A DNA stretch of 64,000 bases from Vicinamibacteria bacterium (GCA_963806705.1 CAWDZE010000012.1:515553-579552); one strand, 5' to 3'; counted from the first letter of the stretch, positions 1 to 64,000 are shown. Program-made: numbers and translations. Notes: a model not told the origin generated them from the sequence alone.

Positions 1-42
1 GTAGAACGTGGCAGGTTTTTCGGAGGCGGAAAGCGTGGTCAT
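1..42 (-). CDS. 5' end of next gene (probably LutB/LldF lactate-utilisation Fe-S protein), truncated by window edge
   Basis: ATG at 42 overlaps the lutA stop (ATGA) and reads MTTLSASEKPATFY; identity inferred only from the usual lutA-lutB order. Confidence 0.4.
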   Translation of the reverse strand, partial: MTTLSASEKPATFY

Positions 43-803
43 CGAGGCCGCCCCTCCGCGAGCACCTCGGCGAGGTGCTTCACCTTGACCGCGCTTCCTT
101 TCCGATGCAGTCCGCCGGCAATGTGCATCAGGCAACTCACGTCGGTGGCCACCAGCGTGTCGGCGCCACTGGCCTCGATGTTCCCGATCTTGCGATCGAG
201 AAGGCTCCCCGACACCTCGCTGAGCTTCACGGCAAAGAGGCCCCCGAAGCCGCAACACGTCTCGGCGTCCGGCAGCGGGCATCGCGGCGGGCCCTCGATT
301 CCCTCGAGGAGCGCCAGCGGCTGCCGCGCCACGCCGAGCCCGCGCAGCCCGTGACAGGCGGGATGGTACGTGAGCCGATCGTCGGACCGCGCCCCGACAT
401 CGGAGATGCCCAGCACGTCGACGATGAACTGCGTCAGCTCGTAGGTGCGGGCTGCCAGCGTAGCGGCGCGTGTGGCGTAAATCGGGTCGCCTTCCAGCAG
501 GTGCGGCGCCTGGTGGATCACCATGTCGCCGCACGATCCCGAGGGCACGACGACCGGCACGTCGTCGTCGCCGAAGACGTCGATGAGGTGCCGCGCCATC
601 GCGCGCGCGTCATCCCACGAGCCGGAGTTGAATGCTGGTTGTCCGCAGCAGGTCTGGTTCGGTGGCACGTCGACGGTCACGCCCAGGCGTTCGAGCAGCG
701 CAACGGTCGAGAAGCCGACATGTGGATAGATCGTGTCGATGAGGCAGGTGACGAGCAGCTTGACGCGCGTCGGGCGCCCGGGTGCGACCGGTGACTGACT
801 CAC
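39..803 (-). CDS. lutA: LutA/LldE/YkgE-type (Fe-S)-binding protein with two CCG domains
   Basis: Motifs TCLID, QTCCGQPAFNSG, PSGSC, YHPACH, CCGFGGLFAVK, SCLMHI. Confidence 0.88.
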   Translation of the reverse strand: MSQSPVAPGRPTRVKLLVTCLIDTIYPHVGFSTVALLERLGVTVDVPPNQTCCGQPAFNSGSWDDARAMARHLIDVFGDDDVPVVVPSGSCGDMVIHQAPHLLEGDPIYATRAATLAARTYELTQFIVDVLGISDVGARSDDRLTYHPACHGLRGLGVARQPLALLEGIEGPPRCPLPDAETCCGFGGLFAVKLSEVSGSLLDRKIGNIEASGADTLVATDVSCLMHIAGGLHRKGSAVKVKHLAEVLAEGRPR

Positions 804-1882
804 TTCTGTCCTTTCGACGGGTTCAGCTGATAGTAGTTACGCACGGCCCGGGAGCCGGCGCGGTCGCGCTTCTTGCGCTCCTGCTGCGCGAAGGTATCCG
901 TGCGAGCCGCCAGCGCGTCTTGTTCGGCGCGCAGTTTGTGGAAGTTGGCCAACCGCTCGGCGGGCAGCCGGCCGTCCTCAACCGCCTGTTTCACCGCGCA
1001 CTTCGGCTCGGTGGCGTGCTGGCAGTCCGCGAAGTAGCAGTCGGCACCGAGCGTGGCGATATCGTCGAAAGCCTCGACCATGCCAGCATCGGCACTCCAG
1101 AGCTGGAGTTCGCGCATGCCCGGTGTGTCGATGAGCAACGCGCCGCCGGGCAGGACGATCAGCTCACGATGCGTCGTGGTGTGCTTCCCGCGATGATCGG
1201 AGTCGCGCACTTCCTGGGTCGCGAGCCGTTCGTTGCCCACCAGCCGGTTGATCAGCGTGGACTTGCCCACCCCGGAGGACCCGAGCACCACCAGCGTGTG
1301 CCCCGGGACCAGATACGGCGCCAGCGCGTCGAGGCCGTTGCTGTGCTTCGCGCTGATGGCGTGGACCGGCACGCCCAGGGCGATGCCACCGACGTCGGCG
1401 GAGAGCGCTTCGACCTGGTCGGACAGGTCGGTCTTGTTGATGAGGATCACCGGCGTCGCGCCGCTCTCCCACGTCATGGCAAGGTAACGCTCGAGCCGGC
1501 GCAGGTTGAGGTCCTGATCGAAGGCCGTCATCAGGAACGCCGTGTCGACGTTGGTCGCCAGGATCTGCTCGGTGGTGTCGGTGCCGGCGGCCTTGCGCGA
1601 GAACACGCTCTTCCTGGGCAGGATCGCCTGAATCGTCGCCCGCCCGCCGACCGCCGTCGTCGGCTTGACCGCGACCCAGTCGCCCACCGCCGGCAGGTCG
1701 CGGCGCCCCTGGGCTTCGTGCCGCATGCGGCCGGTCGAGTCCGCCAGGTGCTCTCCGTCTTCGGTGACGACGCGAAACGTCGCGCCGTAGGCCACCGACA
1801 CGCGCGCGGGGACCAGGCCGTCGGCCGCAAACGGCTCGAAAGCGGCCTCCATGGCGTCGGTCCAGCCGAGGGCGGTCAACAT
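800..1882 (-). CDS. rsgA: Ribosome small subunit-dependent GTPase A
   Basis: Circularly permuted GTPase: NKTD, GSSGVGKS, GKHTTT, DTPG; C-terminal Zn knuckle C-x4-C-x-H-x5-C. Confidence 0.95.
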   Translation of the reverse strand: MLTALGWTDAMEAAFEPFAADGLVPARVSVAYGATFRVVTEDGEHLADSTGRMRHEAQGRRDLPAVGDWVAVKPTTAVGGRATIQAILPRKSVFSRKAAGTDTTEQILATNVDTAFLMTAFDQDLNLRRLERYLAMTWESGATPVILINKTDLSDQVEALSADVGGIALGVPVHAISAKHSNGLDALAPYLVPGHTLVVLGSSGVGKSTLINRLVGNERLATQEVRDSDHRGKHTTTHRELIVLPGGALLIDTPGMRELQLWSADAGMVEAFDDIATLGADCYFADCQHATEPKCAVKQAVEDGRLPAERLANFHKLRAEQDALAARTDTFAQQERKKRDRAGSRAVRNYYQLNPSKGQK

Positions 1883-2331
1883 TATTGCGAGGGTTTCCTG
1901 GTCGCCATGTCGACGACGTTCAACGGCACGTCCCAGTGCGCGACCAGCAGCTCGAAGCGCCGCTGCTCTTCGCGATTGAACCGGGCCTGGTCCGGAAACA
2001 GCTTCAACAAGGCCGCGGCTTCGTCGAACTCCGGCGGCTTGGCGGCTCGCACCAGCTCGACCGCAAAGGTCCAGTCAGCCCGCCCGTCGCCGTGGTTCTC
2101 GGGTACCAGCGTGCGGACACGCGTGAACACACCTGCGTCGAGCTGCGCCTTCAGGATCGGGTAGTGGTTGCGCTGGAACAGGTCCATGAACTCGTTTTGA
2201 AAACCCCATTTCACCGTGTAGAAGTACCAGGTCGTCCTGGCAGCCTCGGCCGACGGCGCCGGCGCCTGTGCCGACACTCCCGACGTTGCCAGAACCGCCC
2301 CGACGACCACCGCTGCCAGTAGATGCCGCAC
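1882..2331 (-). CDS. Secreted hypothetical protein (NIPSNAP/ferredoxin-like fold possible)
   Basis: GTG at 2331 preceded by GAGGAGG and TATAAT (2353-2358); signal peptide MRHLLAAVVVGAVLATSGVSA; conserved-looking C-terminus FELLVAHWD. Confidence 0.65.
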   Translation of the reverse strand: MRHLLAAVVVGAVLATSGVSAQAPAPSAEAARTTWYFYTVKWGFQNEFMDLFQRNHYPILKAQLDAGVFTRVRTLVPENHGDGRADWTFAVELVRAAKPPEFDEAAALLKLFPDQARFNREEQRRFELLVAHWDVPLNVVDMATRKPSQ

Positions 2332-2373
2332 ACCCGCCTCCTCGATGCCGGGATTATACGGGTGTCGCCCGCG

Positions 2374-2436
2374 CTGCACTGCGGCACATCGCACCCGGCA
2401 CCGCACTCTGCACTGGGCACGCGGCACCAGGCACGG
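2374..2436 (+). repeat. Degenerate ~7-nt tandem array with GCAC core
   Basis: ctgcactgcggcacatcgcacccggcaccgcactctgcactgggcacgcggcaccaggcac. Confidence 0.6.
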
Positions 2437-2448
2437 CCCTTTTACTTC

Positions 2449-2498
2449 ATAAATACTATTTATCTGCCTTGGCACTTAGATAACCTCTGGTGTAACCT
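2449..2498 (+). promoter_or_regulatory. pheA-ilv promoter with AT-rich palindrome (T-N11-A, LysR-like box)
   Basis: ATAAAT-act-ATTTAT at 2449-2463; TTGGCA (2469-2474), 18 nt, TAACCT (2493-2498). Confidence 0.45.
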
Positions 2499-2507
2499 GT
2501 CCGGACC

Positions 2508-3350
2508 GTGCGCATCGCCTTTCAGGGCGAGCCGGGGGCCTACAGTGAGGCCGCCGCGATTCGCTACACCGACCACGCCGACCTGCTGGCCTGCGAGAGC
2601 TTCGAGCAGGTCTTCGAGGCCGTGGACCAGGGCAAGGCCACCCATGGCGTGCTGCCCGTGGAGAACTCCATCGGCGGCAGCATCCATCGCAACTACGACC
2701 TGCTTCTGGAACACGACCTCCCCATCGTCGGCGAGGTGCAGCTGGTCATCACGCACAACCTGATGGCGCTGCCCGGAACGAAGATCGACCAGCTGACGCG
2801 CATCTACTCGCACCCGCAGGCGCTGGCGCAGTGCGAGCGCTTCCTGCGCGCGCTGCCGCACGTCGCCGTCGAGGCCACGTACGACACGGCTGGCAGCGCC
2901 AAGCTCGTGAAGGAAAAGCAGCTCGTGGGCGCTGGCGCCATCGCGTCGGAGCGAGCGGCGCATGTGTTCGGCCTCGAGATTCTGAAGTCCGAGATCCAGG
3001 ACTTCTCCGACAACATCACGCGGTTCCTGGTGATCAGCCGCGTGGCCGATCCCGATCCGCTCGTGGACAAGACGACGGTCGTCTTCTCGCTGCCCAACGA
3101 GCCAGGCGCGCTGTTCAAGGCGCTGTCGGTGTTCGCGCTGCGCGACATCGACCTCACCAAGATCGAGTCGCGCCCGATCCGCGGACGGCCGTGGGAGTAC
3201 CTGTTCTACGTCGACCTGCCGCTCGGGCGCCACGATTTGCGGTGCTCGCGCGCGCTGGTCCATCTGGCCGAGTTCGCGCGGTCGATGCGCACGCTCGGGT
3301 CGTACAAGAGCTGGAAAAGCCGGGAAGCGGCCACGGCTTCGCAGGTCTGA
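2508..3350 (+). CDS. pheA: Prephenate dehydratase (PDT + ACT)
   Basis: IAFQGEPGAYSE, VLPVENS, SHPQALAQC, NITRF, LTKIESRP. Confidence 0.95.
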   Translation: MRIAFQGEPGAYSEAAAIRYTDHADLLACESFEQVFEAVDQGKATHGVLPVENSIGGSIHRNYDLLLEHDLPIVGEVQLVITHNLMALPGTKIDQLTRIYSHPQALAQCERFLRALPHVAVEATYDTAGSAKLVKEKQLVGAGAIASERAAHVFGLEILKSEIQDFSDNITRFLVISRVADPDPLVDKTTVVFSLPNEPGALFKALSVFALRDIDLTKIESRPIRGRPWEYLFYVDLPLGRHDLRCSRALVHLAEFARSMRTLGSYKSWKSREAATASQV

Positions 3351-3356
3351 TTCGTC

Positions 3357-5036
3357 ATGAGCTTTGTACCGGTCTATCGCAGAAACAGCGCGGCCATCAC
3401 CGAGGGCCCGCATCGCGCCGGCGCACGCGCGATGCTGAAGGCGGTCGGCTTCGATGACGCCGCGCTCCAGAAGCCGATTGTCGGCGTTGCCAACACGTGG
3501 ATCGAGATCGGGCCGTGCAACTATCACCTCCGGACGCTGGCCGAGCACGTCAAGCAGGGCATCCGCGAGGCCGGCGGCACGCCAATGGAGTTCAACACCG
3601 TCTCCATCTCCGACGGCATCACGATGGGCAGCCCGGGCATGCGGGCGAGCCTCATCAGCCGCGAGGTCATCGCGGATTCAATCGAGCTGGTGGCGCGCGG
3701 CAACTGCTTTGACGCCGTGATCGCGCTCTGCGGCTGCGACAAGACGATTCCCGGCACGACGATGGCTGTCGCGCGCCTGGGAGTGCCTGGCCTGGTGCTC
3801 TACGGCGGGTCGATCGCACCCGGGACGTTCCAAGGGCACGACGTCACGATTCAGGACGTCTACGAGGGCATCGGCGCGCACGCGGCCGGCAAGATGACCG
3901 ACGCTGAGCTGAAGGACCTCGAGGACCACGCGTGTCCGGGCGCCGGCGCCTGCGGCGGACAGTTCACGGCCAACACGATGGCAATGGCCATCGAGTTTCT
4001 CGGCATCGCGCCGATGGGCAGCGGCTCGGTGCCGGCCACCGATCCTGCCAAGGCCGACGTTGGCCGGGACGCCGGGCGGCTCGTGATGGACCTGGTGAAG
4101 TCCAACCTGACGCCGAAATCCATCATCACCCGCGAGTCGCTGGAGAACGCGATTACGGCTGTCCTCACCAGCGGCGGGTCGACCAACGCCGTCCTGCACC
4201 TGCTGGCAATTGCGCGGGAGTCGGGCCTGCCGCTGACCATGGACGACTTCGACGCCATGAGCCGCCGGGTGCCGACGCTGGCCGATCTCAAGCCGGGAGG
4301 GCGGTTCGTGGCGACCGACCTGCACCGCGCCGGAGGCATCCGGCTGGTGGCCAGGCGCCTGCTCGAGGCGGGGCTGCTGCACGCGAATCAGCCGACGGTG
4401 ACCGGCAGGACGATCGGCGACGAGGCGGCCAGGGCCGTCGAGACGCCTGGCCAGGAGGTCGTCCGCCCGCTCGATCGGCCGATAAAGTCCACAGGGGGCC
4501 TCGCCATCCTGAAGGGCAACCTTGCCCCGGAAGGCGCCGTAGTGAAAGTGGCGGGGTCGACCCTGCAGAACCACCGGGGCCCGGCGCGGGTGTTCGACGA
4601 CGAGCAGGGGGCGCTCGACGCCGTCCTGCACAACCAGATCAAGGCCGGCGACGTCGTCGTGATCCGGTGCGAGGGCCCGAAGGGCGGACCCGGGATGCCA
4701 GAGATGCTGGCGGTGACGGCCGCCATCGTCGGCGCGGGCCTCGGCGAATCGGTGGTGCTGCTCACTGACGGCCGCTTCTCCGGCGCAACGCGCGGCTTGA
4801 TGGCCGGGCACGTGGCTCCCGAAGCGGTGGCGGGCGGGCCGATTGGGGCGCTGCGCGAAGGCGACACGATCGTGTTCGACATCCCGAACCGCCGGCTCGA
4901 CGTGGAGTTGAACGACAGCGAAATTGCGGCGCGGCTGAAGGCATGGACGCCGCCGCCGCCGAGATACACGAGCGGCGTCATGGCGAAGTACGCGAAGTTG
5001 GTGGCGTCGGCGAGTGAAGGCGCGATTACGGGGTGA
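3357..5036 (+). CDS. ilvD: Dihydroxy-acid dehydratase
   Basis: [40 protein letters not shown]. Confidence 0.97.
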
Positions 5037-5051
5037 GACGAGGACGAACAA

Positions 5052-5153
5052 CCACGATGATCACGAAGGACGGCACGAAAGGCCACGAAGGCTTGCTCGT
5101 CCAAACAGACCTTCGTGACCTTCGTGTAAGGCTTCGTGACCTTCGTGATTGTG
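5052..5153. repeat. Inverted array of ~9-nt CACGAAG/CTTCGTG units
   Basis: Left arm cacgatgatcacgaaggacggcacgaaaggccacgaagg; right arm ccttcgtgaccttcgtgtaaggcttcgtgaccttcgtgattgtg. Confidence 0.8.
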
Positions 5154-5170
5154 ATGACTTTGGATTGCAT

Positions 5171-6880
<1,710 letters not shown>

Positions 6881-6882
6881 AG

Positions 6883-6983
6883 AATTGCAGATTGTAGATT
6901 GCAAATTGCAGATTGAACGAAATTCACGGGAACGGAATGCGCAATTTCTTAATCTGCAATCTGCAATCTGAAATCTGCAATTG
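6883..6983. repeat. Inverted heptamer array (AGATTGC)n ... (GCAATCT)n
   Basis: aattgcagattgtagattgcaaattgcagattga ... ttaatctgcaatctgcaatctgaaatctgcaatt. Confidence 0.85.
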
Positions 6984-6993
6984 AGAATTCGAT

Positions 6994-7544
6994 ATGCTAC
7001 ATACCTTAGTCGTCTACGTAGAGGATAAGCCCGGCGTCCTGAACCGCGTGGCGTCGCTCTTCCGGCGCCGCGCGTTCAACATCGACTCGTTGACGGTCGG
7101 CCACACCGAGACGCCGGGCGTCTCGCGCATGACCATCGTGTGCGACGCCGACCAGGCGGCGGCGCGGCGGGTCGAGGCCAACATCTACAAGCTGGTCGAT
7201 GTGCTGCGGGTCGACGACATCACCGCACAGCCGGCCGTCGAGCGCGAGCTGGCGATGATCAAGGTCGCGGCGACGCACGAGACGCGCACGCAGATCATCC
7301 AGCTGGCCGGCGTCTTCCGCGCGCGGACGGTGGACGTCTCCAACGACTCGCTGATCGTCGAGATCACCGGCAGCGGCGACAAGGTCGAGCGGCTGCTCGA
7401 CGTGCTGAAGCCGTACGGCGTGCTCGAGATGGTCCGGACCGGCCGCGTCGCGATGGCGCGCGGGCCGCGCCCGGCCGAGAAGCTCGAGGATCGCTTCGCC
7501 GGCGAAGACGCGCACGACGACGCGGGGGTTTCGTATCGGTCTAA
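6994..7544 (+). CDS. ilvN: Acetolactate synthase small subunit (probable 1-nt indel near the 3' end)
   Basis: [36 protein letters not shown]; restoring one base gives ...GVSYSV-TAA (7542-7544), otherwise the ORF reads into the octamer repeat to 7590. Confidence 0.9.
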
Positions 7545-7546
7545 CC

Positions 7547-7618
7547 CGGTTCCACGGTTCACAGGTTCACGGGTTCACAGGTTCACGTAGTTCACGGGTT
7601 CACAGGTTCACAGGTTCC
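7547..7618 (+). repeat. Octamer tandem array (GGTTCACR)n
   Basis: ggttcacaggttcacgggttcacaggttcacgtagttcacgggttcacaggttcacaggttc. Confidence 0.9.
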
Positions 7619-7633
7619 GCCGACAGAAGACGC

Positions 7634-8656
7634 ATGGCTACTATTTATTACGACAAAGACGCCGATCTCTCGCTCATTCAATCCAGAAACGTCGCCATCA
7701 TCGGCTACGGGTCGCAGGGCCACGCGCACTCGCTGAACCTCAAGGACAGCGGCGTCAACGTCTGCGTCGGTTTGGCCGAGGGGAGCAAGTCGGCCGCCAA
7801 GGCGCGCGCCGCGGGCCTGGACGTCAAGACCGTGGCCGAGGCTGCCAGGTGGGCGGACGTCATCATGGTCCTGGTGCCCGACACGACGGCGCCGAAGCTG
7901 TATCGCGAGTCGATTGCGCCGCACCTGACCGCCGGCAAGACGCTGATGTTCGCCCACGGATTCAACATCCGGTACGGCACGATCACGCCGCCCAAAGACG
8001 TCGACGTGTCGATGATCGCGCCCAAGTCGCCGGGCCACCGCGTCCGTGAGCTGTTTGTCGAAGGCGGCGGGACGCCGGCCCTGGTGGCGGTCGAGCAGGA
8101 CGCCAGCGGAAAGGCCCTGGCGCAGGCCCTGTCCTACGGCAAGGGCATCGGCACGACCCGCGCCGGCGTGCTGGTGACGACCTTCACCGAGGAGACAGAG
8201 ACGGATCTGTTCGGCGAGCAGGCCGTGCTCTGCGGCGGCGTGAGCGAGCTCGTGAAGGCGGGCTTCAAAACGCTGGTCGACGCGGGCTATCAGCCCGAGG
8301 TGGCCTACTTCGAGTGCCTGCACGAATTGAAGCTGATTGTCGACCTGATGTATCGCGGCGGATTGAACTACATGCGCTACTCGGTGAGCGACACGGCCGA
8401 GTACGGCGACTACACGGCCGGCCCACGCGTCATCGGCAAAGAGGCGCGCGCCGAGATGCAGAAGCTGCTGGCCGAGATTCAGGACGGCACGTTCGCGAAA
8501 AAGTGGGTGAAGGAGAACGAGGACGGCCGTCCGTGGTTCGGGCCGCACCGCGCCTCGGAGCAGACGCAGATCCTCGAGGAGGTCGGCTCGAGGCTGCGCG
8601 CGCTGATGCCGTTCATCCAGCCCGTGACCGTGCGCCCGGACGGGCAGGGCGCCTAG
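7634..8656 (+). CDS. ilvC: Ketol-acid reductoisomerase
   Basis: [35 protein letters not shown]. Confidence 0.97.
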
Positions 8657-9826
8657 GGAATCGGCACTATCCTCAAGAGCCTGTCGTCATCGGCAACCGG
8701 CGTGGTCCTGCCATCCCGGTTGCTCGTGCAGAAGGTACAGGAACCCGTCAGGCCCTGATACGACGTCACGTAGTCGTCCGTATCGGTTTTCGACCAGCCG
8801 TTCCTGCGCGGTGATGCGACGGCCGTCCACGGTCACGCGCAGCAGCGCCATGCCCCGCAGCGTCGCGACGAAGAACTGATTCCGAAACGCCGGTATGGCG
8901 GTGCCTCGATAGAACGAGGCGCCGGACGGCGCGACGGCCGGCACGAAGAACGTCGCCGGCGTCACCATGTCGGGCCGCGTCTCAGCGGCCTCGATGACGG
9001 GCCATCCGTAGTTGAAGCCGAGATCGATGACGTTGATCTCGTCGTTGTTGGTCTGGCCGTGCTCGGTCTCCCAGAGGTCGCCGGTGACCGGGTGCCAGTC
9101 GATGCCCTGCGGGTTGCGATGGCCAAGCGAGAAGACCGGCGATGCGAAGCGATTGCCTGGGGCGCTGAGGCCCTCGTCGGTGAGGCGCAGAATCTTGCCG
9201 TTGAGCGAGGCGGCGTCCTGCGCGAGCGAGGGCGTCGCGGCATCGCCGAAGGTCACGTAAAGACGGCCGTCGGGGCCGAACTTCACTCGCGAGCCGTTGT
9301 GGATGTTATTGGCCGGCACGTCGTCGAGCAGGACGACGCCTTCGGCGAGCCGGTTCGCGACTTCACGAAACCGCATCAGTCGCGCAATCGGACCGCGCGG
9401 GCCGTTGGCGGTGTAGGTGAGGTAGACGAAGCGGTTCGTCGCGAAGTCGGGGTGAACGGCGAGGCCGAGAATGCCGCTTTCGTCGCGTGTGAAGACGTCG
9501 GTGAGGGTCAGCGCCGGCGCGGCGACGAGCGCGCCGTTCTGATAAACGCGCACGCGGCCCGGTCGCTCGCTGATCAGCAGGCGTCCATCCGGTGTGAACG
9601 CGAGGCTCCAGGGAATCTGCAGTCCCGTGACCAGCGTCTGCACGCCGTACCGGGTGCCGTCGGCCGCCGTGAACGTCGTCGTCGGGAACCCACCTGGGTT
9701 GTTGCCTCCTCCGCCGGGTGGCGGGTCCGTTCCCGGATCCGGATCCGGACTCGGGGATCCCCCGCAGCCAAGCAGCACTCCCAACAGAAGCAACGCAATT
9801 GGCTGAGCTAACCCACGCGCATCCAT
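8653..9826 (-). CDS. PQQ-dependent sugar dehydrogenase (GSDH family) lipoprotein; frameshift near 8735
   Basis: Lipobox LLGC; [33 protein letters not shown]; the alternative frame continues FCTSNRDGR...[11 protein letters not shown]. Confidence 0.85.
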
Positions 9827-9843
9827 CATCCGATCCTAACCCC

Positions 9844-10041
9844 CGGGGTCGGGCCTCGCAGCCTTTCGGGGTCGGGGCTGTCGATCGCAAAATTTGCAGC
9901 ACGCGCGAGCCACTTTAGCGATCAAGCTCGGCTGCTGAGATCGGCCGAATGTCGACTACTGGCCGATCTCAGCAGCCGAGCTTAGGGGCCAATCGGCGTA
10001 AAGCCATGGAAAGAACTGACGTACCACGAGGCCCGACCCCG
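9844..10041. mobile_element. MITE/REP-like element with 15-bp terminal inverted repeats and a 23-bp perfect internal hairpin
   Basis: CGGGGTCGGGCCTCG (9844-9858) / CGAGGCCCGACCCCG (10027-10041); AAGCTCGGCTGCTGAGATCGGCC (9924-9946) / its reverse complement (9961-9983). Confidence 0.6.
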
Positions 10042-10054
10042 TATGCTCGGAGGC

Positions 10055-11539
10055 ATGCGGATGAGGCGGGCGATTGGGTTTTTTGCGCTTTCATTGTGTG
10101 TTGCGCCGATAGGTGCGCAGGGTCCGTCGTTCATCGACGCGTATCGCGAGCCGGTCGCGCGCGTAATCGCGGCGGCCACGGCGGACCAGTTCGCCTGGAA
10201 TCGCCTCGCGCTGCTGACCGACACGTTTGGCCATCGACTCAGCGGCTCCCAGGCGCTCGAAGACGCCATCGCGTGGTCGGTCGAGACGATGAAGGCCGAT
10301 GGCTTCGACCAGGTCTGGACCGACCCAGTGAAGGTGCCGAAGTGGGTCCGCGGCGCCGAGTCGCTCGACCTGATCGCTCCGCGCACCCACCGCATACCGA
10401 TGCTCGGCCTCGGCATGAGCGTCGGCACGCCGCGCGACGGCATCGAGGCCGACGTTCTTGTCGTCGGCGGCTTCGCCGAACTCGAGCGCCGCAGCGCGGA
10501 GGCGCGCGGGCGCATCGTGCTGTTCAACGCGCCCTATCGCGGCTACGGGCAGACGGTCGCCTACCGCACCAACGGCGCCTCGCAGGCGGCTCAGCACGGA
10601 GCCGTCGCGATGCTCGTGCGCTCGGTGGGACCCGACGGGCTGCGGACGCCCCACACCGGCATGCTCACCTATCGCACCGGTGTGCCGCAGATCCCCGCCG
10701 CCGCGATCCCCGCCGAAGACGCACAGCGGCTCGCGCGCCTGGCGGCTGGCGGCCAGCGGCTGCGCGTGCGCCTGAAGATGGAGGCGCGTCTCGATCCCGA
10801 CGCTGACTCGGCCAACGTCATCGCCGAGTTGCGTGGACGCGAACGCCCCGACGAGATCGTCGTCGTGTCGTGCCATTTCGACTCGTGGGATGTCGGCACC
10901 GGCGCCAGCGACAATGCCGGCGGGTGCGTCGCAGCCTGGGAAGCGGCGCGCCTGCTGAAGCAGCTGGACCTGCGGCCCCGGCGGACCGTGCGGGTGGTGC
11001 TCTACACGAACGAAGAAAACGGCCTGCGCGGAGGGCTCGACTATCGCACCCGCTACCAGGCCTCGCTCGATCGCCACGTGCTGATGATCGAGTCGGACCT
11101 GGGCGTGGCGGCACCCTCGGGATTCGGCTTCAGCGGCAACGACACGGCGCGCGCGCAGGTCGCCGCGGTAGCCTCGCTGCTCGGACCGATTGGCGCGACG
11201 CATATCGGGCCATCCGGCGGCGGCGCGGACATCGGACCCAGTGTCGCCGCGGCCCGCATCCCGTCGATGTCGCCGGAAGTCGACTCGACGAAGTACTTCG
11301 GCGTCCACCACACCGAAGCCGACACGGTCGATCGCATCGACCCGACCGACCTCTCCAGGCACGTCGCCGCGCTTGCCGTAATGACGTATGTCGTTGCGGA
11401 CATGCCCGCACGGCTCGGCGAAGCGTGGGCACGCGGTGACGCCGTCAATCACAGGGACACGAGGACACGGAGACGCACAGAGATCTTCATTCAACGGATC
11501 ACCTGTGTGTCTTCTGTGTCCTGGTCGCGTATCCACTGA
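10055..11539 (+). CDS. M28 family metallopeptidase (carboxypeptidase Q-like, PA domain), secreted
   Basis: Signal peptide; HRLSGS, HFDSWDVGTGASDNAGG, NEENGL, IESD, HHTEADT; last ~35 aa are repeat-encoded. Confidence 0.9.
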   Translation: MRMRRAIGFFALSLCVAPIGAQGPSFIDAYREPVARVIAAATADQFAWNRLALLTDTFGHRLSGSQALEDAIAWSVETMKADGFDQVWTDPVKVPKWVRGAESLDLIAPRTHRIPMLGLGMSVGTPRDGIEADVLVVGGFAELERRSAEARGRIVLFNAPYRGYGQTVAYRTNGASQAAQHGAVAMLVRSVGPDGLRTPHTGMLTYRTGVPQIPAAAIPAEDAQRLARLAAGGQRLRVRLKMEARLDPDADSANVIAELRGRERPDEIVVVSCHFDSWDVGTGASDNAGGCVAAWEAARLLKQLDLRPRRTVRVVLYTNEENGLRGGLDYRTRYQASLDRHVLMIESDLGVAAPSGFGFSGNDTARAQVAAVASLLGPIGATHIGPSGGGADIGPSVAAARIPSMSPEVDSTKYFGVHHTEADTVDRIDPTDLSRHVAALAVMTYVVADMPARLGEAWARGDAVNHRDTRTRRRTEIFIQRITCVSSVSWSRIH

Positions 11540-11545
11540 TTGACG
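11443..11545. repeat. Inverted ~9-nt-unit element (CACAGAG/CTCTGTG family)
   Basis: cgtcaatcacagggacacgaggacacggagacgcacagag ... ctgtgtgtcttctgtgtcc...tgattgacg. Confidence 0.7.
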
Positions 11546-11548
11546 TCA

Positions 11549-12869
11549 TCACGCCGGCAGGATGACGCCGCGGCACTCGCCGGCGCCGATGCGCACCCAC
11601 CCGTCGCGCTCGCACCAGCCACGGAAGATCACCTCGTCGCCGTCGTCGAGGAACGTGCGCGTCTCGCCGGTCGGCAGCGTAATGGGCTGCTCGCCACGCC
11701 ACGCGAGCTCCAGCAGACACCCGCGCGACTCGCGCGTCGGGCCCGACACGGTGCCGCTGGCAAACAGATCCCCGGGCCGCAGGTTGCAGCCGTTGCTGGC
11801 GTGATGCGCCAGCAGCTGTCCCGGCGTCCAATACAGGTGCCGCAGGCTGTTGCGCGAGACGACAAACGGCGCGATCTTCGCGGCCCGCATGCGCTCGCTC
11901 GACAGGCTCACCTCGAGGCGCAGGTCGAGGCCGCCGCGATCGCGCTGACGCGCGTCGTCGAGATACGGCAGCGGCTCCGGATCGCCCTCCGGCCGGATGA
12001 GCGCCGGCACGCGAAACGGCTCGAGCGCCTCGAGCGTCACGACCCACGGCGACACCGACGTCGCGAAACTCTTGGCCAGGAACGGGCCGAGCGGCTGGTA
12101 CTCCCACGCCTGGAGGTCGCGCGCGGACCAGTCGTTGACCAGGCACACGCCAAACAGGTGCGACTCGACTTCGCCAATCGGAATGGCGGTGCCGAGCGCG
12201 TTGCCCGGCCCGACGAAGAAGCCCACTTCGAGCTCGTAGTCGAGACGCCGCGACGGCCCCACGATCGGCTCCATCGCCGACTCCGGCTTGGCCTGCCCAT
12301 GCGGCCGCCGCACGGGCGTGCCGCTGGCCACGATCGAGGACGCCCGGCCGTGATACCCGATGGGCACGTACTTGTAGTTGGGCAGCAACGGGTTGTCGGG
12401 CCGCATCATCGTCCCGACGTTGGTGGCGTGGAAGATCGACGCGTAGAAGTCCGTGTAGTCGCCGATTTCCGAGGGCACGTGCATCACGGCCTCGGCCATC
12501 GGTCACCAGGCACGGCTCCACTTTCTTCTGCAGGGCGCGGCGACGATCCTCACGCAGCAACTCGCTGACCCGACGCCGCAACGCCGACCAGCTGTGCGGC
12601 CCCATCGCCATCAGGCGGTTCAGCGACGGCGACAGGCACGCTTCGCCGACCGTCGCAAGGTCGCCTTCAAACAGCGCCGCGCGGTGACACAAACGCAGGT
12701 CGAGGATGCGGTCGCCGATGGCCACGCCAACGCGCGGCGGCTCGGGCGTGAGCGCTCGATGAAAAATGCCGAACGGCAGGTTCTGGATTGGAAAGTCTGC
12801 GCCAGGCTGGTTGGCCGACTCCACCCAGCTGCGCAACTCGGGATCGTGCGTCTCGTTCACAGCGAGCAT
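11549..12869 (-). CDS. fahA: Fumarylacetoacetase (frameshift near 12500)
   Basis: SWVESAN..DFPIQNLPFG in one frame; DYTDFYAS, YHGRASS, LDYELE, NDWSARD, GPFLAKSF in the other. Confidence 0.93.
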
Positions 12870-12932
12870 CGCGTCGGTATTACATCACTGTTTCAACGGA
12901 AACCAAACGATTGGAAAGACCACTTCGAGAAC

Positions 12933-12956
12933 GCCCGAACTGAAGTTCCGGCCTAC
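12933..12956 (-). repeat. GTAG-type REP hairpin overlapping the hmgA stop
   Basis: Minus strand GTAG-GCCGGAAC-TTCA-GTTCGGGC. Confidence 0.6.
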
Positions 12957-14103
12957 GACAGCCACGAGTGGTAGTACTCCGCGTCCTCGATCTCGATCGC
13001 CTGGCGGCTCACGTGGAACGGCTTGAACGTGTCGACCATCACCGCCAGTTCGTCGGTCCTGGTCACGCCAAGCGACGCCTCGGTGCGGCCAGGGTGCGGG
13101 CCGTGCGGGATGCCGTCGGGATGGAGCGTAATCGAGCCGTACTCGATGCCTTTGCGGCTCATGAACTCCGAGCTGGCGTAGTAGATGACCTCGTCGGACA
13201 TGACGTTCGAGTGGTTGTAGGGCACCGGAACCGCGCTCGGGTCGAAGTCGTACGGCCGGGGGCAGAACGAGCACACCACGAAGCCGTCGCCCTCGAAGGT
13301 CTGGTGCACGGGCGGCGGCAGGTGGATGCGGCCCACGCGCGGCTCGAAATCGTGGATGCTGAGCGCGAACGGATAGTAGAAGCCGTCCCAGCCGACCAGA
13401 TCGAACGGGTGATAGACCAGCGACATCTCGAACAGCCGGTTCTCCTTCTTCACCACCAGCCGGAACTCGCCCTTCTCCTCGACCGTCGGCAGGTTCTCGG
13501 GCCGGCGGATGTCACGCTCGGAGTACGGCGACATCTCGGTGAGCTGCCCGTGCTCGTTGCGATAGCGCTTGGGCGTCCTCACGTAGCCGGTGCTTTCGAT
13601 GACCAGGAACTTCAGCGGGCCGGGGTTGAAGCGATACCGGTGCAGGATCCCGCGCGGAATCACCAGGTAGTCGCCGTCCTTGAAGGCAATCTCGCCAAGC
13701 GGCGTCTCGAGCACGCCGCTGCCCTGGCTGGTGTAGATCACCTCGTCGCCCTGCGCGTTGCGGTAGAAGAACTCATCGGCGTGCGTGGGCTGCACAAACG
13801 ACATCGCGACGTCCGCGTTGAAGAGCAGCGGGATGCGATCCAGCGTGAGGCTGCCGCCAGAGCCGAGCTGGTGCGTGCGGAAGTGCCGGTGGCGGAACTG
13901 CGGCTCCGGGTCGCGCTGCCACGCCAGATCGCGCATCTTGCGCACGGCCTGCACCGGCGTCGGCTGGTGCAGGTGGTAGAGCAGCGACGAGGGTCCGGTG
14001 AATCCTTTGTTGCCGATCAGCTCCTCGGCCAGCAGCGCGCCGTCGCGGCGAACGACGGTGTGACGCTTATGAGGAACGTCCCGAGCGAGTGGTAGATGGG
14101 CAT
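12953..14103 (-). CDS. hmgA: Homogentisate 1,2-dioxygenase (frameshifts in the first ~60 nt)
   Basis: MPIYH..VPHKRH..EELIGNKGFTGPSSLLYH; HPFDLVGWDG, HLPPPVH, PYNHSN, TLHPDGIPHGP. Confidence 0.92.
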
Positions 14104-14165
14104 GGCGTCGTCCTTAGTGGCCGAGTGCTCTGGGCTACAGGCTTGGTGCGCTGCCGGCAGGCACT

Positions 14166-15255
14166 TCAGAGATTCCCCCTCAGGGCCTGTTCTCGTTCGA
14201 TGGCCTCGAACAGCGCCTTGAAATTGCCCTTGCCGAAACCCTGCTGCCCTTGCGCTGGATGATCTCGAAGAACACCGTCGGGCGATCCTCGACCGGCCGC
14301 GTGAACAACTGCAGCAGGTAGCCTTCTTCGTCGCGATCGACGAGGATGCCCAGCTGGCGGATCATCGTCGAGCGCCTCGTCGATCTCGCCGACCCGCGCC
14401 GGCAGCAGCTCGTAGTAGGCCGCGGGACGTTCAGGAACTCGACGCCGTTGTCGCGCAGCCGCCGCACCGTGTGCTCGATGTCGTTCGTCAGCAACGCGAT
14501 GTGCTGCACGCCCGGGCCGCTGTAGTAGTCCAGATACTCCTCGATCTGGCTCTTGCGCTTGCCCGTCGCCGGCTCGTTCAGCGGGAACTTGATGGCGTGG
14601 CAGTCGTCGGACATCACGATGCTCATCAGCGCGCTGTATTCGGTGTAGATGTCCTTGTCGTCGAAGCTGATGTACCGCTTGAAGCCCAGCACGTCGCTGT
14701 ACCACTCGGCCCAGTCGTCCATCTCGCCGAGTTCGACGTTGCCGACGATGTGGTCGATGCGCAGGATGCCGGCATCCTCGCCGGCCACGGTCCGCTCGAC
14801 GTAGCCGGGCAGGAACGGGCCGTTGTAGTCGTCGAGACCGATGAACGAGTGGAGCGTGTCGCCGTACGTGTGGATCGACGGCGCGGCGGATGCGGCCGTG
14901 CGCGTCGACCTCGTCGTGCGGCTCGACGGCCGGCCTGGCGCCGCGCTTCACCGCTTCTTCGAACGCCGTGTCGGCGTCGTCGACCTGGAACGCGATGTCG
15001 CGCACGCCGTCGCCGTGCAGCTTGAGGTGGTCGGCCGACGGATGGTCGGGCGATAGCGGCGTGCGAAACACGAAGCCGCGCCTTGCCCTGGCGCATGCGC
15101 GTAGGACGCCATGTCGCGCTGCCGGTCTCGAGCCCGGAGTAGGCGAACTGCGAGAAGCCGAAGGCCTTGCGGTAGTAGTAGGCGGCCTGCTTGGCGTTGC
15201 CGACCCAGAACTCGACGTGGTGGATCTGCCGCAGCTTGAGCGGGTTGTCGGACAT
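14166..15255 (-). CDS. hppD: 4-hydroxyphenylpyruvate dioxygenase (several frameshifts)
   Basis: [80 protein letters not shown] distributed over three frames. Confidence 0.92.
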
Positions 15256-15311
15256 GCCTCGATCATACCGCTGGCGCATGATGATGTGCCAGTTAGACGC
15301 TCGACGGGTAT

Positions 15312-15395
15312 GGTTCACGGGTTACCCAGGTCACGGGTTCACGGTTCACGGGTTCACAGGTTCACAGGTTCACGGGGTTCATGGGTTCAAGTTCC
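15312..15395 (+). repeat. Octamer tandem array (GGTTCACR)n
   Basis: ggttcacgggttacccaggtcacgggttcacggttcacgggttcacaggttcacaggttcacggggttcatgggttc. Confidence 0.85.
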
Positions 15396-15420
15396 GACGG
15401 GCGCCGCCGATTTCTCGAGC

Positions 15421-16130
15421 GTGAAATTTCCCTCGCCCACCCGCCGCATTCTGGTCGTGGATGACGACGCCGCCCGGGCCGCGGCGCTGGTCGCCGTCCT
15501 CGACGCAGGCGCGAGAATTGGCTGATCGAGACCGCGCTGAGCGGCCGGGGCGCGCTGGCCGCGCTCACCGCGCGGACGTTCGACCTGCTCATCACCGACC
15601 TGCACGTCGCCGGCATCGGCAGCGGCGCGCTGCTGGCGACGGCGGTCAATCGAGCACCCAGCGTCGTGCGCCTGGTCGCGGAGCACGCCGACGTGGCGAG
15701 CGGCCGATGCTGGCCGCGGCTTGCGCGCATGAATTCGTCGCCGAACTGCTTGACGGCGATGCCGTGGTCGCGCAAATCGCCGAGATCGAGCGCGACGAGC
15801 TGGGCGTCACTCACGCCGAACTGGACGTCTATCTGCTTGGCCTGTCGGGGTCTGCCCGACGCGATCGTCGAGGCCACGGCCTGGCACCACTATCCGCCAA
15901 GCGCAGCGCCGGTCGGTTCGTCGGCACCGTCGTCGTTGTGAGTCGGCGGCCAACATGCATACGACCGTCGCAGCAAGCAAGATGACTGTCGACGCACACG
16001 ATGGGCCAGTGCGGCTGATGGCGAGGCTGGCCAATGTGGCCTGGCGCCGTTCGGGCTGTCAGGGCGCGCCTCGCTGGTGGATCGACTGGACGCGCGCGGC
16101 CGCACGGTCGACGGCTTAGCGAGCGTCGAG
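15421..16130 (+). pseudogene. Receiver + HDOD-like signalling protein, fragmented
   Basis: RRILVVDDD..FDLLITDL (receiver) and ERDELGVTHAEL..LLGL.GLPDAIVEATAWHH (HDOD C-terminus) in shifting frames; end uncertain. Confidence 0.5.
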
Positions 16131-16131
16131 G

Positions 16132-16996
16132 TCAGCCGCCGCGGTTGATGATGAGCAGGCCGAGCACGAGCGACGCCAGTACGGCCAGTGCCGTCACCGC
16201 CACACAAGCCAGGCCCGCGATGAGATGGTCGACCCGCTCGCGCGTGAGCGGGTCGAGCCATTTCGACATCAGCCATCCGCCACGCAAACCCGCCGGCGTG
16301 CGCCCAGTTATCGATGCCGGGCAGGAACAACCCCATCGCGAACATGATCGCGGCGTTCTGCAACGCCATCGCCCTCATGGCGGAGCTGCCACTACGATGG
16401 CCGTAATAGGCCATCGCGCCCAGCAGGCCGAAGATCGGCGCCGACGCGCCAATGGTCGAGTCGCGATCCGCCCAGCAGCGGTATGTCCGGCGCGACGTAA
16501 CCCATCACCGAGCTGGCGGTGAAGCCCATCACGCCGCCGGCGGTGTAGACGATCATCATGCGGCCGGCACCGTACAGCTCGGCGACTGGCGGCGCAAGCT
16601 GCCGCAGCGCGTTCATGTTGAACAGGATGTGCAGCAGGCCGCCGTGCAGCCAGCCCGCGGAGAGCACCGTCCACCACCAGCCGAGTTCGAAGACGGGAAC
16701 AGCGCCGCTGGCGCCAAATAGAATGAGGGCCCTTGAATCGGGCGACAGAAACGAGAAGAGGCTCGCTGCCCTGCAACGGATTCTCGGAGGCCGTGAGAGT
16801 CGCGAGGTAGAGGCCGACAGAGGCGACGATGACGAACGTCCCGAACCCCAAGTCCTGCCCCAGGCGTCGCAGCCAGCGGCGCAAACCCCCAGAGGCCTGG
16901 GTTGCGACGCCCGCAGTTGTAGCAGGTGTCGTCGTTGACGCCGACAAGCGACCCGCAGCCGGGGCAGACGGTGGAGCCGGTGCGTTGACGAAGCAT
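16132..16996 (-). CDS. Rhomboid intramembrane serine protease with N-terminal zinc ribbon (frameshifted)
   Basis: CPGC..CYNC; [21 protein letters not shown]; GASAPIFG; DNWAHAGGF. Confidence 0.85.
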
Positions 16997-17045
16997 CGTC
17001 GGAAGATGATACGTGATGACGGACGCTGACCAGATGACGGACGCT

Positions 17046-17182
17046 AACCACAGGGACACGGAGAGCACAAAGAACACACAAAGGACATTTGGTTGTGCTT
17101 GGATGAACCCCAACGCCGGGTGCAACCCGACGCTGCCAAAGTATTTTCTGTGCGTCCTCTGTGTCTTTGTGCCTCTGTGGTT
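17046..17182. repeat. Inverted ~9-nt-unit element (AACCACAG...CTGTGGTT)
   Basis: aaccacagggacacggagagcacaaagaacacacaaag ... ttctgtgcgtcctctgtgtctttgtgcctctgtggtt; preceded by an 18-nt-period direct repeat atgacggacgct at 17017-17045. Confidence 0.8.
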
Positions 17183-17193
17183 GACGTACGTCA

Positions 17194-19036
<1,843 letters not shown>

Positions 19037-19049
19037 CCCTTCAGTATCG

Positions 19050-19087
19050 CAGATTGTCGGATTGCACGATTGCCAGATTGGGGATTT
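19050..19087 (+). repeat. Degenerate GATTG-core tandem array (8-nt spacing)
   Basis: cagattgtcggattgcacgattgccagattggggattt. Confidence 0.55.
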
Positions 19088-19121
19088 CGCAGAGCAAATC
19101 GCGACCCGCTATAATTGTCGC

Positions 19122-19346
19122 ATGCCGATTTACGAGTATGCGTGCCGCCAGTGCGGGGCCCGGTTCGAGGTGCTGGTGCGCGGGCAGGAGGCGCCGCAGT
19201 GCCCGGGCTGCAAGAGCACGGACCTGGAAAAGGCCCTGTCGACCTTCGCGGTCGGCGGATCCGACGGCGGGCGCGCGGCGAGCGCCCCGAGCGCGTGCGG
19301 CCGCTGTGGCGATCCGCGGGGCCCGGGCGCCTGTTCGATGAACTGA
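19122..19346 (+). CDS. FmdB family zinc-ribbon protein
   Basis: MPIYEYACRQCG..CPGC..CGRC; TATAAT 6 nt upstream of the ATG. Confidence 0.9.
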   Translation: MPIYEYACRQCGARFEVLVRGQEAPQCPGCKSTDLEKALSTFAVGGSDGGRAASAPSACGRCGDPRGPGACSMN

Positions 19347-19369
19347 CCTCTGGCCGGCCACGTCGGCAA

Positions 19370-21588
19370 TCAGCGTGAACGCCCCTCGCGAACCGTACAC
19401 CTGCGCAGCAACGTCTCGCTCGACGACGCCTCGATCCTGAACACTTCCGTGGCATTCGCCCCGTTGCGCCATGCATCGAGCGCCGGAGTCGCCAGCCATT
19501 GGCGCGGCGCGGCCCGCCAGCCTCTCGTGACGGCCCGGACCGTCCCGTTGATGGAGACGGCGAGAAACGGCGGGCCTTCCGGCGGCAGCTTGCCTTCGAA
19601 CTGCCCGGCGAACTCGAACGGCACCACCGCACCATCGCGGTTCATCTGCGAGAAGTCGGACAGGTAGTCGACGGCGACAGCACAGTCGCCGTCCGCGATC
19701 TGAAGCCGGCTGGTCTGCTGTCCGATGAGGCTGGCGAACCGCGGGGGCGTCGGCACGCGATACGGATTCGCCGGACCGGCCAAACGTGTCCAGCTTGCTC
19801 TTGAAGCGCGGGCGAAAGGTCCGGGCCACGCCTGTCGTAGTCGCGTGTCCGGCGAGCCATATCGTAGAACATCGTCTTGGTCGCGGGTTCCTTCGCGGCG
19901 ATGCCCACCATCGAAGTGCCATCGGTCTTCCACGGCACGGCGATGCCGAGAAGATCGGCGATTGTCGGAACCAGGTCGATCGTCTCGACGTTCCGATCGT
20001 TGACCTTCAGATCGCCAAGCGCGAAGGTGCCGTCGATGACCGCCGGGCTGTCGGCGGGTAGCTTCAGAATGAGCGGGATGCGCATGATCTGCGCCGCGGT
20101 GTCCTCCGTGAAGTCACGCCGGGGCGAGCCGGAACGGAAGGCAATGCCGTGATCCGACAGCACGATCACGAGTGACCGGTCGTACATCCCCGCCGCTTTC
20201 AGGCGGGCGACGATGCGGCCGATGACAGCGTCGACGAAGCCGAGTTGCAGCAACTGGCGCTGGTGCCCTTGCGCCACTGCCCAGTCATCGTGTGGCCACA
20301 ACTCCCGCTTTCGTCCCGGCAGGGCGGCCGGCAGCCGCAGCGCATCCGCTTTCGACCGCGTGCCGTCCAGCTGCCCGGACGGAAGCAGCCAGTAGGGGCT
20401 GTGAGCGAGCAGGCTGTGAACGAAAAACAGACCTGGACGCGTCTGGTCGCGCTGCTCGATCCGTTCGACGAAACGGTTGATGACCTCGAGGCGCGCATCT
20501 CGAGTCGGCGCGCGTCGCCGGCGCCTGCGCCGCTCCTTCGAGCGTGCCGGCCGCCCCTCGTCATCGACGACTGGTCGCCTGGAAGTCCGCCCAGTTCGTC
20601 GTGACGTCTGGAAGGTGACCCTTGAGCTCCTCCGGGAGCACGATGTGCTGGTACAGGATGAACAGGTCCGTCGCGAGCGTCGCAAGCCGGGAGCCAAGCG
20701 GCACGTCCTCGCGACCGCATACGTGATCGGGGCAGAGGTCGGTGACCGACTCGATCGCGACGACCTCATGCGTGCGCGCCAGCAGCGAAAATATCGAATT
20801 CGGATGATCCCTGGCTGACGGCGACGCGTCCGGACGCGGTCGCATGCCCGATGAGGATCGCCGGAAGCGCCCACCGGGTGTAGTCGCTCACCGTTGTCGC
20901 GTTTCGAAACCAGATGCCGTCGCCTGCCAGGTCGGCAAGGTTCGGAAAGAGCGATGCGTCGATCGTGGCCTCGGCATCGAGCAGCGCCACCAGCGAGATC
21001 TCGTCGAAGACCATCATGACAACGGGGACGTTTCTCGACGTGGCTGGCGCGCTTTGGCCCGCCGCGGACACGACGGGCTGCGGCAACAGCATTCGCGAGA
21101 TGTCCGGTTGCGACCAGAAGACGAGGGGCACGACGATGACGGCGATCGCAAGAACGGACGCAAATGCCCGGGCCCACGCCTGCCGCTGATACGCAATCGC
21201 GCCAGCGAGACCTGACATGCAGGCGATCGGAATCACGACCGCGGCGTGGAGATCGACGCTGGTGCCGGCCTGCATCGCCGCCAGCGCGACGAGCATGCCG
21301 ACCGTTATGTCGACCGCCAGCGCCCGGGCCGTCGTGCCTGCCATGCCGATGGCGGCGATCACTCCGGTCAGCAGCAGAGGGCACAGCACGACGAGAACGA
21401 CGATGAGCCCCAGGATCCCCGGACGCGTGGGCTTGTGCGCGATGAGGAACTCGGGGTTGCGCGCGATCAGGTCGAGGAGCGGCTGCGCCACGACGAGCGC
21501 CCACAGCCCCGCGATATGAAGCCACCAGAGTCGAGGTGTGTTGAATGGCCCCGGTCGTAACGGTCGTGGACAGCCACCGCGAAGGCAT
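19370..21588 (-). CDS. Membrane-anchored sulfatase-like hydrolase/transferase (multiple frameshifts)
   Basis: TM N-terminus, then VVMMVFDE, PNLADLA..ATTV, HSLLAHSPY, VLSDHG, IPLILK, TIDLVPTI; start uncertain. Confidence 0.7.
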
Positions 21589-21676
21589 GATCACGCGAAG
21601 GCAGCCTCCGCGCAACGTGCGACTCACTCGCCCAGCCCGGCGGATTGGCAGTGCGCACCAACGTCGAGCTGGCTCG

Positions 21677-22426
21677 CTACGCTGTTCCTCCCGCCGCCAC
21701 GGACACCAGCGCGCGCGCCGCGGCCAGGTCTGCCGGGTTCACCCGCGATGCCCGCGGCAGGTGCACGCTCATCTCCCGGCGGGCCCGATCGGCGTCGTGC
21801 GCCCGAACGGCGTGGTAGATGTTGCGGTGCATGATGGCCGTCTCGCGCAGGTCGCGCCCGCGCGGCAGCGTCCGCTTGCGATGCTCGAAGTAGAGCGTCG
21901 ACACCATCTCGACCAGCGTCGCCAGAATCGGGTTGCCCGACGCCATCGCCACCGAGCGGTGGAAGCGGATGTCGTGCAACAGGAACGCCTGCGGATCCTC
22001 GACCGAGGCGAACATCCCGGTGACTTCCTCGGCCATGCCGGCGATCTCATCGCTGCTGGCCCGTTCGGCGGCCAGGCCCGCCAGGCCGACTTCCAGGACA
22101 CGACGCGCCTCGAACATCTGCTCGGGCGTGAAGCCGTGAAGCGAGGCCAGCATGCTGAGGGGCCGGCTGTCGAGCTGTGGCGGCCCCTCGGCGATGTACG
22201 TGCCCGACCCGTGCCGGGTCTGCACGACGCTCATCGCCGACAGCGAGCGCAGCCCTGCGCGCACGCTGGGCCGGCTCACGCCGATCTTCTGCGCCAGCTC
22301 GCGCTCGGGTGGAAGACGATCGCCGGGCCGCAACTGGCCCCGTTCGATGTGCCCGCGCACGAAATCCACGACCAACTCGGCTGCCGCCGCATCCGATGCC
22401 CGAAAGTCCCGATCCTCGCCCATCAT
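21677..22426 (-). CDS. FadR/GntR family transcriptional regulator
   Basis: GDRLPPERELAQKIGVSRPSVR HTH; FCD domain with DIRFH and SGN. Confidence 0.93.
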   Translation of the reverse strand: MMGEDRDFRASDAAAAELVVDFVRGHIERGQLRPGDRLPPERELAQKIGVSRPSVRAGLRSLSAMSVVQTRHGSGTYIAEGPPQLDSRPLSMLASLHGFTPEQMFEARRVLEVGLAGLAAERASSDEIAGMAEEVTGMFASVEDPQAFLLHDIRFHRSVAMASGNPILATLVEMVSTLYFEHRKRTLPRGRDLRETAIMHRNIYHAVRAHDADRARREMSVHLPRASRVNPADLAAARALVSVAAGGTA

Positions 22427-22596
22427 GTCCGTCCTGCCTTCCCTGTTCGCCGCGGCCGGTTGCCCGGACCATCCCGGCCCGGTGCCGGTGTGACCACTCG
22501 AGCCTCTGAATGAGCCACGGTAGTCCGGTGACCCACACCGCGCTGTGACGCCGCGGTAAGCACCGCGTGAACAGCCGTCTGCCGCGAACGACGTCA

Positions 22597-22659
22597 GTAT
22601 AGCAAAGTGTTGTAAGAAATGTGCGACATTCGCAACCTAACTCAATCACTTTGCTATAC
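22597..22659. promoter_or_regulatory. 13-bp inverted repeat containing extended -10 boxes
   Basis: GTATAGCAAAGTG (22597-22609) / CACTTTGCTATAC (22647-22659); minus strand TGCTATACT points at the FadR gene. Confidence 0.55.
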
Positions 22660-23872
22660 AGAGCATATCAACAGCGTATCTGATGGCCTGTTCGTGCCCA
22701 TTGCAACGCAGTGCCGCGTTCATCGACGCAGGGTCGAGGCGGACAGACCGCGGCCGCCCCTCGTCGTCGGCGGCGATGCCAAGGACGAGCGTCACGACCT
22801 CGTCGTAGCTCTTCACGCCCTCGTCCACGCGATTGGCCTTCAGGAACTGGTCGTACGTGCGCCAGCTCGCCCGCTGGACCATCGGCTGGCCGCGTCGCAA
22901 TCGCGCCGCAATCGCCGCCAGGTCACGCCGGGGCCCGGCGCCCAGCAAGGCGTCGATCGCGCTCACGCGATCGCGCGGCAGATCGCGGCGCAGGTGCCAG
23001 TAAAGCGACAGCCATCCGCTGTACCGCGCGAGATGATCGCCGGCACGACAGGTGAGCCAGCCGACGTAGCTCGCCTCGCTCTCGCGCGCCCAGCCGGCCA
23101 GATGACCCCACTCATGCGCGATCACGAACGGCTGCTCCACCGGCAGCACCTCGGGGTTGACGATCACCTCGAGGCCGAGCGGGTTCACCATCCCGTCAAC
23201 CGTCGCCCACCGGAAGAACGGCGACAGCATCGAGATCTTCGGGCGCCCCGCCGTCGCCAGACGTGACTGGCCCAGCGCCCGCTGCGCCAGCGTGAAGGCC
23301 GGCGCCAGCCGCACCCGCATTGCCGCCAGTGTCGGCGTCGCCGGCAGATCGGCATGCGCGGGCTGATGCAGGCGATTGAGCTCGGCCACCGCACGCCGGC
23401 TTGCGGCGTCCACCTCGGCGGCGGTGACGCGCGAACGATCGAAGTCCAGCCGCTCGGTGATGGGCGGCCGGCGGTAGTTGAGTCCCCAGCAGGCGAGAAA
23501 GGCGATGTAGACGATGGAGGCGGCGACGATGGCGCGCGTCAACGCGCTGGCCACCGCGCGCAGGCGCGTGCCTGACGGCGCGCGAAGGACTCGCCAGCAC
23601 GCCCAGCCGCACGCGATCAGCGCCAGCACGATCCACACGTCGAGCAGCGCGACGGGCGCCAGGCTCGACAGCGACGTGACGATGGGCTGGAAAGCGGGAT
23701 ACCACCCGCGAGAGTAGACGCGCTCGACCCAGGCCGGGTCCATCGGCGCCCACGCCAGCGCGACCGCGGAGGCGACGAGCAGGGCGAGCGACCGCGCGGG
23801 CGAAGCCCCGCCGCCAGTCTTGACGCGTGTCGGGCGCGCGGCGCGCTTGCTCTTCGGCGCCTGGCGCGCCAT
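22646..23872 (-). CDS. DUF3810 family protein (HEXXH zincin-like membrane protein)
   Basis: VERVYSRGWYP, WGLNYRRPP, NPLGLE, AHEWGHLAGWARESEAS. Confidence 0.85.
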   Translation of the reverse strand: MARQAPKSKRAARPTRVKTGGGASPARSLALLVASAVALAWAPMDPAWVERVYSRGWYPAFQPIVTSLSSLAPVALLDVWIVLALIACGWACWRVLRAPSGTRLRAVASALTRAIVAASIVYIAFLACWGLNYRRPPITERLDFDRSRVTAAEVDAASRRAVAELNRLHQPAHADLPATPTLAAMRVRLAPAFTLAQRALGQSRLATAGRPKISMLSPFFRWATVDGMVNPLGLEVIVNPEVLPVEQPFVIAHEWGHLAGWARESEASYVGWLTCRAGDHLARYSGWLSLYWHLRRDLPRDRVSAIDALLGAGPRRDLAAIAARLRRGQPMVQRASWRTYDQFLKANRVDEGVKSYDEVVTLVLGIAADDEGRPRSVRLDPASMNAALRCNGHEQAIRYAVDMLCIAK

Positions 23873-23889
23873 GGCGGCTCGTCTGCGCC

Positions 23890-25568
23890 TCAGAACGCCG
23901 CCGACGTGAAGTCGGGCGCGATGTCGACCGGCACCGCCGCCAGGCGATCGAGCACGCGCTGCACCTCCGGCCGGACGACACCGAGCGTCTCGATCATTTT
24001 CTTGGCCGCCGCGTAATCGCCCGCGGCCTGCAGCGTCATGATCTCGCGCGTCAGCGACTCCACGGCGCCGCGCACCTTGCCGGACGCGATCGCGAACGTG
24101 CCGTCTGGCGCAACGGTCACCGCGCCTTTGTCGAGCAGGAAATTCAACTGGATCGCGATGCCGCGGCCGTGCGCCTCGGTGATCCCGAAGCGGATGGACC
24201 TGAAGGCCGACGCCAGGAAGGTGTCGTACAGCGAGTCGGCGATGGCGGCCGGCAACGCGCCCTTGTCGACGAGGTAGTGCAGCGACCACAAGCCCGAGAT
24301 GTCGGCCTTGGCTTCCTCGATTGCGCTGTAGGTCTCCTTCAGCTCCTGCCGCACCGTCGTCTTGCGCCCGCCGACCTGGATGTCGTGCGGCCCCAGCCCG
24401 TGCATCAGCTCGTGCATCAGGATGTGCGTGAAGAACGCGTCGAAGGACACTTTCCTGCGGTCCGCCGGCGCGAGGGCCACCATCGAGATCGGGTGCAGGA
24501 CCATGCGGAACTTGGCTTCCTGGACGTTCTTCAGCATCACGCGCTTGCTGCCCTTTTCGCGAATGACTCTCTCGTCGTTGGGCAGGTTGAAGGCGGCGGT
24601 CTGCACGCCGCGGTTGCCGTCGCCGGCGGTGAAGACGACGTTCACCACGCGGATGGGCGCCAGGGCCCCCAGCGCCGGGTTGCGCAAGGCCGGGTCGATC
24701 GGCAGATGGTTCTCGATGTCCTGCAGCGCGGCGCTGAACGCCTGCAGCTTGGCCGTCTCGGCGTCGTCACGCAGGGTGATGAACGCCTCGAAGGCCGCCT
24801 TGTAGTTGAACCACTCGTCTTCGTAGACCTCGTACGGGCCGATGGTCGGCTCGATGCTGGCGTCGAGCTCCATCCAGGCGACGTCGGACGCGTAGTAGTC
24901 GTCGCTGAGGAACGCGGCGGCGCGCGTCTCGAGGAAGCGCTTCAGCGTGGGTTGCGTGGTGAGGGCCGCGGCTTCCCGCAACAGGCGAGCCGCCTGGCCG
25001 AGCTCGCCCTGGTACTCGAGGCTGTACGGCACGAGCTGAAACGGCGACGCGCTGCCGGGCGTGGTGCGCCGGATCGTCGTGAAGAAACCGCGCGCCTTCG
25101 CCTGCTCCGGCTCCGGCAACGTCGCCTATCCAGCGCTCGACCTCGGCCTTCGATGCGCCGGCGGGATAGAAGTTGGCCTCTTCTGGCTTTTCCGCCGGCA
25201 CACCTGGCAGAAAGGGCCTGTTGTGATCGAGCCGCGACCACGGGCCCTTGTTGATCAGGAAGTATCGCAGCCTGGCCTGTCCCACCGGCGAGCGGTCGTC
25301 GAGCAGCTCGAACAGCTTGCGCCTCGTTGCCGGCCCATGCCTGGCGGAGGAACAGGGCGTCCATGATGCGGGCGGCCTCCGTCAGCTTGCCCAGCGCCTG
25401 TCGTTCGTTGGCCGGCAGCGACGCGACGTCGGCGCGAATTTCGACGGGCGCAAACCGGGCGCTCATTGCCTCCAGCTGTTTCTCGTCCGGCGGCGCCTGA
25501 TCGGCGGCCAGCAGGACCGTACCGGCGAGGGCGACTCCAACGAGGCTGGCGACGATCGCGAAGGTCAC
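23890..25568 (-). CDS. Secreted M49/dipeptidyl-peptidase III-like zinc peptidase (frameshifts near 25125 and 25320)
   Basis: INKGPWSRLD, ANFYP, TIGPYEVYED, AFNLPNDE, HELMHGLG, EEAKAD; GTG at 25568 follows TACGAT. Confidence 0.85.
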
Positions 25569-25589
25569 AAGTGGATCGTAAGACACTGT

Positions 25590-26144
25590 TCAGTGCACGC
25601 CCGACCCGAGCTGCAGGCTTCCAGGTTCGGCACCGAGACGTCGAATCGCACGCTCCCACATTTCGGGGGCCGGCGTCTGGAACACGATGTCGAGGTCGAT
25701 GTCGCCGGTGAGCCAGGCCGACGCGGCGACCTCTTCGTCGAGCTGGCCTGGACCCCATCCGGCATAGCCGGCGATGAGGCGCGCGCGCGACTGGTCGGGT
25801 GTCTGCAGCACGCCCTCGAGCACACGCGCCGAGGTGGACAGGTAGATGCCGTCACACACGCGGATCGCCTTCTCATCGAGCGAGCTGTCGCTGAGCAGAA
25901 TCCAGCTGCGCTCCGGCTCCACCGGGCCGCCGATCCACACGTCCACTTCCTGCTCGGTGGCCAGATCCGGGTCGGCTTGCGGCACGATGCGCGCGGTCGT
26001 CGTGATGGGGCGATTGAGGACGAGGCCAAACGCGCCGTCGGCATCGTGCTGACAGAGCAGCACGACCGAACGCGTGAAGTTGGGGTCGTCGAGCTGCGGC
26101 ATGGACAGCAGCAGCGACGGCGCCAGGGTCGGCTGGTCGGGCAT
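25590..26144 (-). CDS. YqgE/AlgH family protein
   Basis: MPQLDDPNFTRSVVLLCQH..GAFGLVLNRP, GGPV, GYAGWGPGQLDEE. Confidence 0.92.
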   Translation of the reverse strand: MPDQPTLAPSLLLSMPQLDDPNFTRSVVLLCQHDADGAFGLVLNRPITTTARIVPQADPDLATEQEVDVWIGGPVEPERSWILLSDSSLDEKAIRVCDGIYLSTSARVLEGVLQTPDQSRARLIAGYAGWGPGQLDEEVAASAWLTGDIDLDIVFQTPAPEMWERAIRRLGAEPGSLQLGSGVH

Positions 26145-26163
26145 GGGATCGATAATACCCCCG

Positions 26164-27237
26164 TCAGCGCGCGACAGGGCGGCCGTCCGTCCCAGCGAGC
26201 CGCTCCCGCGCCCACTGCACGCACTCGTCGACGGCAGGATCGGCGAGGCTGGGCCGACGCTCGGAGGGCAGGTCATCGAGTGCGTTCGCTGGAAAATGCC
26301 CCGCGCCGTTGCCGATCGCGATCGCCAGGTTGCGGCGGACGCGCGCGACGCCGGCGCGCGTCATCGGGGTCCCTTCGATCAGCTGTGCCAGCTCGTCGTC
26401 GCCAAGCCGCCACAGGGCGAGCAGATCGGCGCGATCCAACCCGTCGCGCGGCCCCCACTCCGGCGCATCGGACACCGCGGCTCGGCGATTCCAGGGGCAG
26501 ACGTCCTGACAGATATCGCAGCCGTACACGAGGGCGCCCATTGCCGGCCGGAGAGGCGCCGGCGGCGCCTTGCGCAGTTCTATCGTCAAATAGGAGATGC
26601 AGCGCGTGGCGTCGACCGTGCCGGGCGCGACGATGGCGCCGGTAGGACATGCCGACAGGCACGCAGTGCACTCGCCGCACTGGTCGAAACCCGCAGCGTC
26701 GGGTTCAAGCGGCAGGCTCGTGATCAGGCATCCGAGGAACAGCCACGAACCCAGCTCGGGGTTGATGAGGCAGCTGTTCTTGCCGATCCACCCGATGCCG
26801 GCGTGCTGCGCGTAGACGCGCTCCTGGATCGGCCCTGTGTCGACGTACGCCCGCGCCTCAAACGGCACGTCGCTCTCGAGGCGCATCCACTCGGCCAGGG
26901 CGTCGAGCCGTTGCCGGACGATGACGTGGTAGTCGTCGCCCCAGGCATATCGCGAGATGACGGCGCGGCGCGGGTCGCCCGCGTCGACAGCGTGCGGCCG
27001 GTCGGAGTTGTAGACGGTGGCCGTGACGATCACCGACTGCGCCGATGGCTCCGCGGCGCGGACCTCCCGGCGCTTGCGTGCCGATCGCCCGAGGTAGCTC
27101 ATCGTCCCCGAGTACCCGCGGCGCAGCCATTCGTCGAGAAAGGCCAGTTCCGGAAACGGGCCCACGGGGGCTATGCCACAGCGATCAAAGCCGAGAGCTA
27201 GTGCGTGCGATGTGACTGAGTCTTTCGTAATCGTCAA
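26164..27237 (-). CDS. queG: tRNA epoxyqueuosine(34) reductase
   Basis: ISRYAWGDDYH, VDTGP, GWIGKN, CGECTACLSACPT, CISYLTIE, GCDICQDVCPWN. Confidence 0.95.
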   Translation of the reverse strand: MTITKDSVTSHALALGFDRCGIAPVGPFPELAFLDEWLRRGYSGTMSYLGRSARKRREVRAAEPSAQSVIVTATVYNSDRPHAVDAGDPRRAVISRYAWGDDYHVIVRQRLDALAEWMRLESDVPFEARAYVDTGPIQERVYAQHAGIGWIGKNSCLINPELGSWLFLGCLITSLPLEPDAAGFDQCGECTACLSACPTGAIVAPGTVDATRCISYLTIELRKAPPAPLRPAMGALVYGCDICQDVCPWNRRAAVSDAPEWGPRDGLDRADLLALWRLGDDELAQLIEGTPMTRAGVARVRRNLAIAIGNGAGHFPANALDDLPSERRPSLADPAVDECVQWARERLAGTDGRPVAR

Positions 27238-27262
27238 TCTTCAATCTGCAATCGTCAATTGA
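27228..27262 (+). repeat. Heptamer array (CAATCKK family)
   Basis: taatcgtcaatcttcaatctgcaatcgtcaattga. Confidence 0.7.
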
Positions 27263-29944
<2,682 letters not shown>

Positions 29945-29995
29945 CGCCGCTGCTTCGGAAGGAGGTGTACCCTGACGATCATATATTCTCTGCCC

Positions 29996-31213
29996 ATGTC
30001 CGGGCCAGATCTCGACCAGACTCACGCCTCGCTGTTCGTGCTGCGGCTGGGGCACGCGCTCCACAAGTCCGGGTACGACGCGCACAGCCTGGAAGAGATC
30101 CTGCAGAAGGTCTGCGACCGCCTCGACATCGTCGGGCAGTTCTTCACGACGCCGACCGCCATCATGGCGTCATTTGGTCCGCTGGACCACCAGCAGACGC
30201 ACCTGATTCGCGTGCAGCCCGGCGAGCTGAACCTGGGGCGGCTGTCGGCGCTCGACGAGGTCGTGCGGGCCGTACTCGACGGAACCCAGACTCCACAGGA
30301 AGGGTCCGCGCGAATAGACAAGATCCTGACGAAGAAGCCGACGTACCCGTGGTGGCTGCGCGTGTTCGGCTACGCGATCGTGTCGGCGGCCGGCTGCCGC
30401 TTTCTCGGCGGCGCCTACGACGACGTGGTGGTGAGCGCGTTGGTCGGGCTGCTCATCGGGCTGATCGCGCTGGCGTTCAAGCGCTTCACGATCACCTCGC
30501 ACGTCTTCGAGCTGACGGCCTCGTTTGTCGCCTCGGCGGTGGTGTCGTTTGTGGCGACGCAGGGAGTCCATATCTCGATCCCGACCACGACGCTCGCCGG
30601 CATCATCACGCTGCTGCCAGGGTTGACCATCACCGTTGCGATGACAGAGCTGGCGAGCCGGCACCTTTCCTCCGGTACTGCGCGCTTGAGCTCCGCGTTC
30701 ATCGTGTTTGCGACCATGACCTTTGGCGTGGCAATCGGCACGACCGTGGTGACCGAGATCTACGGCGGCCCCGTACGCAGCTTCGCCCCCGAGCGTCTGC
30801 CGCCGTGGACGCAGTTTGCGGCCCTGGCGCTGGCGCCGATCGGCTTCTCGCTGCTGCTGCGCGCGCGCCCGCGCGACATCCCGCTGGTCTGCGGGGCGAG
30901 TTGGCTCGGCTACGGGGGCTTTCAGCTCGGCGCGCAGCACCTGGGCCAGGTCCTGGGCGCGTCGATGGGGACGCTGACTGTGGGGATCGTCAGCAACCTG
31001 TTCGAGCGTTTCAAGTTCGGTCCGGCGTCCGTGCCGCTGGTGCCTGGAGTGCTGCTGCTCGTGCCCGGCAGCATCGGTTACCGAAGCCTGACGCTGCTCT
31101 TGAATCAGAGCGTCGAGCCGGGCCTGGCGGCGGGGATCGCTGCTGTGCTGACGGCTGTCGCGCTGGCCGGCGGACTCATCGTCGCCAACGTGCTGATTCC
31201 GCCGACCAGGTAG
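29996..31213 (+). CDS. ThrE-family threonine/serine exporter
   Basis: N-terminal LGHALH..FFTTPT domain, ~10 TM helices, LLPG / LVPG motifs. Confidence 0.85.
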
Positions 31214-31216
31214 CCG

Positions 31217-32362
31217 CTAGCGCGTGAGCAGCTGGAGGAACCGCAGGCTGCCGGCGCTGGCGTTCCCATTGAACTGGCTGTCGCAGAGCCACCAGCGGGC
31301 GTTGCGGTACACGGCCGCCACCTGGTCGGTCCCTTGGACGGACCCTGTCTTTCCGGTGTCCTTTTCGGTCGAGCTCCATTGCACGGCGGTGTTGGAGCAC
31401 GCGTCGCCGGACCTGTTCCTGAACGAGCACGTCCCGCCAAAATTCACGGTCACACTCGGTGAGCCGACCGAGTAGGACGTGATGGTGTACTCGGCGCGGT
31501 TGTCGATGACGTCCTGAAGCTCGGAGGCCGTCCCGTAGCAGCCGACGAGAAAGTCCTGCATCACCGTCGCCGGTGGCACCGACGACTTGGAGAAGTTCTC
31601 CAGGAAGAGCGTCGCCATGCCGCCCACTTCCTTGATCGAGTCGTGCACCTTGACGGTGAACGTCTTCTCGACGCGATGCTCGAAGGTGATCGGCAGGCCG
31701 CTGCCGTCGGTGGTCTGGAAACGATCGACGACGGTCAGCTTGAGATTCACGACAAACGGCGTCGCGCCTGATGCCGGCGCGCGCCAATTCACGGACGGCC
31801 CCGTGCCGCTGAACGTCCCGTCGGTGCCGGACCATTCGTACACCAGCCGATCGGGCGTCGACTCGGCGTCGGTCGCCGTGCCCGTCACGACGATCTCTTC
31901 GCTCAGGTCCGCGAAGTTTTCGGGCTCGTTCGGTTTCACACCGCGGGCGGTGATGCTCTGGATCACCGGCGGCTCATTGGTGACCTGGCCCGGCGCGATG
32001 TAGGTGAAGGCGGCCGGCAGGGTGCCCGACTTGCCGTCGAGCGTCACGGTGACTTCGACCGTCCCGGCCGATCGGGTCGGCGTCGTGGCCGTGAGCGCGG
32101 TCGACGAGGTGACGATGACGTTGGTCGCGGCCGCGCCGCCCACCGTGACCTGAACGCCGGCGGCGAAGTTCGCGCCCGTGACGGTGATCGCCGTCCCCCC
32201 GAGCGTCGTGCCGCTGTTCGGGCTGACCGAAGTCACGGAGGGAATCGTCGGAATGGGGTCAGGACCAGGTGCGGGGCTGCTGCCGCCACAGGCGACGGCC
32301 AGACCGGCAGCGACAAGCATCGCGGCGAGGGGGAGCCTCAGGCCCGAAAAAAAGCGCATCAA
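31217..32362 (-). CDS. IPT/TIG-domain lipoprotein
   Basis: Lipobox AVAC; SVSPNSG..GGTAITVTGANF..FTY; PKD-like domain; Cys-containing C-terminal domain. Confidence 0.8.
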   Translation of the reverse strand: MMRFFSGLRLPLAAMLVAAGLAVACGGSSPAPGPDPIPTIPSVTSVSPNSGTTLGGTAITVTGANFAAGVQVTVGGAAATNVIVTSSTALTATTPTRSAGTVEVTVTLDGKSGTLPAAFTYIAPGQVTNEPPVIQSITARGVKPNEPENFADLSEEIVVTGTATDAESTPDRLVYEWSGTDGTFSGTGPSVNWRAPASGATPFVVNLKLTVVDRFQTTDGSGLPITFEHRVEKTFTVKVHDSIKEVGGMATLFLENFSKSSVPPATVMQDFLVGCYGTASELQDVIDNRAEYTITSYSVGSPSVTVNFGGTCSFRNRSGDACSNTAVQWSSTEKDTGKTGSVQGTDQVAAVYRNARWWLCDSQFNGNASAGSLRFLQLLTR

Positions 32363-32386
32363 CCCTTCATTCTACCAAGAGCGTCC

Positions 32387-32432
32387 GGTTCCTCAGTTCT
32401 CGGGTTCACAGGTTCACAGGTTCACGGGTTCG
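32387..32432 (+). repeat. Octamer tandem array (GGTTCACR)n
   Basis: ggttcctcagttctcgggttcacaggttcacaggttcacgggttcg. Confidence 0.8.
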
Positions 32433-32461
32433 CGCGCTGGCATCAACTGAGCCGTATTTAC

Positions 32462-32470
32462 TGCTATACT
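32462..32470 (+). promoter_or_regulatory. Extended -10 promoter of the TA operon
   Basis: TGCTATACT, then GGAG before ATG 32487. Confidence 0.55.
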
Positions 32471-32486
32471 GATACCGGAGCACCGG

Positions 32487-32918
32487 ATGACAGCTGTCGA
32501 ACGGGTGGTTGACGTGCTGGGTGGGCAGGCCGTGCTGAAGCGGCCGGTGCGCACGTGGCGCGAGCTCGAAGACGCCGTCAACGACGGCCTGCCGAAGCGC
32601 GCGCTGCAGGTAGTGGCGGGACGGGCGTTGCCGGAGGGCGCATCTGCCGGCGCGCTGGTGTATCGCGTCGTGCCCATCGCGACCTTCAAGCGCCGCACCC
32701 GGCTGACGCCGGAAGAGAGCGCCCGCACCGAACGCCTCGCCCGCATCGTCGCGCTCGCCGAGGGCATCTGGGAGGAGCGCGACGACGCGCGCGGGTTCCT
32801 CAACCGGCAGCATCCGCTGCTCGACGACCGCACGCCGCTTGACGTCGCCGCCACGGAACTCGGGGCGCGGCGCGTCGAGCAGCTCCTCCACGATGCCGAC
32901 CACGGCCTCCCGCTCTGA
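32487..32918 (+). CDS. Xre/MbcA/ParS family antitoxin
   Basis: GLP..ATFKRR.RLTPEESAR; C-terminal FLNRQHPLLDDRTPLD..ELGARRVEQLL..HG. Confidence 0.9.
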   Translation: MTAVERVVDVLGGQAVLKRPVRTWRELEDAVNDGLPKRALQVVAGRALPEGASAGALVYRVVPIATFKRRTRLTPEESARTERLARIVALAEGIWEERDDARGFLNRQHPLLDDRTPLDVAATELGARRVEQLLHDADHGLPL

Positions 32919-33381
32919 CGCGGCCCTTCGCGCGTACCGCATCGGGTCTCGACGCCATCGCCTCTTCGACGGCACAGGCGCGGCTGGCAGCGACGCGGCG
33001 CGGTGGAACTCGAGGGGCCGGCAGGTCATCTACGCCTCGGAGCACTACGCCACCGCAGTGCTCGAGAAACTCGCGCAACTCAACTCGGTGAAGCTGCCGG
33101 CGTCGCTCGCCTACATCGAGATTGTCGTGCCGGCTGGCGTGGCGATCGAACGGGTGGACGTGTCCACGGTCAAACGCTGGGACGCCGAAGACAAAGCCGA
33201 AAGCCAGGCCTTCGGCGATCGGTGGTACGACCAGCAACGGACGGCCGTGCTGCTGATGCCATCGCTGGCGGCCCCGGGACTGGAGTGGAACGTAGCAATC
33301 AATCAGCAGCACCCCGACTTCACGCGTCTCACCGCGAGCACGCTACGTCCGGTCGTCGGTCATCCGCGCCTGCTCGCTTGA
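32893..33381 (+). CDS. RES domain toxin (NAD+-consuming family)
   Basis: AYRI..FDGTGA..ARWNSRG..IYASE..AVLE..PS..NVAIN; overlaps the antitoxin; start uncertain. Confidence 0.9.
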   Translation: MPTTASRSDAALRAYRIGSRRHRLFDGTGAAGSDAARWNSRGRQVIYASEHYATAVLEKLAQLNSVKLPASLAYIEIVVPAGVAIERVDVSTVKRWDAEDKAESQAFGDRWYDQQRTAVLLMPSLAAPGLEWNVAINQQHPDFTRLTASTLRPVVGHPRLLA

Positions 33382-33384
33382 TGC

Positions 33385-33574
33385 AGCCTCAGAGCCGCAG
33401 AGAATGCTTGCCACAGAGGCACAGAGCCCACAGAGTTTTCTTGGGAAGGCCGATCACGCCCTGGTTCCGTCCCGGGCATACCACCAGAACCCGGCGATCT
33501 GGGACCAAGACAGATCCAAGCAAGTCTCCGCGATCTCTGCGTCTCGGTGGCTGATTCTCTGTGGCTCTGTGGCT
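33385..33574. repeat. Inverted ~9-nt-unit element (CACAGAG/CTCTGTG family)
   Basis: gccacagaggcacagagcccacagag ... ctctgcgtctcggtggctgattctctgtggctctgtggc. Confidence 0.8.
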
Positions 33575-34758
33575 AGACAGCATCACCAGCGGCGGCGGCA
33601 GAGGCCCACGCCCACTGGAAGTTGAAGCCGCCCAGGTGGCCTGTGACGTCCACGACTTCCCCTATGAAATACAAGCCAGCGGCGTCGCGGGCCTCCATGG
33701 TCTTTGACGACAGCGCGCGAGTGTCCACGCCGCCGGCGGTCACCTCGGCTTTCGCGTAGCCCTCGGTGCCCGACGGCATCACGGACCAGCGGTGCAGCTG
33801 GTCAGCGATACTCGTCAGCCGCTCGGTGCTCGTCGTCGCGAGCGGCCCGCCGGGATCATCCGCGAACCATCGGTCGGCGAGCCTGTTGGGCAGGTGCCGC
33901 GCGACGACGGATTTCGGCGACAGTGTCTCGCCCGCGCCGCGGCGCGCAACCAACTCCGCGAGGATGTCGACCTCCGGCAACAGGTCGATGTCCACCGCGT
34001 CGGTGTCGCGCCAGGTACGAGGAGGCTTGCAGGATGGCAGGCCCGCTCAGGCCCCGGTGGGTGAAGAGCAACTGCTCGCGAAATGACGCGCCGGAGGCAG
34101 ATGCGACGCAGTCGGCCGCGACTCCCGCCAGGTCGCTCCATCGGACGCGGTCGGACTCCTCGAAGAGCAGCGGCACCAGCGCCGGGCGCGTCGGCACCAG
34201 CGCCACACCAAATTGCGTCGCGATGCGGTAGCCAAGGTCGGTGGCGCCAATCTTTGGAATGGAGAGCCCGCCGGTAGCCACCACGAGCGACGGTGCCTCG
34301 AAGCGTCCGCGAGAGGTCTCCACCACAAATGATGCAGGGCTGAAGCCCTGCCCCACAAGCGTCACCTCGCAGCCCACATCGATCTGCACGCCGGCCTGGC
34401 GGCATTCAGTCAGCAGCAAGTCGACGATCTGCCGCGCCGAGCCATCGCAGAACAACTGCCCGAGCGTCTTCTCGTGCCAGGCCACGCCGTGGCGCTCGAC
34501 CAGCGCGATGAAGTCGGCGGGAGTGTAGCGCGCCAGCGCCGAGCGCGCGAAGTGCGGGTTGGCCGAGTGGAAGTGCTCGGGCCGGCAGTGAATGTTGGTG
34601 AAGTTGCAGCGGCCGCCGCCCGAGATGAGGATCTTGCGCCCGACTTCACGGTTGCGCTCGAGCACGACGACCCGGCGGCCCCGCTGACCTGCCCGCGCAG
34701 CACAGAACAGACCGGCGGCGCCGGCGCCGAGAACGATCAGGTCGAAGGAGTCACCCAA
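33573..34758 (-). CDS. BaiN/HI0933/YhiN family NAD(P)/FAD oxidoreductase (frameshift near 34010)
   Basis: GAGAAG, KILISGGGRCNFTN, ATGGLSIP, LFTHRGLSGP, AEVTAGGV, GEVVDVTGHLGGFNFQWAW. Confidence 0.92.
34334..34356 (-). repeat. REP-like hairpin in frame within the oxidoreductase gene
   Basis: GTGGG-GCAGGGC-TTCA-GCCCTGC, encoding VGQGFSPA. Confidence 0.55.
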
Positions 34759-34761
34759 TCA

Positions 34762-34826
34762 TCAATCTGCGAGATTTCGCAATCTGCAATCTGCAATCTG
34801 CAATCTGCAATCTGCAATCGTCAATT
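34762..34826 (+). repeat. Heptamer tandem array (GCAATCT)n
   Basis: gcaatctgcaatctgcaatctgcaatctgcaatctgcaatcgtcaatt. Confidence 0.9.
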
Positions 34827-35735
34827 CTTTGGTGAACCCGTGAACCCCAGCTTCGGCAGCAGCTCGTCGAGCACGCGGATCATCTCGCTGATCTTGCGCG
34901 GCACGCGGTTGGCCTTCAGATAGACCCATCCAGTCTCGCGCACCAGCCACGGGCTGTTGATGCGATGCGAAACCAGCGTCCCGGCCTTCACCTCGGCCGT
35001 GATCGCGTGATTCGAGATGATGGTCGCGCCGATGCCGCTGCTCGCCATCGCCTTGATGATCTCGACGTTCTCGGTCTCCATGACGATGCGCGGCGAGACC
35101 TGCTCGCGGACGAAGAACTCGTCGATCACCCGGCGCGTGTTGCTTCCTGGTTCGTACAGGATGAACGGCAGCTTGTTCAGATCGGAGGTCTCGATCTTCT
35201 TCTTCTGCGTCAACGGGTGCCCCGGGTAGGTCACCAGCATCAGGTCCTCGCGCATCACCGGCTGGGTGATGAGATCCGGCTCGGTCACCGGCAGTGTCAG
35301 CAGACCCAGATCCACCGTGCCCGCGCGCAGACGCCGGACGAGACGATCGGCCGGCCCGGTCATGACCTTGACGTCCACCTCCGGGTGCAGGCGCTGGAAT
35401 TCCTTCAACAGCGCCGGGAAGACATAAATAGAGACGGTCATCCCGCCGACCAGCCGAATCGTGCCGCTCAGCTTCTGCTGCGTCTCGCTGAGTCGTTCGG
35501 TGGTCTCGCGGATGTCGTCGAAGACGCGGATCGCCAGCTGGAGCAGCGCCTCGCCGGCCGGCGTGATCTTGACCTTCCGCTTGATTCGCCAGAACAGCGG
35601 CTCGTTGAGCTCGGCCTCGAGCAGCAGAATCTGGCGCGAAATCGCCGATTGCGAGACGTGAAGGCGGCGGCCGGCCCCGGTAAACGACCCGGTTTCGGCC
35701 ACTGCCTTGAGAATCTCAAGCTGTCGCAGATCCAT
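34821..35735 (-). CDS. LysR family transcriptional regulator (CysL/CmpR-like)
   Basis: MDLRQL..GSFTGAGRRLHVSQSAISRQI..LE; PBP2 domain with PFILYEPGSNTR. Confidence 0.95.
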   Translation of the reverse strand: MDLRQLEILKAVAETGSFTGAGRRLHVSQSAISRQILLLEAELNEPLFWRIKRKVKITPAGEALLQLAIRVFDDIRETTERLSETQQKLSGTIRLVGGMTVSIYVFPALLKEFQRLHPEVDVKVMTGPADRLVRRLRAGTVDLGLLTLPVTEPDLITQPVMREDLMLVTYPGHPLTQKKKIETSDLNKLPFILYEPGSNTRRVIDEFFVREQVSPRIVMETENVEIIKAMASSGIGATIISNHAITAEVKAGTLVSHRINSPWLVRETGWVYLKANRVPRKISEMIRVLDELLPKLGFTGSPKN

Positions 35736-35739
35736 AAGG

Positions 35740-37192
35740 CTATGACGCGCTGGACGCGCTGGTCATAAGCGTAGCAGGGGTTGGCGAAGCCTGGTGAAAG
35801 AATTCTGCATGAAGCTGGCTCAGGGCCGCCGGCAGGTCGTCCTGGTCCAGCACCAGGGTCACGTTCCGCCGCGCGTCGGCCTGGGAGACCAGCCGCAGGG
35901 GCAGGCCGTGCAGGGCCTTCACGACACGGGAAAACGCCGTCGGGTCGGCCCCGTACCGGTCGCCGACCACCGCCACCAGCGCCAGGTGATTCGACACGCT
36001 CACCTCCGCAAACGTCGACAGCGCCGCGACGATGCTCTCGAGATGCGTCCGGTCGTCGATGGTCACCGACACGCTCACCTCGGAGGTCGACACGACGTCC
36101 ACCGGCGTGCGATACCGCTCGAACACTTCGAAGAGGCGCCGCAGGTAGCCATACGCCATCAGCATGCCGGTCGACGTGATCGTCACCACGGTGATGCCCT
36201 TCTTACAGGCGAGTGCGGTGACGGTGGACGGCTCGGGCGAAGCGCCGTCGGCGATCAGGGTGCCGGGCGCGTGCGGCTTGAAGGTATTCAGGATCCTCAC
36301 GGGGATGTTGCGCGCAGCCGCCGGCTGGATGGTCTTCGGGTGCAGCACCTTCGCGCCGAAGTACGCCAGCTCCGCTGCCTCGGCAAACGACAGGTACGGC
36401 ACGAGGCGTGGCGATTCGACGATGCGGGGATCGGCGGTGAGCATGCCGTCGACGTCGGTCCAGATCTGCACCTCGTCGGCGCCGATCGCCGCGCCGAGCA
36501 GCGACGCGGAGTAATCCGACCCGCCACGCCCCAGCGTCGTCGTGATGCCGAAGCGCGTGGCGCCCACGAAGCCGCCGGTCACGATCACACGGCCGTTGTC
36601 GAGCGCGGGGCGCAGGTTGGCCTCGGTCTGCTCCACGGTCTCGTCAAAGAGCGGCGCTGCCTGGGTGAAGCCTTCGTCGGTGACGATGAGCGCGCGCGGG
36701 TCGGCCCACGTGGCGGGGATGCCCGCCGAGACCAGCGCCGCCGTGACGAGCCGGCTGCTGGCCAGTTCGCCGATGGCGGCTATCGCGTCAAGCGATCGCG
36801 GCGAGGCCTCGTGGAGAACGGCAACGGCGCCGGCGATGGCTCGCAGCTGCGAGAAGAGCGCGTCGACGGCTTCGGGCACTGGCCCGCCATGCTCGCCGGG
36901 AGCGAGCGAGGCGAGCGTTTCCAGGTGTCGCGCGTAGAGCTGGTCGACCAGCGCCAGCGCGTGTTTGGCGTCGCCGCGCCGGGCAAGGGCGGCGACCTCC
37001 AGCAGCTTGTCCGTCACACCACCGAGCGCCGATACCACTACTACGGGTCCCGCGAGGGGGCCCCCGCGGCGCGTTTGCTGCGCCGTGGGGTGAGGTGGCC
37101 TTCGTCCGGCGCTCCGATGCGACGATGGCCACCACTCGTCGGACAGCGTCGGCATCAGCGACCGACGTGCCCCCGAACTTGAGTACTCGCAT
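35740..37192 (-). CDS. lysC: Aspartate kinase (AKIII-like) with N-terminal insertion and frameshift
   Basis: MRVLKFGGTSV; VVVVSALGGVTD, TTLGRGGSDYSA, WTDVDG, GAKVLHP, ACT domain STSEVSVS. Confidence 0.93.
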
Positions 37193-37195
37193 GGC

Positions 37196-38266
37196 CTACC
37201 CCCTCACGGCGGGCGAGGCGAGCACGCCTTCGGCCACCAGCAACTCGGCGTTCAACACCGCCGCTCCCGCCGCTCCGCGCACGGTGTTGTGCCCGAGCGC
37301 GAAGAACTTGTACCCCAGAATCGGACACGTCCGCAGGCGTCCGACAGTGACCGTCATTCCGCCGTCGCGGTCGACGTCGAGACGCGGCTGCGGCCGGTTC
37401 TCCTCGTGGAGGTAGACGACAGGCTGGGTGGGCGCGCTCGGCAGCCTGTGGCGCTGCGGAGCGCCGCTGAAGGAGACCAGCGCGTGCCGCACCTCGTCGA
37501 GTGACGGCTGCTGATCGAGCTGCACCGCCACGGATTCTGTGTGGCCGTTGACCACCGCCACGCGCGTGGTCGATGCGCTGAGGACGACCGGATGCGGCAC
37601 GACCTGGCCGCGTTCGAGCGACCCGAGAATCTTCTTCGGCTCGGTTTCGATCTTGCCCTCCTCGCCCGGGATGAACGGCACGACGTTGCCCACCGCGTCG
37701 AGCGACGCGACGCCAGGGTAGCCGGCGCCTGACAGCGCCTGCAGCGTCGTGACCACCACTGATTTGAGGCCGTACTGGCGCAGCGGCGCCAGGGCCAGCG
37801 AGAGAATCACCGTCGAGCAGTTCGGGTTGGTGAGGATGGCCCCCGACCATCCGCGCGCGGCACGCTGGGTCTCGACCAGCGCGATGTGGTCGCTGTTGAT
37901 CTCCGGGACCAGCAGCGGCACGTCAGGCGCCATCCGGTGGTTGCGCGAGTTGCTGACCACGACGTGGCCGGCACGCGCGAAGGCCTCCTCGATCTCGCCG
38001 GCCACCGAGGCGTCCATCGCAGAGAAGACCAGCTCCGGCGCGCCATTGCCCGGCTTGGCCTCCTGCACGACCAGGTCGGCCAGGTCGGCTGGCGGCGGGA
38101 CAGGCAGCTTCCACGACGCGGCGTCGCGGTACTTCTGCCCGGCCGATCGCTCGCTGGCGCCGACCCAGGTGAGCTTGAACCACGGATGCGCATTGAGCTG
38201 CGCGATGAACTGCTGCCCCACCATTCCCGTGGCACCAAGAACGCCGACCTCGATTCGCTGTGACAT
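37196..38266 (-). CDS. asd: Aspartate-semialdehyde dehydrogenase (archaeal/fungal-like type)
   Basis: GATGMVGQ, NPNCST, QALSGAGYPG, HNTVRGAAG. Confidence 0.95.
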   Translation of the reverse strand: MSQRIEVGVLGATGMVGQQFIAQLNAHPWFKLTWVGASERSAGQKYRDAASWKLPVPPPADLADLVVQEAKPGNGAPELVFSAMDASVAGEIEEAFARAGHVVVSNSRNHRMAPDVPLLVPEINSDHIALVETQRAARGWSGAILTNPNCSTVILSLALAPLRQYGLKSVVVTTLQALSGAGYPGVASLDAVGNVVPFIPGEEGKIETEPKKILGSLERGQVVPHPVVLSASTTRVAVVNGHTESVAVQLDQQPSLDEVRHALVSFSGAPQRHRLPSAPTQPVVYLHEENRPQPRLDVDRDGGMTVTVGRLRTCPILGYKFFALGHNTVRGAAGAAVLNAELLVAEGVLASPAVRG

Positions 38267-38303
38267 GACGGTCCTCGTGTGTCGTTGTCGCCTTAGCCCG
38301 AAC

Positions 38304-38344
38304 AAAAAAAACCCGCCGTGCGGCTCTGGCCGCGTCGGCGGGTT
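38304..38344 (-). terminator. Intrinsic terminator (attenuator) upstream of asd
   Basis: Minus strand AACCCGCCG-ACGCGGCCAGAGCCGCA-CGGCGGGTTTTTTTT. Confidence 0.85.
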
Positions 38345-38370
38345 CTGGTTGCTCGTTAGTAACGCTCTTG

Positions 38371-38466
38371 CTAGTTCGTGTCGAGCCTCAGGGACACCAC
38401 CGCGCGGCCACCATGCTTTCGCATGGTAGTGGTCATAATCGCGGTAATGGTGCTGCGGCCCGTCAT
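38371..38466 (-). CDS. Putative attenuator leader peptide MTGRSTITAIMTTTMRKHGGRAVVSLRLDTN
   Basis: 31-aa ORF with a Thr/Ile/Met/Lys cluster, between a sigma70 promoter and a terminator. Confidence 0.75.
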   Translation of the reverse strand: MTGRSTITAIMTTTMRKHGGRAVVSLRLDTN

Positions 38467-38475
38467 TTCCCGGGC

Positions 38476-38505
38476 AGTATAAGGGCAGAGCCTGCCGCCG
38501 GTCAA
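38476..38505 (-). promoter_or_regulatory. Sigma70-type promoter of leader-asd-lysC
   Basis: TTGACC (38500-38505), 18 nt, TATACT (38476-38481). Confidence 0.75.
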
Positions 38506-38542
38506 CCTGGCGGGGCCGCCACTGCCCCTGCCCCCAACCTGC

Positions 38543-39268
38543 TCAGTTCTGCGTCCGCTTGAACAGCAGCGGCAGGCTCAGCGGCCCCTGGCTCCAGGTG
38601 CCGCTGATCTGCCCGTCCTTCACGTCGCCTTCGAAGGTGGCTCCGATCGCGCCGATGTTGAGCTGAAGGTGCGAGGCGTTTTGCGTGATCGATGAGATCG
38701 CGAGTTCTCCGCCGCCCTGATCGACGCTGATCAGCGTGCCCGTCGCGCCGCTCCCGGCGTTTGCGAGCGTCAGCCGCAGGCGTAAGATGGTGCCCTCCAC
38801 GTTCAGCGCCCCTTCCCAGGATCCTTCGACGTCTTTGGTAACGGGCGTGCTTTTCGCGCGATCCTGCCGTTGGGCCTCGCCTTTCCAGCTGAGCGTGAAC
38901 GGCAGCGTCACGCCGCCCTGACTGAAGTCGCCGGCGATCGACTTGCCGTCCTTCGACACCGTCCCGGCAAACTGCGGGTCTCCGGGCACTCCCTTCATCG
39001 CAAAGCTCACGGCGCTCTCCTTGACGGTGATGTCCGACAACGGCATCGCTTTGACGTTCTGGGCGGGAATGGCAATCGCGCCTTCCCATTTCGAGTCGGC
39101 GTTGGTTGCCAGGTCGACGGAAATCGCCAGCTCCTGGCCCGGCACCTGGATGGTGCCTTCCCAGTGGCCAGCGGGACTCGCCGGGGCCTGTGCCGCAACC
39201 GGGCCACCCGCTAAGCCGATTGTCGCGGCGAGCATCGACATCACTCCGAGGATTTCGCGTGTAGTCAT
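38543..39268 (-). CDS. Secreted hypothetical protein with two tandem beta-rich repeats
   Basis: Signal peptide; repeats GHWEGTI...GDFSQGGVTLPFTL and GSWEGAL...GTWSQGPLSLPLLF. Confidence 0.7.
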   Translation of the reverse strand: MTTREILGVMSMLAATIGLAGGPVAAQAPASPAGHWEGTIQVPGQELAISVDLATNADSKWEGAIAIPAQNVKAMPLSDITVKESAVSFAMKGVPGDPQFAGTVSKDGKSIAGDFSQGGVTLPFTLSWKGEAQRQDRAKSTPVTKDVEGSWEGALNVEGTILRLRLTLANAGSGATGTLISVDQGGGELAISSITQNASHLQLNIGAIGATFEGDVKDGQISGTWSQGPLSLPLLFKRTQN

Positions 39269-39283
39269 GACAACTCCTTGCCT

Positions 39284-40315
39284 TCAGGCCTTGCTCTTCA
39301 GAAACAGCCGAATCGCTTTCACGACCTCACGACGCTTCTCGGTCATGAATCGCGTGTGGGTGGTGTCTGGAAGCTCCACGATCGTGATCGTCGTCACGCC
39401 CGCGCGCAGCTGCTCGATCTGCTCGCGCTGCATCGGCATGACGACGGTCTCGTGAAAGTCACCCGCACGGCGCCGCAGGTCGGCATCGGCGCTCTCGGGC
39501 AGATCGGGACGCGCGGGAATCGCGAACACGGCCAATGCCGGCGCCTTGACCGCGGCGTAGTCGGGCGGCGAGGCCATACCGCTCGTGATGACCTCCTGTG
39601 CCATCGTGAGCGACGCCGGCAGGGCCTTCACGCGGCCGTCGGCGTCGAGGTACATCTCGCGGGTGTCGGCCTCGACGGCCTGGCACCACGGACCGATGTC
39701 GCGCTGGTACCACGCCCGAAAGGTCGCGAAGGACTCGCGGTCGCCGGGGGCCGGAAATGGAAGCCGCGTGTTCCTGACCGGATTGCCCGCAAGGCGCCCG
39801 GCCCACTTCTGCGCGAATGCCGACGAGTGATCGTAGGCGGAATCCAGGTACAACACGCCAGCGACGCGCTCGGGATGCCGCGTGGCGACGAGCGCCGCCT
39901 CGACGCCTCCGGCCGACACTCCCGCAATGAACACCCGCTTCAACCGGAGCATGTCGAGGAACTGGCGAATGTCCTCGACGAGCACGTCGAGCGCGTAGCC
40001 GGTTGCGGGGCTGTCGGACTTGCCGTGGCCGCGCCGGGTCAACGCGATCACGCGAAAGTCCTTCGCGAGTGCCGGCGCGATCTCGTCGAAGCCGTGGGCC
40101 GATCCAAACAGGCCCGCCAGCATCAGCAGAGGCGGCCCGTCACCGCCCCAATCGAGGTAGTGCAGCCTCACGCCGTTCACCGACACGAAATCGCTCTTGT
40201 GTCGCGACTGATCCCGCCAGGGATCAGCCACGTCATCGGCCAATGCGTCAGGCCGCGCCAGGAGCGTGCCGATCAGCAGCCCAAGCGTGACACCGAGAAT
40301 TCGATGGAACCTCAT
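39284..40315 (-). CDS. Secreted alpha/beta hydrolase
   Basis: Signal peptide; LHYLDWGG, TRRGHGKS, GVSAGG nucleophile elbow. Confidence 0.88.
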   Translation of the reverse strand: MRFHRILGVTLGLLIGTLLARPDALADDVADPWRDQSRHKSDFVSVNGVRLHYLDWGGDGPPLLMLAGLFGSAHGFDEIAPALAKDFRVIALTRRGHGKSDSPATGYALDVLVEDIRQFLDMLRLKRVFIAGVSAGGVEAALVATRHPERVAGVLYLDSAYDHSSAFAQKWAGRLAGNPVRNTRLPFPAPGDRESFATFRAWYQRDIGPWCQAVEADTREMYLDADGRVKALPASLTMAQEVITSGMASPPDYAAVKAPALAVFAIPARPDLPESADADLRRRAGDFHETVVMPMQREQIEQLRAGVTTITIVELPDTTHTRFMTEKRREVVKAIRLFLKSKA

Positions 40316-40341
40316 GACGTTTCTCGCCAGAAATCGCGACG

Positions 40342-41083
40342 TCAGAAGTCGCGGCGCTCCATGACCCGCACGGACCACGCGATGAGCGCACAGCCCACAC
40401 CAGCGCTCAGGGCCAGGCCAGTCCATGGCATCCGGTGTTCGAAGAAGTAGTCGCGCGCCGTTCATCACGCGAAGGATGCTGTACGGGGTCACATCCTTGG
40501 CCACGAAGGTGAAGAGGATGCAGAGCACCATCAAAGCGCCAGCGGCCGTGAAGGCCGCCGCGTCGTTCATCACCACGCGGAGGAACATCGTCAGGCCGAA
40601 GAATCCGAGCCCACTCACCAGGAGAATCAGGGAGTGCACCAGGGCATCCTCGACCGGGTAGTGCTGGCCTCGAAGCGGCGCCATCGCGGACAGGAGCAGC
40701 GAAGGTAGAACCGTGAAGGCCGCTATCTGGGCGAAGACCACCGCCAGGCGCGTCAGCGCGATGCGCCGGCGCGTTACGGGCAGCGACAGCAGGTACTCGC
40801 GGCCGCCGGCGCTCTCGAACCCGGTGCCTGCGAGCGCGATCACGTACACCGGCCAGAACAGCAGCATCGTCGTGCTGAACCAGCGGACCCACACGTAGCC
40901 GCGGAAATCACCCGAGCGGAGCTGAGCCATCTCGGCGGGCAGCACGCCGAGCGCGCCGTTGGGGTACGACGTCACCGGGTCCATCGGGTAGGCCACGTAG
41001 AGCGCGACGACCTGTGCCGCCAGCAGCAGCATCCCGAGGAAGAACCAGTGCCGAGTCTCGAGCCACGATTTGTACCAGAGCAT
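40342..41083 (-). CDS. ABC-2 type permease (frameshift near 40450 gives an apparent fusion to the hydrolase)
   Basis: MLWYKSWLETR, EYLLSLPVTRRRI; the alternative frame ends ...ERRDF*. Confidence 0.8.
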
Positions 41084-41093
41084 GACGTGCCTC

Positions 41094-42003
41094 CTATCGA
41101 TCTCCTGATGCGGCGGCATCGAGAAAGATGTCCGTCAGCGTGACGGGCGTGACCTCGATCTCGCGCGCGTGATGTTCGCGAGCTTCGGCAACGACCTCGT
41201 CGACGCGCCGGCTGACGAGCAACGACAACATCCGGCCCTCGGCGCGGGCCTGCCGGACGCCGGCGACGCGCTGCAGCGCATCGGGCGGCGGGCCGTCGAA
41301 TACCAGCACCACGCGCCGGTAGCTGGCCTTCAATTCGTCGATCGCCTCTTCGAAGACGAGCCGGCCCTTTTCGATGATCCCGACGCGATCAGCGATCTGG
41401 TTCACGACGTCGAGGCGGTGCGAGGAGAAAAAGATCGTCATCGCGGGGTTCTCTGCTGCGGCCCGCACGAGGGCCTGCAGTGACCCGTTCGTTGATGGCG
41501 GGATCGAGCCCTTCGGTCGGTTCGTCGAGCAGCAGCAGCTCGGCGCCCCGCGAAAGGGCCAGCACCAGCGCGAAGGCGGTGCGCGTGCCCTTCGAGAAAC
41601 GACCCACGTGCTGTCGTCGCGGGATCTCGAAGAGGCCCAGGTACTCCTGCTCGAGGTCCACGCGCCAACCCGGGAAGAGCGGCCGCGAGATCGCCAGGAC
41701 CTGCTCGGCCGTCAACGACGGCCAGGCGGCGCGATCCTCGCCGACGTGCGCCGTCCTTCGGCGAATTGCAACCCCGTCCTGCGTATCGCCCACGCGGTGG
41801 CCGAGGACGAATCCCTCGCCGGCGGTTACGCGGATCATCCCCATCAGCGCCTTGATGGTCGTGGTCTTCCCGGCACCGTTCCGGCCGAGGAACCCGAAGA
41901 TCGACCCGGTCGGCACCTGAAGGTCGAGCCCGGCCAGGGCGTCGACGCTGCCGTAGCGCTTTCGGAGTCCTCGCAGGTCGATGGCGGCAGCTGGCGTGCT
42001 CAT
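41094..42003 (-). CDS. ABC transporter ATP-binding protein (frameshift near 41480)
   Basis: [24 protein letters not shown]. Confidence 0.9.
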
Positions 42004-42398
42004 CCCTTCCTCACACGCGGCTTGTCGCTCAGCCGCAACAGTTCTGCCTCGAACAGGCGACGGATCTCGTCGGGCGTCAGGCCGCTGGCCACCAGGCGAT
42101 CGACGGCGGCTTGGAGCACGGGCTGCGCCCTTTTCACCTGCGCCACGCGGCTGGTCGAGCCGCTGTCGGCGACAAACGCGCCGGCTCCCTGCCTCAACTC
42201 GATGACCCCCGCGTGCTCGAGGTCGCGATACGCCTTGGCGACGGTGTTCGGGTTGATCACGAGGTCCTCGGCGACGCGCCGAATGGCCGGCAGCTGGTCA
42301 CCGGGCCGCAAAGCGCCCAGATCGATGGCGTGCTTCACCTGCTCGATCAGCTGGAGATAGACGGGCACGCCGGACGATGGATTCGAGCGGAACAACAT
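42000..42398 (-). CDS. YtrA-subfamily GntR regulator
   Basis: PVYLQLIEQVK..GDQLPAIR..INPNTVAKAYRDLE; short C-terminus; heads an ABC operon. Confidence 0.92.
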   Translation of the reverse strand: MLFRSNPSSGVPVYLQLIEQVKHAIDLGALRPGDQLPAIRRVAEDLVINPNTVAKAYRDLEHAGVIELRQGAGAFVADSGSTSRVAQVKRAQPVLQAAVDRLVASGLTPDEIRRLFEAELLRLSDKPRVRKG

Positions 42399-42401
42399 AA
42401 G

Positions 42402-42421
42402 TGTATTAGTCAACTAGTACA
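42402..42421. promoter_or_regulatory. YtrA-type operator palindrome
   Basis: TGTATTAGT-CA-ACTAGTACA directly upstream of the regulator start. Confidence 0.7.
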
Positions 42422-42555
42422 GTAGCACTGTCGGAGTGACGTGTCAACGCCTGCCCTCCGGCAGGGCGCTCGTCATGCATCCAAGTTATGGAGACAATGC
42501 AGCGCATAAACTTGACCCGAGCCTCCGCCGTGCGGGACCATACGGGATCCTGACG

Positions 42556-43838
42556 ATGAGCACGCAAACCGCCCGTGTGGCGCTGCTGGGTTTTGGCACA
42601 GTGGGACGCGCCGTGGCGCAGATTCTCACCGAGAGGCCGCCGGCCGGCGTCCGCCTCACGCTCATCTACAACCGCAACGTCGCGCGCAAGCGCGCCGACT
42701 GGGTGTCGTCCGACGTCGTCTGGACCGACAACATCGAGGCGGTGTTCGCCTCGGACGCAGACGTCATCGTCGAGCTCATCGGCGGACGCGATCCCGCTGG
42801 CGCCTGGGTGCGGCGCGCGCTCGAGTCCGGGCGCTCGGTCGTCACGGCCAACAAACAGCTCATCGCGCACGAGGGCCGCGACCTGCTCCGGCTGGCCGGC
42901 GACCAGAGGCGGCACCTGCGGTTTGAAGCGACGGTCGCCGGCGGCATTCCGGTCATCGGCGCCTTGCGCGACGGCATCGCGGGCGACCGCATCGAGCGGA
43001 TCGCCGGCATCCTCAACGGGACCTGCAACTACATCCTCACCAGCATGGAGTCGGCGGGCGCGACGTTTGCCGATGCGCTGGCCAAGGCGCAGGCGCTTGG
43101 CTACGCTGAAACCGATCCGACCGACGACGTCGAAGGCTACGACGCGCGCGCGAAGCTCGCGATTCTCTGCGCGGTCGGCCTGCGGGTGCAGGTCGCTCCC
43201 GCCGACATCGCCTGCCGCCCCATCACGTCGGTCGATTCGGTGGACTTCCAGTGACGCGGACCAGCTTCAGTGCACGATCCGGCAGATTTCACAGGCCGAG
43301 CTCGATCCGGCCGACGCGACGCGCGTGGTGGCGTCGGTGCGGCCCTCGCTGGTGCCACGCAGGTCGATGCTCGCCCGCTCGGAAGGCAGCAAGAACCTGA
43401 TCGTCGCGCGAGGGCACTACGGCGGCGACACCGTGTACAGCGGATCTGGGGCCGGTGGCGGCCCGACCTCCGTCGCGGTGGTCTCGGATCTTGCCGCCAT
43501 CGCCGCGCTCGAGCCGGAACGGCCCGTCGCGACGCCGCCTCCAGCCGGCCTCGCACGTGGACCCGGAGTTCCTGACCGCGCACTACCTGCGGTTTGTCGT
43601 CAAGGATCGACCCGGCGTGCTCGCCGCGCTGGCGGCGATCCTGGCGTCGCACGACATCAACATCGACGCGGTGCTGCAGCAGCGAGCCCACAGCAAGGAG
43701 GCCAACGCGTTTGTCGTGACGATCGAACCGTGCGCGCCCGCGACGCTGGCCACCGCGCTTTCGGAGATCGCCCGGCTCGATTTTCACGTCGCGCCGACGG
43801 TCGACCTGCCGATCCTGGACAACGGGAGCGGGGCGTGA
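42556..43838 (+). CDS. hom: Homoserine dehydrogenase with ACT domain (frameshifts near 43250 and 43545)
   Basis: LLGFGTVG, VVTANK, FEATVAGGIP, GILNGTCNYIL, GSGAGGGPT, YLRFVVKDRPGVLA. Confidence 0.92.
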
Positions 43839-44782
43839 GCGTCACCGATCGCACCGTCCACCGGGTGCTGAGCGTCGAAGACGCCCGCCGCACACTCGAG
43901 GGCCGCGAGTTCGTGGTTCCCGCCTCGATTGCCAACCTGGGCCCTGGCTTCGATACGCTGGCTGTGGCCGTGCAGCTCTACCTGCGGGTGCGGGTGACGG
44001 GCGTCGATCCGACGGCTCGCAATGCCGTGCGCAGCCGGTTCGGCGCAGTCGCGCTCGAGGGCGACGACTACGTCGCGCGCAGCATCGGCACGCTGGCCGC
44101 CCGCGAGAGCGTGGACTACCCCGCGCTCGACCTGGAGATCGCCAGCGACATCCCCATGCAGGCTGGCCTTGGCAGCAGCGCCGCGGCGATCGTCGCCGGG
44201 CTGCAGATTTTCGAGGCGTTGGCGGGTCCGGCCAACCGCGACCTGATTGCGGAAGGGACCGCCTTCGAGGGCCATCCAGACAACATCGCGGCGGCCGTGC
44301 TCGGCGGCCTGACGAGCGCCTGCCTGTGCGACGACGGGCGTGTGCTGTGCGCCTCGACGCCCTGGCCAGGTGGGATTCGCTTCGTGGCTGCGATGCCCGA
44401 GTCGCGCGTGAAGACTCCCGAAGCGCGCCGCGTGCTGCCGGCCTCGCTCTCGCGCGCCGACGCGATCTTCAACCTGCAGCGCGTGGCACTGCTGCTGCAG
44501 GCGCTGCAGACCAACCGTCCGGCGCTGCTGCGCGAGGCGCTGCGCGACAAGTGGCACCAGCCGTACCGGGCCAGCCTGGTGCCGGGGCTTGCCGAGGCCC
44601 TCGCGCTCGATCACCCGGACCTGCTTGGCGTCTGCCTCAGCGGGTCGGGCCCGACCGTGGTGGCACTGGCCGCAGGCGACACCGGCGGCATCGAAGAGGC
44701 ACTGGCGGCGATCTACGCGCGGCTCGGGGTGCCGTGCCGCCTGCGCGTGTTGAACGCGCACAATGGTTTTGGGGATCTATGA
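43835..44782 (+). CDS. thrB: Homoserine kinase
   Basis: VPASIANLGPGFD, IPMQAGLGSSAA, EGHPDN, LSGSGPT. Confidence 0.94.
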   Translation: MSVTDRTVHRVLSVEDARRTLEGREFVVPASIANLGPGFDTLAVAVQLYLRVRVTGVDPTARNAVRSRFGAVALEGDDYVARSIGTLAARESVDYPALDLEIASDIPMQAGLGSSAAAIVAGLQIFEALAGPANRDLIAEGTAFEGHPDNIAAAVLGGLTSACLCDDGRVLCASTPWPGGIRFVAAMPESRVKTPEARRVLPASLSRADAIFNLQRVALLLQALQTNRPALLREALRDKWHQPYRASLVPGLAEALALDHPDLLGVCLSGSGPTVVALAAGDTGGIEEALAAIYARLGVPCRLRVLNAHNGFGDL

Positions 44783-46008
44783 CCTACTTCACAGGCCTTC
44801 GCTGCCGGATGTGCGGGACGCCGTTTCCCGCCGAAGCGCTCTTCGTCTGCGATCAGTGTCTCGGACCGCTCGAGGTCACCTACGACTACGACGCCATCGG
44901 ACGCGCCGTCACGCGCGACCAGGTGAGCGCCCGGCCGCAGAACCTCTGGCGCTATCGCGAGCTGCTGCCCGTCAACGAACCGCGGACGGGCTTCTATTCC
45001 GGATTCACCCCGCTCGTAAAGGCCGACCGGCTCGCACGACGGCTTGGTGTCCGCGAGCTGTACGTCAAGGACGACTCGGTCAACCACCCGACCTTTTCGT
45101 ACAAGGACCGCGTGGTGTCGGTGGCGGCCTCGCGCGCGGTGGACCTGGGCTTCGAGGTCTTTGCCTGCGCCTCGACTGGCAACCTGGCCAACAGCGTCGC
45201 GGCCCACGCGGCGCGCCTCGGGTTGATCTGCTACGTCTTCATTCCGGACAACCTCGAAGCCGCCAAGGTGATGGGCTCGGCCATCTACCGGCCCCGCGTG
45301 ATCGCCGTCAAGGGCAACTACGACGACATCAACCGGCTCTGTACACAGATCGCCGACCGGCACGGCTGGGGTTTTGCCAACATCAACCTGCGCACCTACT
45401 ACGCGGAAGGCGCCAAGACGTACGGCTTCGAGATCGTCGAGCAGCTCGACTGGCAGTTCCCACGCCACGTCGTCTGTCCGGTCGCCGGCGGGACACTGCT
45501 GCCGCGCATCGGACGGGCGTTTGACGAGCTGAAGACGCTTGGCTGGGCAAGCGGCGACCTGCCGCGCATGCACGCCGTGCAGGCGGCCGGATCGGCGCCC
45601 GTGGTCCGGGCGTTCCAGGCCGGTGCCGAGTTCCCTGAACCGGTGAAGCCGGACACCATCGCGAAGTCGATTGCCATCGGCAATCCCGCAGACGGCTATC
45701 ACGTGCTGCAGACGCTGCGCGAAACCGGCGGCACGGCCACGATGGTGAGCGACGAGGAGATCCTGCAGTCGGTGACGCTGCTCGCGGAGACCGAGGGGAT
45801 CTTCACCGAGCCCGCCGGTGGCGCGACGCTGGCAGGCGCGGTCGCGCTCATCAAGAGCGGCGCGATTCCGCCCGACGAGCCGGTGGTGGTGTGCATCACC
45901 GGCAACGGCTACAAGACCGCCGACGTCATGCAGGGCCGCATCGACGCGCCGGTTCATCTCGGCAAGGGGCTCGCCGAGTTCGAAGACTACCTGGCGGCGA
46001 AAGTCTAG
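44779..46008 (+). CDS. thrC: Threonine synthase
   Basis: N-terminal CxxC/CxxC; PTFSYKDR PLP lysine, ASTGN, ITGNGYK. Confidence 0.9.
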   Translation: MTYFTGLRCRMCGTPFPAEALFVCDQCLGPLEVTYDYDAIGRAVTRDQVSARPQNLWRYRELLPVNEPRTGFYSGFTPLVKADRLARRLGVRELYVKDDSVNHPTFSYKDRVVSVAASRAVDLGFEVFACASTGNLANSVAAHAARLGLICYVFIPDNLEAAKVMGSAIYRPRVIAVKGNYDDINRLCTQIADRHGWGFANINLRTYYAEGAKTYGFEIVEQLDWQFPRHVVCPVAGGTLLPRIGRAFDELKTLGWASGDLPRMHAVQAAGSAPVVRAFQAGAEFPEPVKPDTIAKSIAIGNPADGYHVLQTLRETGGTATMVSDEEILQSVTLLAETEGIFTEPAGGATLAGAVALIKSGAIPPDEPVVVCITGNGYKTADVMQGRIDAPVHLGKGLAEFEDYLAAKV

Positions 46009-46703
46009 AAACGCACGAGCAGCGCCGCCACCACCGCCCATTGGTTGCGGCGCGTCGTGTCCTCATCCAGCTCGACGCCGCCTGACCGCACGTAGAGGCG
46101 CGCATCGCCGCGCAGCCCCAGCCCGCGGATGAACCCGCGGGGACGGTTCACGAAGAAATACTTCACGCCGCCACCGCCGTGGAACACCGTGCCGGGGTCG
46201 TCGGTCAGCATCTGCTCTTCATCGAGTTGCCGCAGGTATCCTGCGCCCCCGGCGACAAACGGCAATGCGCGGCCGCCGGCAAACGCCAGCGCATTGAGGT
46301 GCCACACAGCCGACGCCTCGATGAAGTAGGTGTCGAGGTCCTGCGCCACTGTGACGTCAGGTATGTCCTCCACGTCTGACGTGATCTTCGATTCCAGTGT
46401 GGCGCGGGTCCAGACAAACCCGCCTTCGACGGCCAGGGCGCGCGTGATGTTGAACGCCAGCCGCCCGTCGAGGCCAACGCCGGTGCCGAGGTCTGACGCG
46501 GCGCGGAACAGCGTGGAGTCCGGCCCGGACGACTGATTTGCGATAAGGCTGGCCGTGGCCGACCCGAAATCCACTCCTCCGACGGCGATGACCCCGGCCG
46601 ACAGCTCGAACGACCGCGGGCGCGGCGCCGGGTTCTGTTGGGCCAGTGCGGTCGTCGGCGTCAGCATCAGTGCCAGCCACAGCAGCGGCCGCACGCGGCT
46701 CAC
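46005..46703 (-). CDS. Outer-membrane beta-barrel protein (8-strand type)
   Basis: Signal peptide, amphipathic strands (PFVAGGAG, GGGVKYF), C-terminal Phe. Confidence 0.75.
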   Translation of the reverse strand: MSRVRPLLWLALMLTPTTALAQQNPAPRPRSFELSAGVIAVGGVDFGSATASLIANQSSGPDSTLFRAASDLGTGVGLDGRLAFNITRALAVEGGFVWTRATLESKITSDVEDIPDVTVAQDLDTYFIEASAVWHLNALAFAGGRALPFVAGGAGYLRQLDEEQMLTDDPGTVFHGGGGVKYFFVNRPRGFIRGLGLRGDARLYVRSGGVELDEDTTRRNQWAVVAALLVRF

Positions 46704-47710
46704 TTGGCGACGACCTCGACGGCAATCTTCACCGTTCCGCTGCCTTCGGGGACGGTCACCAGCCGTTCGTAGTACTTCCCCCTGAAGTCGGCGTCGACAT
46801 TCGACGTGCTCTCGAAGAAGCTCTCCACATCGCCGTCGTCGAGCGGCTCGACGCGCACGATGTACGTGCCGGGGGCCAGCCCCGCAATTGCAAAGGCTCC
46901 TGCGTCGTCAAGCGAGAACCCGCCAACGAGATCTCCGCTGCGCAGGTCGAACGCGACGGCGTGGGCGCCGAAGACGCCCCTGCCGTTCTTGGTCACCGTG
47001 CCTTGTATCGTGCCGGTCGTCCGACGGAAGGTCCCGTCGGGATAAATGTCGGAGACGCCGGCGATGTCATCGGCCGTCAACTCGCGATCGACGATGTTGC
47101 CGGCGTTGAAGGCGATGGGAAACATCACCGAGTTCGAGGCGAGGAGGCGGCGTCCGCCGGTCGGGCGCGGCTCGGTTTCGCCGAGCGACGAATGTCCCAG
47201 GCCAAGGAAGTGGCCGGACTCGTGCGTGGCAATGGACTGCACGTCGAAACGACCCGCTTCCCCGCCGGGCGCGACCGACCACTCGAACACCGAGTTGAAG
47301 AAGATGTCGGACTCGATGATCTCGCCGCTGCGCGTGTCGATGAGGAACGAGGTCGAGGCCAGCGTGCGTTCGAGGTCCGGGCGGGACGTAAATCCGATCA
47401 CGTTGGCGTCATCCTGATCGAGCGGGCTGCCGCCGACGAACCCGCCGAACTCGAAGCTGACCGACGCCGTCTCGACCTCTTGCCACGTTTCGAAGGCGCG
47501 GCCGACAGCCTCGCGAAACTGCGGAGCCGACACGCCGTCGACGCCTTGATCGCCGATGAAGTACCGCACCGGCGCGCGCCGGGGCCACTGCAGGGTGACA
47601 GTACGGCCGTTCACGCTCGAGCCCAGCTTCAAGTACGCGTGCGCGGGCGCCTGGAGCGCGGCGACGACCGCCAGGCAGAGAAGCACGCGGCGTGCAAGCG
47701 ACGCGCTCAC
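46700..47710 (-). CDS. Matrixin-family (M10) metalloprotease with C-terminal carboxypeptidase-regulatory-like domain
   Basis: Signal peptide; HESGHFLGLGH, Met-turn SVMFP, LTADD; GTIQGTV..GLAPGTYIVRVEP. Confidence 0.88.
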   Translation of the reverse strand: MSASLARRVLLCLAVVAALQAPAHAYLKLGSSVNGRTVTLQWPRRAPVRYFIGDQGVDGVSAPQFREAVGRAFETWQEVETASVSFEFGGFVGGSPLDQDDANVIGFTSRPDLERTLASTSFLIDTRSGEIIESDIFFNSVFEWSVAPGGEAGRFDVQSIATHESGHFLGLGHSSLGETEPRPTGGRRLLASNSVMFPIAFNAGNIVDRELTADDIAGVSDIYPDGTFRRTTGTIQGTVTKNGRGVFGAHAVAFDLRSGDLVGGFSLDDAGAFAIAGLAPGTYIVRVEPLDDGDVESFFESTSNVDADFRGKYYERLVTVPEGSGTVKIAVEVVAK

Positions 47711-48270
47711 CGCGCCCTCCCGGCCAGTGCGCGCACTTCCTGAAGAAATGCGGAAAGCGGCGCTGGCCGCCGGCTGGCGTCACCTCGCACGACGCGCACC
47801 GGCCCGGTCGTTTCCGCCCCCGGCATTCGGACGATCTCCGGCGTGACCAGGCGGGCGCCAGTCGCGGCGTCGGTCCGTACGCGGAAGACACCCTGCGCCA
47901 GGCCCACCAGGTGCGGGATCTCGGGACCGCTCGACGCCAGAAACACCACGACCTCCTCGCCCTCGACGAAGGTCGGCGCCCCCAGCATGACGCTGCGATA
48001 GGGGCCCATCTGACCGCCCGGCACACGCAACGTCACGTTGCGACCGAGGTCGCCCTTGGCGTACGTCTCGACCTCCAGGGTGACCAGCGTCTCGATCGAG
48101 CGCCGCCCCTCCAGCCAGTGCGCCTCGAGCCCGACCACGCGGCCATAAGCGACGGCACGCGCGTCGGTGGCCAGTTCGCCAAGGTCAGCGGTGATGTACA
48201 CAGTCGCGTGAAGTGCCACCGCCGGCGCGAGCAATACTCCGGCAATCAGGGAAACGAGAGTTCGAGTCAT
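47707..48270 (-). CDS. Secreted hypothetical protein (beta-rich, OB/TIMP-like candidate)
   Basis: Signal peptide; GRV..LEVETYAKG..RVPGG..GAPTF.EGEEVVVFL..GLAQGVFRV. Confidence 0.7.
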   Translation of the reverse strand: MTRTLVSLIAGVLLAPAVALHATVYITADLGELATDARAVAYGRVVGLEAHWLEGRRSIETLVTLEVETYAKGDLGRNVTLRVPGGQMGPYRSVMLGAPTFVEGEEVVVFLASSGPEIPHLVGLAQGVFRVRTDAATGARLVTPEIVRMPGAETTGPVRVVRGDASRRPAPLSAFLQEVRALAGRAR

Positions 48271-48329
48271 GGTCAATTTGTCACCGTCACAGTCACGCCG
48301 CCTCTGCCAGGGCTACGGCGGGTAACTTA

Positions 48330-48372
48330 GCACGCAGAGGTCAACTCTGTGCTCTCCGTGCCTCTGTGGCCA
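48330..48372. repeat. Partial CTCTGTG-family ~9-nt array overlapping the lpxB 3' end
   Basis: gcacgcagaggtcaactctgtgctctccgtgcctctgtggcc. Confidence 0.55.
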
Positions 48373-49489
48373 CCTTCAAAACAGCAGCGGCCGCGCGCGC
48401 GCTGGCGCCTGGCGCGCCCAGCTTTTCGCGCACCTCGCGCAGATCCGCTCTCATTCTGTCGGCTCGGTCGTGGTCGTTCAGCAGTGCAAGAGCCTCGCCA
48501 GCCACGCGCTCGGGCGTGCAGTCGTCCTGAATCAATTCGGTGACGATGCGGCGTCCGGAAATCAGGTTGGCCATGCCGAAGGTATTCACCTTGACGAACG
48601 GGCGCCCCAGCCGATAGGTCAAAGGCGACAGCTTGTAGAGGATCACCATTGGCCGCTCGTGGAGCGCGGCCTGCACCGTGGCGGTTCCCGAGGCGGTCAG
48701 CACGACGTCGCTCGCGTTCAGCACATCGTCGGTTCGTCCCTCGACGATGGCGACGCCTCCGGCGCCCGGCCCAAGCGGATCGAAGAGCGAGGCCGACAGC
48801 TTGGGGGCTCGGGCCAGCACGAACTGGGTACCGGGACGGCCGGCCCGAATCCGCGTCATCGCATCGGCAAGCACCGGCAGCAGCGCGCGGACCTCGTTGG
48901 GCCGGCTGCCGGGGAGCAAGGCGACAACGGGCCCGGCCGGATCGAGGCCGAGGCTTCGAAGGAAGGGATCGCGCGGCGTGCTGACCGTGATGAGGTCGAT
49001 GAGCGGGTGCCCCACAAACTCCACGGGGACGCCGGCGCGTTCGTAGATCTCGACCTCGAACGGAAAGATCGGCAGGACCTTGTCCGCAAATGCCTTCAAC
49101 GCGCGGATGCGACCCGGACGCCAAGCCCACAACTGCGGGCTGACGTAGTAGACGACCGGGATCCCGAGGTCGTGGACCGCGCCGGCGAGCCGAAAATTGA
49201 AGTCGGGGAAATCGATCGCGACAAAGACGTCTGGCCGCGCGGTCCTCGCAAGGTCCACCAGCCGGCGGTACATCGCGTACGTGCGCGGCAGCACGCGCAC
49301 GACCTCGGTCAGCCCGGTGACGGCGATGCCGCGGTAGTCGCCGGCCAGCTCCGCGCCGGATGCCGCCAGCCGTTCGCCGCCGAAGCCGATGACGCGCGTG
49401 CCCGGCTCTTTCGCCTGCAGTGCCTCCGCGAGCGCGCCGGCATACAGATCGCCGGAGGCCTCGCCACAAGACACCATCACGGTTGCCAT
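48341..49489 (-). CDS. lpxB: Lipid-A-disaccharide synthase
   Basis: GEASGD, IDFPDFN, YVSPQLWAWR, FVGHP, LLPGSR, SGTAT. Confidence 0.95.
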   Translation of the reverse strand: MATVMVSCGEASGDLYAGALAEALQAKEPGTRVIGFGGERLAASGAELAGDYRGIAVTGLTEVVRVLPRTYAMYRRLVDLARTARPDVFVAIDFPDFNFRLAGAVHDLGIPVVYYVSPQLWAWRPGRIRALKAFADKVLPIFPFEVEIYERAGVPVEFVGHPLIDLITVSTPRDPFLRSLGLDPAGPVVALLPGSRPNEVRALLPVLADAMTRIRAGRPGTQFVLARAPKLSASLFDPLGPGAGGVAIVEGRTDDVLNASDVVLTASGTATVQAALHERPMVILYKLSPLTYRLGRPFVKVNTFGMANLISGRRIVTELIQDDCTPERVAGEALALLNDHDRADRMRADLREVREKLGAPGASARAAAAVLKVATEARRAQS

Positions 49490-49523
49490 GCCGAAGGTGC
49501 GACCTGAAACCCGGCGCCGGCCG

Positions 49524-51015
49524 CTACCGCGCGCCCGCGGCTGCTGGTCGCGGTCTGCGCTGGAAGGTGACCGATGACAGGTCGAGCTGCGGCAGCTCCA
49601 CCAGCTCGAAGCGGTCGAACCCGACGCCCGCAAGTTGGCCCGTGAACGCCGAGGCGTTGCCGACGAGCACGACCGAGAGGCGGTCGGGGTGGCAGATACT
49701 GGCGCGCCACGCGCTGGATATCCCCGGGCGTAATCGCGTTCACGCGCTCGCGATAGGTCTCGATGTCGCCCAGTGGCAATCCGTAGAACAGCACGTCCAG
49801 GACCTGAGTGGCAATCGCGCCTGGCGTTTCGATCGTCAACGGGAACTTGCCCGCCAGGTAGTCCTGGGCGCTCCGCAGCTCGCGCACCGACACTGTTTCG
49901 CGCTGCAGACGGGCGATCTCGTCGACGATCAGGCGCAGCACTTCGGCCGTCGCATCGGACCGTGTATCGGTTTCGGCCGCAAAGTCGCCCGACTCGCGCA
50001 GCGACGTCAGGTCGGCCGAGGCGCCGTAGGTGAGCCCGCGATCGGACCGAAGGACCTGGTGCAGGCGGTTGGCGCCCTCGCCGCCCAGGATCTTCAGGGC
50101 GAGGTCGAACGCGAGATGGTCCGGATGCGTCCGGGGAAGCGCGACGTGCCCGACTCGCACTTCGGTTTGCACCGCGTCGGGCTTGTTGATCACGACCAGG
50201 CGCCTGGTCGGCGGCGGAGGCGCCGGGTGATCGGCCGTCGGCAATTCACCCGGCTGCCAGTCCCCGAACGCCTTCTCGGCGGCGGCCAGCGCCTCGGTCG
50301 TGGTGATGTCGCCGACGATGCCCAGGATGGCGTTGTTGGGCACGAACCACGTCTTGTGGAACGCGCGGAGGTCATCGACCGTGATGGCGGCGAGCGATTC
50401 GGGCGTGCCGGTGTTCGGCAGGCCGTAGGGATGGAATCCATACACAAGGCGATCGAAGACCAGGCTGGCCACCGAGTCCGGATCCTCGTAGTTCACGCGC
50501 ATCCCCGACAGCGCCTGCTGCCGCTGCCGCTCGAGTTCCTGCTGGTGAAACGCCGGACGCCTGACGACGTCGGACAGCAGGTCGAACCCGAAGGCCAGCC
50601 CGTCTTTCATGACGAGCACGTCGGCGACCGACAGGTCGCTGCCGGCGCCGGCGCTGAGGGCGCCGCCGATCGTGTCGATGGCATCGGCGATCTGTGCGGC
50701 GCTTCGCGTGCCGGCGCCCTGGTCGAGCAGCGCCGCAGCCAGCGCCGCGACGCCCTGCTTGCTCGGCGGGTCCTGCGCTCCGCCGGCCCGCACGAGCAGG
50801 CGCAAGGTGACAACGGGTTGCTCGTGGTGCTGAACGACGACGACCTGCAACCCGTTCTTGAGCGACTTGATCTCGTACGGGGGAAAGTTGACCTCGCGCG
50901 CCTGCAGCGGCCTCGGAGGCATCTCGCTCGGCCAGTTGGGTACCTGCGCCGCTGCGACGGTCGGCAGGAGGCCGAGCAGCGAAACGAGCGCGACGTGGAG
51001 GCCCTGCGCCCTCAC
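49524..51015 (-). CDS. M16 peptidase non-catalytic subunit (frameshift near 49695)
   Basis: LKNGLQV, no HXXEH, HPY, LRSDRGLTYG; the alternative frame ends ...PAAAGAR*. Confidence 0.85.
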
Positions 51016-52376
51016 TGAGTGGAACCCTTCGGCATGATGGTGATCACGAGACGGTTGGTCGGAGTGAAATAGGTCTTGGCGACGCGCTGGATGTCGGCCG
51101 CGGTGATGCGCTGGAAGATTTGGAACTCGCCGTCGGCGGTCGTGATGTCGTTGTGGATGACGGCCGCATGCGCCAGCTGGCCCGCCTTGAGCCGGTTGGT
51201 CTCGCGGCCCATGATGTAGTCGCGCGCGAACTGGTTCTTCGCGCGCTGCAGCTCGTGCTCGCTCACCGCCTCGGTCGTCATGCGCTGCAGCTCCGCAATC
51301 AGGCCCGCTTCCACTTCGGCCGGCGACCGGCCGGGCTGCACGATCGCTGCCGCGTAGAACAGGTTCGGGTGCTCGATGATGTTGCCGCCGCCAAAGGCCG
51401 TGAGCGCCAGGCCCGAGTCGTACACCAGCTTGCGATAGATCCGGGAGCTCTGGCCGTCTGACAGGATCTTCGACGCCATGTGCAGCGGATACGAGTCCGG
51501 ATGGCCGTCGTAGGTGATGTGGTGCGCGACGATGACGGCCGGCAGCGGCCACGCCTCTTCGATCGTGAGCCGCTTCTCGCGCGTCATCGGCGGCTCCTGC
51601 GGGATGTCGCGGGGCACGGCCTTCAGCGGCTTCGGGATCTTTCCGTCGTACTGCTCGACCAGGCGCGCGGCCTGGTCGACGTCGAAGTCGCCGACGATGG
51701 TGAGGGTCGCATTGGTCGGCACGTAGTAGGTGCGATAGAACTCGCGGACGTCGGCAATCGAGGCCGCCTCGAGGTCCTTCATGCTGCCGATGACGGGGTG
51801 CTTGTACGGGTGCACGGTGAAGGCGGCGTCGTAGAGCAGCTCGGGCAGCCGGCCGTAGGGCTGGTTTTCGACGCGCATCCTGCGCTCTTCCTTCACGACC
51901 TCCCGTTCGCGCTTGAACGTGTCTTCGTCGATGCGCAGCGTGGCCATGCGGTCGGCCTCGAGCCAGAGCATCAGCGGCAGATACTGCGCGGGCGCCGTCT
52001 GCCAGTAGACCGTGATGTCTTCGCGCGTCTCGGCATTGGCCTGGCCGCCGACGCTGGTGATGAACGAGCCGTGCGCCTCGGGCTCCACGTTCTTCGAGCC
52101 CTTGAACATCAGGTGCTCGAACAGGTGCGCGAACCCCGTGCGGCCGGGTCTCTCGTCTTTCGACCCGACGTGGTACCACAGCTCCACGTGCACCACCGGC
52201 GTGGAGTGATCCTCCGAGAGAATCACGGTGAGGCCGTTGGCAAGCGTCGTGATCTTGTACTCGAGCTTTGGCGGAGGCACCGCCGCGGGGAGAACGGCGG
52301 AATCGATGGCAATCCACGCGGCCGTGAGGGCGAGCACGACGCCGCTCGCACGGCGTGGGGACAACCTGAAAGGCAT
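51012..52376 (-). CDS. M16 (pitrilysin) zinc peptidase catalytic subunit
   Basis: GFAHLFEHLMF, EREVVKEE, HPY..PVIG. Confidence 0.93.
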   Translation of the reverse strand: MPFRLSPRRASGVVLALTAAWIAIDSAVLPAAVPPPKLEYKITTLANGLTVILSEDHSTPVVHVELWYHVGSKDERPGRTGFAHLFEHLMFKGSKNVEPEAHGSFITSVGGQANAETREDITVYWQTAPAQYLPLMLWLEADRMATLRIDEDTFKREREVVKEERRMRVENQPYGRLPELLYDAAFTVHPYKHPVIGSMKDLEAASIADVREFYRTYYVPTNATLTIVGDFDVDQAARLVEQYDGKIPKPLKAVPRDIPQEPPMTREKRLTIEEAWPLPAVIVAHHITYDGHPDSYPLHMASKILSDGQSSRIYRKLVYDSGLALTAFGGGNIIEHPNLFYAAAIVQPGRSPAEVEAGLIAELQRMTTEAVSEHELQRAKNQFARDYIMGRETNRLKAGQLAHAAVIHNDITTADGEFQIFQRITAADIQRVAKTYFTPTNRLVITIMPKGSTQ

Positions 52377-52408
52377 CGGTCGATTATGACAGGGACTACG
52401 AAAAATCT

Positions 52409-52432
52409 ACGATTGAAGATTGACGATTACGA
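52409..52432 (+). repeat. Short heptamer array (GATTGAM)
   Basis: acgattgaagattgacgattacga, the reverse complement of the 27228 array type. Confidence 0.55.
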
Positions 52433-52436
52433 GGGG

Positions 52437-53477
52437 TCAGTCGCCCGGCTCACGCTCTAGACGCGCTTCGAGCGCCTCCAGCCGCGCCAGCAATTCCTTC
52501 ACCTGCCGGCGGAGTTCTGGCAGATTCCGGAATACTGCGGACGCTTTGAGCCACTCGCGGTTGTCGATGGCCGGATAGCCCGAGACCGTCGCACCGGGCT
52601 CGACCGAGCTGGGGATCCCGGTCTGTGCCGTGGCGCGCGCGCGGTCGCCCACGGTGATATGCCCGGCGACACCCACCTGCCCTGCCAGCACGACGTGGTC
52701 GCCGATCGTCGAGCTGCCAGCGATGCCGACCTGCGCGACCAGCAGCGCGTGCTCGCCGACCTTCACGCCGTGCGCGATCTGCACCAGGTTGTCGATCTTG
52801 GCCCCGCGTCCGATCCGCGTCTCTCCCACGGCCGGCCGGTCGATGGTCGTATTGGCGCCGATCTCGACGTCGTCGTCGACGACGACGACGCTCTGCTGCG
52901 GAATCTTGTGGTGGACGCCGTCCGGGTCCGTGACGTAGCCATAACCGTCGCTGCCAATCACGGCGCCGTCCTGCACGATGACACGGCGGCCCAGAACCGT
53001 GCGTTCACGCACCGACACGCGCGCGTGCACGACGCTGTCTTCGCCGATGCGGACACCAGGCCCCAGCACTACGTGTGGATGCAGCACGACCCTGTCGCCG
53101 ATGTCCGCGCCGGCGCCGACGACCACGAAGGCGCCGATGGACACGCCATGGCCGATACGCGCGTCAGGGCCGATGACGGCAGTCGGGTGCACGCCATCGG
53201 GAGGCCGCTCATTGCGGCCGAGCAGCGCAAGCGCATCCGCAAACGATCGATATGGATACGCCGATCGCAGCATCGCGCACGGAGCGGGGGGCGCCTGGTC
53301 GCCCAGGATGATCGCGCTCGCATTGGTCCGCTGCGCGGCCTGCGCGTACTTGGGATTGGCGAGAAACGTCAGGTCGCCGGGGCCGGCCTGGTCGAGCGTG
53401 GCTACTCGCGCGATCTCGATCGCGCCGTCGCCTTCGAGGCGGCAGCCCAGGCGGGCGGCAAGGTCGGCAAGCGTCAC
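52437..53477 (-). CDS. lpxD: UDP-3-O-acylglucosamine N-acyltransferase
   Basis: LTFLANPKY, hexapeptide repeats, [17 protein letters not shown]. Confidence 0.95.
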
Positions 53478-53491
53478 AGCCGTGGCTTATA

Positions 53492-54175
53492 TCACGCGCC
53501 GGGGATGGCCACGCGATCGAAGAACCGGCGCAGGTGCATCAGCTCCAGCCGCGCCGCGATGGCCTCGACACGGGGGCGCCGCTCGTCGCGATCGACCAGC
53601 ACCAGCGGACGCAGGTCGGCAAGGGCGTCGTTGGCGCGAGTGGTCCACACCACGTGATCGAGCGCCTGCCGCGCCCCGCGCATCGAGAAGTAGTGCCCGA
53701 CCAACCGGAATGCGAAGTAGTAGCCGAGGACGTTGGGGCCAGGCACCAGGATGAGGAGGGCCGACAGCAGCACGAGCACGCCGTCGATGACGAGCCAGCG
53801 GCGGTGCTTCTCGAAGTCGGCCTTCAGCGTCGGCCGCACGATGGCCAGGGCGGCCTCGCCGTCGAGGTCTTCCGGATGAACCAGGATCGCCCGGTGCTGC
53901 CGGCGCATGTGCCACAACAGGCGCTGTTCGGCGATGCTTTCGGCCACCATCCGCAGCGCGCGCCGCCTCAGCCGCTCGAACCACCCGTGCTCTCGTGTGT
54001 CGTCCTCGTGATGCCGGCGATCGCGCTCGATGCGGTTGAGGGTGTCGCTGAACTTCCTGACCAGGCCGCGGAAGAATCCGCGATCGTTGTCCGTCGCGCC
54101 GGAGGGATCCTCGTCGGGAATCTCGCAGTAAAGCTCGTGGCGATCGGCGCCCACCGGTATGAGAAACACCTCCAT
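53492..54175 (-). CDS. Membrane protein resembling the mitochondrial K+/H+ exchange-related (Mit_KHE1) family
   Basis: MEVFLIP..ELYCE; EQRLLW; HRRWL..LVPGPNVLGYYFAFRLVGHYFSMRGA. Confidence 0.55.
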   Translation of the reverse strand: MEVFLIPVGADRHELYCEIPDEDPSGATDNDRGFFRGLVRKFSDTLNRIERDRRHHEDDTREHGWFERLRRRALRMVAESIAEQRLLWHMRRQHRAILVHPEDLDGEAALAIVRPTLKADFEKHRRWLVIDGVLVLLSALLILVPGPNVLGYYFAFRLVGHYFSMRGARQALDHVVWTTRANDALADLRPLVLVDRDERRPRVEAIAARLELMHLRRFFDRVAIPGA

Positions 54176-54246
54176 GCACGACCATCGTACGATAGAACTC
54201 CCCGGCGGTTCGTCCCGCTGAGTGCGGTTGCTATAATCTCGGCACC

Positions 54247-54858
54247 GTGCTGCACGTCTTCCCCGGACTCGCGCTGGCATTCGGTGCCTTGTGGACCGCT
54301 GAGCCGGTCGTGCGGCAGACCGCGCCGCAAGGCGGGACGATTCGCACCGAGTTCCGCGTGTTCGACGGGGCTGTCGAAGTGAGCGGCGAGACCCGGTTGC
54401 GCGTGCGCCCCAGCGGCTCCACCGAGACGGGCCGGCTGGTCGAGGGTGGCCCCCTGGCCGCCAACCTGCCGGCTGGCATCTACGACGTGCAGGCGGTCCG
54501 TCAGCAGGCCGGGCAGGTGGTCAGCGTCCGCTGGGCTGAAAAGCTCGTCGTCATGGCCTACCCCGATGAGGCCGGCCGCCATTTGGAAGTCATCAACTTC
54601 GCCAACGAGCACGGCGCGCTGCAGTTGCGCTGGCCGGAGGGGCAGGCGCCTGATCCGGCCGGAACCGCCGTCACCGTGACCAGGAGCGGCGAGAGCCGGC
54701 CCACACAAGCTCGAACCATTCACGGTCCCGGTTACGTGCTGCTGGTGCTGCCCGCGGGAACCTACGACGTCCGCGTCGTTCGAACCGGAAAGGTCGACGT
54801 CGTCTTGCCGGGCCTCGAGGTGCCGGCGGACCGAACGCGAATGAAGGTGATCCAGTAG
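54247..54858 (+). CDS. Secreted hypothetical protein with two Ig/prealbumin-like repeats
   Basis: Repeated LPAGIYDV / LPAGTYDV; TGCTATAAT upstream. Confidence 0.65.
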   Translation: MLHVFPGLALAFGALWTAEPVVRQTAPQGGTIRTEFRVFDGAVEVSGETRLRVRPSGSTETGRLVEGGPLAANLPAGIYDVQAVRQQAGQVVSVRWAEKLVVMAYPDEAGRHLEVINFANEHGALQLRWPEGQAPDPAGTAVTVTRSGESRPTQARTIHGPGYVLLVLPAGTYDVRVVRTGKVDVVLPGLEVPADRTRMKVIQ

Positions 54859-54877
54859 GGGCGCACCGCGCCCCGAC
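54855..54877 (+). repeat. GTAG-type REP hairpin overlapping a stop codon
   Basis: GTAGGGGCGC-ACC-GCGCCCCGAC. Confidence 0.5.
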
Positions 54878-54883
54878 AAGCCG

Positions 54884-55777
54884 TCATTCCTGTTTACGAA
54901 CCTTCCTGATCTCCCTCGGCGGGTCCAGCGCGAGCGCGGGCTTTCCCCCTTCTTCCCATGCCCCGACAATCGCAGAGGCCACCGCGCTGATGGCGGCCGA
55001 CATCCGCTGTTCGAGAATCGGACGCGTGTCGCGAAACAGCTGATCGAAATACGCGTCGTCGTACTCGTCGCGGCCTGCGATGGCGGCTTTATCGGCCTTG
55101 AGAATAGTTTCCGCGTGCGGAAAGCTGGCCTGCAGCACGTCGAAGACGAACGTGCGCATGTCGGTGACCGCCACGACGGGCGGCGGCGCCAGCTGGAGCC
55201 CGGCCAGATTTCGCGTCACCAGTTCGGACTCCCAGCGGCTGTGGATGCCATGCTGCCCCGTCAACTGCCCGTCGTAGTTGAGCACTGCGTGAAAGGGCAC
55301 GTGTCCGTCCTCGACGTAGTGCGCGAGAATCGCCGAGTAGAACTTGATGTTCTCGAGCGAGTAGCCGGGGACGCCCCGTTTCTGCAACTCGAAGTTGCGC
55401 CGCAACTGCCCGTAGACCTCTCCGGCACGCCAGGGCAGCGTGCCATTACGTTGCACGAACTCCGCGCCGTAGCGCTCGACGGCGCGATCGTAGTCGCGCG
55501 GCAGATCCCCAAACGGCGGGCGCCCGTACGCGTCAAGGTCCACGAAGTGACGCGACGGCTCCTCATCCCAGCCGGCATTTCGCCACAGATCGGGATCGAC
55601 CGATCGCTCGACGATGAAGGCACGATGTTTCTGGAAGAACGGCCGGATGGGATCGGGCAGCAGGTCGATGGCGCGGTCGGTGATGAATCGATGCACCTCG
55701 AAACCCCAGGCCCCGGGCCGGGCCGAACCCACCAGAAGCAGAGCGACGACGAGCACAACGGCAGCGGACACGCGCAT
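54884..55777 (-). CDS. S1/P1 nuclease / zinc-dependent phospholipase C-like secreted protein
   Basis: Signal peptide then WGFEVH; PD, HFVD, HYVEDGHVPFH, GIHSRWES. Confidence 0.85.
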   Translation of the reverse strand: MRVSAAVVLVVALLLVGSARPGAWGFEVHRFITDRAIDLLPDPIRPFFQKHRAFIVERSVDPDLWRNAGWDEEPSRHFVDLDAYGRPPFGDLPRDYDRAVERYGAEFVQRNGTLPWRAGEVYGQLRRNFELQKRGVPGYSLENIKFYSAILAHYVEDGHVPFHAVLNYDGQLTGQHGIHSRWESELVTRNLAGLQLAPPPVVAVTDMRTFVFDVLQASFPHAETILKADKAAIAGRDEYDDAYFDQLFRDTRPILEQRMSAAISAVASAIVGAWEEGGKPALALDPPREIRKVRKQE

Positions 55778-55798
55778 GCTTGGTATATTAGCGTTTGA

Positions 55799-56851
55799 TT
55801 GGATAACCTCACGCACACGCTCGTGGGGGTGACGCTTGTTCGTGCGGGCCTTGGCGCGCGCACCTCCGGCGCGACCTTCGCGATGATCCTCGCCAGCAAC
55901 CTGCCCGACGCCGACATCGTCACCGCCTTTGACGGAAGCCTCGCGTACTTCGCGGCGCATCGGGGGCCGACGCACGGCCCGCTGGGCATCGTCGGGCTCG
56001 CACTCGTGGCTGCGTTGCTGGTCGTGGGCTGGCGGGCGCTGCGACCTTCGACCAGGAGTGCAGCATGGCACCGGTTCGGGTCGCTGTGCGGCGTGGCCCT
56101 CACCGGCACCGTGCTGCACGTGCTGATGGATCTGCCGACCTGGTACGGGACGCGCCTGCTGAGCCCCTTTGTCGACACCTGGTTCGCGCTGGACTGGCTG
56201 CCGATCATCGATCTCTACGTCTGGGCATTGCTTGGGATCGGCTTTGCCGCTGCGCGGCTCCGGCCACGGTCGCGACAGACCATCGCGCGCGCCGCGCTGG
56301 CCGCCGTCGTCTGCTTCTATGGTGTGCGTGCGGTCGCGCACGAAGTGGCGCTGAGCGCTGCGGCCGAGTCACGCGCAGACGGCACGCCGTCGCCATGTGC
56401 GAGCGCGCCGACGCTTTCTCGCCATCCCACTGTCATCGAGGCCGCCTATGCAGGACCTGGCGGGTGCCTGCAGGCGGCGGCACTCCCGACGTTCTTCTCG
56501 CCGCTCACCTGGCGGCTGATCCGGCAGCAATCCGACGGGTATGAGCTCCGCGATTACACCCTTGGCCGCGGCACCAGCGCGGAGATCTTTCTGCCGTCGC
56601 AGAATGACGAGTGGATCGGGCGAGCCCGCCGGACGCAGACGGGACGGGCATTCTTCAACTTCTCGCGGTTCCCCGCCGCCAACTCGGCCGCGTTGCCAGA
56701 CGGAACCCGGCGCGTCCGCGCGATGGACGTGCGCTTCCTGGGCCCGCCGCCACGCGGTCTCGAGCGCGACCCACGGGCTCGCGCCCCGTTTGTGATGACG
56801 ATCGAAATCGCCGGCGATGGCGCCGTGCGCTCGGAGCGCCTGGGCAACTAG
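55799..56851 (+). CDS. Metal-dependent hydrolase (YdjM-like membrane family)
   Basis: MDNLTHTL, NLPDAD, HRGPTH, HVLMDLPTWYGTRLLSPF. Confidence 0.88.
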   Translation: MDNLTHTLVGVTLVRAGLGARTSGATFAMILASNLPDADIVTAFDGSLAYFAAHRGPTHGPLGIVGLALVAALLVVGWRALRPSTRSAAWHRFGSLCGVALTGTVLHVLMDLPTWYGTRLLSPFVDTWFALDWLPIIDLYVWALLGIGFAAARLRPRSRQTIARAALAAVVCFYGVRAVAHEVALSAAAESRADGTPSPCASAPTLSRHPTVIEAAYAGPGGCLQAAALPTFFSPLTWRLIRQQSDGYELRDYTLGRGTSAEIFLPSQNDEWIGRARRTQTGRAFFNFSRFPAANSAALPDGTRRVRAMDVRFLGPPPRGLERDPRARAPFVMTIEIAGDGAVRSERLGN

Positions 56852-56879
56852 CTATTCGTGCCGCAGCGCGGCGGCAAAT

Positions 56880-57146
56880 ATCCGCAGATTTTCGGATTAA
56901 CGGGATTCCCGGGCGTGAGGAACCCGAGCAACCCGCGGCGAAGCCGCGGCAGCGCGACAGGGAGAGGCGTGAGGATGAAAGCCCTCGAATCAAATGGCTC
57001 TCATCCTCACGCCTCTTCTCTGTCGCACTGACCGGCCGCTACGCGGCCGATGTTGCTCGGGTTCCGCTGTCTCCGGGCCGCCGCCAGTCTCGGCCTGTGA
57101 GAACAATTCCTCGCAAGAAATCCCGGCAATCCCTTAATCCGCGGAT
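56880..57146. other. Nested palindromic intergenic element
   Basis: Several concentric inverted repeats and two side hairpins (see findings). Confidence 0.65.
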
Positions 57147-57220
57147 CCTTCGAGGCGTCAGCCCGCCGTGAACCGTCGTCAGGGCGGGCGCAGCGTGACA
57201 GTTGTGGTCGCGGTATTTGC

Positions 57221-57988
57221 CTACCGAAGGCCGCGCACCAACCCGACTATCGCGCTGACGCCGGCTTCGACCAGGCCGCTCGAGACGGACCACCCGCCCC
57301 AGTCGGGCCGTTGCTCGATCTGATTGAAGAACGCCTCGACCTGGCGCCGCTCCCGCGCGAGCGCCAGGGGCAGCAAGGCCGCACCGAGGCTGGCCTGGTG
57401 GGCTTTTTCGGCGCGTCGATCCTCGGCGTCGCGGAGCGTTGTCAGCATTCGTTCGACCTGTGTGAAGTCGAGCATCGACAGCGCCGTACGGCAATAGGCG
57501 CACGCGCTCTCGTGCCGCAGATCGATGGGCGCGCCGCAGTTGGAGCAGTTCACCGAGCGCACCTGCGCACGCAGTTCTGCGACTTGCGCGGGCGTCAGCG
57601 GGCGCACGAAGTCCTTCTCGCGCAGAAAGTCGAAAAACGTGATGAAGCGGCCGTGCCGGCGACCGCACCGCCAGTAGCGAAAGGGAGTGTCGCGCTGGCG
57701 GTCGTGCGTGTCGATCAGCCGCAGGTCGCACCGCGTGCACTGCAGGCGGGCCGCGAGGGGATGACGCGAATCGGCACGGCGGTCGTGAATCAGCTCGAAC
57801 AACTGCAGCGTCGCGCCCGGCGTCAGGCGCAGGGTTTCACGGTCGTCGGCCCACAGCCCGTGGCAGCCATGGCAGGCGTCAAGCTGCACGGTCCCGCCGT
57901 AGTGTGCGTCGAGCAGCACCGCGGCCATGTCGGCCCGACACGACGGGCATCTGAGAGGAGGAGCGGCAGGCGAAGGCGAGGCGTCCAT
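57221..57988 (-). CDS. zf-TFIIB-type multi-zinc-ribbon protein (in frame with upstream AMMECR1 ORF as assembled)
   Basis: CPSC, CHGC.GLW.D..E, CTRC, CGRRHG.F, CSNCGAP, CAYC. Confidence 0.75.
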   Translation of the reverse strand: MDASPSPAAPPLRCPSCRADMAAVLLDAHYGGTVQLDACHGCHGLWADDRETLRLTPGATLQLFELIHDRRADSRHPLAARLQCTRCDLRLIDTHDRQRDTPFRYWRCGRRHGRFITFFDFLREKDFVRPLTPAQVAELRAQVRSVNCSNCGAPIDLRHESACAYCRTALSMLDFTQVERMLTTLRDAEDRRAEKAHQASLGAALLPLALARERRQVEAFFNQIEQRPDWGGWSVSSGLVEAGVSAIVGLVRGLR

Positions 57989-58537
57989 CAGGATTTCCGG
58001 CTCCCCAAAGATCTCGGCTTCAAACGTGAAGAGCTGTGCGCCCTGCTGCCACGCGTCGCCGGGCAGCCCCGCCTTCAGGCAGGTGTGCCGGAGGAACTCG
58101 TCTCGCGTCCATCCCCACTCGGTCGCCACCTGGGGCAGCAGCAGGCCATGCCGTCCTGCCAGGCGAATCACCAGGCCGTGCCGGCCCGGCTCGAGCGCCG
58201 AGGGGTCAGACAGGGGCGCCAACGGACCGAGCACCGACAGCTCGATGTGAATCCGCAGCAGTTCCCCCGCCGTCACCGGCGGGAACCGGGGATCCTCCAG
58301 GGCAGCGGCCCCGGCACAGTGCACGACGATATCGGCGAGCCGTTGTGGCTCGACCTGCCCGATACACCCCCGGAGGTCGCCAGCGCACTTGAGCGTGACA
58401 AACGCACCAGCGCGCTGGTCGAAGACGCCGTGACCGATCGCCGCCGGCGGCGCGTCCCTCTGCACGGCAGCCACCAGCGCCTGCCGCGCCAGGGCCAGCA
58501 GCGTCGTGCGCTCGTCGTCAGACCAGCTCATCGTCAT
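57988..58537 (-). CDS. amrA: AmmeMemoRadiSam system protein A (AMMECR1)
   Basis: GAFVTL..LRGCIG, DPRF, LLLPQV, LKAG, FEAEIF. Confidence 0.9.
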
Positions 58538-59391
58538 GCCGCTGCTGTCCAGACCGCGCTGGCATAGCCGACGACGCGCGCGACGTCGCCCGAGGCGTCG
58601 CCTGAGTCGCCGTACTGCCGGACGCCGCCGGAGGTCGCGCCCACGGCGCGCGACGCCCGCATGACGGCCGCCGCCGGCACGCCTCCGCAGGCGTGGCCAG
58701 GATCGCGCTCGAGGGCGTTCATCAACGACTCGGCGTCGCACGCCTCGAACGAGCCGAGCACCACCTCGTCGAGGCGCCGCGCCGTGGCCCGCGGATGATA
58801 GTGCGAGAGATCGCTGCTTGCGGCGAACACGACTCGGCGGCCTGCCGTCGCCCGCACGAGGGCATCGCCGATCGCAGCGGCGACATCGCGAGTGTGCTCG
58901 CCCACAAGAATCGGCACGACGGCAACGCCCGGTTGCGCGCGGGCCAGCAGCGGCAGATGGAGTTCGAGCGAATGCTCGGCCGCATGGACGTCACGACGCT
59001 CCTGCGCGAGCAGCGGCGACGCGTTGGCAAGCGCGTCGGCGATCTCCTCGTGCACGGGCAACGCGGCCCACGGCGTCGCGAGGCTGCCCCGGCGCAACAT
59101 CGCGCATCCCGAAAAGGCCGCGTAGTGCGAAGGCCCGATCAGCACGACCGCGTCGAGGGCGAGTCCCGCCAGCGGCTGGTAGCTCCAGGCGGCGATCCGT
59201 CCCGAGTACCGCAAGCCGGCATGCGGCGCCACGAGCGCGCACACACGCCCGGGTGGCAGCGACGTGACACCCGACAGCCAGGCGTCGACATCGCGAGCCA
59301 GCGCTGACGGATCCCGGTCGTACCACGTGCCAGAAAATGCAAGGCGACGCACGGGTTGCGGGCCTGAGTCGGGGGTCATTTGAGCCGGCAA
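58534..59391 (-). CDS. amrB: AmmeMemoRadiSam system protein B (MEMO1)
   Basis: GTWY, PHAG..YSG, GPSH, EHSLE, SSDLSHY, ACG, VVGY; start TTG 59391 or ATG 59379. Confidence 0.92.
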   Translation of the reverse strand: MPAQMTPDSGPQPVRRLAFSGTWYDRDPSALARDVDAWLSGVTSLPPGRVCALVAPHAGLRYSGRIAAWSYQPLAGLALDAVVLIGPSHYAAFSGCAMLRRGSLATPWAALPVHEEIADALANASPLLAQERRDVHAAEHSLELHLPLLARAQPGVAVVPILVGEHTRDVAAAIGDALVRATAGRRVVFAASSDLSHYHPRATARRLDEVVLGSFEACDAESLMNALERDPGHACGGVPAAAVMRASRAVGATSGGVRQYGDSGDASGDVARVVGYASAVWTAAA

Positions 59392-59396
59392 TCGCT

Positions 59397-59406
59397 ATGC
59401 TAGCAT
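59397..59406. promoter_or_regulatory. Palindromic bidirectional extended -10 box
   Basis: ATGCTAGCAT reads TG-C-TAGCAT on both strands, between divergent amrB and gatC. Confidence 0.55.
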
Positions 59407-59412
59407 CAGCGA

Positions 59413-59712
59413 ATGTCCGACGTGTTGTCTCGCGCGGAGGTGGCGCGCATCGCCGAACTGGCGCACCTCGAGTTGACCGATGCAGAGGCCGAGGCCTTCA
59501 CGCGTCAGCTGAGCGAGATCCTCGCCTACGCCATGCAGGTGCAGGCGATTGACACCTCCGGCGTGCCGCCCACCTCGCACGTCCTCACCGGCGCGCCCGT
59601 CGATCGCGACGACGTCGAGACGCCGTGCCTGGATCGGCAGACCGCTGTGATGGCCGCGCCCGACGGCGACGAGCCTGCCGGCTTGTTCCGCGTGCCGCGG
59701 GTGATCGGGTGA
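59413..59712 (+). CDS. gatC: Asp/Glu-tRNA amidotransferase subunit C
   Basis: [34 protein letters not shown]. Confidence 0.93.
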
Positions 59713-61187
59713 TGGCGGCCGCGGGCCCTCTCACCATCGAAGCCGTCCGCACCGCCATCGACAGCGGCGACGCCACGGCCTCGTCGCTCTGCGAGGCTGC
59801 GCTCGAACGCATCGGCGAAAGCGACAGCCGCCTGGGCGCATTTCTCGCGGTGGCAACCGATACGGCGCGCGCCCGCGCGGCGCGGCTCGACAGGCTGCCC
59901 GGCAGCGCTCGCGGGCCGCTCCACGGCGTGCCGATCGCGCTCAAGGACAACCTGTGCACGCGGGGGCTCGTCACGACCGCGGCCTCAAAGATTCTCGGCG
60001 GCTACGTGCCTCCGTACGACGCGACGGTCGTCACGCGTCTCGAACAGGCTGGCGCCGTCGTCGTCGGCAAGGCCAATTGCGACGAGTTCGCGATGGGCTC
60101 GTCCACCGAGAATTCTGCGTTTGGCCCGACGCGTAACCCCTGGGACGTCTCCCGCACGCCGGGTGGATCGAGCGGCGGATCGGCGGTCGCCGTGGCCGCG
60201 GGCATGGTGCCGGTCTCGCTCGGCTCCGACACCGGCGGCTCGATTCGCCAGCCCGCGGCGTTCTGTGGCGTTGTGGGGCTCAAGCCCACCTACGGGCGCG
60301 TTTCGCGATACGGCCTGATCGCGTTTGCCTCGTCGCTCGATCAGATTGGGCCGTTTGCACGCACGGTCGGTGACGCCGCCCGGATGCTCACGGTGATGGC
60401 GGGGGCCGACAGCCACGACGCCACGGCCTCGCGCGAGCCGGTGGGCGACTACGTGGGCGCGCTGACCGGAGACGTCACGGGCCTGCGCATCGGCGTGCCC
60501 CGCGCGCTGGTTGGCGAGGGCGTCGATCCCGACATCGTCAAGGCGGTCGAAACGGCCCTGCATGTCCTGACTTCACGCGGCGCACGTCTGGTCGATGTCG
60601 ACCTGCCCCACGCGCGGTATGCGATTCCCGTCTACTACCTGGTCGCCACCGCCGAGGCCAGCTCGAACCTCGCCCGATTCGATGGCGTGCGCTACGGGTA
60701 CCGGACGTCTGAAGCGCGGACGCTCAAGGGGATGTACCTGAAGACCCGCGATGAGGCGTTTGGGACCGAGGTGAAGCGCCGCATCATGCTCGGCACGTAC
60801 GTGCTGAGCGCCGGCTACTACGACGCGTACTACCTGAAGGCGCAGCAGGTGCGGACGCTGATACGGCGAGACTACGAGGCCGCGTTTGCCGCCTGTGACG
60901 TCGTGGCCATGCCGACCACGCCACGGCCCGCGTTCCGCCTTGGGGAGAAGATCGACGACCCGCTGCAGATGTACCTGGAAGACATCTTTACGGTCAGCGC
61001 GAACCTGTCGGGGTTGCCGGCCATCAGCGTGCCGTGCGGGTTCTCGCCCACTCGCCTGCCGATCGGGCTGCAGTTGACGGGGCGGGCCTTCGACGAGGCG
61101 ACGCTGCTACGCGCCGCCGATGCCTACGAGCGGGAGACGGACTGGCATCGCCAGATGCCTGGCGCTCTCACGCGACCGCGGGTCTGA
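59712..61187 (+). CDS. gatA: Asp/Glu-tRNA amidotransferase subunit A
   Basis: [53 protein letters not shown]. Confidence 0.96.
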
Positions 61188-61569
61188 AGCTCCGGAACAC
61201 CGCCCACACCAGCAGGCCGACAATCAGCAGCGGCAGCAGCGGCGCGACGATGGCGGCGATAGCGGCCAGCGCAGCCAGAACCGCCAGCACGACTCCCACC
61301 AGCAGGAGCAGCGGCACCATCACAACCCCGACGGCCATCTTGAGCACCGTCTTGGCGATCCAGAACGGGAAGAACAGGACCGCAAAGGCAATGCGAAACG
61401 GCAGGGTGATGGCGAAAAACAACACCTTGACCACCAGTACCCCCAGCATCACGATCGCGGCCGTCATCAGGCCCGTCATGACCAAGGTCGCCAGTCCGAG
61501 CAGCGTCAACACCGCATTGACCCCAACGCGCACGACGGGCACCCGCAGGGCATGGCGTCGATACACCAC
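61168..61569 (-). CDS. Small highly hydrophobic membrane protein
   Basis: Continuous hydrophobic helices with periodic Pro/Lys; real start may be ~61512. Confidence 0.6.
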
Positions 61570-61657
61570 GGCTGCAGGGAAAGGCCCGTCGGCGAGTACT
61601 AGCCTTTACGAAGGGGGCGAAACGGAAGTTTCAGGGACGACAGCCCCACTTGGCGAC

Positions 61658-64000
61658 TCATCCCACTCGCCTGGATTGCTGGCTCTCCGTGACCTCGACC
61701 GGAATGCCGTCGCAGAACACGACCCGCGTGGACGCGACGGCCGCGATCCTTTCGCCTCCCGTTACTATGCCGGCCAGATTCAGCGGATCGGCGGCGCTGA
61801 CCGTGACCAAGTCGCCGGAAACGCGGCGGCGGCGGATCTCGCGCGCGCGCTCGACAGCGTCAGGCAGGGCGAACTGCTCGCCGGACATTCCGGCGACGAA
61901 CCGCCCGCCCCGAATCTCCCCGCGCGCTTCGAGACGTCGGTAGACCCTGACGAGCTCACGCCATGGGACGCCGTACGGCTCACGGGACAGCAGGCGTCTG
62001 AACATGACGCCATAGCGCGCCAGCAACGTCATCGCGTAATGCTGGACTGCCTCGTCGCGGGACAGCGACGGACCGTTGAGCGACAGCCGCGCCCAGCGCC
62101 CGCCTGCCATTGCTGGCACTCGGGCCCGGGAGCGAGGCCGGAAGCCCAAGGCATGACGCACGAGCGCCGTCTTCGGCGCGACCAGGGCGCGCAGGCCTCC
62201 GAACCCGTCGGAAGTCACCGCGCCGGCCGCCACCAGTTCGCCGAGTGCGGCTTGGACCGTGTCGCTCCCAAGGCCGGGCTCTGCGGTGAGTTCGTGGATG
62301 AACGAGGCACCGGCCCGATCGAGCGCGGTCAACAGCGCCTGCGCAGGAGCGCTGTGGGTCGCGGCGTCGATACTGACAGGCTCGATAGTCGATAGCGCTT
62401 GCCACACACGCAGGTGCTCACGCTGGAAAACCGACACCGGTGTGGCTCGGATGGGTCTGGAGGGCGTGCCGGCAGGCGCATTGGCCCGCGTCGGGCCGAG
62501 CCTTGCCCACCCGACTTCACCACTGAAGCACAACTGGTCGAGCATCGACGGGTCGTAGCGCTCAACCCGGGCTGGCAGCACGTGCCGTTCCCAGGCCGCC
62601 GCCGCAAGCTCGAACCCGTCGAGCTGAGAAACCGCGACCCTGAGGCCTTCGACTCCCGCCAGCCGGTCGATGGGCGTCACGTGCTGCCAGGCGAATAGGA
62701 ATCGCATGAACTCGGCGGGCGTGATGGGCTCGATGTCGGCACGCAGGCGCGTCAGCGTCTCCCGGTGGATGCGTGCGAGCAGCCGCCTGTCGCACCACTG
62801 CTCGCGCGCGCCGGACGCGTCAAACACCCCTCGCAGGACGAGTCCTTCGGATTCCAAGGCGATCAGCCCGGGAAGCGCCGTCGCTTCGGACAGGCCGACG
62901 GGCCACCCCAGCCGCTCGGCCGTCAGCGGCCCGAGCATCGCCATGCGCCCCTTCAGCAGTTCGGTCAGCGCCGCCTCCTGTGTCCACGGAACCGCGGCGC
63001 GTTCAGCGGGTGCCTCGATCGGCGAGGCAAGCGCTGCCGAAGGGAAGGCCGCTCGCAGTTCGGGAAGTCGTTCGGCAGCGACCCAGACCGGAACGGCCCA
63101 CGCGTTGGCAGACGCCTGCACAGCGCGGGCGCACGTCCCCAACTCGGTCAGCCAGTCCCGCCATCGCGCGTCGCGGCTGACTTCGTCATCGGTGAAGAAC
63201 CCCGCCGTCACCAGCGCGTCGTGTAGTTCGTCGGGATCGCGCGGATCGGGCCACGCCTCATTGGTCACTCTCGCGATGACCTCCGGGTTCAACAGCCCGA
63301 GACCGCCATTTGCGGTCGGATCGGTCGCACGCCGCGCTTGAACGGCATGCGCCCGGCGTTCCTCCAAAGGCGCGTCGTCGAGAAACGCATAAGGCCGGGC
63401 ATTCAGCAAGCCGTGCGAGAGAGCCGATGGCTCGGCTGTGTCCCGAGCGAGGCATCGGATCGCTCCGTTGTGAATCAGGTCGAGAATCTCGGTGAGGCGC
63501 GGGAGATCCATTGCCTCTTCGAGGCAATCGCGGACCGTCTGGTTGACCAGCGGGTGGTCCGGGATCTGGCGATCGCCTGGAATGTTCTCGAGGCATGCAG
63601 CCGCATCAGGGAAGGCCGCCGCCAGCAAATCGTCCGCCCGCATCCGTTGCAATGGCGCCGGGACCCGGCGACCGCCGGCGGCCCGGGGAACCGCCAGCGA
63701 GACGGTCGCATTCCACCGCCAGCGAGTCTTGAAAACCGGCGCGTCCAGAAAGGCCTGCACCAGCACGTCGCGAACGCTTGCGGGCGAGAGATAGCGGAAC
63801 ACGTCGGCAAGGGGAAACGAATGCTGTGGGCCGAGAGACAGCAGCAGCCCCTCTTCGGTGGCCGCCGCCTGCAGCTCGAAGTTGAACTGCCGACAGAAGC
63901 GCTTCCTCAACGCGAGCGCCCAGGCCCGATTTACGCGGCTGCCAAAGGGCGCATGCAACACGAGTTGCATACCTCCGGACTCGTCGAAGAAGCGTTCGAG
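61658..64000 (-). CDS. lhr: Lhr-family ATP-dependent helicase, C-terminal part (5' end outside window)
   Basis: ERFFDESGGMQLVLHAPFGSRVNRAW, WCDRRLLARIH, RYGVMF, GEIRGGRFVAG.SGEQFALP. Confidence 0.9.
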   Translation of the reverse strand, partial: LERFFDESGGMQLVLHAPFGSRVNRAWALALRKRFCRQFNFELQAAATEEGLLLSLGPQHSFPLADVFRYLSPASVRDVLVQAFLDAPVFKTRWRWNATVSLAVPRAAGGRRVPAPLQRMRADDLLAAAFPDAAACLENIPGDRQIPDHPLVNQTVRDCLEEAMDLPRLTEILDLIHNGAIRCLARDTAEPSALSHGLLNARPYAFLDDAPLEERRAHAVQARRATDPTANGGLGLLNPEVIARVTNEAWPDPRDPDELHDALVTAGFFTDDEVSRDARWRDWLTELGTCARAVQASANAWAVPVWVAAERLPELRAAFPSAALASPIEAPAERAAVPWTQEAALTELLKGRMAMLGPLTAERLGWPVGLSEATALPGLIALESEGLVLRGVFDASGAREQWCDRRLLARIHRETLTRLRADIEPITPAEFMRFLFAWQHVTPIDRLAGVEGLRVAVSQLDGFELAAAAWERHVLPARVERYDPSMLDQLCFSGEVGWARLGPTRANAPAGTPSRPIRATPVSVFQREHLRVWQALSTIEPVSIDAATHSAPAQALLTALDRAGASFIHELTAEPGLGSDTVQAALGELVAAGAVTSDGFGGLRALVAPKTALVRHALGFRPRSRARVPAMAGGRWARLSLNGPSLSRDEAVQHYAMTLLARYGVMFRRLLSREPYGVPWRELVRVYRRLEARGEIRGGRFVAGMSGEQFALPDAVERAREIRRRRVSGDLVTVSAADPLNLAGIVTGGERIAAVASTRVVFCDGIPVEVTESQQSRRVG

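Follow-up and report, generated by a model that had tools for sequence, protein, structure and literature searches.

A Candidate Leader-Peptide Attenuator on a Putatively Leaderless Transcript Upstream of asd-lysC in Vicinamibacteria

Results and Discussion

Genes and Features at the asd-lysC Locus

The window, a 64,000-nt stretch of DNA from a Vicinamibacteria bacterium (GCA_963806705.1 CAWDZE010000012.1:515553-579552), carries asd and lysC next to each other on its minus strand. The asd gene (37196..38266) encodes an aspartate-semialdehyde dehydrogenase of the archaeal-type class, with scores over the cut-offs of both NCBIfam NF006416 (474 bits) and TIGR00978 (441 bits), and has its own GAGGA about 6 nt upstream of the ATG. 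It is followed by lysC (35740..37192), the gene of a monofunctional aspartokinase (TIGR00657, 316 bits) that starts MRVLKFGGTSV at ATG 37192. Because this ATG lies 3 nt past the asd stop codon, the two genes look translationally coupled. In this assembly, the lysC frame shifts near 37060-37100; in relatives, the ORF is continuous and begins in the same way. The second aspartokinase gene of the genome (C11:281915-283303) showed no leader in about 55 nt of upstream DNA.

A sigma-70-type promoter (38476..38505, minus strand) precedes asd. It is composed of TTGACC (38505-38500), an 18-nt spacer and TATACT (38481-38476), with 10 of 12 consensus matches. In a promoter scan of 37000-39500, this was the sole promoter-like site (shuffle mean 0.1), and no second one was found between the leader terminator and asd. 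The gene upstream ends at 38543, and between this end and the leader we found no terminator of its own.

Next comes a putatively leaderless ORF of 31 codons (38371..38466, minus strand; ATG at 38466, TAG at 38373-38371) with the predicted product MTGRSTITAIMTTTMRKHGGRAVVSLRLDTN. Its ATG is just 9 nt past the -10 box. This distance leaves no room for a Shine-Dalgarno site, and the leader mRNA would therefore be leaderless or nearly so. Codons 2-17 include 6 Thr, 2 Ile, 2 Met and 1 Lys among 16. Thr, Ile and Met together occupy 10 of these 16 positions vs a background of 9.6% (binomial p = 3e-7). The codon background was taken from the long ORFs of the same genome (Thr 4.7, Ile 3.4, Met 1.5, Lys 2.0 and His 3.0%).

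Metatranscriptome assemblies from four runs contained small shares of the 64,000-nt stretch. A 185-nt contig from run X18 aligned on 38274-38456 with 1 mismatch, reaching from within the leader ORF over the terminator to just before asd. Run X17 gave one contig within asd. Contig cover was nil at 38480-38900. No conclusion was drawn from the contig cover or its absence, because contigs are blind to starts, ends, strand and level and because DNA may be present in such libraries.

RNA Folds of the Leader

The 171-nt leader folded at -80.3 kcal/mol, compared with -53.5 +/- 3.7 kcal/mol for 200 shuffles (z = -7.25), none of which was as good. The MFE fold contains an anti-antiterminator helix, P1 (38395..38450, minus strand), in which CCATTACCGC-G (38450-38441) pairs with CGCGGTGGTG (38404-38395). 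The P1 5' strand consists of the Thr-Ile-Thr-Ala codons 6-9 (ACC AUU ACC GCG), paired with CGCGGUGGUG at 38404-38395. In full, the P1 domain covers 38462-38382 as a long hairpin of three tiers (-42.7 kcal/mol). The same fold includes an apical hairpin (38408..38429, minus strand; codons 13-20), in which CTACCATGC (38429-38421) and GCATGGTGG (38416-38408) enclose GAAA. Its core, ATGCGAAAGCATGG, shows no variation among 21 family sequences, and this stem-loop may act as a pause hairpin.

The antiterminator strand, GGCCGCGCGGTGG (38397..38409, minus strand), has P1 and the apical hairpin as alternative partners. It can form 13 pairs with the 5' arm of the terminator, with one bulged A, in a duplex of -29.8 kcal/mol. 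Compared with 200 dinucleotide shuffles, this duplex gave z = -2.94 and p about 0.01. The intrinsic terminator itself (38304..38342, minus strand) consists of CCCGCCGACGCGGC (38342-38329), the loop CAGA, GCCGCACGGCGGG (38324-38312) and T8 (38311-38304). Its stem of 12 pairs with U8 has a predicted energy of -24.2 kcal/mol and ends 37 nt upstream of the asd ATG. Across 24 leaders, the core CCGCCG/CGGCGG shows little or no variation. A simple terminator scanner called no terminator-like site here, because the stem has an internal loop; folding does show the terminator. The promoter, the 31-aa ORF, the GAAA hairpin, the complementary segment and the terminator described in a first-pass annotation of this DNA are thus all present on the minus strand.

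A small helix around the leader stop codon (38351..38386, minus strand) was also considered. In MFE folds, GCTCG (38386-38382) pairs with CGAGC (38355-38351), and the helix sits in the loop closed by the antiterminator. Judged by eye, the helix is conserved, changing to GCGCG/CGCGC in L012 and L014. The leader stop codon was enclosed in 85 of 89 MFE folds, a count for which the enclosure itself has no control. The spacer fold around the stop codon was not better than shuffles (median z = -0.77), and the helix was 56% paired in a MAFFT alignment that is misaligned in that part. We dropped this helix as a supported element, since its energies were no better than those of shuffles and its enclosure was uncontrolled.

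Stall Simulations and the Proposed Switch

For the stall test, the transcript lacking the terminator 3' arm was folded with all RNA masked as far as 14 nt beyond the first A-site base, an assumed ribosome footprint. With the A site at codons 4-15, 13 of 13 antiterminator pairs were kept. The number fell to 11 at codon 16, to 7 at codon 17 (AAG), and to 0 from codon 19 onward. The Thr, Ile and Met codons 6-15 lie within the stretch that keeps all 13 pairs, and stalling there should therefore give read-through. In most of 89 leaders, the antiterminator was likewise reachable only with stalls early in the ORF.

When the full-length RNA was folded at equilibrium with the ribosome masked, the terminator persisted at 15 of 16 stall positions. 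The antiterminator must therefore win kinetically. Since full-length equilibrium folds are uninformative on a kinetic switch, they were replaced by folds of the transcript without the 3' arm. In the absence of a ribosome, the MFE structure of this truncated transcript was the antiterminator and not P1 (-55.2 kcal/mol). Termination without translation would therefore depend on the order of folding, as in classical cases.

We consider it likely that asd-lysC is controlled by ribosome-mediated (leader-peptide) transcription attenuation at this element, acting on a transcript that is leaderless or nearly so. Its anatomy and conservation are read directly from the DNA, and the start site, translation, stalling and read-through in the following scheme are predictions. 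Judging from the spacing, transcription would begin a few bases past TATACT, at the leader AUG or about 3 nt or less before it. A ribosome would then begin at this AUG without a Shine-Dalgarno site. If no ribosome is present, Thr/Ile codons 6-9 would remain paired with CGCGGUGGUG in P1; if the ribosome is fast, the CGCGGUGGUG strand (codons 18-24) would be covered by the ribosome itself. In either case, the terminator hairpin and U8 would form, and transcription would stop 37 nt before asd. When charged Thr-tRNA is scarce, the ribosome would stall with its A site in codons 6-15, and scarcity of Ile-tRNA or Met-tRNA would probably act likewise. The stalled ribosome would hold the P1 5' strand, and GGCCGCGCGGUGG would be freed and pair with the terminator 5' arm. 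Polymerase would then continue into asd and the translationally coupled lysC. Lysine may provide a weak input via the single AAG at codon 17.

Conservation among Relatives

Using the asd protein as a query against 41 related genomes, we obtained 30 loci. At 25 of these loci, a -10 box stood before asd, with a start codon 6-10 nt on that opens an ORF of 26-32 codons, and with at least 7 consecutive T ahead of asd. The 5 loci without a leader had a distant aspartokinase immediately upstream of asd instead. Of the 25 loci with a leader, 23 have lysC 3' of asd in the same orientation. All 18 loci from the family of the window encode a Thr/Ile/Met-rich run followed by TMRKHG. The short ORF and its Thr/Ile/Met-rich run, which the first-pass annotation had proposed to check in relatives, are conserved.

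A covariance model, R1, was built with 24 of the 25 leaders as the seed; L015 was omitted as near-identical to the window. The R1 seeds contain CGAAAG, and the search may favor Arg-Lys leaders. Among 151 genomes sampled across the order, R1 had matches in 94; within the window's family, 12 of 12 genomes were matched. These genomes are kin, and all counts and p-values given here overstate independence. In a phylum-wide sample, 8 of 151 genomes were matched. Five belong to the same order (own genome included), and three lie outside it: one in another order of the class, and two with weak matches in other classes. One of the weak matches is a His-codon leader before what is likely hisG, identified by eye. 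An exact 17-base search of public contigs returned at least 119 stretches, mostly due to chance; among the 80 loci listed were 12 full-length R1 matches, assigned by record title to Vicinamibacteria (8), Vicinamibacterales (1), Acidobacteriota (2) and, oddly, Bifidobacteriaceae (1). The repeated 17-base matches in Allosphingosinicella are not the leader and were rejected.

In total, 92 model matches were examined, comprising 30 loci of the order-wide R1 search, 2 others of the own genome and 60 fetched regions, and leaving out the 24 weakest rows of the order-wide R1 search (E 2e-5 to 6.5e-3). A leader ORF was parsed in 89 of them, the exceptions being L065, L095 and L108. TATACT stood at the first model positions in 63 of these 89 leaders, and the start codon was 7-10 nt past the -10 box in 64. 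A stop codon between the antiterminator strand and the terminator was found in frame 0 in 86 of 89 leaders, compared with 10 and 15 of 89 in the other frames. Length changes were in frame, with 2 codons added in L017 and 14-18 additional codons in one genus. The placement of start and stop codons and the in-frame indels are signs that the ORF may be translated.

Within the family, pairing was retained in 86.5% of cells for P1 (18 distinct sequences), 88.9% for the apical hairpin, 86.3% for the terminator and 89.2% for the antiterminator. In a control with partners slid by 1-3 columns, whole structures paired in 29-54% of cells (30-52% in the control set beside P1). Of the covariation that the first-pass annotation had proposed as a check, there was little: changes on both sides of a pair were no commoner than in shuffles (6 vs a mean of 6.4, and 3 vs 2.8). 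With so little compensatory change, the structure is carried by conservation and not by covariation. Tested against 200 dinucleotide shuffles in each of the 89 leaders, the antiterminator duplex was better at p <= 0.05 in 48 and at p <= 0.01 in 24 (median z -2.0), and in the other 41 it was no better than shuffles at p <= 0.05. When RNAalifold was run on an order-wide MAFFT alignment, the cores of P1 and of the terminator were all that it recovered, because the alignment is too divergent elsewhere.

A change from Thr (ACC) to Ile (AUY) within P1 turns a C-G pair into U-G. Such swaps are wobble-neutral, and RNA pairing alone therefore permits them. Only the unpaired linker, codons 10-13, speaks for amino-acid selection, because it is free of structure. 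In the family, these codons vary among Ile, Thr, Met, Ser and Ala.

Codon Content and the Downstream Gene

The gene after the terminator was called by Pfam and by blastx vs the asd, lysC and dapB of the window's genome. Among the 92 leaders, it was asd in 62, hom in 8 (one partial), dapB in 7, an aspartokinase gene in 6, a thrB-like GHMP kinase in 4, a thrC-like PLP enzyme in 2, hisI in 2 and a Cys/Met PLP enzyme in 1. Two Met-rich leaders that were at first unclassified precede hom.

Codon content was counted in the sensing stretch, defined as codon 2 to four codons before the antiterminator strand, after duplicates and the doubtful ORF parses L070 and L093 had been removed. The asd leaders contained 26% Thr, 5% Ile, 6% Met and 8% Lys, and the lysC (aspartokinase) leaders contained 27% Thr, 8% Ile and 7% Lys. 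Leaders before hom contained 13% Thr and 26% Met, and those before thrB contained 33% Thr, 11% Ile and 11% Met. The dapB leaders had 9% Thr and 12% Lys, and the hisI leaders had 44% His. That codon content tracks the downstream gene is not predicted by a pure RNA-structure model. At the family level, these counts strongly back the reading that the leader codons report pathway end products.

A scan of the own genome with strict settings returned this leader only. Relaxed settings returned three, before asd, dapB (MCIRAIQTRKRSPHGGMAVLCA) and hisI. The hisI leader has a classical His run of seven His codons. Its occurrence in the same genome suggests that this kind of control operates in the lineage. 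The dapB leader has one Lys codon, and its antiterminator is unclear (p = 0.22).

The first-pass annotation had proposed that the window leader senses Thr, Ile, Met and Lys. Of these inputs, Thr has good support. Ile and Met sensing are plausible: Ile codons also lie in the sensing stretch, Met is enriched, and Thr, Ile and Met interchange in relatives. The four-end-product reading is partly supported overall, with its Lys part resting on one AAG. A full four-way sensor, in which Lys has real regulatory weight and CGA-AAG (codons 16-17) acts as the Lys sensor, would account for several observations. The AAG is invariant in the 21 family sequences. Lys residues made up 88 of 1044 in the asd, lysC and dapB leaders vs 1 of 197 in the hom, thrB, thrC and hisI leaders, and at least one Lys codon was present in the sensing stretch of 50 of 72 vs 1 of 14 leaders of these two groups. 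In some families, Arg-Lys-Arg is swapped for Arg-Ile-Arg or Arg-Met-Arg, that is, for another aspartate-family codon and not for another tetraloop. A stall at AAG also leaves 7 of 13 antiterminator pairs even with the long footprint assumed.

However, the window leader has just this one Lys codon, at the extreme edge of the sensing stretch. The codon lies within the C-GAAA-G loop of the invariant hairpin, and its conservation is equally explained by RNA structure because AAG belongs to the GAAA tetraloop region. Of the 88 Lys codons counted, 41 are in an Arg-Lys-Arg context and may share this structural cause. The dapB leader of the own genome, the best candidate for a pure Lys sensor, is the one without a clear antiterminator. 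We therefore regard a full four-way sensor as rather unlikely, and the attenuator reading with Thr as the main signal is preferred.

A wider reading was considered at the level of the regulon. One leaderless scaffold may have been copied before at least seven aspartate-family genes in Vicinamibacteria (asd, aspartokinase, dapB, hom, thrB, thrC and the Cys/Met PLP enzyme gene) and re-aimed by swapping its sensor codons for Lys, Met or Thr/Ile, with the trunk copy in the window integrating Thr, Ile, Met and Lys. Common to the copies are the -10 box, the spacing of the start codon, the antiterminator strand GGUGGUGU and the terminator with CCCGCCG. We offer this reading tentatively and would give it somewhat less than an even chance.

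Comparison with Other Regulatory RNAs and Known Systems

An Rfam search of 37800-39000 at E <= 10 returned 7 rows at chance level and no family at threshold. Thr_leader (RF00506) scored 15.1 bits vs a gathering score of 55 (E = 8.3), so that the leader is no member of this sequence family, and Leu_leader scored 15 bits vs a gathering score of 50. The lysine riboswitch aptamer model was absent from these 7 rows.

This result bears on the possibility that the leader is a metabolite- or protein-binding structured RNA, with the CGAAAG, GGUGGUGU and ACGAGC blocks as binding sites and the ORF incidental. Several blocks are conserved in nucleotide sequence from family to family, the leaders stand before lysC, asd and dapB as in the classical lysine riboswitch regulon, and open frames of 30 codons are not rare at 67% GC. 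Yet no Rfam family, the lysine riboswitch included, rose above chance-level rows, and the conserved blocks coincide exactly with the strands that form P1, the antiterminator and the terminator. An incidental ORF also fits poorly with a start codon fixed 7-10 nt from the -10 box, a stop codon placed in frame 0 only, and indels that keep the frame. Moreover, the encoded amino acid shifts with the gene controlled, His runs before hisI included, and an aptamer does not predict this. We consider a binding RNA very unlikely.

Least probable of all is that there is no switch. In that case, the hairpin and U8 would end either the gene upstream or an independent small RNA, with asd being read from elsewhere, or the terminated leader of ~165 nt would serve mainly as a trans-acting sRNA. 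The upstream gene does lack a terminator of its own before the leader, and trans-acting terminated attenuator RNAs are on record for the Sinorhizobium trp leader, but the element has its own consensus promoter, accompanies asd, and elsewhere other aspartate-family genes, regardless of the upstream neighbor, shows no promoter-like site between terminator and asd, and conserves its mutually exclusive pairings. A trans role of the leader RNA in addition to attenuation could exist.

The attenuator reading can be compared with known systems. In E. coli, thrL is a short ORF rich in Thr and Ile codons, with alternative hairpins and an intrinsic terminator, before an operon that includes an aspartokinase gene; more than one end product is reported by a single leader. 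The window element likewise combines a Thr/Ile-rich leader ORF, alternative hairpins and a terminator before an operon with aspartokinase. It differs from thrL in lacking a sequence or structure match to Thr_leader and room for a Shine-Dalgarno site, in having Met codons and one Lys codon, and in belonging to the Acidobacteriota. Its target is also the common trunk, asd-lysC, vs thrA-thrB-thrC in E. coli.

In the lysine gene cluster of Thermus thermophilus, a leader peptide with Lys codons reportedly controls lysine biosynthesis genes. That leader belongs to the alpha-aminoadipate pathway and another phylum, and bears more on the dapB-type sister leaders than on the Thr/Ile/Met leader of the window. 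The lysine riboswitch (L box) precedes lysC, asd and dapB in Firmicutes and Gammaproteobacteria. The window element stands before the same genes, but it has no aptamer match, and its sensing would use ribosomes and charged tRNA and not free lysine. Lysine riboswitch control often acts via a terminator (PMC3384330, PMC3082890).

The Corynebacterium glutamicum ilvBNC attenuator (PMC11857589) has its leader peptide on a leaderless mRNA, with an anti-antiterminator, an antiterminator and a terminator. The window element resembles it in the order of these three elements and, judging from the spacing, may share its leaderless start. It differs in that the ilvBNC system uses branched-chain codons, controls another operon, belongs to the Actinobacteria and has an unrelated sequence.

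Our literature search combined leader peptide or attenuation with Acidobacteria, Vicinamibacter or aspartate-semialdehyde dehydrogenase. It returned nothing on the element, in agreement with the first-pass annotation, which was aware of no description in this lineage; supplements, where predicted attenuators could be listed, lay outside the search. In the retrieved part of PMC4833913, Acidobacteria are mentioned only in leader-gene distance statistics.

Conclusions

Herein, our analysis suggests that classical ribosome-mediated attenuation extends to the Vicinamibacteria (Acidobacteriota), a group common in soil that is mostly uncultured and about whose gene regulation hardly anything is known. 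The attenuator that had been proposed upstream of asd-lysC holds up as a candidate: its sequence hallmarks are complete and conserved, and its Thr and Ile codons are placed where a stall would free the antiterminator strand. As a mechanism, this is textbook, and the regulon-wide reprogramming of codons is the newest aspect. For annotators, R1 provides a model to find small ORFs and terminators, about a hundred of them, that lack annotation in the order. The leader in the window may link several end products of the aspartate family, via RNA, to the first two steps of the pathway. A single scaffold whose sensor codons are exchanged for each branch would be a clean natural case of a regulon rewired by few codon changes. 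If the wider reading is true, these leaders would form a natural codon-programmable regulon, including rarely reported Met- and Lys-codon leaders, and the trunk leader, working through ribosomes, would parallel the concerted feedback inhibition of aspartokinase.

Related leaders in the genome and the order

The genome from which the window derives (G000) carries a second, probably leaderless leader built on the scaffold of the putative asd-lysC attenuator. It precedes dapB on the plus strand of contig C4 (G000:C4:214299-214453; positions 1501-1655 of locus L032). A TTGACC-N-TATACT promoter is followed 8 nt on by an ATG, from which the peptide MCIRAIQTRKRSPHGGMAVLCA, with a single Lys codon, is encoded. 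With its terminator, the leader sits 2 nt upstream of dapB. Folding of the dapB leader found no clear antiterminator (p = 0.22). The same contig holds a classical His leader, MAGFVHHAHHHHHLGNVPGRSSCA, on the minus strand (G000:C4:91642-91812, locus L033), where a terminator and then hisI (PRA-CH) follow. At L249, which belongs to a different class of the phylum, a comparable His leader precedes what is likely hisG.

Leaders rich in Met codons were found upstream of homoserine dehydrogenase genes at six loci (L072, L089, L094, L100, L106, and L113), as exemplified by MLPRTTTMSMRMPMSMGMRVGGVCAIGS. These loci belong to one family of the order. Between terminator and gene, L072, L094, L106, and L113 have a spacer of 210-250 nt. 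We know of no published methionine leader peptide.

An Arg-X-Arg unit, frequently doubled, recurs in the leaders of many relatives' loci, with examples including TRKRTTRKR, RIMRIR, and AMRMMAMRM. X is Lys, Ile, or Met, and this position accounts for 41 of the 88 Lys codons counted in the sensing stretches of the asd, lysC, and dapB leaders. The CGN codons flanking X may matter for base pairing of the RNA, for slowed decoding, or at the level of the nascent peptide. The asd leaders of one genus (L056, L061, L063, L069, and L083) carry an in-frame insertion of 6-18 extra codons, for example ...RPSTTLGTTLSLSKG..., which separates the Thr/Lys run from the Arg-Lys-Arg unit.

A full-length leader was also present in a public record titled uncultured Bifidobacteriaceae (L193). 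Under the covariance model built from 24 asd leaders of relatives, it scored 152.3 bits, equal to the score of the leader in G002, a genome of the window's genus. The title of this record looks at odds with its content.

The lysC reading frame and the second aspartokinase

The minus-strand lysC of the window changes frame within 37040-37110, near the GGGGGCCCCC run, leaving the aspartokinase N-terminus (MRVLKFGGTSV..., ATG at 37192) out of frame with the remainder of the protein. lysC is a single uninterrupted open reading frame in six other relatives and is broken in a similar manner in the closest relative (L015). The change is probably a homopolymer error of assembly; it could instead be a real frameshift.

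A LysR-family regulator gene (34821-35735, minus strand) starts 5 nt past the lysC stop and may form one operon with lysC. G000 also encodes a second monofunctional aspartokinase on the minus strand of contig C11 (G000:C11:281915-283303, locus L242; TIGR00657, 409 bits). No leader was found in the only ~55 nt upstream of this gene, so the putative attenuator would govern just one of the two aspartokinases of G000.
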